A DNA stretch of 64,000 bases from Octopus vulgaris (lineage: Eukaryota), in assembly GCA_951406725.2 (NCBI GenBank), contig OX597826.1, positions 65,968,001 to 66,032,000 of the forward strand, written 5' to 3'. This document shows positions 1-64,000 of this stretch, one piece after another. The notes under the pieces were generated by a model that saw only the letters and a list, made by a program, of their open reading frames with translations, ran no database searches and had not been told where the DNA came from. The translations under genes were made by a program, and so were the position numbers. The first letter of the stretch is position 1, and each line of letters starts with the position of its first letter.

Positions 1-198
1 AATCAACTTAATCCCTTTGTCTGTCCCCTCTATGTTTAGCCACTTGTGGGCAGTAAAGAAATAAGAAACTGTGTAGAATCCTATCGTGTGTGTCCATATA
101 TATATATACACACATAATTTGCCACTATTAGCCCAGTGACAGATTAGAAAGCATATTTGAATGTGGATGAAGAAGTCTTTCTTCTCCCTTTCTGTATG

Positions 199-229
<31 letters not shown>

Positions 230-445
230 CACATACATAGAGCACATAACAACTGGTGTTGATTTGCTTATATCCTTGTGACTTAGCAGTTTGGCAAAAG
301 ACACCAACAGAATAAGTACCAGCTTTAAAAAATATGTACTGTGGTTGATTTGTTTGAATAAACACTTCAAGGCTGTGCCCCAGCATGGCCACATTCCCAT
401 GACTGAAGCAATAAGAAGAAAAAGTAGTCCTACAATGGAGATAGA

Positions 446-451
446 TTTATT
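446..451 (-). promoter_or_regulatory. Candidate polyadenylation signal AATAAA
   Basis: AATAAA on the minus strand ~190 nt after the stop codon; AT-rich context makes a chance match plausible. Confidence 0.3.
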
Positions 452-638
452 CTTAAAATGTAAATTTAAAAAAAAAAGATTAAAATAATTAAAAATTATA
501 AAATAAAATAAAATTCTGAATGGCAGACAGAGAGACACGCTTATAAATGGCTGCAATGTACTTTATCCAAGTGAATTTGGGCTCCTGGTCAGTTACTGAA
601 TGCTGGTCATCAAAGTGGGAAGTGAAAGCTATCGTCCT

Positions 639-699
639 TTAATTACCATCCATTGCTTTCAAAAACTTGTCGTTAATTATGTAAGGAATAATTTTATGT
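639..699 (-). CDS. SLC4A11: SLC4A11 terminal coding exon 19 ([19 protein letters not shown])
   Basis: tttatttcag acceptor, phase 2, matches the SLC4A11 C-terminal P.II..K.L..MD pattern, TAA at 641-639. Confidence 0.92.
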
Positions 700-3600
700 C
701 TGAAATAAAAAAAAGATAATTATGAAGATGTACTTGCATATCAAGTGACTTTATCTGAGATCGTGTGCTGAAACAAAAACAATTGCAGCGTGGAAAGTAT
801 TTATAAGCCATTTAAAAACACACAAAAACTGTTAGATTCACTTCAACATTTAAATTTAATTTGTCAAAATATTTTCATCACTTTGAAACTGCAACTGAGA
901 AAATGATGCAGCACGGAACTTTGTCAGCGAACATGTCACAGTTTCAAAGCAACAAGAATATTTTGACAAATTAAATTTAATGACTGAAACAGGTAAAAGG
1001 TAACTGCTTCAAATTTTGGCACAAAGCCAGCAATTTGACAGTGAGGACAGTAATCAGTTAAATAGGCTCCAGTACTTGAATGGTACTTTATTTTTGTCAA
1101 CCTGAAAAGGACAAAAGGCAAAGTTGCCCCTGGAAGAATTTGAACCTAGTATAGAGAGAGCTGGAAGAAATGCTGCTAAGCATTTTGTCCGACACACTAA
1201 CTAAATGTAAAGTAATAGTAGTAGTAGTATGGTGGGGAGGGCCTGTGTTGTAACAGCATGTTGGAACATCCATATGTTAGCGATTCCCTTACTCCTGGCA
1301 TATGACATCTTTGCACCACTCAAGCGACAACCCATGGGTCTATTTGGGGGCTCATTGTTGTGAGGAGTTTTACAAGGTCAGGAAGCAAATTCTCCCTCAA
1401 TGCCTTTTAGTTTCCTTTTATGACATGCAGAGGGTTTATCTTTAACTTGCCAGAACCCCGCCCACACATACAGCACAAAATGTAAAATAACCTTTTCTAC
1501 TCTAGGCACAAGATCCAAAATTTTGGGGGAGGGGGGCCAGTTGATTAGTTCGACCCCGGTATGCAACTGGTACTTAATTTATTGACCTTGAAAGGATGAA
1601 AGGTAAAGTCAGCCCTGGGGGAATTACAAAATCTAATATAATGTAATAAAACTGAAATCTGTAAAATTAGCTTGTGTATTTGTGAAAATAATCCTTAACT
1701 TACCTGGCAGGTATGAGTCCAAATATTAAAACCGGGAAAAACATCTTTAAATAAGGATATGGTGCAAAACCAAATATGCAGAGAATGACTAACTGGAGCA
1801 CTTGCAGCCCTGTGAATAGATGCATCTTCCTTTGCGGAACTTGTCGAATGAAATGGTTTGGTGGATAGGCAGACTGAAAGAAAAGCATAAAAAACAGACG
1901 GTCAATCAATAAGTCTGGAGTTCTCTGTGGCATAAGATGCAAGTCCCTCTGGACATCACTGTCTCCAGTCCTAGGACTTATAAGATTGATTACCGAGTTA
2001 CCATGGTGAATAAATTAGTGAAATCACAGCATCCTCCCTGAATGGAACACCAGTTTGTTGCAGGGCTGGTCATTTACTAGCAGAGTTGACTTGAGCAATG
2101 TGAAATGAAGTGTTTTGTTCAAGGATACGACACACCACCCGCTCCAAGAATCAGACCCATGATCTTATGATCGGGAGTCCAACACCCTAACCACTAAGCC
2201 ATCTCCTTTGGTGACTGACATTCACTTTCTACTTAACACTACCACCTTTCATTGCAATCTTAAGAGACCAAGTTCTGGTATATACAATCGACTCTTTTTT
2301 TTTCCCCCCTTCTTTACGTGATATGCTCTACCACAAGCTAAATCCTTTTCATCTTACATACAATATACATTGTGCCAGGAAGGACTGAGGCTTTCTCTAC
2401 ATCAGAGTCAACTGAGAAAACTCAAGCAAACAAGGGACAGTGAGTAATTATAGAGGTTGCTGCAAAATCTGTATCACCAAAAGTCACATTAAATAATGTA
2501 GTCCTAGATAAACTATGTCAGAAATTTTGGGGGAAATTTTCAAAAAATTTTTGTGCAAAATTTTCGAAAAATTTTTGAAAAATTTTTGGGTGAAAATTTT
2601 CGAAAAATTTTAGGTGAAAATTTTCGAAAAATTTTTGGGTAAAATTTTCAGTGAAAATTTTCGAAAAATTTTTAAGTAAAATTTTCGAAAAATTTTTGGA
2701 GAAAATTTTCGGTGAACATCTTCGAAAAATTTTTGGGTAAAATTTTCGGTGAACATCTTCGAAAAATTTTTGGGTAAAATTTTCGGTGAAAATTTTTGGG
2801 TAAAATTTTCGGTGAAAATTTTTGGGTAAAATTTTCAGTGAAAATTTCCGAAAAATGTTTGGGTAAAATTTTCGAAAACTTTTTGGATAAAATTTTCGGT
2901 GAATATCTTCGAAAAATTTTTGGGTAAAATTTTCGAAAAATTTTTGTGTAAAATTTTCGGTGAACATCTTCGAAAAATTTTTGGGTAAAATTTTCGGTGA
3001 AAATTTTTGGGTAAAATTTTCGGTGAAAATTTTTGGGTAAAATTTTCAGTGAAAATTTCCGAAAAATGTTTGGGTAAAATTTTCGAAAACTTTTTGGATA
3101 AAATTTTCGGTGAATATCTTCGAAAAATTTTTGGGTAAAATTTTCGAAAAATTTTTGTGTAAAATTTTCGGTGAATATCTTTGAAAAATTTTGGGGGAAA
3201 ATTTTTGGGTAATCATTACAGACTATTAGAACCATCAAACCACAGATGACCAACTCTACAGCCCCAAAATTGAAAAGTTGTCTTACCTGTTCAGTAAATA
3301 GGAGACAGAATCGCTCAAACATTTGGTTATCATAGAGGGACGTCACAGCTACAAAGAGGAAGAGTCCATAAAGCACGGGGTTTGGTATATAAGCCAGGTA
3401 ATTCAGTATCAATACAGAAAGTCCAATTAGGATATGAGAAAATATAGCTGTCAACCGGGTTTCACGTACATGCACAATCCTGAGGGAGACAAACAGACAG
3501 GTATATAATATTTTGGACATACAGACAACAAAGAGAGTAACACGAAAGGCATTTAACTTGATTTGCTTGAGACTAAACCCTTCAAAGCTGTGCCCCAGCA

Positions 3601-5020
3601 TGGCTCCAGATGACTGAAATAAGATATATATATATATATATATAATTAAGAGACAGAACCTCCATCAAAGTAATTCAATTCATAGTGAAAGATATTATCT
3701 ATAATAAAATATAAATTCAAATATATTATTAATATTGTAATGAAAATTACTATACTAAATGATACACATTAAATCGATGATGCGCGTTTCGTGACCATAT
3801 ATTCGAATCAACAATTTCTACATCGATAATCTTGAAAATTACCATTAATTCGATCCAATATTTATATATGTGTGTGTGTGTGTGTAACGATAAAAATTTG
3901 TTGTTATAACTGCATGTTTTAGGATGTGAAAAATGGACAATGCATGAAGTTTTAAGAAAATTTTTATTTAACATTACTTTGCCTTGACGGGCAGGTGATA
4001 AAAATGGTAAAGCATGTGAAGTAAAGATAGATGTAGGTTTTCCTGGCATAGTTTGTGTTTGTGTTCTCGTCATTGTTTAGTAGTAATTACAGAGAGATAG
4101 AATGATGTTGTAAGAGAACAGAATTAGATCTAGTGAGAGAGTGTGAGATGTTGTCTTTCTTTTTCCCTCTGGCCGTTTTATCTGCCTGCTTCCATGATTC
4201 TAGTGGTCAGTTCACTAACTGATGTTAGCTCTCTCTCAACTCACGAGTTGTGACCAAAATGACTGTCTTTTGCTTGTGGGTTCTTATTTTTATAACTATC
4301 CAGAAGGATAAACATATCGTTCAGAACAATGGGTTTCATCGGTGGTATTGTGATATCGCTATTCTAGCTTTTGGTGAAGTAGAAGAGGTTATAAGGGTCA
4401 AGTGGTGAAGATATTATTTCGGCCTAGCTAAAGGCAATCTGGCAAATGTAAAACTGCTGTCACAGAAAAAAAAAACATTGTTCCACCGTTAGAAAAGTTC
4501 TGTTGAAGTGTTAATTTAAATTTGGCTATGGTGAATCAAATCCACTTCATGCTTGCAAGATTCATATATATATATATATTGAGAAGGATTTTGCTATTTA
4601 AGCAATCAGTAAAACATACACTTTTCAGCTTGAAAACAGCTACTTGAAGCTCAAAACTCATATCAGAGTAACTCACTAAACATTGTTATTAAGATTAAAA
4701 TAAAGATTATCCCCTCAAAAAAGCCAACTCTACTCATTCTTTCAAATCTATATAATACTTGTACCAAGAACTTACTTATATATATACATACACATACATA
4801 CATACACACACATACACATATATATACACATCATCATATTGAAGATATTTATTGCTGGAAGGCACATCATATTTCGTTTAGCAATTGTGATATACTACGA
4901 AGTATATTGAAGGTTTATAAGTTTTACCTTTTTTTGTTAGCAGTGCAATTCAATCACTTTTAAGCTACCTTTACAGATCATCTATAGGATTTAGAACCAG
5001 CACTGAAAGCTACCTAATTG

Positions 5021-5053
<33 letters not shown>

Positions 5054-5620
5054 AAAGCTAACACTTCCTTTCTCCAAGCTTAGGTTTGAAACCAAATGTA
5101 AAGATTCTTGCTCATCTGAGCCTCCACTGTCAAAACATGATATATCGTCTCCCTTTGACCTACGACCTCAGCTATGTCAGGTGAAGTTCAAATGGACAGG
5201 AGCTGACCTATTTAGACACAATCTCTCCTGCACTATGTCTGTCTTTCTAGCTGCCACAGCTGTTTGTTATAAATACCGTGGTCAGCAAGGGGACAGGCAA
5301 AAAGGACCTGGGACAAAGATAGAGCGCACAAGATAGCTGACTAGTATTTTCTCAGATGAACAATGCACACACAGACACAAGACATATTCAGTTCTACCAC
5401 ATCATATCACAGATGTATCCTGCTGCTTTTATTCTTCTCAGCTCATAGCAGTTGTAAACAAATACATGGAGTGAAAAACCGTGTATACCAACAGCAAATG
5501 CAAGTCCTGTAAATAAATTATTTAAATTATAATCCGATGTTATTCATTATTTACTTCGAAGGCATCCACATGCCTATCACATCTGTTTACCTCAACATAT
5601 TCCAATTCACCTTTTCCACT

Positions 5621-5705
<85 letters not shown>

Positions 5706-6876
5706 CCAATGAAAAGAAGATTGTCAAGGTGATATGGATTCCTCTGATGAGAACCCGATAAGGTTCAAGAATCAATTAAGGTTGTCCATTTTAAAAGGCA
5801 CAGGAGTGGCTGTGTGGTAAGTAGCTTGCTTACCAACCACGTGGTTCCGGGTTCAGTCCCACTGCATGGCACTTTGGGCAAGCATCTTCTATGGGCCGAC
5901 CAAAGCCTTGTGAGTGGATTTGGTAGACGGAAACTGAAAGAAGCCCGTCGTATATATTTATATGTATGTGTGTGTTTGTCCCCCCCAACATCGCTTGACT
6001 GCCAATGCGGGTGTGTTTACGTCCCCGTAACTTAATGGTTCGGCAAAAGAGACCGATAGAATAAGTAGTAGGCTTACAAAGAATAAGTCCTGGGGTCGAT
6101 TTGCTCGACTAAAGGCGGTGCTCCAGCATGGCCGCAGTCAAATGACTGAAACAAGTAAAAGAGTAAATAATGGAGGTCTACATGTTCAGAATCTAGACAC
6201 ATGGCTCCCACATATATATTACAGACTGAACACTACTCCAAATGAAATACTGTGGTCAGTGATAACGGCTCTCACCTTCATATTTTGCACAGATGATATA
6301 ATAATAATACAGAGGTAATATTATTCAAAATGTATGGCAACTCTTAGCTGAAGCAATGAGGTGGTAGTTAACAGTAAGAGACTGTTCATATTTTAATATT
6401 ACACTGTAATACATCGTTAATACCAAAATTCATTGTTTCAGTATTATACATATTTACAACATATTGCAAAAACAAACTGAAATGGTTTATTAATTACGTC
6501 AACCAGAAATAGGTTCCAGTGGTAGATGCAGGGATGGCTGTGTGGTTAATAACTTTGCTTTTCCACCACATGGTTCTGGGATCAATCCCAAGGTGTGGCA
6601 CCCTGGATAAATGTTTTCTGCTAGAGCCCTGGGTCAACAAAAAAGTGGATTTAGTAGATGGAAACTGAAAGAAGCCCATTGTGTATATGTGTGTGTGTCT
6701 TTGTATTTGTCTTCTACCACTGCTTGACAATCGATGTTAGTTTGTTTACATCACCATAACCTAGCAGTTCAACAAAAGAGACCAATAGAATAAGTAATAG
6801 GCTTTAAAATAAGTACTGTAGTCAATTCGGTTGACTAAACCATTCAAGGCAGTTCAGTATATATATATATATATAG

Positions 6877-6915
<39 letters not shown>

Positions 6916-9847
6916 ATCAAGATATAAGAGTTTGGTAGGAATTGAACTTATGTTTCACTGTTCACTCCTGTTAACCAACAATAATTTTAATTTAATATGC
7001 ATTGATAGTTAAATCCAATTCTGCCATTCTTTCTTCTCTCTCATTCATTTAAATTCACACACACAAATAGATGTGCACATATGTTCAGACACATACACAA
7101 GCATACACACACAAGCACACAAATACACAGAGAGACAACTTGAGACAGACAGGCAGCAAAAACTGACCACTTATTTAAGGAGAAATGTCAGATCAAACAA
7201 CCGAATCTCAAATAAAAGATCAAAGGTAAGAAACAAAGACAGGATCAAAATACCAAAGATCAAATCAAAGACCAAATACCAAAATAACAAAGTTCAGACA
7301 AAAGACCAAAGTACCAAAGACCAGATGAAGGATTAAAAAGAATATAACTATCACCAGACCAAAGATCAAACCAAAGACTAGATCAAAGACTGAATCACAG
7401 TAGCAAAGAAAGAAAAAAAACACAGAACAAAGAATGAGAGATCAAACAAAAATAACAAGACGAAAGGTAAGACCATAGATCAGAACAAAGACCAAGATCA
7501 GAACCAAAGATTAGACCAAAAAGCTAAAAATCAGACCAAGGTCCAAAGAAACAATGACCAAATGAAAGACTAGACCAAAGATGAAAGATCAGACCAAATT
7601 ACCATAGACCAAATATTCAAACATTAGACAAAAGATGGAAAAATTAGACCAATTATTCAAAGATTAGACCAAAGATAAAAACCAAAGATTAGACCAATAA
7701 CCAAATCAAAGACAAGGAACTAGACCATAGAATTAAATGAAGTTGTTACTTACGTTCGATAGACATGACCCTGATCTACTCTCTCTTCTACGTCTGCCAG
7801 GGCCAGGACATGAAGTGGGGAGTGTGGTAGAGCAGCATGCAACCAGGGGAAGGCAAATATGGAGAGAATACCATTGATAACACCAACCACAAACAGATCC
7901 CAGTGGTAGGCTGTGCCTTTTTTCATTCTGATGGAGAGAAATAGCAACATATCAGTGATATGATAGAGAAATGAGTCAACTTCTCAGAGATTAAACGTTA
8001 TAGCATGGTATAAGGTCAATAGGTCAACATATATCAAGCGTCTAACAAGGCAGAAAGCCAACATGTCATTGATAAAAGATTCAATATTTTCATGCATCAC
8101 AGATCAATAGTGTCAGTATCATAATATATGACAGACCAAGTGTTGATATCACAGTGTATGATAGGCCAATAGCGTCGATATCACAGAGTATGACAGACCG
8201 ATAGTGTCAATATCACAGTGTATGACAGACTGTCAGTGTCAATCTCACAGTGTATGACAGGCTGATAGTGTCAATATCACAATGTATGACAGACCAATAG
8301 TGTCGATGTCACAATGTATGTCAGACCATTAGTGTCAATCTCACAGTGTATGACAGGCCAATAGTGTTGATATCACAATGTATGACAGACCAATAGTGTC
8401 GATGTCACAATGTATGACAGACCGATAGTGTCGATGTCACAATGTATGACAGACTGATAGTGTCGATGTCACAATGTATGACAGACCGATAGTGTCGATA
8501 TCACGGTGTATGACAGACCGATAGTGTCGATATCACAGTATATGACAGTGTCAATTTCACAGTGTATGACAGACCAATAGTGCTGATATTACAGTGTATG
8601 ACAGACTGATAGTGCTGATATTACAGTGTATGACAGACTGATAGTGCTGATATTACAGTGTATGACAGATGAATAAAAATCAGTATTTAAAAGATGACAA
8701 ATCCAAAAAAAAAAAATCAATATTTTAATATATGATAATCCAACATGATCAATATTTCAGTGTATGAAAGATCAATGGTATCAATATTTTCATGTATGAT
8801 AAATCTTGTGCAAGTGCTTCTTAGTAAAACCTCAAGTCAACCCAAAACCTAGTGAGTGAAGCTGTTTAGGTGTCCATCGGATTGATTATTCTATAATTCA
8901 AAAGGTAAGGCCTTGCCACATATTGTGTTATGCAGATTCATCTTGAGAATTAATTACATTATAATTACATGTGTCACTGGAATAGTCAACCACGTGCATA
9001 TTAATTTAATGAGCCAGATGGTCAGCTGTGTCAACCAACTGAATATTTGTTGTTGAAATCAATGGTGGATCGATGATGACAATCATCATCATCACCACCA
9101 CTACTATCATCAACATCATCAGTGTCCTGTGTCCACTTTTCTATGCTGGCATGAGTTGGACAGTCCTGTCTGAGGCAGTGCTTTACAGCCTGATGCTCTT
9201 CCTGAGCTCGTCCCTTCTAGACCCTTCTTACAACATGCAGAAACATGGAGTACCTAGTCTGAAAGGATACTTATGGTAACGACTCCAAAGTGAAGTCCAT
9301 GTATACATACATACATACATACACAGACTTCTACAAGGACAGAGACTTACTCTGAAGTTTCAGACTCTGTTAGCCTCCATCAGAATGCCAGCTTCCGTAA
9401 GACTAAAAGGCCGAAACTTTGAAGTCACTGTCAATAAAATTCTTGTTTAAGAATAAATTATGTACGCAACAAAAAGCATTGAGAAAGCCTTCAGTTTAAT
9501 GTAAAATTGCTTTTATTATAGCTCAATATAAAATCAAGCATATATATATATATACATACATATATATATATATCACGTGATCACGTGACCGACCAGACCA
9601 TCAGATGTTGCTACACATCGCTGGTCACAATGCATTCACATTGTTTTAGCCTTCGAATGACACCACCCCGCTGGCTAAGCAAGCAGGCCAACAGAAGAAA
9701 GAGTGAGAGAAAGAGTGGTGAAAGAGTACAGCAGGGATCACCCCCGGAGCTTCGTGGAGCTTTTAGGTGTTTTTGCTCAATAAACACTCACAACCGCGAT
9801 CCTACGACTGCGAGTCCGCTGCCCTAACGACTAGGCCATTGCGCCTC

Positions 9848-9879
<32 letters not shown>

Positions 9880-9995
9880 GGCACAGGCATAGCTGTGTGG
9901 TAAGAAGCTTACTTCCCAACCACATGGTTCCAGGTTCAGTTCCAGTGTGGCACCTTGGGTGAGTGGTCTTCTACTATAGCCTCAAGCCGACCAAA

Positions 9996-10054
<59 letters not shown>

Positions 10055-10858
10055 ATGTGTGTGTGTGTGTGTGTGTATTTGTGTGCATATGTTTGTGTTT
10101 GCCACACCACCATTGCTTGAAAACTGATGCTAGTGGGTTTATGTCCTCCTAACTTAACAGTTCAGCAAAAGAGACCAACAGAATAAGTACTAGGCTTACA
10201 AAGAATAAGTGCTGGATCAATTTCTTTGATTAACTCCCTTTAAGGCAGTGCTCCAGTAAATCTGCAATCAAATAACTGACCTTGCCTGTGCTTGTGCTAC
10301 ATAAAAAGCATTAAGTCCACTCTGCTGAGTGGTTGATGTTAGGAAGGACATCCAGCTGTAAAAATCCTACCAAAACAGTCACAGAAGTTTGGTGCAGGCT
10401 TCTGCTTGGCCAGTTCATGTGAAACCGTCCCACCCATACTAGCATGGAAGGCAGACGATGATGATGATATATATCATCATCATCGTTTAACATTTGTTTT
10501 CCATGCTAGCTTGGGTTGGACAGTTTGATTGAGGACTGGCAAGCTAGATGGTTGCACCAGGCTCCAATCTGATCAGGCAAGGTTTCTACAGCTGGATGCC
10601 CTTCCTAGCGCCAACTAGTCCATGAGTACAGTGGGTGCCACCAGCATGAGGGCCAGTCAGGCGGTACTGGGAATGGTCACGCTCAAATGGTGTTTTTTAT
10701 GTGCCACCTTCACAGGAGACAGTCCAGCAGTACTGGCAACAACCTCGCTTGAATGTTGTTTTTCACGTGCAACCGGCACAAGCACCAGTAAGGTGAAGCT
10801 GGTAATGATCATGCTCAAATAGTGCTTTTTATGTGCCACACATACATATACATGTGTA

Positions 10859-10891
<33 letters not shown>

Positions 10892-11600
10892 GCACATACA
10901 TACACACACATACATACATACACAAATATATATACATACATACATTAAATCGTAGATATGTGCTTACTTGTTTTGAGGGGCATTAACAAGTGCTGCTGAT
11001 ATGTTTTGATCCATGAAGAAGAGAAGAGACAAACAGAATCCAAGCCCCATTCCACCAAATATTGAACCAACATTCAATTTGGAAAATGGCACCAATTCCA
11101 AAGTTGCATTCGTTGTATCAGGGTCAAAGCTCTCACCAACTAAAATAAAACATTGGAGTTCCAGACATTAAACAGACATCATTAATAAAACTTGAAACAT
11201 TTAAAATTAAATGATATCATATTAAAACATGCACATACGGTTTCTATAGTGATGGCAGCTATTACAAGGGAGATAATCAGTTCTTCAGATGCCAGCATGG
11301 AAAACTGAGGTTAAAGGATGATGGTGATGATGATGATAATGATTAGAAATTTGAAATTAAGGAATTATAAGGGAAAAGATGTACTCTCTTTCTCTCTTTT
11401 ACTAGTTTCAGTTATTTGACTGCGGCCATGCTGGTGCACCGCCTTTAGTCGAGCAAATCGACCCCGGGACTTATTCTTTGTAAGCCCAGTACTTATTCTA
11501 TCGGTCTCTTTTGCCGAACCGCTAAGTGACGGGGACCTAAACACACCAGCATCGGTTGTCAAGCAATGCTAGGGGGACAAACACAGACACACAAACATAT

Positions 11601-11639
<39 letters not shown>

Positions 11640-12382
11640 CGACAGGCTTCTTTCAGTTTCCATCTACCAAATCCACTCACAAGGCATTGGTCGGCCCGAG
11701 GCTATAGCAGAAGACACTTGCCCAAGATGCCACGCAGTGGGACTGAACCCGGAACCATGTGGTTGGTAAGCAAGCTACTTAACACACAGCCAGGTTTAAT
11801 TCTATCTGTTTTTGTCTGCTTATTTTGAAGTTCGTATAATTTCTAGTTGGCAATAAACATGTATTGCACTGTTTCATTCCTTTTAGAAATTGTCAGCATG
11901 ACATAACCTGAGATACATTAATTAAATATTATTTGACAATGTGGGACATATTAAATATGAAAATAATCACAATCTTTTATCTTCTATTTTTTACTTGTTC
12001 CAGTCATTAGACTGTGGCCATACTGGGGCACCACTTGAAGAATTTGTCAAATGAGTCTACCCAAGAGCATTTTTTTAAAACCTAACACTTAATTCTATTA
12101 GTCTCTTTTGCTGGTGACGTAAATACAACAACACTGGCTGCAAAGACGTGGTGGGGAATAAACAGGTAAATACACACATCCATGTGTGTGTTGGTGTGTG
12201 TGTGTGTGTGTGTGTAGGCACAGGTGTGGCTGTGGGGTAAGAAGTTTACTTCCCAATGACATAGTTTTGGGCTCAGTCCCACTGTATGACATCTTGGGCA
12301 AGTGTCTTCTACTATAGCTTTGGGCAGACCAAACCCTTGTGAGTGGATTTGGTAGACGATTAATGAAAGAAGCTCATCGTAT

Positions 12383-12421
<39 letters not shown>

Positions 12422-15400
12422 TTTTTCCCCCATCATTGCTTGACAACCAATGCTGGCATGTTTAGGTCCCCTTAACCTAGTGGTTTGGCTAAAGTACTAG
12501 GTTTACAAACAATAAGCTCTGGGGTTGGTTTCTTCAACTAAAACCTTTTAAGGCAGTGCTCCAGGATGGCCACAGTCAAATGACTGAAACAAGTAAAATA
12601 AAAGAAGATGTATATATATACACACACACGACAGTCTACAAAATCCACTGACAAGGCTTTGGTCGACCCAAGGCTATAGTAGAAGACACTTGTCCAAGGT
12701 GCCCCACACAATGGGACTGAACCTGGAACCATGTAGTTGGGAAGCAAACTTCTTACCACGAAGCCACACATGTGCCTGTGAAAGAAATTCATGAAATGTG
12801 GGGCTTGTTTTTTATTTCTTCATATAACATGAGAAGTTTATGAGTCAAGAGAAAGGACTTCTAAGTGCTAAAATACAAAATAATAGCTGTTTCCAAGGGA
12901 TTTTATACACCAACTAGCAGTATCGCCTGGCATTGCTCGGGTTTGTAAGGGAAATAACTATATAAGCATTTTTAGAGAGTTATAGCCAAAAAATAGCAAA
13001 AAAAATGCATTAAAAAAGGAAAAAAAATGATAAATTTTTTAAAAATCGTTGACTCATTGTAGACATTTTTAGAGAGTTACTTCCCTTATATAATATCGAA
13101 AAGAATGCATTAAAATGGAAAAAAATGATGGTAAATTTTTTTTTTAATCGTAGACTCATCGTAGACGTGCGCTAATACCCAGAAGGGCTCGATATGAATC
13201 ACGACTATAAGATACCCGGTTTTGGTTAAACTGCACCGCAAAATGTGGGAGCAGTTAGGAATCTAAATCGTAGGAGACAGATACACAACTTGACTTTTAT
13301 ATATAAAGATTTCAGACAGAAGATTAATTGACACATTCTCAGGACTTGTGGTCACCTGGCAATCAATAGTTATACAATTTACGTCCTTGCAATAGACCCA
13401 TTATTCTTTTCTGACAGAAACTAGAGATTCAGAAATTCTATTAACAACAAGGAAGCACAAAGAGAGAGCAATCATCTGTGAAGAGAGAGTGATCACCACA
13501 GCCGGACAATTTTCATTTGCTTCTGATATACTTCGGTGTTCTTTTTAACACAGAAATGTCTATAAGAGATACTGCTTAGGACAAATACTGCAGTGAATCA
13601 AGCCTTCCATGATGTATCTGCTTTAAGTGTGATACACAGATTGTGGTTTTAAACTAATGTTGCTTCAGCTGCATATAATGAATATATAGTCTTATTTAAT
13701 CTGATGTGCAACACAAATACAAAAAAAAAAAAAAGCGACATTTGGGAACCATTGATGTTATTTTATAAGCCACCCGTAACCATTATCCACACTGCAACAC
13801 CACCAACACAGCCTTTGCTACAATAGTTTCTATATCACCACTACTTCAACGATCCCCTCACACCACAAGCAAGTACTGAAAAGTTCCTGGTTTTAAGGGT
13901 GTCATGAAAGGTCTGGTTGGAGGCCCAACCTTCTGAGTTCCTTTACAGGCTTTAGGAAAACTGAAGGACTTCAGCAATAAGTGTGTGAATTTGGGAGGGG
14001 AATATCTTGAATAAAATCATAATTAACTGATCCTCTTGAATTTTTCTTTTACCCAAAGCCAGGCACTTTTCAGCATCCTCTTGTACATCACTATCACCAC
14101 TAAAATAATTTCACATACTACATCACCACTACAATCATGCACACTATAAAATTAACCACCATAACAAACGCCCATACTATAGCATCACACTATAACACCA
14201 CAACAGGGTTACTACTTACGCTTGATGTCCCTAAACAGGTAGGCACCGACAAAAGACATAATGATGACAGACGCAGGTAAAGCATAGTCAGAAAACATCT
14301 CCCTCTTGGCAGATGTTAGGTAGGGGCTGAAAAATAGAATGCAATACGGGTATACTGTATATTGTAGAGAGGTATCAATAGAATAAGGCAAACATAACAT
14401 GTATGAAATATGGTAGAGGAGCAGGGATAGAACATTGCATGAGTGATATAATAGAGTCTCACATTTGTAATATAGTAAGCTGAAAAACTACAATCAAAGG
14501 GAGATTATGCAAAAAAAAAAAAAAGAAAAGAAAATTCCCTGCAGGTGTGTTTAAAAGCTAGAAGAGAACACTCAAGGGAGGTAATTCTAATAAGCTCAGC
14601 AGACTGAACTTTTTAGACATGAAACACAATGCAGCAGATTGGACATTGCAGATAAATGAAGAAAACAAGAACATGTGTTAATCGTATTAGGCCTCTTTGA
14701 TATGGAATATATTCAGCACAACTGGCAAGACACAAAATCCAACCAGCCAGCCAGCCACACACATAGTGAAGTGAGGATGAATGCTCAACACCACATTGGT
14801 GGATTAATTTCTTTATTTGTGGTTTAACAATGAATTGTTTGAGGACTGACAGTGAATAGTTAGAGCTAATATATATGTGTGTATGTATACTCTTTTACTT
14901 GTTTCAGTCATTTGACTGCAGCCATGCTGGAGCACCGCCTTTAGTCGAGCAAATCAACCCCAGGACTTATTCTTTGTAAGCCCAGTACTTATTCTATCGG
15001 TCTCTTTTGCCGAACCGCTAAGTGACGGGGACGTAAACACACCAGCATCAGTTATCAAGCAATGCTAGGGGGACAAACACAGACATACAAACACACACGT
15101 ACATACATACATACATACATATATATATAGTGTTTCTATGGCTGGATGCCCTTCCTAACGCCAACCACTCCGTGAGTGTAGTGGGTGCTTTTTACGTGCC
15201 ACCCGCACAGGTGCCAGACAGAGCTGGCAAACGGCCACGAACGGATGGTGCTTTTACGTCCGTTCGTGGCCGTTTGCCAGCTCTGTCTGGCACCTGTGCG
15301 GGTGGCACGTAAAAAGCACCGACTGGGCCTGATGAAGCCTTCCAGCTTCACAGACCCCAGTTGAACCGTCCAACCCATGCTAGCATGGAGAACGGACGCT

Positions 15401-18400
15401 AAATGATGATGATGATGATGATGATACATATATACGACAGGCTTCTTTCAGTTTCCGTCTACCAAATCCACTCACAAGGCTATAACAGAAGACACTTGCC
15501 CAAGATGCCACGCAGTGGGACTGAACCCGGAACCATGTGGTTGGTTAGCAAGCTACTTACCACACAGCCACTCCTGCGCCTGTGTATGTATATATATATA
15601 TATATAGATATGTTAGGTCATCCTATAAATAATGTGGGTTTATATTTATCAAAACTAAGATAAACAAAGTTCTTTTTTAATCTAAAATATACTCTCCTTC
15701 ATTTTCTACAATGCTCTTCCATTTATCCGGCAGACTTGCAAGGCCCCGCTTCCAACATTCACTTGTCCGTGACGTAAAATGTTCCTCCAGGATTGTTCTG
15801 ACCTCATCTACAGAATTCATATTTTTTCTGTCCAAATGATTTTGAAGACTGCAGAATAAATGACAATCATATGGACAATGTCCAATGAATATGGTGGGTG
15901 GGGCATTGTTTCCCATTCAAACTACTCCAGCCTTTGGAATGTCATCCTCGCTGCATGTGGCCGAACATTATCCTTATTGAAGAATACGTTTTGTCTTGAA
16001 ACCAAAGACGGTCATTTTTCTTCTAGCGCTGACTTAAGCCGCTCAAGCTGCTCACAGTAGATCTCCTTTGTTATTGTTTGGTTTGGATTTAAAAACTCTA
16101 AGTAGACTAAACCTGTCATATCCCACTAAACAGATAACACTTTATGTACCTCTATAGCCTGGGTTGCTGGTGTTTCTCCTTTCCCTACCCACTGTCTTTG
16201 GCGTTTGACATTTTTACAGAGAACCCATTTCTCGTCACCAGTCACGATTCAGTCCAAAAAAAAAGTTCATTCATCAGACACGACAGCAAAGAAGAATACA
16301 CATTCACTCTCTGCATGTGATTAGACTTGGAAAGTTTGTGAGGAACCCACTGACCCAAATTACTGGCTTTTCTGATGGCACGCAGGTGTTGATGAATGGT
16401 TGAATGACCAAATTCAAGCTTTTCTGCTTGTTCCTCAACAGTTACAATAGGATTTTGTTCCACCAGGGTTTGCAGGATGTCCTCGTTGAACTCTATAGAC
16501 CTTCCAGGACAAGACTTGTCTTCTAGGCTATAGTTTCTAGATTGGAATTTCTAGAACCATCGTTGACACTGGCTTACACTTATTGCCTTTAATGAACTCA
16601 AACCAAAATATGCCGAATATGCTCCATTGTCACTTCCATTATAACTTTGAAAAGATAAGTGTTAAAATCGAACTGCACTCTTCAAAACTTGCACTAAGAA
16701 CAAGTACAAGGTAAAATTACTACCTGCTTTTAGAGCAAGTTGAAGCAAGTAGTTTATCCCATCCCCCTTCGACTTTTAATTCATGTAATTGAAAGAAACC
16801 ACATTATTTATGGGATGACCAAATATACAGGGGTTGGACAAAATAATGGAAATACCTTAAAATTTCAAACAAATTTATTTTAATATGGGGTAGGACCACC
16901 TTTGGCAGTAATTACAGCTTGAATGTTTCCAAAGGAATTTTCGTCCATTCTTCAGCTAAAACAGTTTCTAGTTCTTGTAGTGATGATGGTAGAAGATATC
17001 GACTCCTTACTTGATTTTTTTCTAAAATGCACCATAAATGTTCAATAATATTGAGATCTAGGGACTGTGGTGGCCATGGAAAAGAAGCCTGCGCTGGTGC
17101 CACATAAAAAGCAACCAGTACACTCTGTGAAGTGGTGGGCACTAGGAAGAGCATCCAGCTGTAGAAACCATGCGCCAAGAAACAACTGTAACCTGGGCAG
17201 CTACCCAGCTGGTCAGTTCTTGTTAAGCTATGCCAGCATGGGAAGAGGAAGTTAAGTGATGATGAGGATATATACATATATATAGAGAGAGAAAGAGTGA
17301 GGGAAGAGAAAGAAAGAAAAAGAGATGTTCACACAACCATAGTGTTGGTATTCACTGAGGGTGATAATGATAATGGCAATGAGGATGCAAACTTTAATGA
17401 GAATGATGGGACTGATGATGGATATGATAAAAATGATACAGGAGGAAAAATTTAACATTAAAAACCCAGATTTTATTCCACTTGTGCCAAGAGAGCCAAT
17501 CCTTAACAACACTTAGCTAAGTAATAAATTTTTTTTTTTTAAATTAAAATATGGAGGAAACTTACGTATTTTTGAAGTTAAACAAGGATACTCCTACCCA
17601 AAGCGTTGCAAGTAGTAGAAATAAATAGAGGATACTTTTTTCTGGAGAACAGGTGTGCAGGCCATCCGTCAAAGTACTGGTCAGATTATCATGACACTGT
17701 GTGTTGTAGTATGTGTCAAAATCTACATAGATGCAAAGATATGTATTACAGATGTGCTCAAGCCTAAATAAATACGGGGACATGTTATACAAGGAGGTAC
17801 CCAAAAGTAATTGGAAACGTTTTCTGTGAGACAAGCCTGTTGCAGTTCAGACTTTTGCCGCTAGAAGCCACTTGATGCCACCCTCAGTCATCAGTCTGCT
17901 GATCAGCATCATTGAGTGAAGTCATACTGCCACATGGTGCATCATTCGTTTGCAGTGCTTCTCCCCTGTTCACCTGTTCATCAATTTTTGCAATGGCTGA
18001 ATCGAAGGAACAGCATGCTGCTGCAAAATTATATTTTCCGCTGGGGGGAAAAACGGCAGCTGAAACAGTTATCATGCCTCAGAATTACAAGGATGCTGCC
18101 ATGAGCACAGCGAAAAGCTTACGAGTGGTTTTCATGCTCTGGTGGTGGTGGTCACTTGCTGCTTGAAAGACCAGTCATGTTCAGGGCAACCATCAATCTC
18201 CCAAACTAATGGAAACATCACAAAAATCCATGAACTGATCTTGGAGGAGAGTCACTAAACGATTCAGAAGCTTGTTGATATGACTGGTGTATCCTGGAGC
18301 TCCTGCTGCCACCGAATTTTGAGCAAGGAATTTTGGATGAAAAAAGTTGCAGCAGAATTTGTGCCTCGCTTGCTCACAGAAGATCAAAAAACAGTCATTA

Positions 18401-19034
18401 CTGAATGTGCGTTGGGAACTGAAGAACAGTTGGAAGTTGATCCGGATCTTCTTTTTTGAAGGTCATCACTGACAACGAAAGCTGATGCTACGGCTACGAC
18501 ATGGAAACAGAGCAGCAACCAAATCAATGAATGCATTCAATGTGACCGCCACACCAGCAAAAAAGTGCGTCAAGTGAAGTTGTCCAATGTCCAGACGGTG
18601 CTGATTTGTTTCATCAATGCGAAAGGAAATGTCCACACAGTATTTGTTTCTCCTGGTCAAACTGTAAACCAGACATTTTACTTGGTATAAAAAGTGGAGG
18701 AAGAGAAAGAAGAAGAAGAAGAAAAGAAAAAAGGGAAAGAGGAAGAGGAAGAGGAAGATCAAGAGGAAGACGGAGGAGAAGTGGAAGATGGAAGAGACGA
18801 CGAAGAAGAAGAGTAAGACGAAGAAATGGAAGACAAAGGAGAAGATGAAGATAAAGGAAGAGGGAGGAAAAGAAGATGGAGAAAAGAGGGAGACAAAGGA
18901 GGCAGGGACGACAAAGTAAAAGGGGACGACGAAGGAGAAGAAGAAAAAGAAGACGAAGATGTGAAGGAGAAGAAGACGAAGAAGAAGAGGAAGAAAAAGA
19001 AGGGGAAGAAAAAGAAGGGGAAGAAGAAGAAGAG

Positions 19035-19072
<38 letters not shown>

Positions 19073-19094
19073 AGAAGAAGAAGAAGAAGAAGAA

Positions 19095-19141
<47 letters not shown>

Positions 19142-20187
19142 AGGAGAAGAAGAAGAAGGAGGAGGAGGAGAAGAAGAAGAAAACAAAGGAAAAGAAGACG
19201 AAGAAAGAAAAGCCACTTCTACTCACTCAGGGCCAAACTTTTAAAACTGTCAACAGTAAAAGCTATTGCGATGAATAATGCAAAGATTTCTTCTGAAGAC
19301 CTGAAAGAAAGAAAGAACGAGAGAGTGTATGGCCAGATGGAGCACCAAACATTAGTTACAAAAGTAAACTTGTGGAGAAATGGGTGATTGCTTAAACTGA
19401 TAACAAGACAGAGAGGAAAACTGAAGTAACAGCATTGAGGGCCTTAAAAGGACTGGAGGCAACATGGCAGACATGTTAAACAAGGTTAACGAGTTGAGTA
19501 CATAATGAAAGGTAACTGAACTTAGGGGTCACAAAGGGGATTGGGAAATCAGTTCCCTTTTCTTTCAGTCCCACTCCACAGCACTTTGGGAGAATGTCTT
19601 CTACTCTAATCTCTGAGCCAACCAATACCTTGGTAGATGGAAACTGAGTGGAAGCCTGACTTGCTAAATCCACAATTTTTTTTTTTTTTTCTCTGTTTAT
19701 TTTCTCTTATTCCTTTCTGTTGAAGAGCATAGGCTCGAAACATAAAAGACATTTTCACATTCCCAAGCATCAAACTAATACACTTGCTTGTTGTTCATAC
19801 ACCTGTCTTCGTCTTTGTTTTTCTATAAATTTCAACTATATATATATATATGTATGTATTATCCGAAAAGTATAGTATGAAATATCCATCACGGCTGGTC
19901 TTACCAATCGGTTTTGCTTAAAGAATACAATGGAGAGTTAGGTAACAAATCAATTATATTACTCATCATTTAAAGTATGGCATGGGTTGGACAGTTTGAC
20001 AGGAGCTAGCAAGGCCAGGGGCCACACCAGATGCTATTGTCTGTTGTGGTTTCTACAGCTTGATGCCCTTCCTAAAGCTAACCACTGTACAGAGTGTACC
20101 AGGTGCTTTTTTACATGGCACCATCATTGGTGCTTCTTATGTGGCACCATCATCAGTGCTTTTATTACACACACACACATGTGCACA

Positions 20188-20233
<46 letters not shown>

Positions 20234-22381
20234 TGTGTTTGTACCCCACCAGCAATTGACAAACGGGGTTGATTTGTTTATATCACTGTAACTTTGCAGT
20301 TCAGCAAAACAGATCAACAGAGTAAGAACGGGTTGATTTGCTCAACTAAACCTGTCAAAGTGGTGCCCCAGCATGGCCACAATCCAATGACTGAAACAAA
20401 TGAAAAAAAGGAAAAGAAAAGACTCGTGACCAACATTACAAACAGACAATAGCTTTCAAAGAAGCAATTTAGATTGATAACCGACAGGAACACCACTGAC
20501 ATTGTTATGGTCCTTAGATTCTAAGAAATGTAGGGAACAGAACAAGGGACTGTATGCATTATCTGTAAATGTTAGTGGAGAGTTCAACACTGCAAACATA
20601 AGAGTAAAGGGTAAAGATCCTCTTCGGTCACAAATAATGATGGAGTTGCACCTAGAAAGTTCCCTTTCGAGGCACAATCCCGGGCAAGGTTGTTTGTGAA
20701 AGACCAGCAGTTGCCCATGCATATCAGTCACCCCTCTCCATGCCACTGATGTTGTCCAAGGGAAAGGGGCCGATACAGCTTGGCACCAGCGATGTTGCAA
20801 CTCATTTCTACAGCTGAGTGAACTGGACCAATGTGAAATAAAGTGTCTTGCTCAAGAACGCAACACACAGCTCAGTCCAGGAATCAAACTCACAACCTCA
20901 CAATTGTAAGCTCACAACTCTAACCACTAAGCTAAGTACCTACTTATGCTCAACCCTGTATATAGTTGACCACTGTGTCAAGATGACCAACTTGAAAGCC
21001 AGTGGTCAATAGACAAAACTGAATCAGTGCAACTAAATTAGGGAAACTAAAGAATACTAACTATATAGCTGTGGGGATGAGGTAAACTGGAACGAAAAGG
21101 GAGAAGCATCAACAGCTGAGGGGCCCCACCAGAAGAGGAAGAGGGAGTAATGAAGTGAGGAATGTCACACCAGCGTGGTCCTCTTTTTGGCCTTGGGCAG
21201 TTATCGTGGATGGACGCATGTGGACATGTGCATGAGACAGGGCCTTAGCAGTAGGTCTAGCGGTAGGTGAGACAAGTAGGGTGTGTCTTGGATTTACTGC
21301 AGCTGGACAGTCGACACTGAGAGGTAGTTGAACCGTATTTTGTTCCTCACATTACAGTCCCCTCATACAATAGCAAACTGGGCTGGACATTGTATCAAGA
21401 TGATGAATGATCAGTAGACATTCTGCTGACCACAATTATCAGGATACTTAAATAATTGATATACTCACCTAGTAGACCATTGCATCAGGATACTCAGATC
21501 AAAGAATGAATAGATGAAGAGGAAGAATGTATTCCAGAGCCCCACACAACCAAACATGGCCGCGAAATCAATATCAAAATCCTTACAAATACTGTAGATA
21601 ACTAGAATGGGAGATAAGATAATACGTATCATGTTAATAGACATGAACAATCTATAAAGTTAAATGCTATGTAATATAACACATCATACATGGCACCAAA
21701 CACTATATCATTACAAGACTGCTACACCACCATCACCACAAAACAAAAGCACATACCATCTGTTTCTTTATTACCCACACGGGGCTAAACACAGAGAGGA
21801 CAAACAAGGACAGACAAACGGATTAAGTCTATTACATCGAGCCCAGTGTGGGAGCCGGTACTTAATTTATCGACCCCGAAAGGATGAAAGGCAAAGTCGA
21901 CCTAGGTGGAATTTGAACTCAGAACGTAGCATCGGGCAAAATACCGTGAAGCACTTCGCCCAGCGTGCTAACGTTTCTGCCAGCTCGCCACCTTTGAAAG
22001 CACACACCATCAGCAACACCTGCACACTACAATACTATACGCCGTGGTGATCTCATTCTTGCTCACAACATCATAAGCGGTAAGTGTAACCTCTCGAAAG
22101 AGCTGTTTTTCACTCCTGCTCCAGAGCGTCAGCTGCGGGGTCATTCCGAGAAGCTCTATCTGCGACGATTTCATCTCAATCGAAGGAGAGGGGGCTTTCT
22201 CCGTCCGGGTTGCGGATCCGTGGAATAAGCTGCCGGATGAGATGGTGAAGATGCCAATGACCGCTCGGTTCAAAGTCTCCCTTGACCACAAGTGGCCTGA
22301 ACTCTTTACATGAACACCACCCTGTACATAACTCCATGTCCCCCTACATGGCCTTGCTTTTTGCTTTTTGAGCCAAAAAAT

Positions 22382-22416
<35 letters not shown>

Positions 22417-25400
22417 ACAACACCACCATTACAAAATACAAAAGTAGCCAATGAATGAGCCTCTACATGGTTGTGCAACCTCTTGCATAATGTACAAACA
22501 CACACACACACACACACACATACATATTGAGAATTGCATAAAACAATAAATAATAGCAAGTAAATATCAAGTGGCTGAGTACTCCACAGATATGTGTACC
22601 CTTAAACGTAGTTCATAGGCAGACTCAGTGTAACACAGGTTGCAACAAGGCTGGCCCTTGTGAATTACAGGTACTCCTCATTTTTGCCAGCTGAATGAAC
22701 TGTAACAATATGATTTTAAAATATCTTGTTGACGGACACAATGCACCACCAGGAATTGAACTCCTGACTTTACAATTGTGAACCACAAATGCTAACCACC
22801 AAGCCACATCTTTATTTCCAGGTGACTCAGTCAGGCCCACAACTACATTAGGATGTAAGGGCAATGCTAAAGTTTCCTTTCACATATAGCTTATATCTAA
22901 GGGCTGTTGTTTACCTCTGATCAAAGGCATTCCAACTTTGACCATCACATTTAGGACTTCATTGACCAACGTTGAGCAAAGACAGTCAGGTGTGATTTTA
23001 AGATGAATTCAGCTTCAACTTCTGGCAAATAACGATTGATTACATGGAAACTAAGCACACTTGGTTTGTCTGGTGATTCTATAAATTGCATGGCACCAAA
23101 ACAACAACAACAACAAGAATAAGAGATAATGGCAAAGCCTTACTTTTGGTGTAAAGAGCCAATGGGGCAGTGGTGAGCAGAACAATCTGCGGTGTTCCAC
23201 CAAACAACGCAAACACTAACCCTCCAAATATTTGGGAGTAGATCACTGTCTCGACATCTGGAGAACATAAATATATTGGTTAACAACAACAACAACAACA
23301 ATAATAAGGGTTTAACATAAAGGAACAAAGCACACTATAATCAGCTTAATCAAACCCAGCGCAGCACTGGTACATATTTATATTTTATCTACCTTGGAAA
23401 GAGGAGAAACAAATAATAATAGTAATAGTAATAATAATGGTTTCAAATTTTGGCACAAGGCTGGCAATTTTGGGGGAGGGGGGGAGTCGATTACATTGAC
23501 CCCAGCGCTCAACTGATACTTTATTTTATCGACCCTGAAAGGAAGAGAAGCAGAGTCAACTTTGGTGGAATTTGAACTCAGAATGTGAAGATGGGCAAAA
23601 TGCTGCTAAACTAATGATTCTGCCGACTTGTTGACATCATAATGATAATAATAATAATAATAATAATCCTTTCTACTGAAAGCACAAGGACTTGAAATTT
23701 GTGGGGAGGGAACTAATCGATTACATTGACCCCAGTATTTCACTGGTACTTAATTTATTGATCCCGAAAGGATGCAAAGCAATGTTGACCATGGAAGAAT
23801 TTGAACTCAGAACATAGTGGCAGATGGAACACTGCTAAGCATTTTGCCTGGCATGCTAATGATTCTACCAGCTCACCGCCTTAATAATAATAATAGATGG
23901 GCTACAGCAAATATTCTGCTCAATACCACAGATTTACTTGTCAGTTGTTTGACCATAACCAGTTGAGCATGTCCCTTAGTGGCTGACGATATGTGCATCT
24001 CTGATCACGAGCAGAAGTAGTGGGGGAGCATCATAGCTATGTATTGAGAGGGATTCTTTGGGGTTTGAATAATTCACCTCTGGAAACATGGGTGTTTCGT
24101 TCAACATCCTAAAGCAACCCTTATTCAGGGACCTTTTGAGCAGGATGGGCTACTCGACCTGAAGAAAATTCTAACTGGGCCCCACCTGCAAGGTCATGTG
24201 CTGTTTATCTTGATATGAGATCACCATGTCGCGCACATATGGTTGTGATGCATGTGCCTGTGTATACCCTTATCAGATGGGTAGTCATGATGGGTATACT
24301 GGGCTTCATATATTTTACCCCAGTGTCACTTTGATGGCATGCACTGCTCTCTCACTCAATAATAATAATAATAATTCTTTCTACTGGAAGCACAAGGCCT
24401 CAAACTTGGGAGAAGTGATTAAGTCAATTACATCAACCCCAGTGCGTAACTGGTATTTATTTAATTGACCCCCAGCAGAATTTGAACCTCGAACATAAAG
24501 ACAGGTGAAATACCACTAAGCATTTTGCCCCGTGTGCTAACGACTGCCAGTTTGCCACCTTAATAATAATAATAATAATTTGATTTGCTGTCTTGAATTT
24601 AACATATTTCTCCAGTTGTAGCAATACAGTCATGGAGCTGTACTAATCAGCTACTTTGTCATAACTGCAGAGTTTATCTATTCCCATGTGAATAAATTAT
24701 TGTTTGTATTCATCATTCATAGACCAACATGAAAACTACTCTGTGCAGTGAATAACACTTGTGTTGATTGTTCACGACGTGTTGTTCAGCATCTACATGC
24801 AGCCAGTAAACCAACACAACCACATTGTGAAACACAAACCTTGTCATGACACATGAATAATCTGTCAGAATTTTAAAACATTAAACATACGAAACTAAGA
24901 GAGAAAAATATCCAACATTAGACTAAACATAAACAGTTATAAATTTGTGAATGTACACTGGAATATTGGTTTCAAATTCTGGTACAAGGCCAGCAATTTT
25001 GGGGGAGGGGACAAGTCAATTACATTGACCTCAGTATTCAGCTGGTACTTTTTTTTTTATCAACCCCGAAAGGATAAAAGGCAAAGTCAACCTCAGAAGA
25101 ATTTGAACTCAGAATGTAAAGACGGATGAAATGTGTAGTGGCACAAGCAGTCAGCACCATATTGGATGAGATCTTGCAGCAGCCATTGCCATCTCCGAGA
25201 CTGGAGCGAGACCTCACCGGCATCCATTTGCCATGCGTGAGATCACAAGGAAGCTCGTGATGGCAAACTGTATATAAGGAAAAAGCAGAAACAGATTCAG
25301 TCTTTTCCTTTCCACCTCTTAGCAGCAGCACTTGCTGATCGCACTCCATTGGCTTGCTCTGTCTGTATGTTGTACCTCCAGAGGCAATGTGCCCGCACTA

Positions 25401-28400
25401 ACGGAGCTACTACACAATGCACACAGCTAAAGTTGGTTGCTGAGAGCAGAACACTTCACCTATCCTGTGAAACCTGTAAATAAACCAGTTGTAAATAGCA
25501 TTTGTACTTGAAGTCTTCTCTCTTCGCTTGCCAAAAGCCTGAACTACACGAAGAACAAAAAGAGATAATGGAGGAAGGCGATGTTCTCAATTATAGTTGC
25601 TTAGCTTTTAGCCTGGCACAGCAATGGCTCTGCCAGCTCACTGCCTTCATATACTGAAAAACTGGTTCCAAATTTTGGCATGAGGCCAGCAATTTTGGAA
25701 GAGGGCATAAGTCAATTACATCAACTGGTACTTATTTTATCAACCCTGAAAGGATGAAAAGCAAAGTTGACCCCAGCGGCATTTGAACTCAGAATGTAAA
25801 GTCAGAAGAAATGCCACTAAGCATTTTGTCCACTGCTCTAACAACTCTGCCAGCTTGTAAAGCAGAAACTGTTGACTGACAGAAACTCTGCCAGCTTGTA
25901 AAGCAGAAACTGTTGACTGACATTGAAATTAATCAGATGAAAGGAATTATAGAATCAGATTTGAAAAACAGTCCAATGCATACAACCCACAAATCAGACA
26001 AAAAACTATGTCAGAGTCAAAGCAGAAAAATTATCAATCTTCACAGGAAGGAATAAATAGCATGACACACAGACAATAAGAAACAACTTGGAGATCAAAC
26101 CATTGAATAGGAAGATATCAATGAAATAACGATAATATCAGGGCAAATGATCTGACAGAACTTGAAACGAAAAATAATTACTGAATGGGTCAAAGTCCAC
26201 AATATGATCATGAAGGAATGCATTGGCTTTCTTAAGATTTTCAACAGTAAAGGGGGGAAAAAAATCTGTCTAGTGAGCTTAGCCCTTAAGTTCATTATAA
26301 ATTAAAATATCAACAATGGACATCAAATGATGATGATATCTATGTAGGTGCAGGAGTGCCTGTGTGGCAAGAAGATTGCTTCCCAACTACATGGTCCCGG
26401 ATTCAGTGCTGCTGAATATATATATGAAAATTTTAAATATACATAATTGAAAAATAAAATAATACTTCAATAATTAAATACTTTAAAATTAAATAAAATA
26501 CACAAAGCTATTACAAGTCACTAAATTGTAATCAAAATAAGAAATGTTTCAAATATAGACAAACTCCTTACATAAGCTAACCATATAATAAATATACATG
26601 TGTAGTATCTATAGATTTAATATAGCAAACTATAACAAAATAGACTAAATATCAAATAATATAATACCTATTATATGTAATTTTCTAGATGGTGTAATTT
26701 AATTATTCATTTTGAATTGATAAAAGGTGTTTTTTTCCAATATTTTATATATATATATATATATATCATCATTGTTTAACATCCATCTTCCATGCATGCA
26801 TGGGTAGGATGGTTGACAGGAGCCAGCCAGGTAGAAGACTACCCCAGGCTACTGTGTCTGTTTTGGCTGGGTTTTTACAGCTGGATGCCCTTCCTAACAC
26901 CAACAGAATGAGAAAGAAATAGTTATCACATGTAAAGTTACATATACCTATGGGAACATTTATGAAGAACCCCCAACTATAAGAAAGAAAGAAAGAAAGA
27001 AAAACAAACTAGGAAGCAGAAACCCAAAGGAAGAATAAAGCTAAGAAGCAACTACTTGCAAAGAGAAATTAATATCCCAGAAAAAAACTGTAAGGAGTTA
27101 CTCTGAGCAGTAGAAGGAGTACTTACTTAGTTTTCCTCCGGTATTGACATTATTCAAAACACCAAATGCTATCGATGGTAGAAGTATGGCAAAGTAAAGA
27201 AATAATGTTGTGGACAGAGTCTTCTGGACTGACCTGGGACCAACGACACCTGTGTGTATATGAAAAAAATTAGTTTTTTTTTTGTATATTAACACATACA
27301 TACATACATATATATATATATATATTAGCCTTTTTGGAACAGTGGAGCTTGAAGCAGGTAATGCTATAAATAATAACATGTAAATATTTGGTAATCTTCA
27401 ATTTTTAGTATCTGAAGAGATTTTCAATCCAATATTTATTTGTTATTGTGGAGGCACATGGCAGAGTGGTTATGGTATAGGGCTAACAGAAGTATGGTTG
27501 TGAGTTCAATTCCAGGCAGCACATTGTGTCCTTGAGCAAGACACTTCATTTCATATTGCACCAATTCATTCAGCTGGAATGATGAGTAGTACCTGTTGTT
27601 CAAAGGGCTAGCCCTGTCACATTCTGTGCCACGCTGAATCTCCCTAAGAACTATGTTAAGAGTATGCATGTCTGAGGAGCGCTTAGCCACTTGCAGGTTA
27701 CCAATTAGCTGGAACATTCATCATTGTAACCACTGACAGAGTGCCAGCTATATGCTATTATTTATAGCATTATCTGCTTCGAGATCCACCATTTACTAAA
27801 AGTATTATCACATATTCTTTTGAGGCTTATATATTCTTATGATATTAACAACAATACACAGATGATTACAGGTATGTTCACTGCCATCAATTCACCATGA
27901 GGAAAGTTTACAAAGAAAATTTATCCATAGTAGCTCACCATTAATAATAAAATACTATTTTATTGAAAAAAAAAAGAAAGTGAATTGATGATGGTAAACA
28001 TACCAGATATGAACACACAACTACCTACACACACACACACACGTTGCCCCAGTCCACTCAGCTGTAAATGAATTCCAGCAATAGCTGGAGAGCTAACCCT
28101 GCAAATGGACTGGCAACCCATTCTGGGGTGAGTGTTGTAATCTCTAATTGCACAGCATGGAAGTCTGGTTGAGCTCCATCCTCATGTGTCCTAGAGCTCA
28201 TTAGGGACCAAAGACACAAAACTACTTTGAAGCCCATCAAACGAACCATACCTGTACTTCAACATGTCCAGCCCTTGTCACACACCTTGTCACTCTGATT
28301 TTTACCTGAGGATTACATTTACAGTACATGTACCCACAGAACACTAAGCCGATTCCACACAAATTCTATGAACATGAAATACAATTGACTAAACAACTGA

Positions 28401-31400
28401 ATGCTCTGTAGTAAAGATTGTTTACCAACATAACATGGCAGTCGTAGTTTAGGACGCACAGCCAGCTGGAGATGATGTCTCTTGGGGCCAAAATTACAAC
28501 AACATTCGTCCTAAACCAGGACTGCCATGTTATGTTGGCAAACAATCTTTACTACAAAGTACTGTTGCTGAATATCTCACATTGTGAGATTTAAAAATAG
28601 TAATTTACTAACTGAATGCTCGTCAACCAGACCAATAGATCCAAGTCACAGCCAACATCTGGATTGTCTGTTCACATGTAGATATCAACAACCAGGTTTT
28701 AAATAATAACTCACTCGCATGGGCAGTAAGACCAAAAACTGTTTGGTTTATTGTAAATATGGCTTTCTATTTCATCATCATCATCATCATTTAATATCTG
28801 TTTTCCATGCCGGCATGGGTTGGACAGTTTGACTGGGGAGTGGCAAGCCAGGAGGCCACACCAGACTCCAATCCGACACTGTTTCCACAGCTGGATGCCC
28901 TTCCTAATGCAAATCACTCTGAGAGTGTAGTGGGTGCTTTTTACATGTCACCAGTCATGGGAGCCAGTCAGGCAGCACTGGCATTGGCCACATTCGGATG
29001 GTTTTTTTTTACGTGCCACTGGCACAGGAGGCAGTCTGGGCAAGGGGGCTGGTATTGACCACGTTTGGATGGTGCTTTTTACATGTCACTGGCACAGGGA
29101 GACAGTCAGGCGACACTAGCAATGACCCACGCATGAATGTTGCTTATTGAATGCCACCAGCATGGGAGCCAGTCAGGCAGCACTGGCATAGAAAATCATA
29201 AATTTATTCTGTACAAATACTTTTTTCATCCTTAAATATTTATAATTGTATATAAATTCCTTAGTTACTATAATTTATTAGTTCCTTTTGCATATTCTTA
29301 GTTTATGCAAATACAGTATTGATGTATCCCATTTATGTTCATTAGCAATGAATAAATAAAGAAATTTGACATGTACAAATATTTATTTCCCCCCACTGTG
29401 TATATATATATATAACAACTGTGGAAGGTGTTTATAAGCCATTTAAGAAACACACAAAAACTGTTAGATTCACTTCAACATTTAAATTTAAATTATCAAA
29501 ATATTTTCGTCACTTTGAGACCGTAACCTGTTCACTGACAAAATCCATGCAGCACAGAATTTTGTTTTGCAAACAACTTGCACATGCAAGTGCTACCAGT
29601 CGAAAGCTCTGCATACCGGAAGTCAGCAAGTGTATGGGGTCATCAGGAGAGAATGCGCGTCATTTCAGGGCCTACCTCTCAACAGCATCATTGCGCACCA
29701 GCCACCCCCTCACTGATATGAGGCCCCGCTTGCTAGATCAACTGTTTATCAAATAAAGCTCAATATTCTTCAATCCGTTGCTCATCATATCTTTTTAATC
29801 AAATCCAGGGGCTAGCCTTTTCCACTGTAGTTTGGATATCGGTCATGGTGGTATTTACTTTACAATGAGTTAGGCCCAATGATAACAACAGTCACCCCAC
29901 ACTGTGTCTAACAAATCCTCTACATCCAACTTCGATTGGAAAATGCTCTGCTTTCCAGCCTGAAAGTGCCAAAGCCACGAGGCAGAACAATCTGTGTATA
30001 AGGAAATGATAAGAGACAACCACGAGCCCATAGCTCAGCAGTTTTACAGCCGATCAGAATGTAAACATTCACATACACACATATACACAGATGCATGCAT
30101 AGATGTGCACATACATGCATGCACACATTCATACACACAAATACAGATGCATACACACACAGACGTGTATGCACGCGCACACACACACACACAGATGCAT
30201 ATATACAGACATGCACACATTCATACACACAGATGTGTATACACATGCACACACACACAGGCATACACGCACACAAATACAGATGCATATATACAGACAT
30301 GCACACACTCATAATCACAGATGTGTATACACATGCACACACACGCAATCATACACATATGCACGCACAATTAGACACATGTACACACTCATACATGCAG
30401 ATATGTATGCACACACACACACACAAATACACACATGTATACACAGACACATTCCACATATATATCGAGCTTTGTTCAGTTTGCATCAACCAAATTCACC
30501 CACAGGGAATTGGTTGGTCCATATGAGTATATACACGTGTGTGTGTGTGTGTGTGTGTTTCTCTTTTACTTGTTTCAGTCATTTGACTGCGGCCATGCTG
30601 GAGCACCGCCTTTGTAAGCCTAGTACTTATTCTATCGGTCTCTTTTGCTGAACCGCTAAGTGACGGGGATATAAACACACCAGCATCAGTTGTCAAGCGA
30701 TGTTGGATGGGACAAACACAGACACACAAACATACACGCACACATATATATATATATACATATATACAACGGGCTTCTTTCAGTTTCCGTCTACCAAATC
30801 CACTCACAAGGCTTTGGTCGGCCCGAGGCTATAGTAGAAGACACTTGCCCAAGGTGCCACGCAGTGGGACTGAACCCGGAACCAGGTGGTTGGTAAACAA
30901 GCTACTTACCACACAGCCACTCCTGCGCCTATGTTTGTGTAAATATAAAAATACGTTAGTTTTAGCAAGCTACACATTTTGCTGTGGATAAGTAGGTGGG
31001 AGATTTGTGGGTTAGAGATTAGATTTAATGGGTGAGATGTGGGTTTTAGGTGTTTTAGTTTTGAGTAAGAAAGAGAAATATTCACCATCTTTGTAATCAG
31101 AAATGTAATGAGGAAGTCTTCGCTTCAAATCTTTACGTAAACCTCGCATAAATCCACATTTGCACACTTCTTTCTGTAACAACGACAACAGATTTATCAG
31201 ATTAATTTTAATAAATACAATTTCAAAGACAAGGTATTGTCTTTACAAATTAGTAAATGTTAACTATATAGGCGCAGGAGTGGCTGTGTGGTAAGTAGCT
31301 TGCTAACCAGCCACATGGTTCCGGGTTCAGTCCCACTGCGTGGCATCTTGGGCAAGTGTCTTCTGCTATAGCCCCGGGCCGACCAATGCCTTGTGAGCGG

Positions 31401-31431
31401 ATTTGGTAGACGGAAACTGAAAAAGCCTGTC

Positions 31432-31481
<50 letters not shown>

Positions 31482-33342
31482 GTTTGTGTGTCTGTGTTTG
31501 TCCCCCTAGCATTGCTTGACAACCGATGCTAGTGTGTTTACGTTCCCGTCACTTAGCGGTTCGGCAAAAGAGACCGATAGAATAAGTACTGGGCTTACAA
31601 AGAATAAGTCCCGGGGTCGATTTGCTTGACTAAAGGCAGTGCTCCAGCATGACCGCAGTCAAATGACTGAAACAAGTAAAAGAGTAAAGAGTAAAGAGTA
31701 ACCTGATTCTGTTAACTAATTAGCTCCTACTAAGTCATTGGTTACTGTTAAGGTACCAGTTTGTGCAAGGTACCAGTTAACTAATCTAGAGACCATGGGA
31801 ATTTGAAGTTCATTATCATCATCATTTAATGTCAACTTTCCATGCTGGCATGGGTTGGACGGTTTGACTGAGGACTGGCAAGCCAGGAGGTTGCACCAGG
31901 CTCCAGTCTGATCTGGCAAGATTTCTACAGCTGGATGCCCTTCCGAATGCCAACCACTCAGAGTGTAGTGGGTGCTTTTTATGTGCCAGCAGCACAGGGG
32001 CCAGTCAGGCGGTACTGGTATCAACCAAGTTCTTGCACTTAAATTAGTACAGATTATAAGAGGTCCTCTAGACCAGTGGCTCCCAAAGTGGGAACCACAA
32101 GGGAGGCGGAAAGATCTGGGACGAAGGCAGTGAAGAAAAATGGGGTCATAATGGGGTGACCAAAATGGGGCAATGGATGTAAAGGGAAAACAAAATAAAG
32201 GGTTAATTACGCTCAGTTTTATTTGTGAAATATTGTTGTTGCAAATTTGCTGCAGAAAATGGTCTATGTCTGTGATGGTGAGTGGTGGTGGTGGCAGAGG
32301 GGGGGGGGGGCACTGGGAATGTGGCCTTAGAACCAAGGGGGTGGCAGCCTGATAAAGTTTGGGAACCACTGCTTGGGGACCATCAGTGTCTGGAAAGTTG
32401 ATGTACCTATATTGCTATTATTTACTTGAGATTCAATGTAAACTGTGTGGACCCATAAGTTCGTTGTCACTGTGTTATTCAATGGGGGCAAAAGAGAAGA
32501 ATAATTATATAGATTAATAATAATACACAAAGAGAGATGGGAAGAAAGAGAAAGATACAAATGCTTCTTTGGTCTTCATTTATTTAACCTGAATATTTCC
32601 ACTCATTATTGAGAGCATAATCTCATCTGTCTGACAAATCTAGATAGATAGATAGATAGACAGATTTCTTTATTAGCCACACAGGGCTGCACACAGATGG
32701 GACAAATTACAAGGTAGAGCTTTTCTTTTTGGGAATTAAAAAAAAAAAAAGAAGTGGGTTGGTTTTCGATCAAAAGGGATCGTAAATGGAAAGAAAAGGA
32801 AAGCAAAAAACAAAAGGAAAAAGAAAAAAAAGGAAAATAGAAATAAAAGGAAAAAAAATCTATCAATAGGAATCATTATCACAGAAATGTCAATATAAAG
32901 TGTAAAGGGGAAGACAGATGAGGTTTACCCGTGGAGAGAAAAGCCTACAGAAAAGACCACGGTAACCTCGGTCAGATAGATGGATGGATGGATGGATGGA
33001 TGAATGCATGCATGCAGGCACAGGTAGACAGTAAGACACATTAGTAGACAAATAGAAAGAAAGAGAGTAAGACTAACCTGCTCAGTCTCCTGGTACATTT
33101 GGGACTTACGATTCTGTTCAGCTAAAATTTCAGCATATTTCCTAAGTACATTATTAAACTGTGCTGCACTAGAACATTGGGATAATTCTTGACGAAGGTC
33201 AGGACAAGAAAATAATGTGCCAAATGTTCTTCCTATTTCAAACTCGCTTTTTGTACCTTTCTGAAAAATAACATTAAACATATGTAGTATATTTATGTAA
33301 TATACATTTACACACAAACACATATATCTTCATCAATATATA

Positions 33343-33385
<43 letters not shown>

Positions 33386-33708
33386 ATAATAAAATATTAG
33401 GGAATAAATCCAAACTTACAGGGAAAAATCAGATTTAGGATTGAATCCAATTTTATAGTAAAATATTATATTATATTAAATTAGAGATAAAACCACTATT
33501 AGGCAAATCACCTGAAGATTGACTGTAACTCGAATTTTTATGAATTGGACGGCCATGAAATGATCATAGTGTTATACTCATTATCATTTTTTAATAATTT
33601 TGATATATATTTAAAATAATATAAATTAATTAATCTTATGTATTGGCTTAAGTTTTTCATTGTATGATTTGCCTAATAGTGGTTTTATCTCTAATTTAAT
33701 ATAATATA

Positions 33709-33739
<31 letters not shown>

Positions 33740-34673
33740 AGTGTATACATTACTCTTTACTCTCTTTTACTTGTTTCAGTCATTTGAATGTGGCCATGCT
33801 GGAGCACAACCTTTAGTCGAGTAAATTGACCCCAGGATTTATTTTTTGTAAGCCTAGTACTTATTCTATTGGTCTCTTTTGCCGAACTGCTATGTTACGG
33901 GGACATAAACACACCAGCATCGGTTGTCAAGCAATGTTGGGGGACAAACACAGACACACAAACACACACATTATACATATATATATATATACACACACAC
34001 ATACACATATATACGACAGGCTTCTTTCAGTTTCTGTCTACCAAATCCACTCACAAGGCTTTGGTTGGCCTGAGGCTATAGTAGAAGACACTTGCCCAAG
34101 GTGCCATGCAGTGGGACTGAACCCGGAACCAAGCTACTCACCACACTTGGTCATCCAGAGAGCAAAACTGGCCAAACTATCACTGGCATGTCCAGACACC
34201 TAAATCCTTATTTCTATAGACACAATATTTCTTGCTACTTCCATAACTGAAGCAAGCTACTCACCACACAGCCACTCCATATATATATATATGGAAGCAC
34301 TCCGTCGGTTACGACGACGAGGGTTCCGGTTGATCCGAATCAACGGAACAGCCTGCTCGTGAAATTAACGTGTAAGTGGCTGAGCACTCCACAGACACGT
34401 GTACCCTTCACGTAGTTCTCGGGGATATTCAGCGTGACACAGAGAGTGACAAGGCCGGCCCTTTGAAATACAGGTACAACAGAAACAGGAAGTAAGAGTG
34501 AGAGAAAGTTGTGGTGAAAGAGTACAGCAGGATCACCACCATCCCCTGCCGGAGCCTCGTGGAGCTTTAGGTGTTTTTCGCTCAATAAACACTGACAACG
34601 CCCGGTCTGGGAATCGAAACCGCGATCCTACGACCGCGAGTCCACTGCCCTAACCACTGGACTATTGCGCCTC

Positions 34674-34736
<63 letters not shown>

Positions 34737-36128
34737 GGCACTAGTATGACTGTGTGGTAAGAAGCTTGCTTCCCAACCACATGGATCCGCGGTCAGTCCC
34801 ACTGTATGGTATTTTGAGCAGGTGTCTTCTACTATAGCCTCAGGCTGACCAAAGCCATGTGAGTGGGTCTGGTAGATGGAAACTGAAAGAAAGCCCTTGT
34901 GTGTTTATATATCTGTGTGCATCTTTGTGTCTGTGTCTGTGTCTTACCACTGCTTGGCAACCAGTGTTGGTGTGTTTATGTCCCTGTAACTTGGTGAATT
35001 TCTTTTGAAATACACTGCTTTTGTTTCAATTCATTTTGAAAATGATTAAGAATTTCGTAAAATAACTCTGTCATTATTAACTTTGTGCTTGGAACATAAA
35101 TTAACATGAAAATTTTGGTGAAAGGATTTAATTGAGACCACTTTAAAACAGGAACGTTGTATTGTAGAAACTGGGGCAGTTTCAAGGGAGCTGGTATCAA
35201 AAGGGTTAAGTCAACCCTAGTACTAGACCAGTACTATATCTTATCAAATTCTGGATGGGTACAAAGCAAAGGTGATTTTGGTAGGATTTGAACCCACACT
35301 GTAAAGATCCAGGCACTTTGCCCACTGCTCTGTTGTTTCTGCCAATCTCCCACCCTAATAATAATGTCACCTTCTTTTACTCTTCTACTTCTTTCAGTCA
35401 TTAGACTGGGCCATCCTGGGCCGTCCATCTCAAAGGACTTAGCTGGACAAATTGACCCCTGTACTTACAATTTTTTAAACTTTATTTCTTATTCTGTTTT
35501 TCTCTTTTATCTGTTAAATTACAAGGACATAAATAACTCAACACCTATTGTCAATCAGTGGGGGAACAAACTCAAACGTGCACAGTGGAACGCTAAGAAC
35601 ACCATCCGAGCGTGATCGTTGTCAGACCAGCTGACTGGCTTCTGTGCCGGTGGCACGTAAAAAGCACCATTCAAGCATGATTGTTACCAGCATCACCTTA
35701 CTGGCACTTGTGCCGGTGGCACATGAAAAAACATTCGAGCACATGACCAGGTTGTTTATAGAAGACCAGCAGCTGCCCATGCATACCAGTCTTCCCTCTC
35801 CGCACCAGTGATGTTGTAACTCATTTCTATGGCTGAGTGAACTGAAGAAGCATGAAATAAAGTGTCTTGCTCAAGAACACAACACACAGCCCAGTCTGAG
35901 AATCAAACTCACTACCTCTCGATTGTGAACCCAATGTTCTAACCAATATATATAAATGTAACCACATGTGAATCGTTGGCGCTTTTTTTCCTCCATCTTC
36001 TTTTTCTATTGGACTTTCCTCTGTTTCTGAAGAAGAGCTTTGCTCAAAACCCTAAACCACCTTTCTTTCCTTCCCTGAGTGTCTGCCAATACTTTACCAT
36101 GACGTCCTCGTGTTGTTATTTTGTGTTC

Positions 36129-36179
<51 letters not shown>

Positions 36180-39100
36180 TAGCAGCATAGCCCGGCGTTG
36201 CCCGGGTATGTAAGAGCCCCTAGTAGGCAACGACTAATCCCAATCTAGTCCTTTCCCCCTAGGGAACGAAGGCGCATGTGTAGGTTGCAATGTCTTCTCT
36301 TCACTCGAATACATCTGTGTATACGATGTTCCTAGCTGTCCCTTTGGGCGAAAACATGAAAACATCATTGCGCCTCCCAAGAGAGTTAAAAAGGTCGAGT
36401 TGCGTCCCCTAGACAGTCTGTGGTTTGTGTTTAATACACAAATCGGTTTGCTACGTGTGCCACATATGATTTAATTAACCGATTTTTTCCAGTAATAAAG
36501 TATCCTACTGGAATAAAAAGGGCCATATAGCTCCTTGGAGCAAACATGATGCTCGCTGTGAATTTAAAAAAAAATTCCTGCCAATTTGTGAAAGATATTG
36601 TCAAGAATATGTCATCTTGAATTTGAACGCGATTTACCAAAATGGCATGATTTTATCGATTTTTTCTGATGGTAAGGTATTGCATGGAAAACTAACATCA
36701 GAATTAAGTTTCTTAGGGTAACATTAAGCTTCACCATGAGTTTGGTGAAAATCGATTGCAATTTGCGAAAACTACAACAGAAAATGTGTTGCATATAAGA
36801 AGCTTAGATTCTCGACCCCATGTCGAATTTATTGATACTTTTCAGAACAGGGGGAACTTTTCAAAATTTTCGCTGCGTTAGTTTTGAATTATGACATTGG
36901 GCTGTGTGTGTGTCAAGTTTCATCAGAATCGGTTGAAAGCCGTGGTCAGGGTGAGGGTACAACCTGACAGACACACAGACACACAGGCAGACAAACTGCC
37001 TTTTATATAGAGAGATATATATAATTAATATAGACAGCCATGTGCACTGTGCTACCAAAAGGGAAAGCTATAATTGTCACTAAACATGACTAGGGTGTTA
37101 GAACACAGACACTGCTAGAAATAAGAGCTAAAAAGCTGTAATGGTGTAGTTAAAGCACATAATTGTAAATATATATACTGACAGGGACTGTAATCGCCCG
37201 AAAACACACGATGAGAATTTCCTGTATTGGTCAGTTTCAGCTAATCCCGTAGCCTCATCAGTAGGGACTGCTCGATTCAGCTGATTCCAGACTTAATTCT
37301 CTGCCAGTAAATATATATTCACCATAAATATTTATATATATATATGCATATATAACAAGCTTCTACCATTTCCATTTACCAAACACATTCACAAGGCATT
37401 GAGCAAACTGGGGATACAATAGAAAATACTTGCCCAAGGTACTGCATGCAGTGGAATTGAACCCAAAGCCACAAGGTTGCAAAGGGAACTTCTTAACCCC
37501 ATGGCCATGTCTGCACCTTGTCGCACATTTCAAACGGGTGGAATATAGTTAAATGAATTTAGAGAAGATGGAATATAATTAAGATGAATGGACACAGTAT
37601 ATGACTGGTACATGTTTTTATCATTGTCTCAGGGAGGGAAGATAGCTTACCTCTTTTGTAGGAGTAATAATAATAATCACAAAGGATATTTCTTGAGCAG
37701 TTGTACCAAAGTTGGCTGGATGATGGAGATGAGCAATGCCGACCATAGTCTTGGTTACTAATGGACTGCAACACCTGAAAGAAAATGGTAGATGTTGATT
37801 AGAAACACACACATCTATAAACAGATAATTACAGACACACACACATGTATATATGCATTTATACACAGACACACATATATTAAAATTTAACGCCCTCTAC
37901 ACAGTTTACACATATACTCATACATAGACATTTGTATGCGTGCATACACACACACAAATACACTCATAAATAGACATTTACACAGACATGTGATATAGTC
38001 ATTTAAACACAGACACCTATGTTCCTTTACAAACACACACACAGGTGCACATACACACACACACACACACACCTGAATATTGTTTATACACACAAACTCT
38101 GCTTGTGAAGACCTGTTGAGGCAAGTGAAATCAAAATCGAAATCAAATTCGTGCTAGTGGAGTGCAAAGAGTACCATACGAGCGTGATCATTGCTAGAGC
38201 AACAAGCTGGCCTCCGTGCCAATGGGCATGTAAAAAGCACCATTCGAGCTGTGATTGTTACCTGTGCTTTACTGGCACTTGTGCTGGTGGCACGTGAAAA
38301 AACAATTCGAGCGAGGTCATTGCCAGTGCCACTGGACTGGCTCCTGATCATAAAAAGCACCATTTGAGCATGGCCACTGCCAGTACCGCCTGACTGGCCC
38401 TTGTGCCGGTGGCATGTAAAAGCACCCACTACACTCTCGGAGTGGTTGGCATTAGGAAGGGCATCCAGATGTAGAAACTCTGCCAGATCAGATTGGAGTC
38501 TGGTGTAGCCATCTGGTTCGCCAGTTCTCAGTCAAATTGTCCAACCCATGCTGGCATGGAAAGCAGATGTTAAACGATGATGATGATGATGAGGATAAGT
38601 ATGTAGACATTTATATGGGAACATACCCAAGTATAATGTATGCAGACACACATGAATATTCATTTTCACACACTTACATATAGAGATTAACATACACACA
38701 TGCATATACATATGCAACTGATGTGATTGTGTGTGTGTGTGTAAGAGAGAGAGAGAGAGCGGGGGATGCATGGCCTAGTGGTTAGGGTGTTGCACTCATG
38801 ATCCTGTGATTGTGGTTTCAATTCTTGGACAGGGTGGTGCATTATGTTCCTGAGCAAAACAATTCATCTCACATTGCTTTACAATCACTTTTAACACCTG
38901 ATGTGTGCTACACCATGCACCTGTCCGGGCAATATCAATCTGATGGAGGGATTGAGCAAATGTAGAGCGTAAACATTTGACCATAAACAAATCATTTGAA
39001 ACAAGGTCATTCGGCAAGAAATTGCAGATCCATCTTCCTTGAGCTACAAGAGACAACCATCATCAGACACACACTCGCATTCACATCCACATATATATAC

Positions 39101-41467
39101 ATAGCAAGAGAAAAAGCCTACACAAATACTATTGCATTTACATACAAAGAATTACCAGAGATGAAAAGTAAAATGAATGAACCTTGAATATTGCCTGTAC
39201 AATATAACAAGCAGCCTGTTTGAGAACGATTACCAGCACTAGCTTAGCCAAACAGTTGATCCTGGGTAGCATAAAATCATAGATATTTGCCATCACAAAT
39301 GCACACACAATAAAAAAACAGTCACACAGTCACGTGACTACAAAGACATTTACACACCACATGAACAAATCCATCATTGAAGTTCAAGGTTGGTGAATCT
39401 TAAAAAACCATCACATATAACAACACACCACACACCTCTGCTGTGGCTATCATTCTGTACTCAAGTCTACTGTAGCTTATTATCTTGAGCTTGTCACTTC
39501 TGTGATTGTCATCCAGCACCCATCACTTCTGTGGCTACCATCTTGCACATATTTCTGCTGTGACCATCATCCAGCATCAGCCAACAAAACTCAGTAAAAA
39601 GAAAAAAAAGCTCTCCAGATTACAGCTGATGGAACATGGATGGTCATAAAACTCACCACATCACAAGAGACAGTTTGCAGCAACAACACTATAAAATAAT
39701 CACAACAGACCATAGGAACTACGAGCTATGCCATCATTGCAGTGTAAAATATCATGCTGTACAGGGACTGATCCTTTTTTTAACCCTTTAGTGTTCAGAT
39801 TATTCTATCAAACGTAATGCCTATTGATTCCCATTGATTTGAATTAATCATGCATTATCTCATATCTTCAAGATCTTGATGGTGTAATTACTTAATGTAG
39901 AATAACATTGTAGGGTAGGTGTGAGAGCCTGGATCTGGTCAGTTTGAATATAAAACAGATTAGCTATTTTGGCCGGATATGGCTGGTTTAAATACTAAAG
40001 GGTTAAATATTTGATGCCAAAGAGCCAAGACCCACATGTTAGACAGCTGCTTTTATAGTTATCTTGACTCTTAATATATGGAACAAAGTCTGGAAGCTTC
40101 TACTGGAACCATCTCAGAGCACAGAAAACAAACTTTTAAAAGCTAAGGGTAAAAACACATTTTGCCACTTCCTTTTTCAACAATATATGTATTGCACACA
40201 TAAACATACACACACTGTGGAAACCACTTATAATATTCACAGATAATGTTATCGAATGATTATTCTTATAAAAATAAGTGGGCCCCAAATGTGCTCCAGA
40301 TACTGTTATACGATTATATCCCCTGATTAATGTTATCAGCCAACTATTGTTATTTAACTCTGGCATTCAAACTGACCGTATCTTGCCCAAATATTCTACT
40401 TGCTTTATGTTCAAACTGACCGGATCCAGCTCCTCACACCTACCCTACAATGTCATTCTAAAAGTAAGCAATCACATCATTGAAATCTTGATGTTATGAG
40501 ATAATGCAGGATTAATTCAAAACAATGTGGATAAATAAGAATTACATTTGACAGAGAAGTCTGGATTAAATGGCTGCACCCTAATTTGATCTCATTAAAT
40601 GGCTTCCATCGTGTGCATATGTAATGTGTGTATGTATGTGTGGGTATGATGAAATCCAAGCTTTCAGAAACCAAGTAGATAAATATACATTCAAACAGTC
40701 ACCACACACACACACACACAATATAACAAATACTTACATGGAACATATCCAACTTTGGTCATAATCAAAGCCACCACCCATTGCTATACAAGAGCTCTGC
40801 ACTGTCTTCCGCAACTGATGCACTGAAATTGAAATACAAAGCCATAGATTTCAATAACTGAATATAAAGATAATTAAACATGAAAAGGATAGAGGCACTG
40901 TGTAGTAGTTAATAATACTCAAATAAAGTACAACAAACTAAGAGGTTTAGTAAACTGTGGTTAGTCTAACATAGTCTAACATATTAAACAGGGAACAGGG
41001 ACACTGGAATTAGTTTAGAATTTTTATCTCTTTTCACAGGACACAAAATACTGATTGATGAGATTGATGCCTTATAGAAGTAGTCCTTAAGATTGATCCA
41101 TTTGAGTTTCACACCTGTGCCAGCATGGAAAATGGACATTAAACAAACTGCTCAAACTTTTGAAAATCCAAAGAATACGGAAGTCAAACAGATGGATTTC
41201 AAAGACTTCCTGTACACACACGCGCACATCTACACACACACACACATACTCTTTACTCTTTTGCTTGCTTCAGTCATTTGACTGTGGCCATGCTGGAGCA
41301 TCATCTTTAGTCAATCAAGCAAATCAACCCCAGGAATTATTCTTTGTAAGCCTAGTACTTATTCAATCGGTCTCTTACGCTAAGTTACGGGGATGTAAAC
41401 ACACAGCATCGGTTGTCAAGCGATGTTGGGGGGACAAACATATATACACACATACATATACACACAT

Positions 41468-41506
<39 letters not shown>

Positions 41507-44500
41507 TATGACGGGCTCTTTCAGTTTCCATCTACCAAATCCACTCACAAGGCTTTGGTTGGCCCGAGGCTACAGTAGAAAACACTTGCCCAAGGTGCCA
41601 CACAGTGGGACTGAACCTGGAACCATGTGTTTCATAAGCAAGCTACTTACCATACAGTCACTCCTACGCCTTCACAAATACTATTGCATTTACAGAATTA
41701 CCAGAGATGGAAAGTAGAATGAATGATAATTGCCCGTACAATATAACAAGCAGCCTGTTTGAAAAGGGCTACCAGCACTAGCATAGCTGAACGGTTGATC
41801 CTGGGTGGCACTTTTGGGTTTGCTGTAGGCAATATGTGTTTTTTGTGGGGTCCAGGGGCGGCAAATCGAAGGGCAACCCTAGGCAGCGCACATATATGTG
41901 TGTGTGTGTGCGCGTGTGTGTGTGTGTATGTTTGTGTGTCTGTGTTTGTCCCCCCAACATCGCTTGACAACCGATGCTGTGTGTTTATATCCCTGAAACT
42001 TAGTGGTTTGGCAAAAGAGACCGATAGAGTAAGTACTAACTAGGCTTACAAAAAATAAATCCTGAGGTCGATTTGCTCAACTAAAGGCGGTGCTCCAGTA
42101 TGGCCACAGTCAAATGACTGAAACAAGTAAAAGAGTAAAAGAGTATCATCATCATCATTTTAACATCTACTTTTTGGATAGAGTTTATCAAGGCAGATTC
42201 TCTGCAGCTGAATATTCTTGTTGCCAAGCCTCACCTGCTTCCAAGCAAAGTAACATTTCCTCATGGCCAGACATGTCTTCCCATAATATTGCAACTGAAT
42301 GACACTGCTTGTATAACAGTGACTCTCATTTACAATTATCATGTGATTTCAATACAAGGAGACCCAAATACCTATTTCTTTACTACCCACAAGGGGCCAA
42401 ACACAGAGAGGACAAACAAGGACAGACAGACGGATTAAGTCGATTACATCGACCCCAGTGCATAACTGGTACTTAATTTATCGACCCCGAAAGAATAAAA
42501 GGCAAAGTCGACCTCGGCGGAATTTGAACTCAGGACGTAACGGCAGACGAAATATGGCTATGCATTTCGCCTGGCGTGCTAACGTTTCTGCCAGCTCGCC
42601 CCTCACACACACACACACAACAGACTATTTTCAGTTTCCATCTACCAAATCCACTCACAAGTCTTTGGTTGAACCAGGGCTCTAGTAGAAGACACTTTCT
42701 CATTGTGACATGCAGTGGTTTTTGAGCTCAAAACCACATTAATAACACACCAACATCTAATGATAATTTTAATTATGCTTTGGGTTTACTTCACTGGCCA
42801 TGTTAGCATCTTTAACAGCAAGAACATAGATAATGTTAACAGATAAAAGTGATGATGATGATGAGAAAATGGATGAACTTACCGCCATCATGTGTGAAGA
42901 GGAGAGACTTAAGAGCAGGAATATCGTTGATGTGAACCATAGCTTTGAGAATTTCTTCGATAATTTTGTCAACATTTGTCACATTCATGTTTAACAGCAA
43001 AATGGCTCTGTTTGCAAATCTTTCAATGTCCTTTGCACCACGGATTTCCTTAGAAAAGTCTTTCATTGGAACTTTCTAGAAATTAAAGAAAAATTCTTAC
43101 TTCATCCAGCGAACGTCACATCACATGATTGTCCAACACCATCTTCTGTCGTAATCATCAGATAATCAACATCAACTACCAGCATTGTGCTAGTGGAGCA
43201 CTAAGAGTACCATACGAGCGTGATCGTTGCCAGAGCAACAAGCCGGCCTCCGTGCCGGTGGCACATAAAAAGCACCATTCAAGCATGATCATTACCTGCA
43301 TCACCTTGGTGGCACATGAAAAAACATTCAAGCACGGTCATTGCCAGTGCCGCTGGACTGGCTTCTGTGCAGGTGGCACGTAAAAAGCACCATTTGAGCG
43401 TGGCTGTTGCCAGTACCGCCTGACTGGCCCTCATGCCGGTGGCACATAAAAGCACCCACTACACTCTCGGAGTGGTTGACATTAGGAAGGGCATCCAGCT
43501 GTAGAAACTCTGCCGGATCAGACTGGAGTCTGGTGCAGCCATCTGGTTAGCCAGTACTCAGTCAAATCGTCCAACCCATGCCAGCATGGAAAGCGGACAT
43601 TAAACGATGATGATGATCATGTTCATTACCATTATTGTCCATATCACTAATACACAACATCATTATCATCATTCTTCTTGCTTTCATTTGTCCTTACCTA
43701 TCATCCTCACCATCACTCATCCTTATTTATCATCCTCACCATCACTCGTCCTTATCTATCATCCTCACCATCACTCATCCTTACCTATCATCCTCACCAT
43801 CACTCGTCCTTATCTATCATCCTCACCATCACTCGTCCTTATCTATCATCCTCACCATCACTCATCCTTATCTATCATCCTCACCATCACTCATCCTTAC
43901 CTATCATCCTCACCATCACTCATCCTTACCTATCATCCTCACCATCACTCATCCTTACCTATCACCCTCACCATCACTCATCCTTACCTATCACCCTCAC
44001 CATCACTCATCCTTACCTATCATCCTCACCATCACTCATCCTTATCTATCATCCTCACCATCACTCGTCCTTACCTATCATCCTCACCATCACTCATCCT
44101 TATCTATTATCCTCACCATCACTCGTCCTTATCTATCATCCTCACCATCACTCGTCCTTATCTATCATCCTCACCATCACTCATCCTTATCTATCATCCT
44201 CACCATCACTCGTCCTTATCTATCATCCTCACCATCACTCGTCCTTATCTATCATCCTCACCATCACTCGTCTGTGGCCATGCTGGAGCACTGCCTTTAG
44301 TCGAGCAAATCGACCCCAGGACTTATTCTTTGTAACCCTAGCACTTATTCTATCAGTCTCTTTTGCCAAACCACTAAGTTACGGGGATCTAAACACACCA
44401 GCATTGGTTGTCAAGCGATGTCAGGGGGGCCAAACAGACAAACACACACACACACACACACACATATACATATATATATATATAATTAATCAATATAGGG

Positions 44501-46850
44501 TGGCAAAAAAATTTTGTAGAATTCTTTTGCCACCAGCGGCCTAGTGGGAAAAAATTTAAATAGTCATAAACCATTTTTAAGTTCAACATCACAATCAAGG
44601 AACGGCCATAATAGGCCATTCACCCACTAGAAATAACAGCCAAAAGCTTCAACCGCAAAATAACATCAATTCCGTAAACCAGGAGAAAATTAAAAAACAT
44701 TTACCCTGTAATTTCTTATACGATGCACCGTTTCGTCTACTGTTTAATGGTAAACTAACCTGATTAAATTAAATCAAGCCAATCTACCATAGGCCCTTAG
44801 ATTCATCAGTAAGAAATAGCCAGGTCGGAACAGATATTTTTCACGAGGCATTCTCGTCCCTGCCTCGGCAATATCTGACCTAAAATTTTCAAATCGTCGC
44901 ACTCGCGCCAAATCTATCGGCAGCAAATAAATATAAGCCGCCGATTCCATTACGGAATTAACCAGAAAATTCATAATTAATCAATATAGGGTGGCAAAAA
45001 AATTTTGTAGAATTCTTTTGCCACCAGCGGCCTAGTGGGAAAAAATTTAAATAGTCATAAACCATTTTTAAGTTCAACATCACAATCAAGGAACGGCCAT
45101 AATAGGCCATTCACCCACTAGAAATAACAGCCAAAAGCTTCAACCGCAAAATAACATCAATTCCGTAAACCAATATATATATATACGACAGGCTTCTTTC
45201 AGTTTCTGTCTACCAAATCCACTCGCAAGGTTTTGGTTGGCCTGAGACTATAGTAGAAGACACATGCCCAAGGTGCCATGCAGTGGGACTGAACCCGGAA
45301 CCATGTGGTTCGTAAGCAAGCTACTTACCACACAGCCACTCCTACACCTAGTTTTACCACTACTGTCATCACTGTTACCCATAATCATTATCAGCACTGT
45401 CATCATCACTACCCTCCAGCCTTCACCAGGTGTCTCGGGGAAATTTCGAACCTGGGTTCTCATTCCTACAGTATTTTTTTGATATTATTATTCAAGTCAC
45501 TGCCAGGAATTGAACTCAGAATCTTGGGGTTAGTAACCTGCGCTCTTAACCACTACACCATAATTTTTACCACTGCCATCATCACTGTTACCCATAGCCT
45601 TTATCAGCACTGTTGTCCATTTTCCCTGTCATCATTATCATCATTACTCCTCATCATTTTCACCACAGCTGTCCATCCTTTTTACCCATGGTCATATCAC
45701 CATAGTTGCCCATCATCATTAATTATAGTCATCATCACTACTGCTGTCCATCATTTTGCCATTCACTATCACCCTTAACCAACTGCTGTCCATCAACCTC
45801 ATTGCTATCATCACCATCATCGGGTGCAGGAGTGGCTGGGTGGTAAGTAGCTTGCTTATGAAACACATGGTTCCGGGTTCAGTTCCACTGTGTGGCACCT
45901 TGGGCAAGTGTCTTCTACTATAGCCTTGGGCTGACCAAAGCCTTGTGAGTGGATTTGGTAGATGGAAACTGAAAGAAGCCCATCGTATATATGTATATAT
46001 GTGTGTGTGTGTGTGTGTATATTGTGTAATCTGTGTTTGTCCCCACAACATCGCTTGACAACCGATGCTGGTGTGTTTAGGTCCCTGTAACTTAGAGGTT
46101 CGGCAAAAGAAACTGATAGAATAAGTACTAGGCTTACAAAGAATAAGTTTTTGGGTTGATTTGATTCGACTAAAGGTGGTGCTCCAGCATGGCCACAGTC
46201 AAATAACTGAAACAAGTAAAAGAATAAAACAATCCTCATTGTCACCAGTGCTATCCATCCTCCTCATCCTGATTGTCCTTTACTACGACCATCATCATCA
46301 TCATCATCATCACTGGTAAAAATCTTAATGAGTTGAATAGGCCGTTTAGGTTTCAATTCTTGAATCGAACCTGTTCACATACAATGGTGTTTGTCTTTTG
46401 GAAGGCCACAACTTCTTACTCTATGTGCTCAGTCACAACACTCATCAATCATGAATCCTATATTGGAACTTGTGTTTTCTGTCTAGGATGGGAAAACAAA
46501 CTTCCCAGCAAGTATAATGCTCCTGTGTTGTGGACCTTGGTCAAAGTACTTCACACAACTTGCCCCTTGTTGCATGCACGGCAATGGGCTGCATTGAACT
46601 CATATTAGTTAACAGAAACTGTGGTAAGTTAAGGTAATGAGAAAAGGTTGAGTGGAAATAGGGGACAGGGCATATGAAGGATGGTTATTAGTGTCTCCTT
46701 CCACTATATAAAGTAGGGAAAGAGAGAAAGAAGGGAGCAAGAGAAAATGAGAGGAGAGAAAGAGAGAGAGAATGAGAATGAAAAAGGAAGAAGAACAGAA
46801 AAGCTATTTACCTCATGCCTGGAATAAATAAGGGACCTCTCAGCAATATC

Positions 46851-46886
<36 letters not shown>

Positions 46887-48379
46887 CTTTTCTACTAAAG
46901 GCATATAGCCCGAAATTTTGGGAGAGGGGTCTAATTGGGGGTCAATAAATTTATTGACCCCCAACTAGACCCCTCCCCCAAAATAAAGTAAATTTATTGA
47001 CCCCACCCGCTGAAACGATGAAAGGCAAAGTCGACCTTGGCAGAATTTGAACTCAGAACATTAATCCAGATGAAATGCTGCTTAGCATTTTGCCCAGCAT
47101 GTGAAAGATTCTGTCACCTCACCACTTTAACAATAATAATTTTTAAGTTAGCATCCGAAGATTGCAGATTTTGATGGGAAGATACAATTGATAAAGTCTG
47201 ATGCCCAGTAAATGACTGGTACTTATTTTATTGACTCAGAACGTAAAGACAATTCCATAGACTCAGAACGTAAAGGCAATGCTGTTAAGCATTTTTCTCA
47301 AAATGCTAACAATTCTGCCAGGTTGCTGCCTTGATAAAATAACAACAATAAGAACAATAATAATTTCTAACACAAGCAAAAGACGAGAAATTCCATAGGC
47401 AGGAATGGATAAACACAAAGTAGACCAGGGTAGGATTTGAACTCAAGATAAAGTTTAAAGGTATTCAAAATCCAAACTGATTAATTCTTTTCTTACCGTA
47501 TTTATGCTTTTTGTTTCTATTAAAATTTTGAAATAATGAAGAATTTGGTAAAATAACTGTCATTATAAAACTGGTGTTTGGAACTTTAATTAATATGAAA
47601 TTTTCATGGAAAGTTTTAATTTAGGTCACTTTAAGATGGTCTCGGGTGGGTTGGTACCAAAAAGGTTAAAGAATCTCAAAGGTCTCTTACTAAATGGGTT
47701 GCAGAAGCAACACAAAATCTATCTCGTATACAGATAATAATAATAATAATAGATAATAACAATAATAATAATTAATTAATAATAATAATAATAAAACATT
47801 GTGTTCACATCAATCGCCTACATTCTCAAGAGGTTTCTCACCATCTGATATATACATGCCTTAGGTCTCTGGTTGACACTCGGTCAGAAGATGAAATAAA
47901 ATGCAAATCAATCGGAAAATGATAATAATAATAATAATCCTTTCTACTAAAGGCACAAGGCCTAAAGTTTTGGGGAACGGGACTAGTTGATTACATTGAT
48001 TGCAGTGTTTCACAAGTACTTAATTTATGGGCCCCGAAAGGATGACAGGCAAAGTCGATCTCGGTGGAATTTGAACTCAGAATGTTAAGCTAGATGAAAT
48101 GCTGCTGCTAAGCATTTTGCCTGGTCTGCTAACAATTCTGCCAACTTGCTGCCTTAATAATAATAATAATAATAATAATAATGGTTTCAAATTTTGCCAC
48201 AAGGGCAGCAATTTTGGGGAGGGGATGAGTCAATTACATCGACTCCAGTGTTCAACTGGTACTTATTTTATTGACCCCAAAAAGGATGAAAGGAAAAGTC
48301 AACCTTGGCGGAATCTGAACTCAGAACATACCACTAGGCATTTTGTCCAGCATGCTAACGATGCTGCCAGTTCGCCACC

Positions 48380-48418
<39 letters not shown>

Positions 48419-51400
48419 GTTTTGGAGATGAACTTGCCAGGCAAGCAATTTTGAGCACAGACCACATGTTAAAAATAGACTGCAGTATGGAAGACATGTT
48501 AGTCATTCGAAAACACACAAGACTGAAACTGCTAACTTCATTTAAACATTTATTATTTATTATATGGTGTCAAAAGTTAAAATTTTTATTGCTTGAATTG
48601 CGACCCTGATCCCTGACAAGGATACAATGCATCTCTTAAGGATAATGGTTTCAAATTTCACCACAAGACAGCAATTTTAGAGAGAGGAGAGTTAGTCAAT
48701 ATCATCAATGCCAGTACTTGACTGGTACTCTAGTTGACCCTGGAGGGATGAAAGGCAAAGTTGGCATCATCAGGATTTGAACTCAGAACAAAAAAAAAGA
48801 ATCAGATCAAAAGCCACAAAGCATTTTTTCTGTTCCACATAAAAAGCACTGTTGCTGGTGCCACATAAAAAGCACCCAGTACACACTGTAAAGTGGTTGC
48901 TGTTAGGAAGGGCATACAGCTGTAGAAACCATGCCAGAACAGACAATGGAGCCTGGTGCAGCCCCCAGCTTTACGAGCTCCTGTCAAACATCTAACCCAT
49001 GACAGCATGGAAAAATGAACATAAATGATGATGATGACTAATGGCTCTGCCAATCCTCTGCCCTCTATTGTTTCTGATTTAGAGACAAGGCCTGCAATTT
49101 CAAAGGGTAAGGGTTACTTGACAACATCAACCAGAGAGAACTAGGTGAGCTGGCAGAAATGTCAGCACGCCAGGCAAAATGCTTAGCAGTATTTCGTCTA
49201 TCTTTATGTTCTGAGTTCAAATTCCGCCGAGGTTAACTTTGCTTTTCATCCTTTTGGGGTCGATAAATTAAGCACCAGTTATGCACTGGGGTCGATGTAA
49301 TCAACTTAATCCCTTTGTCTGTCCTTGTTTGTCCCCTCTATGTTTAGCCCCTTGTGGGCAATAAAGAAATAAGAACTAGGCTGGCACTTCATTGACATGA
49401 AAAGGATAAAAGACAAAAGCTGGCTTCAGCAGGATTTGGACGAAGAATATAAAGAACCAGAACAAACATTGCAAGACATTTTGCCTGGCGCCTTAATTGA
49501 ATCTGCCTATTTACCACAATTCATGTAATAATGATAATAATATGCTTCATTAGCAAAACACGAGCAGAATAAAACATACATACCCTTTTCATCGCTCCCA
49601 ATTGAAGTATCTTTTGTGTCAACTATCTCTGGCTTCAACTCACAGGTGGTAGTTTGTTCAGAGGAGCCCAAACCATTCGAAAAGGTTTCATCTGGCAAAA
49701 ATGCAGGATTGTCTTCCTCCAAGAAACTGAAGTTCTTTAAATATACAGTTGTCTCTTCGGTACTCGTCCCGTCTGAGACGCTACAAAGAAACAAACAAAT
49801 AAAACAAACAACACATATCAGAATGCAGACATTCAGACATTTTGGTCAGCACCACCAAAACCAGCATCATTAAAACCATCATCATCAAAATCATCATTTA
49901 GTTTGTCTTCTATTTTGGGATCGATTGTACAGGTCGGAAATACAAACACTGCCTTCTACTATAGGCACAAGGCCTGAAATTCTGGGGGGAGGGATGGAGT
50001 GGGGCTAATCAATTAAATCAACCTCAGTGCTTGATGGGTACTTATCTTATTGACCTTAGAAGGATGAAAGCCAAAGCTGACCTCAGTGGAATTTGAACTC
50101 AGAATGTAAAGACGGACAAAATGCCGCTAAGCATTCTGCCTGGTGTGCTAACAATTCTGCCAGCTCACCATCTTTTGACATACAAACATAGTACCAATTG
50201 TTTTCATGTTCTACCATCTTTGTGGTGCCAAACATCCTGAGATGTAACCCTACTTATTCTTACAGCTATTTCGTCTGTCTTTATGTTCTGAGTTCAAATT
50301 CTGCCTAGGTCGATTTTGCTTTCATCCTTTCAGGGTCGATAAATTAAGTACCATTTGTGTACTGGTGTTGATCTAATTGACTAGGCCCCTCAACGCCAAA
50401 ATTTTCAGGCCTTGTACCTAGAGTAGAAAAGATTATAGAAGTAGAGGCAGCTTTATGTGGATTGGTATGGAAAAGTTTAAGATAGTAATATTTGTCATGG
50501 TCAGTTATCTATGGACATTTGAACAATGTTTCACATTAAAATGCTTAAAGGAAAATATTTTTTTGCTGCACCTCCCCCTTTTTTTTTTTTTTTTCTTGGT
50601 TCAGTCCAGTAGACTTGCCATGCAGGGGCACTGTCTTGAAGAATTTTTAGTCAAACAAATTGGCCTCTGCACTTTTTTTAAAACCTGGTACTTATTTAAT
50701 CAGTTTCTTTTGTAAAACTGCTAAATTACAAGGATGTAACCACACCAACAACGGTGCCAAGCAGTGGTGGTGGTGGTGGTGGTGGACAAACATAGACACA
50801 AAGAAACACACATACAAGTGTGTATGTGTTTGTGTATTTATACATACACACAGAGGCTTCATTCAGTTTCCATCAACCAAATCCACTCACAATGCTTTGG
50901 TCAGCCCAAGGTTATAGTAGAAGACACTTGCCTAAAGTGCCATGCAGTAGGACTGAACCTAGAACCATGTGGTTAAGGAAGCAAGCTCCTTACCACACAG
51001 CCATGGCGAAAAAAGGGGACAGGAAGCAGCAATAACTGAAAAAAAAATTTTGAAGAAATATCTTCTCTTAAATGTTTTAATGTGTAACAATGTTCAAACA
51101 TACCTGTCTATGCCCCAGCACTCAATCTGTCCCTGTTGAGTCTCTCCTCTATAAACTCATTTTCATAACACTCAACCCTCCATCATTCTTCTGACTACAA
51201 CACTATTTGCTCAGATGCTGTAATCATAAATGCTCAACTGCACATATTTCATCCATCTCCCTATATTGTGCTACCAATTACCTCTTTCCAGTTATGCCCT
51301 AGGTCAGCCCCGATACAGAAAGCCTACAATTAAGCATTCCAGCAATGACCATCCCAATTTATATTTATAAATAGTTGTCCCACCTTTCAGTGTATATTCC

Positions 51401-54400
51401 TGCAAGATATTTGCATCCCAGAGTCACTTAGGATCAGTAAATATGGTAAGATTAGGCTTTGCTGATGACATTTAATAAGACTGAAACATACCTATTTCTT
51501 TACTACCCACAAGGGGCTAAATACAGAGAGGACAAACAAGGACAGACAAACGGATTAAGTCGATTACATCGACCCCAATGCGTAACTGGTACTTAGTTAA
51601 TCAACCCCGAAAGGATGAAAAGCAAAGTCAACCTCGGTGGAATTTGAACTCAGAACGTAGCGGCAGACGAAATACCGCTAGGCCTTTCGTCCAGCGTGCT
51701 AGCAATTCTGCCAGCTCGCCGCCTTCTGAAACATACCTTCAGTTATTTTACTTATCATATGTGTGTTCCACCTGTGTGTGGTAGTGTTTTAAACATTGTA
51801 TACATTTATTATTATTTAAACTTAATATTTATTAACATCATTAGTTTGTTTAATCAGATGTTGTATTTTGCTTGGAAACACTCCTGTACACATACACATA
51901 CGCACACAAAGTTTGGGTAAAGAAGAATCTCTTCTACAAGAGATTCAAGTAAAAGGATCCTGCAGAAGAAAATCAGTGAAGACAACGTGAACAGAAGCAG
52001 TGAAAACTAATCTCAAGATGCTGAGCTGTGCAAAAGAAATGATAAGTTTAATGTGGCACATAGAGAGAGACTGTGCTGGAGAAAACCCATCCAGCCAGCC
52101 AGCACAAACATGGGAAAACAAACACAAAATAATGACAAAGATACACACACAAAACTCATTAAAAAGTTTTGTACAATGAAAGCACTGTTCATTTCTGTAA
52201 TCAGTAACATTCACCTTCTTTTTTTTTATATATAGTTATGTTTGACATTGAAACTGAAGTTTATATGTAAAAGTATTTTAATGAAGTCAGTCAAGCTGCT
52301 GGTCAAATCTAAATTTACCAACCAGCCATCATAATCATTATTAACATCTGTTTTCCATAATGACATGATGTGGACAAGGAAAAAAAAAATTTGTGCATAT
52401 TGAGTGATCATTCAATAACACATGAGGAAACCACGACTAAACAGGGGCTAAACACAGAGGGGACAAACAAGGGCAGACAAATGGATTAAGTCGATTATAT
52501 CGACCCCAGTGCGTAACTGGTACTTATTTAATCGACCCCGAAAGGATGAAAGGCAAAGTCGACCTCGACGGAATTTGAACTCAGAACTTAGCGGCAGACG
52601 AAATACCGCTAAGCATTTCGCCCAGCGTGCTAACGTTTCTGCCAGCTCACCGTCATGCTGAACCAAATACCACAGAGAACTTTATCCTACGCAGTAACAA
52701 CTCCACCAATTCGCCATTTCTCATTCTATTTGTAATAGTGTAATCCCTTTCATCTCTGATTCTGCATTTTATTATTTCAGCTAAATTTATATTCTTTATG
52801 TGGAGATGTGTGTGGCTTAGGGTGTCAGCATCATGATCGTAAGATTGTGGTTTCAATTCCTGGACCGGGAGACGCATTGTGTTCTTGAGCAAAACACTTT
52901 ATTTTACGTTGCTCCAGTCCACTCAGCTGGCAAAAATGAGCAACGCTGCGATGGACTGGCGTCCCATCCAGCTGAGGAACACATACGCCATTGAAACCGG
53001 GAAAACCGGGCCCATGAGCCTGGCTAGGCTTTAAAAGGGCGCATTTATTTTTTTAATTTTTTATATTCTTCATATATTAATGTTCTGGAGCGTTTTGGAT
53101 GCTGTTGTAGTAATATTCTGGAGTGTTTTAATTGTGTCTGATGGGGGTAACCGTTCAAGTGGTAAAAGGGACAATGAAAATTAGAGTTTGCTGTGGTATC
53201 AAACAGCACATTTGCATGTTTAGATGGTCCTTCATTATAAGTGATTTGGGTCTGCTGTGTAGCTGGTCTGTGGGCATGATCTGTCATAACCTGTACTGAT
53301 GTGATGTATGTTACTTGTGCAGAGGTCAGGCGCCAAAACATGAATGGCAGGTTCAATAATGTATCTTATCTATATTGTTTGTATGAGACTGTTGATGCTT
53401 TGTTGTGGTTGACAAGTGTGGTATTCCAAAATATTCTAAATAAGTACATATATTTATATTTTTTTCTCTATTGTGTATTTTGAATGTGTCTTGAAGTATA
53501 TGAAGGTGATGTATGTAACTTGTAGTATTTTTTTGTTCTATATTTAAAGGTATATTTGTCTTTCAGCATAATGGCAGGTTGTAGTTGTGGTGGGAAGTGG
53601 TTGGCCTGTGGTGTCATTAAGTCTATGGTTGTGCAACCACATTTATAAGTGTGTGGTTGGAGAAATTGGGCAGGTGTGGCTGTGTGGTAAGAAGTTTGCT
53701 TTCCAACCATATGGTTCCAGGTTCAGTCTCACTACAAGGCACCTTGGGCGAGTGTCCTCTACTACAGCCGCAAGGCAACCAAGACCTTGTGAGTGGAATG
53801 CACGTGTTTGTGCATCTGTGCATGCATGTCTGTGTCTGTGCATGTCTGTCTGTCTGTGTGCGTGTGTCTGCTTGTGTGCGCATGTCTGTCTGTCTGCATG
53901 CGTGTCTGCATGCATGCCTGTGCATGCATGCGTGTCTGCATGTGCTTGCCTGTATGCAGGTGCGTGTGAGTGCATGCATACATGTGTGTGTGCACATACA
54001 TGCTTTTGCGCATGCATGCATGTCTGTGTGCGCTTGTGCATCTGTGCACGCATGTCACTGTGCACGTATGTGTGTCTCTCTGTGTCCATGTGTTTCTGTG
54101 TGTATGTGTGTCTGACTGTCTGTCCACACCATCACTTGACAGCTGTTGCTGGTGTGTTTACACCCCCGTAACTTAGCAGTTCAGCAAAAGAAACTGATAG
54201 AATAAGTAACAGGCTTAAAAAAATTTTTTTTTTTAAATACTGGGGTTGATTCATTTGACTAAAACTACATCAAGGTGGTGCCCCAAGATGGCCACAATCT
54301 ACTTACCGAAAACAAGTACAAGAGAGAAGAAAAAATTGTGCCTAGAGAATCAAGGGAAGAAATAACTGTAATGAACATCATTTGCATATCAAGCCTGTGA

Positions 54401-56387
54401 ATGTTTGAAGAAGTATGGGAAGGTCCAGTTGGTAGAGTTTACAGAGAGTGAGAAAACAGATCCTTGCAGTACACCATTTGAGAAATTACTTATTCTAGAG
54501 TTACTGTTACTTGCGTGCCAGTGGCACGTGAAAAAACATTCAAGCAAGGTCATTGCCAGTGCCACTGGACTGACTCCTGTGCAGGTGGCATGTAAAAAAC
54601 ACCACTTAAGCGTGGCTGTTGCCAGTACTGCCTGACTGGCCCTCGTGCCAGTGGCACATAAAAGCATTCACTACACTCTTGGAGTGGTTGGCATTAGGAA
54701 GGGCATCCAGCTGTAGAAACTCTGCCAGATCAGATTGGAGCCTGGTGCAGCCATCTGCTTTGCCAGTCCTCAGTCAAATCGTCTCACCCATGCTAGCATG
54801 GAAAGCGGACATTAAAGGATGATGATGATGATGATGATGATAAGCCTGGTGATCGGAGAGATGTGGTTGGCATTGCTAGATAAAGCAAAAAGCAATATGT
54901 TTAATCAAGACCACTGAGGTCGACTTTGTCTTTCATCCTTTTGGGGTTGATAAATTAACCACCAGTTGTCTACTAGGGTTGATCTAATCAACAGGTTCCC
55001 TCCCAGAAAATTTCGGGCCTTGTGCCTAGAGTAGAAAAGAGTATGATTAATCAAGGATTTCTTACAGAGCAAGAGATTTATATTATCAACTTTTCTGTTC
55101 CCATATTTCTGTTGAAATACACTGGCCTTTGTTTCAATCAATTTTGGAAATATTCTTTAATTCATTTTTCTTTTAGCTGTTTCAGTCATTTGACTGTGGT
55201 CATGCTGGAGCACCACCTTGAAGGGGGTTTAGTCAAACAAACCAACACCCAGTACTTATTTTTTGACCAACATAAACACACAAGAACCAGTTGTCAAGCA
55301 GTGATGGGGGGAACAAACACAAAGACACAAACACAAATTTGGAGTAGACAAAACAAGGGACAACTGATGAAGGGGAACGTTCTTTATGTTGCATGTTTCA
55401 TTTCTGTTTGCTTTTTTCATTGTTCAAAAAAAAAGTTTGTTTTCTTTGTTTCTGTTTTTTATGTTTTCATTTCTCATTTTGTCTACATTTTTATGATGTC
55501 CTGTACCCATATATACATGTATATATACATAAATATGTAGGTATGTACGTATATGTATGTATATATGCATATATTTATATATTATTTATATTATTATACG
55601 ATCGAATGCCACTTACCCTTTTCCAAGAAAGTTTTATCATAATAATTAAGATGCACACTCTTATTCTATCTCTTTTCTTTCTATCTTACTCTCTTGTTGT
55701 TCTTCCTTTCTGTTTTTCTCTCCTACCCTTTCCCTATTCTTCTCCTCTCCCCTTCACCATTCCTTCTCTCTCACTCTTCCTCCTTGACTCTCTCATTGCT
55801 CACACATGACCAACAGCCATCCACCTTCCTTTCTTCCACTTCCTTCCTAAAGACAAGACATGCTTTTATCCGTCTCTTCTCAAAGCTCATTTTTCCAGCG
55901 TTCACCACTTCACATCGTCTTGGCTTAACAGCCGTCATCGTTTGTTTTTACTGTTTTGTTCTCACTGTTTTGTTCTCACTGTCCTGTTTTTGTTACCACT
56001 TTAACCCTCTGCAAAAAAATCCAAAATTTTATTTAATTTGCTTTACGGGTAGGACTGTTTTAACAAAGTCATGTCTTGTCCTTACCTTCAAAATGTGGAG
56101 TAGATAAAACAGGGGACAACTGATGAAGGGATTGTTCTTTATGTTGCATGTCTCATTTCTCTGTTTGTTTTTTCATTGTTCGAAAAAAGTTTGTTTTCCA
56201 AGTTTTGTGTCTTTGTTCTCTTTTCTCATTTTGTCAACGTTTTTTGATGTCCTGTACCCATATATGCATGTATATATACATATATATGTAACTATGTACA
56301 TATATGTATGTATGTATATATGCATATATTTATATATTATTTATATCATTATATGATCGAATGCCACACATCCTTTTCCAAGTAAGT

Positions 56388-56419
<32 letters not shown>

Positions 56420-56821
56420 CATACATACATACATACACACACACACTTCTTTCAGTTTCCCTCAACCAAATCCACTCACAAGGTTTTGGTTAGCCCAAGG
56501 TTATAGTAGAAGACACTTGCCCAAGGTGCCATGCAGTGGGACTGAACCAAGAACAATGTGGTTAGCAAGCAAACTTCTTACCACACAGCCACGCCTGCAT
56601 TAGTAAAAATAATTATGTCATTATTAAACTTATGCTTTAAGCATAAATTAACATGAAATTTTAATGAAAAGTTTTAATTTGGATCACATTAAACAGGAAG
56701 TTTGTATCATAGAACCAAGGGCAGCCTCAGGTGGGTAGGTATCAAAAGGATTAAGGATAAGAATAAAGATTAAAAGAGAAGCTTACCTTGGCTTCCAGCC
56801 ATTTTTGTCTTTCCCACTCAT
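639..56821 (-). CDS. SLC4A11: SLC4A11-like (BTR1/NaBC1) SLC4 family membrane transporter, complete 19-coding-exon gene, ~806 aa
   Basis: Manual splice reconstruction: all introns GT-AG with compatible phases; exon lengths sum to 2421 nt ending in TAA. Diagnostic SLC4A11 motifs: [138 protein letters not shown]. Confidence 0.95.
726..980. mobile_element. Palindromic (foldback) MITE remnant
   Basis: Inverted arms ttaaatttaatttgtcaaaatatt...aatattttgacaaattaaatttaa; half-copy at ~29416-29570. Confidence 0.55.
1704..1873 (-). CDS. SLC4A11: SLC4A11 coding exon 18 ([24 protein letters not shown]...LIPAR)
   Basis: ctttcag acceptor, AG|gtaagt donor, 170 nt. Confidence 0.97.
2518..3211. repeat. AT-rich minisatellite of GAAAATTTTC / GGGTAAAATTTTCGGT modules
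   Basis: Direct reading; explains the repetitive KFFENF ORFs. Confidence 0.95.
3287..3479 (-). CDS. SLC4A11: SLC4A11 coding exon 17 ([10 protein letters not shown]...VLYGLFLF...LLFTEQ)
   Basis: cctcag acceptor, CAG|gtaaga donor, 193 nt. Confidence 0.97.
5733..5789 (+). ncRNA. Decayed type I hammerhead ribozyme relic
   Basis: ATGGA-TT-CCT CTGATGA GAACC cgataa GGTTC AAGA ATCAAT TA AGG-TTG-TCCAT: stems I and II intact; GAAA mutated to AAGA and stem III ATCGAT to ATCAAT (CpG-type decay). Confidence 0.55.
5797..6166 (+). mobile_element. tRNA-derived SINE family A copy
   Basis: Same head, body and tail as 31271-31700. Confidence 0.88.
7185..7735. repeat. Degenerate AGACCAAAGATC-type tandem repeat
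   Basis: Recurrent agaccaaa/gatcaaa modules. Confidence 0.8.
7754..7927 (-). CDS. SLC4A11: SLC4A11 coding exon 16 ([11 protein letters not shown]...[23 protein letters not shown])
   Basis: catcag acceptor, AC|gtaagt donor, 174 nt. Confidence 0.97.
8100..8670. repeat. 32-bp minisatellite (GACAGACCGATAGTGTCGATGTCACAATGTAT)n
   Basis: Period 32 verified at 8401/8433; ~17 copies. Confidence 0.95.
10968..11139 (-). CDS. SLC4A11: SLC4A11 coding exon 15 (GESFDP...[28 protein letters not shown])
   Basis: ttttag acceptor, AA|gtaagc donor; not in the ORF track, read manually; TM8 motif. Confidence 0.95.
12914..13309 (-). mobile_element. Non-autonomous Helitron
   Basis: Minus strand A|TCTTTATATATAAAA...CCCGAGCAATGCCAGG hairpin...CTAG|T; closely related copy at 56969-57368. 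Confidence 0.8.
13864..14085. mobile_element. Mariner-derived MITE
   Basis: Degenerate TIRs (ctgaaaagttcctgg / ccaggcacttttcag) and internal remnant of the mariner GEY.E* 3' end. Confidence 0.6.
14220..14326 (-). CDS. SLC4A11: SLC4A11 coding exon 14 ([20 protein letters not shown]...FRDIK)
   Basis: ttttcag acceptor, C|gtaagt donor, 107 nt. Confidence 0.95.
15613..16823 (-). mobile_element. Full-length degenerate mariner (DD34D) DNA transposon
   Basis: ~28-bp TIRs TTAGGTCATCCTATAAATAATGTGG / CCACATTATTTATGGGATGACCAAA; frameshifted transposase with [39 protein letters not shown]. Confidence 0.93.
16828..17082 (-). mobile_element. Tc1-family transposon 3' fragment
   Basis: TA|CAGGGGTTGGACAAAATAATGGAAA TIR and transposase C-terminus [20 protein letters not shown]...[13 protein letters not shown]. 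Confidence 0.88.
17566..17722 (-). CDS. SLC4A11: SLC4A11 coding exon 13 (extracellular loop + [23 protein letters not shown])
   Basis: atgtag acceptor, AC|gtaagt donor; NLT N-glycosylation sequon in the loop. Confidence 0.9.
17790..18690 (+). mobile_element. Truncated degenerate mariner transposon
   Basis: TA|CAAGGAGGTACCCAAAAGTAA TIR-like start; frameshifted transposase ([38 protein letters not shown]); truncated at the GAA tract. Confidence 0.85.
18695..19212. repeat. Long (GAA)n / purine-rich tract
   Basis: Direct reading. Confidence 0.97.
19227..19300 (-). CDS. SLC4A11: SLC4A11 coding exon 12 ([24 protein letters not shown])
   Basis: ctttcag acceptor, A|gtgagt donor, 74 nt, TRS.EEIF motif across junction. 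Confidence 0.95.
21469..21601 (-). CDS. SLC4A11: SLC4A11 coding exon 11 ([12 protein letters not shown]...VGLWNTFFL...MQWSTR)
   Basis: ttctag acceptor, AG|gtgagt donor, 133 nt. Confidence 0.95.
22040..22416 (+). mobile_element. CR1-clade LINE 3' end (5'-truncated)
   Basis: ORF2 C-terminus RRGDLIL...LRGHSEKL...(1-nt frameshift)[14 protein letters not shown]...FKVSLD...*, 3'UTR, (CTAA)n tail. Confidence 0.88.
23144..23257 (-). CDS. SLC4A11: SLC4A11 coding exon 10 ([37 protein letters not shown])
   Basis: ctccag acceptor, A|gtaagg donor, 114 nt, TM2-3 motif. Confidence 0.95.
25134..25548 (+). mobile_element. LTR-like relic inserted into a SINE
   Basis: TGTAGT...ACTACA termini, internal TATATAA (~25271) and AATAAA (25479); interrupts a SINE that resumes ~25598; no clear TSD. 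Confidence 0.55.
27127..27249 (-). CDS. SLC4A11: SLC4A11 coding exon 9 (TM1: [20 protein letters not shown])
   Basis: acacag acceptor, A|gtaagt donor, SLC4 TM1 motif. Confidence 0.95.
29570..29960 (-). mobile_element. HERO-like (RLE endonuclease) non-LTR retrotransposon 3' end
   Basis: [29 protein letters not shown]...[11 protein letters not shown] (29960-29760), the EVGCRGF restriction-like endonuclease tail, followed by 3'UTR. Confidence 0.75.
30065..30462. repeat. Cryptic (CA/TA)-rich simple repeat
   Basis: Direct reading; a similar tract lies at 53800-54120. Confidence 0.9.
31086..31173 (-). CDS. SLC4A11: SLC4A11 coding exon 8 ([29 protein letters not shown])
   Basis: ttacag acceptor, G|gtgaat donor; conserved SLC4 G..D..RR.P.Y.SD..D motif. 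Confidence 0.93.
31271..31700 (+). mobile_element. tRNA-derived SINE family A (full copy; internal (TA)n(TG)n, (AGTAAAG)n tail)
   Basis: Pol III A box TGGCTGTGTGG and B box GGTTCAGTCCC; many copies in both orientations, e.g. 5797-6166+, 11385-11792-, 30560-30930-, 41250-41670-, 45823-46228+, 59410-59758-. Confidence 0.9.
33078..33260 (-). CDS. SLC4A11: SLC4A11 coding exon 7 ([18 protein letters not shown]...ETEQ)
   Basis: ttttcag acceptor, CAG|gttagt donor, [10 protein letters not shown] motif. Confidence 0.92.
33505..33573 (+). ncRNA. Degenerate hammerhead-like motif inside an inverted-repeat (Penelope-like) insertion
   Basis: CAC CTGAAGA T TGACTGT...ACGGCCA T GAAA TGATCA TA GTG; palindromic stem III; flanked by ~48-bp inverted repeats (about 33463-33510 / 33665-33712) within (TA)n. 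Confidence 0.45.
34293..34676 (-). mobile_element. tRNA-derived SINE family D (young, CpG-rich copy)
   Basis: Minus strand GGAGGCGCAATAGTCCCAGTGGTTAGGGCAG...GGTTTCGATTCCC head; relatives at 9580-9850-, 22560-22810-, 27450-27748+, 61190-61712+. Confidence 0.8.
36179..37015 (-). mobile_element. Non-autonomous Helitron, second subfamily
   Basis: A|TCTCTCTATATAAAA 5' end; 3' CCCGGGCAACGCCGGG hairpin then CTAG|T in a (TA)n tract. Confidence 0.8.
37218..37268 (-). ncRNA. Degenerate minimal hammerhead relic
   Basis: Minus: GTCCCTA CTGATGA GGCTA cgggat TAGCT GAAA CTGACCAA TA CAGGAAA; core and stem II intact, stems I and III decayed. Confidence 0.45.
37651..37774 (-). CDS. SLC4A11: SLC4A11 coding exon 6 (CCSPLVTK...[24 protein letters not shown])
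   Basis: ctttcag acceptor, GAG|gtaagc donor, 124 nt. Confidence 0.92.
39784..40002. mobile_element. piggyBac-type MITE
   Basis: TTAA|CCCTTTAG...CTAAAGGG|TTAA; degenerate relatives near 40350-40570, 57550-57980, 59020-59237. Confidence 0.7.
40738..40822 (-). CDS. SLC4A11: SLC4A11 coding exon 5 ([27 protein letters not shown])
   Basis: tttcag acceptor, AT|gtaagt donor, YDQSWIC motif. Confidence 0.9.
42883..43075 (-). CDS. SLC4A11: SLC4A11 coding exon 4 ([13 protein letters not shown]...LLFTHDG)
   Basis: ttctag acceptor, G|gtaagt donor; resembles SLC4A11 cytoplasmic domain (KNFKEEIRA...LFTD). Confidence 0.9.
43190..43617 (+). mobile_element. SINE-like family C (internal ~60-bp GTGGCACGTAAAAAGCACC repeats, GGAAGGGCATCCAGCTGTAGAAA motif, (GAT)n tail)
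   Basis: Copies at 38155-38592+, 54515-54842+, 58510-58897+, 10474-10838-, 28773-29190-, 31812-32025-. Confidence 0.8.
43692..44271. repeat. 29-bp minisatellite (TATCATCCTCACCATCACTCRTCCTTAYC)n
   Basis: Period 29, ~20 copies. Confidence 0.95.
44482..45172 (-). mobile_element. Retrozyme / Penelope-pLTR-like non-autonomous element (1.4 x 491-bp unit)
   Basis: Identical 200-bp direct repeats 44482-44681 and 44973-45172, hammerhead in between, inserted in the (TA)n tract of a SINE. Confidence 0.7.
44711..44817 (-). ncRNA. Type I hammerhead ribozyme with extended stem II
   Basis: Minus strand: stem I ATTTCTTA (44817-44810) / TAAGAAAT (44718-44711); core CTGATGA (44809-44803); stem II TCTA/TAGA plus 19-bp distal hairpin; GAAA (44734-44731); stem III CGGTGCATCG; GUA cleavage triplet (44721-44719). 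One deviation: A10.1-C11.1 instead of G-C. Confidence 0.8.
46812..46849 (-). CDS. SLC4A11: SLC4A11 coding exon 3, 38-nt micro-exon ([13 protein letters not shown])
   Basis: tatag acceptor, GAG|gtaaat donor; its phase 1/0 bridges exon 2 (ends phase 1) and exon 4 (starts phase 0). Confidence 0.7.
49143..49375 (+). mobile_element. SINE family B (central CCTTTCATCCTTTCGGGGTCGATAAA..AGTACCAG domain, MetaSINE-like)
   Basis: Recurrent ~230-bp element; copies at 21740-21993-, 42372-42601-, 51492-51724-, 52445-52652- and many (AAT)n-tailed variants. Superfamily assignment is from memory. Confidence 0.75.
49584..49780 (-). CDS. SLC4A11: SLC4A11 coding exon 2 (VSDGTSTEE...SIGSDEK), acidic N-terminus
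   Basis: ctttgtag acceptor, G|gtatgt donor, open 197 nt, phases 2/1 fit neighbours. Confidence 0.8.
56787..56821 (-). CDS. SLC4A11: SLC4A11 coding exon 1 ([11 protein letters not shown]+AG); exon probably extends through 5'UTR to acceptor at 56940
   Basis: AAAATGA start context, AAG|gtaagc donor, phase 2 matches exon 2; upstream ttatttttcag acceptor implies a further non-coding exon upstream. Confidence 0.65.
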
Positions 56822-56968
56822 TTTTACACAAACAAATGATGCAAACACTCGAGATCTTTATTCAGATAAACTAAAGAAAAAGGTTGTAGTTGCCAAAACT
56901 ATATCTGATGAAAGACAGGTCAAAATTTTCTGTACACTTCTGAAAAATAAATAAAATTTTATATTAAA

Positions 56969-57368
56969 CTAGCAGTATCGCCCGGTGTTGCTCGGGTTTG
57001 TAAGGGAAATAACTATATAAGCATTTTTAGAGACGTAAAGTATAATAGCCATCTCAATATGGCTAACCACAAAGGGTGGGGGGGGTTACCGTAGCTTTTT
57101 ACGTTCTGAGATTTAATAATAAATTTTTAGAGAGTTACTTCCCTTATATATGCCAAAAATGCATTAAAAAATGGGAAAAATTGATGGTAAATTATTTTTT
57201 AAATCGTAGACTCATCGTAGACGCGCGCTAATACCCAGAAGGCCTCGATATGAATCACGACTATAAGATACCCGGTTTTGGTTAAACTGCACCGCAAAAT
57301 GTGGGAGTAGTTAGGAATCTAAATCGTAGAAGACAGACAGCACACAACCTCTCTTTTATATATAAAGA
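56969..57368 (-). mobile_element. Non-autonomous Helitron (same family as 12914-13309)
   Basis: 5' TC, 3' CCGAGCAACACCGGG hairpin + CTAG, A|T target, no TSD. Confidence 0.8.
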
Positions 57369-59576
57369 TATGTATGGAGTCACCATTACCATTATTAGTA
57401 TTATTATTATCTCCCTTTCATTCAACCTCTTTTTTCCAGTCACCAATGGATACAGTTTAATACCACACACACACACATACACACACCATAGTCATCTCAT
57501 AAAATTTAGAGTGACTTGGTAGCCTATACCATAATTTCATTGATTGTTTAATCTGTTAGCATTTAAACTGGCCGTATCAGGCCCAAATATTCTGTTTTAG
57601 GTTCAAGCTGGATACATCTGGTCATTCACTCCTACTCTCCAATGTCATTCTAAAAATATAGTCACATCACTGAAATCTCAAAGCTACAAGATAATGTATG
57701 AGGAATTCAAAACAATGCGAATAAAATAAGGATTACATTTGACACAGAATAATATCAATGCTAAAAGGTTTATAACTGACCATATTTGGCCCATATATTC
57801 TACCTGTTTAATTTCCAAAATGGCTACATCCAGCCTTTCACACTTACCCAACAATGTCATTCTAAGCATAAATAATCATATCAATATCTCAACGCTACAA
57901 GATAATGCATGGTTAATTCAGAAATGATGTGAATAAATAAGTATTACATTTGACAAAGTAATGTAAATGCTAAAAGGTTAAGGTGCCTGTGTAACCAAAA
58001 GCAGGCATAAGCATCCTCTCGGTCATCCCATACCTGATCCAGCTGGACATTCAACACGATCAAACACAAAGATCACATACCTTAGGTAAACAGAGAAGTG
58101 AATTGATGTGATATTCATATCGTTTCCAAGGACATTAGTGATGCAAATTTTGAAAAGAAAATAGCTCCATTCAGAGATTGAAACCTCTTCTCATGATCAG
58201 CTTACCACTTGATCTATAAATAACACAGCAAATGGTAAGTGATACATCCAATACAAGTGTATCAATGACACTAAAAATTAAAATTAAATTCCATCTCATC
58301 TGGAGGTCAGAGAGGACTACAATGGTCGTTGTTGTCTTGTTGCTTCAAACTATAATCAACAACATATCACCTATGCAAACAACAATCAATGTATTGTAGA
58401 AATTGAATATCAGAGTGACAGAATGAACAACTCACATCATTTTCAGTGGGTAACTATAATGAAGATCTTCATGAAGAAACTAAACAATACACCAGGATAG
58501 TAGTTGTGATACCTGTGCCGGTGGTATGTAAAATACACCATCTGTACGTGGCCAATGCCAGTGCCGCCTTGACTGGCTTCCGTACCAGTGGCACGTAAAA
58601 AGCACCATCTGTACGTGGCCGATGCCAGCGCTGCCTTGACTGGCTTCCATGCCAGTGGCACATAAAAAGCATCAACCAATTGTGGCCATTGCCAGCCTTC
58701 CCTGGCACCTGTGCCAGTGGCACGTAAAAAGCACCTACTACACTCACGGAGTGGTTGGCGTTAGGAAGGACATTGAGCTGTAGAAACACTGCCAGATCAG
58801 ACTGGAGCCTGATGCAGCCTCCTGGCTTTCCAGTCTCCGGTCGAACCATCTAACCCATGCTAGCATGGAAAACGGACGTATGATGATGATGATGATTGAG
58901 GAAGTTGAGCACAAGACCAATAATGACAATGGTGACTCTTTACAGATTTCAACAACAAATGGTCTATCTGTCTGTTTGATCAATGGAACTATCAATAGAG
59001 TAAGTGGCTGAGTATTCCTTAAAATTTTTAGCATTCAGATTTCTCTGCCAAATGCAATGCTTATGCATTCACATTGCTTTGAATTAATCATGCATTTTCT
59101 CATAGCTTTGGGATTGCAATGGTGTGACTGTTTATTTTAAGGATTACATTGTAAGGCAGGTGTGAGAGGCAATACCTTGCCACAAAATGGGTAGAATATT
59201 TGAGATGTATATGGCCGGTTTAAATGTTAAAGGGTTAAATCAGTGGTTCTTGACCACCTCTTACCTTAAGTAGTTGCTGTGCCTTGCACCCACCTAAGTG
59301 ACGAATGAGGTATCACAACTTGACTAACTTAACATGGATGATAATTTATAAACTTTACTCTAGAAATGGATTCTATAAACTTTTAACAGTGAAATGATAA
59401 AAAAATTTATTCTTTTATTTATTTCAGTCATTTGACTGCGGCCATGCTGGAGCACTGCCTTTAATCGAACAAATCAATCCTAGGACTTATTCTATTGATC
59501 TCTTTTGCCAAACCACCAAGTTACAGGGACGCGGACACACCAACATTGGTTATCAAGCAATGGTGGGCAGGGGGCA

Positions 59577-59619
<43 letters not shown>

Positions 59620-59984
59620 GATGGGCTTCTTTCAATTTCCGTCTACCAAATCCACTCACAAGGCTTTGGTCAACCTGAGGCTATAGTAGAAGACACTTGC
59701 CCAAAGTGCCATGCAGTGGGACTGAACCTGAAACCATGTGGTTGGCAAGCAAGCTACTTTATTTCAAAAATTTTGACATAAAGGCATGACACAGAGTAGC
59801 TTGCGGGCTGGACAAATACATTGATGAGGGGAATGATGAAAAGGACGATATTAATGGGAGAAGACAACAAACACCCGTCAATTTTTTGCTTCTCTAAAAC
59901 ATTATTCTCTTCTTTTTTTCAAAGAAAAAGACAAAACGAGGTAATGAACCTCTTACTTCAGTTTTACAATTATTGGACAGCGAA

Positions 59985-60505
59985 GATGTCATTGTGACAT
60001 CTGTGGTCTCACAGCAAGGGTGTCATTGTGACAATTGTAACATCATAGCAAGTGTCTCATTGTGACAGCTGTAACATCACAGCAAGGGTGTCATTGTGAC
60101 AGTTGTAACATCATAGCAAGTGTCTCATTGTGACAGCTGTAACATCACAGCAAGGGTGTCATTGTTACAGTTGTAACATCATAGCAAGTGTCTCATTGTG
60201 ACAGCTGTAACATCACAGCAAGGGTGTCATTGTTACAGTTGTAACATCATAGCAAGTGTCTCATTGTGACAGCTGTAACATCACAGCAAGGGTGTCATTG
60301 TTACAGTTGTAACATCATAGCAAGTGTCTCATTGTGACAGCTGTAACATCACAGCAAGGGTGTCATTGTTACAGTTGTAACATCATAGCAAGTGTCTCAT
60401 TGTGACAGCTGTGACATCACAATGAATATGTCATCGTGACTGCTGTGGTGTCACAGTAAGGGTGTCATGACAGTCAGTGTGTCATTGAGACAGTTATGAC
60501 ATCAC
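59985..60505. repeat. 34-bp minisatellite with alternating A/B units (68-bp dimer)
   Basis: TGTGACAG recurs at 60061, 60095, 60129; variants alternate. Confidence 0.93.
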
Positions 60506-61240
60506 AGAGAGAGAGAGAGAGATAATATTGCAGCTGGGATGCATTAATGAGGGTGTCAACAGTGACGCCAGTATGTCACTATTTGGGCTTTGTCAGTAGT
60601 GTGCACCCATGCCAATCACATGCTAAGACAAAATCTATGACTACTGGTATAGAAAAACAGTGACTGAGAAATCACTAGTGTTGCAATTTGCCACTGAGAT
60701 ACACAAAAATGTGCATCTGTCATTCTCTCCAATGCTGCTGGACAATTTTTGTCAGCTGCTGATGTTATTGTGTTTTAAATAAAGCGACATCCATAAGAAA
60801 TATTATCTTCAGATGAATACCACATTTAATTTGTCTTCAGCAATGTATTTGCATTCTGTATGATGCACAGATAGTTATTTTAATCTAATACCAGTTTTGT
60901 TGCACATAAAGGATTTTATTCAGCCAGACAGCTAATTTCAAAATCAGTGATTGAAAAATCATTGTTTTCCTATATCAGTAGTAATGGATTTTTTTCTTGG
61001 CATGTAGTTGACAGTGTGTACATGTTACAGAAAAATACCTAAAGAGGCAGAAATGTGCATCTAACATTCTCACACTGTTGTTGGATGATTTTTGTCAACT
61101 ACTGATATGTTTGTTTTTAACCACAGTAAGTTTATAAGGGATATTATCTTCAGGTGAACAGCACAAGTACTTCGCTTTTTGTAATGTGTGAAGACACATA
61201 GGCTAGTGGTTAGAGTATTCAGCTCTCAATCGTATGGTCA

Positions 61241-61448
61241 GCCGTTCAAGAATTTGGACCTGGAGATCTCCATTTCCAGCAACATCGAGGGCCACCTTCC
61301 AGTGGTGTCGGGCGTCAACGTAGAGCCCTCGACTACAACAAGAAGACCAAAGTTTTTTTTTTTGTTTCCAAAGACTGTGGTCTCCTGCCCCTAAGCCCTA
61401 GACCATCACCTAATCACCCTTACCCGTCTTGTTGCTTAACAACAACAA
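61241..61448 (+). mobile_element. 5'-truncated retroposed fragment with (AAC)n tail nested in a SINE
   Basis: 14-bp TSD CAATCGTATGGTCA at 61227-61240 and 61449-61462. Confidence 0.8.
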
Positions 61449-62878
61449 CAATCGTATGGTCATGAGTTCAATTCCTGGCAGTGCATTGTATCCTTAAAAC
61501 ACTTTACTTCACACTGCTCCAGTCCATTCAGCTGGCAAAACTGAGCTGCACCAGTAATTCAAAAGGGACAGCCTTGTCACTTTCTGTGTCTCACTGAATT
61601 TCCCTGACAACTCTGCTAAGGGTATGCGTCTGAGGAGTGCTCAGCCACTTGCATGTTAATTTTGCAAGGAGGCGGTTCTGTTGATCAAATGAACTAGAAC
61701 ACTTGTTGTCATGAATAAGCCAGAACACTTGTCAAAGAGCCAGGCTGAAACGTATTTCCATTTTGTATCATACACAGGTGGCTATTTAAATTTATTTCTA
61801 TTGCACATAATGGATTTTATTCAGCTAGACAGCTAATTTTAACATCAGTGATTGTTCAGTCTCTACTTTTCTATATCACCAGTCATGAAGGATTCTGCGT
61901 AGCATGCAGCTCGCATGGGTACAGACTACTAACCAAGCCCAAAGACAGAGAGTAATCTACATCTAGCAATCTCACTACTGCTGCTGGTATATTTACAGTT
62001 TTAAATACATCATGTCCATAACAGATGTTATCGCTGGACAAATACCACAGTTAATGTATTATACATCAAGTATAATACACAGATGGCTATTTTAGTCTAA
62101 TACAGCTTCTGTTATACAGAAGAGCATTAGGAAGAGCATCCAGCTGCAGGCACCACGCCACAACAGACCGTTGCAGTCTGGACAGCTCCCCAGCAGGCCA
62201 GTTCCATGTCAAACTGTCCAACCCATGCCAGCACAGAAAGAAAACATTAAGTAATGCTGATGCTGCTGCTGATGATGATGATATTCCAAGCCTGCAGGAG
62301 TCAGGTGAATTTCTCGAGGCACGTTTTCTATGGCTGGATGTCCTTCCTGTTGCCAACCCTCACTCATTTCCAGACAAAGCAAAGTAATATTTCTCCATGG
62401 CCAGACATGCTTCACACAGAAGACTGGAAATGAACAACACCACTTGTATCCCATCTGGTGCTCATTTACAATCATCATATGATGTCAAGACAAGCATATA
62501 CAGTAACACCCACACACACACGATGGGCTTCTGTTTACCAAATCTGCTCACAAGACAAAGTAATAACACCCCCACCACATCACCGTCATTATAGATTAAC
62601 TAATAACACACAAACAAACACCAGCTGCTCATAGTCTTCTCGGCTCATTAAATGTGTTGTCACCTCTTCTCAACAGCTGCTTCTGTTGATTTTAAAATTA
62701 AAAGTTGGTAAATAAATCGACATTGTTTGGTCATTGGTTTAACTGGCCAAACAAAACAGAATAGCTTCACTGAGCTTGGCCTTTTATACCAGTAGTTCTC
62801 AACCACAGCTACCAGGGATGGATGCAGTCCCTGAGCATCCTTCTAGCAGCTCCTGACAGTTTTCCCTCCATGGTGGCA

Positions 62879-62910
<32 letters not shown>

Positions 62911-62920
62911 CAACCTTTGA

Positions 62921-63573
62921 GGCAAAGTGGCTGAGTTCATTTCAAGCGTTGGGCCTCACGGAAGCAAAATGGCTGAGTTCATTTCAAGCGTTGGGCCTCA
63001 TGGAAGCAAAGTGGCTGAGTTCATTTCAAGCGTTGGGCCTCACGGAAGCAAAATGGCTGAGTTCATTTCAAGCATTGGGCCACATGGAGGCAAAGTGGCT
63101 GAGTTCATTTCAAGCATTGGGCCTCACGGAGGCAAAGTGGCCAAGTTCATTTCAAGCATTGGGCCTCACGGAGGCAAAGTGGCTGAGTTCATTTCAAGTG
63201 TTGGGCCTCATGTCTGCAAAGTGGCTGAGTTCATTTCAAGCATTGGGCCTCACGGAAGCAAAGTGGCTGAGTTCATTTCAAGCATTGGGCCTCACGGAGG
63301 CAAAGTGGCTGAGTTCATTTCAAGCATTGGGCCTCACGGAGGCAAAGTGGCCGAGTTCATTTCAAGCATTGGGCCTCACGGAAGCAAAGTGGCTGAGTTC
63401 ATTTCAAGCGTTGGGCCTCACGGAGGTATAGTGGCCGAGTTCCTTTCAAACATCAGGTCTCTGAAGGCAAAGTGGATGAGTTCCTTTTGAGCATTGGGTC
63501 TGACAGAGGCAAAGTGGCTGACTTCTTTTCGAGTGTTGGGCCTCATGGAGGCAAAGTGGCAGAGTTCCTTTCG
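62921..63573. repeat. 42-bp minisatellite (GGCAAAGTGGCTGAGTTCATTTCAAGCATTGGGCCTCACGGA)n within a family C element
   Basis: ~15 copies; continues into the family C 3' body at 63690-63860. Confidence 0.95.
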
Positions 63574-64000
63574 AGTGGAGGCAATGACCAAGACCTTTGG
63601 CATTATGTCATGCTCGAGAAGAAGACCCATTAAGCCGAGCAAAATCGCAGTCGTGGCTGATACTGGTGTCACACAAATGGCACCCATGCCGGTGGCATGT
63701 AAAAGCACCCATTACTCTCTTGGAGTGGTTGGTGTTAGGAAGGATATCCAGCTGGAGAAAACCATACTAAATCAGACTGGAGCCCAACACAGCCTTCCAG
63801 TGCGCCAGCCCAATCAAACTGTCCAACCCATGCCAGCATAAGCAACGGACGTTAAATGATACTCTTACTCTTTACTTGTTTCAGTCATTTCACTGCGGCC
63901 ATGCTGGAGCACTGCCTTTAGTCAAGCAAATCAATCCCAGGACTTATTCTTTGGAAGCCTAGTACTTATTCTTTGGAAGCCTAGTACTTATTCTATTGGT

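Follow-up and report, generated by a model that had tools for sequence, protein, structure and literature searches.

Within the window, a 64,000-nucleotide stretch of Octopus vulgaris DNA (contig OX597826.1), a tandem repeat insertion lies inside an SLC4A11-like gene and in the sense of that gene (Table 1). The exon at 7753-7935 on the minus strand finds human SLC4A11 as its best match (E 3e-22), which bears out, as SLC4A11-like, the host and orientation named in a preliminary description of this DNA. The exon on the downstream side of the insert (43075-42881) matches SLC4A11 residues 117-161 weakly (E 0.028), and the candidate exon on the upstream side has no Pfam match.

Unit positions are numbered such that position p corresponds to window coordinate 44973 - p. 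Alignment confirms the two 200-bp direct repeats seen earlier (44482-44681 and 44973-45172), which are 100% identical and spaced by 491 bp. The copy is 5'-truncated at unit position 292 and its 3' terminus is the long 3' end of its family; the closest genomic copies of the unit are 99% identical. Its longest ATG frame, found on the ribozyme strand with the unit read as a circle, has 66 codons, in keeping with the earlier statement that no convincing reading frame is present. The insertion point is a (CA)n(TA)n tract inside a dispersed repeat, which had been proposed to be a SINE: an inverted, uninterrupted copy of this repeat at 45823-46198 aligns to both flanks, with a 13-nt overlap. The window copy is a single young 1.4-unit member of a multicopy, non-coding, hammerhead-bearing repeat family.

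Table 1. Features of the insertion, its ribozyme motif and its surroundings (window coordinates)
Feature	Position	Strand	Remarks
Whole insertion	44482..45172	-	691 bp = 1.4 units, direct (non-inverted)
Complete 491-nt unit	44482..44972	-	37% G+C; no ORF > 66 codons
Partial upstream unit (unit positions 292-491)	44973..45172	-	identical to 44482-44681; without ribozyme
Host repeat, left part, terminal (CA)n(TA)n	44272..44481		alignment to uninterrupted copy
Host repeat, right part, initial (AT)n	45173..45348		alignment to uninterrupted copy
Family end site A (unit ~382-386, ...UUGAUUGUGAU)	44587..44591	-	internal in window copy
Family end site B (unit ~486-491, ...UUGAUUAAUUAU)	44482..44487	-	abuts (TA)n; 3' end of window copy
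106-nt 'tail' between sites A and B	44482..44587	-	contains GGUGGCAAAA...UUUUGCCACC hairpin
Type I hammerhead	44711..44817	-	sequence reading
Stem I	44817-44810 with 44718-44711	-	8/8 Watson-Crick pairs
Core CUGAUGA	44809-44803	-	sequence
Stem II	44802-44798 with 44739-44735	-	contains A10.1·C11.1
Core GAAA	44734-44731	-	sequence
Stem III, near-palindromic CGGUGCAUCG	44730-44721	-	sequence
Predicted self-cleavage site, GUA (unit 254|255)	between 44719 and 44718	-	sequence
19-bp hairpin	44747..44790	-	14 Watson-Crick + 5 G-U pairs
Host exon downstream of insert	42881..43075	-	SLC4A11-like N-terminal domain; weak match alone
Candidate host exon upstream of insert	49585..49780	-	AG/GT borders; phase fits next exon

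The repeat family and its insertion footprint

Two hammerhead patterns have 192 and 2,885 exact matches in the genome, with none for the reversed-pattern controls; the family thus holds at least 3,077 hammerhead-bearing units, a number that is a lower bound. The element counts given here exclude duplicate loci as well as L023 and L032, between which a single array is divided; of the 103 elements, one reaches the edge of its locus. A TA run is touched by 100 of 102 elements, by 77 of them on both sides. Copies longer than one unit, which the preliminary description had led us to expect, are the rule, since an arm exceeds one unit in 72 of 102 elements and arrays reach 9.4 units. Apparent repeats at copy ends are permuted unit ends, and no true LTRs are present.

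The main feature of the family, missing from the preliminary description, is the combination of two fixed 3' ends with two-armed copies. The ends, A (short) and B (long), lie 106 nt apart and occur together with 5' truncation and inverted arms; in copies other than that of the window, one arm has site A as its outer terminus. Among 77 head-to-head elements, 67 combine A with B, one combines B with B, none combines A with A, and nine have one off-site end. A proportion of 67/68 departs strongly from an expectation of 50% (p 2e-19), and A+B also prevails in position-ordered subsets (30/33 and 18/21). The 25 remaining elements end at A (12), at B (11) or elsewhere (2). Target duplications of 14-15 bp are visible in imperfect targets (L018, L055 and L130), and the junctions between element and (TA)n show an AU match of 2-4 nt each. 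Head-to-head junctions mostly display 0-5 nt of overlap at unrelated breakpoints, while 5 of 77 are near-perfect palindromes with both breakpoints at one unit position. The lengths of the two arms show no significant correlation (rho 0.21, p 0.09, n 67), and 5' breakpoints do not pile up at the cut site (0/168; 3.8 expected).

Median divergence amounts to 0.27% within an arm, 0.42% between arms and 4.9% between loci. In addition, seven variants, each private to one sampled locus (five loci), are fixed in both arms. Both arms of an insertion carry one haplotype, in line with one template per insertion. In 201 of 220 cases a subfamily variant has gone to fixation in every unit, which points to a monomer bottleneck. 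Twelve within-locus polymorphisms occur in at least two units; three of these are common to the outermost units of both arms (L027, L030, L074), and two loci (L059, L122) display an every-second-unit pattern. Both the outermost-unit sharing and the alternation are better accommodated by a multimeric template, gene conversion or assembly noise than by a single monomeric circle.

The hammerhead motif in the window and in the family

The minus-strand type I hammerhead described earlier is confirmed in all its parts: the perfect 8-bp stem I, CUGAUGA, GAAA and the GUA site, together with the A10.1·C11.1 mismatch and the 19-bp stem II hairpin with its five G-U pairs. This hairpin sits within a 57-nt insert that replaces loop 2. 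The 141-nt ribozyme fragment has a folding z of -4.39, and none of 200 shuffles folds as well. For the whole unit the values are similar on the two strands (-6.58 minus, -6.15 plus), so that overall stability does not favour either of them and the case for the minus strand depends on the motif of the ribozyme and on its G-U pairs. An Rfam hammerhead search, suggested as a check, gave no match in the window at E<=5, nor did the model match an A-U family copy at E<=10. A minimal hammerhead that we read by hand in a resident Penelope pLTR was likewise missed, and the Rfam test is therefore insensitive here; a large hammerhead family is missed by standard hammerhead models.

Across 103 elements we find 256 full hammerheads, 251 of them with all 11 core bases intact. 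At element level (97-102 elements) the 11 invariant positions of the core (C3-A9, G12-A14, A15.1-U16.1 and NUH) are unchanged, N7 is represented by all four bases and N17 by A or C; since 104 of 477 positions vary, such constancy would be no more than mildly unlikely by chance. The predicted cleavage triplet is GUC in 40 of 102 elements. The 10.1-11.1 pair of 98 elements is A-U in 57, A·C in 31, G·U in 8, U·U in 1 and a gap in 1. Copies had been expected to carry mostly G10.1; instead, A-U is commonest, and a genome-wide pattern search retrieved 427 units with G10.1 and none with G10.1-C11.1, the A10.1-C11.1 control yielding 139. The A·C of the window copy is the mark of a young subfamily of about 6%. 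G10.1-C11.1 is typical of hammerheads, not obligatory, as axolotl HHR_Amex2 with U·U still cleaves, best as a dimer (PMC7229834). In all 25 representatives the hammerhead fold is predicted to be 1.2-5.7 kcal/mol less stable than the best fold. Of the cells in the covariation analysis 97.4% are paired, but both-side changes affect 2 of 36 pairs (stem I in one sequence, stem II in four) and 64 of 500 shuffles reach the score.

As to the suggestion that the insert would cut the host pre-mRNA, its predicted ribozyme features indicate that cutting is possible but probably weak, since the copy has a single ribozyme, its dimer-type stem III is short, stem II has A·C as its basal pair, and an alternative, competing fold is predicted to be favoured by 3.0 kcal/mol. 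Judged from these predictions, any effect on the host pre-mRNA is most likely small at most. Because the copy holds one ribozyme, excision of unit-length RNA from it is impossible; with this one weakened, predicted ribozyme it is most likely a dead end, and a single intronic copy in an SLC4A11-like gene is in itself probably of little consequence.

Contigs of four public runs cover all 29 bins of the unit, yet they carry no information on strand, ends, level or circularity, and repeats also ride in introns and UTRs. In runs X1 and X3, contigs join the host exon 17566-17722 to other sequence, one side of which matches an exon near 14.3 kb; these two runs hence contain spliced host RNA. None of the 24 listed runs that hold family sequence is on record as RNA. 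A stretch taken as a silent control contains another repeat. With one gap allowed, an snRNA-type promoter matrix (26 U1/U2 upstream regions) reaches its top score at unit 206-231 of the ribozyme strand, but 10 of 150 shuffles do as well; without the gap, 81 of 150 shuffles match the unit.

Resident Penelope elements and the route of insertion

Resident Penelope-like elements carry an RT with a C-terminal GIY-YIG domain and use (TA)n. In two resident families, the rule of one short and one long end applies to all three inverted copies seen, with a tail of 40 nt in two (L100, L102) and of about 30 nt in the third (L107). The adjacent Penelope reading frame that had been anticipated was not encountered: 8 of the 114 locus records scanned contain Penelope-like remnants no more than a few kb away, and in the four inspected (L133, L136, L129, L055) none is joined to the unit. 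An RT plus GIY-YIG reading frame was found neither within the unit nor joined to it in the loci inspected. A blastn comparison of the unit with 20 Penelope loci produced no convincing similarity, its one match spanning 19 nt (E 0.73); when two Penelope proteins were compared with the retrozyme loci by tblastn, the matches were confined to remnants in the vicinity. A short-stem-II pattern search of the genome yielded no relatives, and a search of a metagenome collection no autonomous partner. The Penelope survey scored 150 of 6,136 GIY-YIG candidates, and most Penelope families of the genome lie outside this sample. Of the original reading as a retroelement, the recent, multicopy and non-coding character and the retrozyme/Penelope kind stand, whereas the G10.1 majority and the adjacent Penelope reading frame do not.

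We consider it probable that the family is a non-LTR retrozyme, likely inserted in trans by a Penelope-like RT and GIY-YIG endonuclease, and probably from circular RNA. Tandem copies would be transcribed and paired hammerheads would cut the transcript into monomers of 491 nt, to be circularised by a host ligase. A Penelope protein would then make a staggered cut in (TA)n, and each freed 3' end would prime reverse transcription internally on one shared RNA, one at site A and the other at site B, aided by the AU match of 2-4 nt. Each enzyme would travel 0.05 to 9 turns around the circle, and microhomology would join the two cDNAs into head-to-head arms; direct copies such as that in the window would result if one arm were lost or never made.

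Several observations count against this explanation. The partner enzyme was not found by search, and none of the Penelope loci examined resembles the unit at the DNA level; moreover, G10.1-C11.1 is absent family-wide, 25 of 25 hammerhead folds are predicted to be suboptimal, covariation is thin and the constancy of the core is only mildly unlikely. The lack of a significant correlation of arm lengths, the tail of 106 nt and the variant patterns that fit a single monomeric circle less well also count here.

A more specific version, which we put forward tentatively and would not back as a whole, makes the family a circular-RNA parasite of a Penelope element with which it shares no sequence. A dimeric enzyme would grip one ring at two fixed sites 106 nt apart, each primed from a different strand of the staggered (TA)n cut, and would roll round the ring in both reactions; the hammerhead, with its 57-nt insert in stem II and never a G10.1-C11.1 pair, would be a naturally occurring active variant that escapes Rfam. 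If true, a single step would account both for tandem arrays in animal retrozymes and for Penelope copies that are inverted and have a tail on one side.

The same element and a Penelope-type enzyme might instead have used a linear or multimeric circular read-through transcript, the ribozyme being dispensable for insertion and circles incidental, an arrangement that we regard as rather unlikely. It would suit the outermost-unit sharing and every-second-unit patterns of five loci, the spread of the A·C subfamily to 192 units and the finding that the anole Penelope protein inserts uncleaved RNA, its hammerhead mutated, equally well (PMC11167929). However, subfamily variants are fixed in all units (201/220), arrays extend to 9.4 units and the hammerhead core is conserved; with linear templates and 5' truncation, arrays would shrink every round and new variants would stay mosaic.

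It is unlikely that the inverted arm arose by fold-back self-priming or by copying of the first cDNA, with the missing 106 nt removed by endonuclease resolution and not by a second priming. Self-priming has been proposed for rotifer Penelope elements (PMC3846280) and endonuclease resolution has been proposed as well (PMC8557442); the haplotype and private variants common to both arms agree with it, as do the few near-perfect palindromic junctions (5/77). Yet in 36 of 67 copies the A arm exceeds what is left of the B arm once the tail is subtracted, and simple fold-back of the B arm is therefore insufficient without later deletion. Furthermore, direct copies use the two ends about equally (12 at A, 11 at B), most junctions join unrelated breakpoints with 0-5 nt of overlap, and the anole protein primes both strands in vitro (PMC11167929).

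That the unit is the solo pseudo-LTR of an unsampled autonomous Penelope, its copies being ordinary 5'-truncated insertions, appears quite improbable: the footprint is identical, 150 of 6,136 GIY-YIG candidates were scored and Xenopus retrozymes are homologous to Penelope pLTRs (bioRxiv 10.64898/2026.07.22.740005), but the arrays run unit to unit up to nine times with no coding body, no coding sequence is joined 5' of the array in the inspected loci and no short-stem-II relative was found. A DNA-level satellite, MITE-like repeat or assembly artefact with a chance hammerhead-like motif is hardly credible, for despite the missing Rfam match and a covariation that does not beat shuffles, some 3,000 dispersed units have 5' ends that vary and 3' ends that are fixed, each locus has junctions of its own, core variation is confined to tolerated positions and the family sequence is also present in public runs of three organisms.

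In the literature as far as covered here, the re-entry of retrozymes into DNA and the origin of head-to-head, one-sided-tail Penelope copies are unsettled. In this family some 3,000 young units carry haplotype markers and two start sites are mapped on a short RNA, while the genome also contains intact young Penelope ORFs, one of them of 781 aa, so that the mechanism can be tested both in vitro and across the genome; the very regular copy ends make the long-proposed Penelope-type insertion step testable.

Comparison with known systems

In LINE-1 twin priming, two target ends prime on one RNA and produce an inverted 5' segment joined at microhomology; the position of the second start varies, and each arm represents a different portion of the RNA. 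In the octopus family, by contrast, neither start varies, and the two arms span one and the same sequence, in many cases several times over.

The family resembles EN+ Neptune-type Penelope elements (PMC8557442, PMC3846280, PMC4209133) in its partial tandems, 5' truncation, head-to-head inverted copies, a tail often at a single end, (TA)n targets and a hammerhead with palindromic stem III; duplications measure 8-15 bp there and 14-15 bp here. It differs from these elements in having no RT/endonuclease ORF, in repeating the whole unit up to nine times and in its tail of 106 nt, far longer than their 30-40 nt. The Anolis Poseidon protein (PAc) cuts and extends both target strands in vitro and prefers AT-rich DNA; two internal start sites define its tail, and a dimer is predicted (PMC11167929). 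The octopus family likewise has two internal ends that define a tail, and AT-rich targets. PAc is, however, described as using start sites without difference between strands and without homology between RNA and target (PMC11167929), whereas here the two ends of an insertion nearly always fall at different sites, and an AU match of 2-4 nt to (TA)n is present at each junction.

In the literature covered on cephalopods and on Penelope twin priming the family is not described; Repbase/Dfam or the bioRxiv supplements may hold it. Compared with the metazoan non-LTR retrozymes of coral, mussel and axolotl (PMC7229834, bioRxiv 10.64898/2026.07.22.740005), two-armed copies with fixed ends are a feature not described in the available text of either report, and the word 'inverted' is absent from the main text of Cervera and de la Peña 2020 (PMC7229834). 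Relative to the retrozymes presented there, the octopus family is also set apart by the 57-nt insert in place of loop 2 and by never showing G10.1-C11.1, and, unlike Xenopus retrozymes, it has no detectable homology to the sampled resident pLTRs (bioRxiv 10.64898/2026.07.22.740005). With one hammerhead, the window copy falls outside the two-unit definition of an active copy given by Li, Clavereau and Pollet 2026 (bioRxiv 10.64898/2026.07.22.740005). The unit of 491 nt compares with 150-450 bp (PMC7229834) and 51-972 bp (bioRxiv 10.64898/2026.07.22.740005). Like those retrozymes, the family is built of tandem units that are non-coding, low in GC and equipped with a single type I hammerhead, has thousands of copies and duplications of more than 4 bp, and co-exists with Penelope elements (PMC7229834, bioRxiv 10.64898/2026.07.22.740005). 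In its tandem hammerhead units, non-coding, dispersed and low in G+C, the family fits the known non-LTR retrozyme kind.

The insertion in the SLC4A11-like gene

The insertion in the window is a genuine young retrozyme copy with an unusual hammerhead variant. Its two 200-bp direct repeats are identical and spaced by 491 bp, as the preliminary description stated; they are not LTRs but the ends of 1.4 head-to-tail units. The unit contains no ORF of more than 66 codons, in agreement with that description, and the target, noted there as (TA)n, is a (CA)n(TA)n tract within a dispersed repeat. The flanks align to an uninterrupted, inverted copy of this repeat with a 13-nt overlap, as expected from a short target duplication. 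Since the host gene is indeed SLC4A11-like and lies on the minus strand, the ribozyme shares the sense of its host. The copy is a direct, 5′-truncated product that ends at site B, one of two fixed 3′ ends of the family, and carries a single predicted ribozyme. It cannot release unit-length RNA by double cleavage, and cutting within the host intron is probably slow, if it occurs at all.

The interrupted repeat adjoins a tandem array of about 20 copies. Elsewhere in the window, a host intron contains a high-copy repeat, whose depth in the DNA run far exceeds that of a single copy, with transposase-like reading-frame fragments nearby that we take to be mariner-like. One host exon is delimited by spliced contigs from two public runs.

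Features and their locations (unit positions p run along the minus strand; window position = 44973 - p)
Feature	Location	Remarks
200-bp direct repeats	44482-44681; 44973-45172	ends of window copy
Uninterrupted dispersed repeat	45823-46198	inverted
Promoter-like stretch	44765-44742 (minus)	unit 206-231
Tandem array	43684-44271	29-bp period
High-copy repeat and nearby transposase-like fragments	17750-18699; 15680-16550	
Host exon	17566-17722	
Array running into genomic DNA	L031:4458-5000 (G000:C3:29.54 Mb)	
Very young Penelope-like family	L098:245-5460 (G000:C6:133.34 Mb); L095-L106, L114	4.7-kb period, in (TA)n
Second Penelope-like family	L107:4218-4983 and 1821-2586; L110	hand-read minimal hammerhead, CCGAAGA core, palindromic stem III

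A DNA search of the genome yielded 1,433 candidates; among the 40 scored, the best copies are 97-99% identical and lie on many chromosomes. The earlier view of a recent element is supported. Exact hammerhead patterns matched 192 units that carry C11.1 and 2,885 that have a different base there (reversed-pattern controls, 0). With 256 hammerheads in 103 elements, or about 2.5 per element, our estimate from the unit count suggests some 1,200 insertions. The analysed set of 103 elements at 99 loci comprises loci chosen by similarity to the window (19), from two position-ordered lists (40 and 29) and from C11.1 pattern matches (11).

The predicted hammerhead and its variants

The type I motif first described on the minus strand is present in every part: eight Watson-Crick pairs in stem I, CUGAUGA, GAAA, a GUA site, a near-palindromic stem III, and A10.1·C11.1 at the base of stem II; a 57-nt insert in stem II contains the 19-bp hairpin with five G-U pairs. 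An Rfam search did not detect this hammerhead. Its fragment outfolds 200/200 shuffles; in the best predicted fold, however, the core pairs with stem III, and the hammerhead fold is less stable by 3.0 kcal/mol. Within the long hairpin of stem II, the 3′ strand has some likeness to the U1/U2 proximal promoter element and may be an snRNA-type promoter (ATCAG...TTAC; one gap against this genome's U1/U2 element, p ~0.07 from shuffles).

None of the 11 invariant core positions is changed at the element level (97-102 elements), and N7 (U 79, C 8, A 7, G 5) and N17 (A 61, C 40, U 1) vary. In a sample enriched for A·C, the commonest combination at 10.1-11.1 is A-U (57 of 98 elements), followed by A·C (31) and G·U (8), with one U·U and one gap. 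The preliminary description expected mostly G10.1; this is incorrect, and the mismatch of the window copy marks a young subfamily (~6%), because 427 units genome-wide carry G10.1 yet none is G10.1-C11.1, versus 139 in the A10.1-C11.1 control. According to the accessible text of PMC4209133 and PMC7229834, an axolotl hammerhead retains cleavage despite a U·U at the helix II base, and metazoan type I hammerheads show dimer-type activity. Only two pairs, one each in stem I and stem II, change on both sides, and the covariation score does not exceed shuffles, 64/500 of which reach it. Stem III variants are palindromic or nearly so; three of four are predicted to support full dimer self-pairing, with energies of -13.6 to -18.8 kcal/mol against -7.1 for the fourth.

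Template and insertion footprint

Both arms (runs of head-to-tail units) of one insertion share one source: units of the same arm differ by a median of 0.27%, those of opposite arms by 0.42% and those of different loci by 4.9%. In addition, seven variants, each restricted to one of the sampled loci, are fixed in both arms there (5 loci in all). Fixation of subfamily variants across all units in 201/220 cases, together with arms of up to 9.4 units, points to a monomer copied over and over. Speaking against this, 3 of 12 within-locus polymorphisms are carried by the outermost unit in each of the two arms, and L059 and L122 display variants in every second unit. At L086, array variants recur in units 4 and 8. 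The periodic variants at these three loci hint that templates were multimeric or that blocks of units were duplicated later.

A TA run adjoins 100/102 elements, and target duplications of 14-15 bp are observed where targets are imperfect. The 3′ ends group at unit positions 380-390 (site A) and 486-491 (site B). Among 77 head-to-head elements, 67 combine A with B, one has B twice, none has A twice and nine have one off-site end; the remaining 25 elements end at A (12), at B (11) or elsewhere (2). A+B in 67/68 departs from independent end choice (p 2e-19) and recurs in position-ordered subsets (30/33 and 18/21). Inner junctions of two-armed copies differ at each locus, with overlaps mostly of 0-5 nt. 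The 5′ breakpoints are distributed around the whole unit, with 0/168 at the predicted cut site versus 3.8 expected. At one locus, L031, the 5′ side of the array runs into ~510 bp of genomic sequence that is a duplicate of DNA lying 2.4 kb away; a short B end in inverted orientation and (TA)n follow. We read this structure as a template switch onto nearby DNA during insertion.

We propose that the retrozyme is, with high probability, mobilised by a Penelope-type enzyme, in trans as judged from the insertion footprint. Arrays would be transcribed, the transcripts cleaved to monomers with dimer assistance, and the monomers ligated into circles, which the available text of PMC7229834 reports as demonstrated for retrozymes in coral, mussel and axolotl. 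A staggered cut would be made in (TA)n, and internal priming may occur at A and at B, one from each target strand. The usual template is probably the monomeric circle, and we lean towards double priming over fold-back or resolution. That all elements of the model hold jointly, namely a circular-RNA parasite of a non-homologous Penelope, a dimeric enzyme priming the ring at two sites and an active variant hammerhead, is a tentative proposal.

Penelope-like elements and known systems

A GIY-YIG search of the genome returned 6,136 candidates, and the 150 scored represent at least two Penelope-like families, one of them very young and with a 781-aa frame for RT and GIY-YIG. Both families have (TA)n targets and two fixed ends, and the inverted copies seen (L100, L102, L107) join a short end to a long end in 3/3. 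In the very young family, a 479-aa ORF of no known family overlaps the 781-aa ORF in a different frame, suggesting a putative frameshift; the fixed ends are 40 nt apart, and the pLTR has many TGACGTC/ATTGG motifs and only a degenerate hammerhead-like stretch. From its Cys-rich linker, this family is presumably Neptune-type. The inverted copy of the second family (L107) has a ~30-nt tail at one side. Neither family shows DNA similarity to the unit, and no coding body, including the adjoining RT/GIY-YIG ORF envisaged earlier, is joined to the arrays in inspected loci; thus, no partner enzyme was found.

For Penelope elements, inverted copies, an often one-ended tail and (TA)n targeting are already described in the available parts of PMC8557442 and PMC3846280. 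As given in the accessible text of PMC11167929, an anole Penelope protein with a predicted dimeric form cuts both strands and extends each, and two internal start sites define the tail. Literature searches on cephalopod retrozymes and Penelope twin priming listed no account of the family; Repbase, Dfam and closed supplements lie outside this comparison. It is not an autonomous Penelope element, and matches the sequence-level features of non-LTR retrozymes as set out in the available text of PMC7229834 and bioRxiv 10.64898/2026.07.22.740005, the ribozyme being predicted. Its exceptionally clean Penelope-type footprint makes the mobilisation step open to testing. What the present data add is the strict rule of one A and one B end, which is new relative to the accessible part of the anole study (PMC11167929), since there the start sites did not differ between strands.
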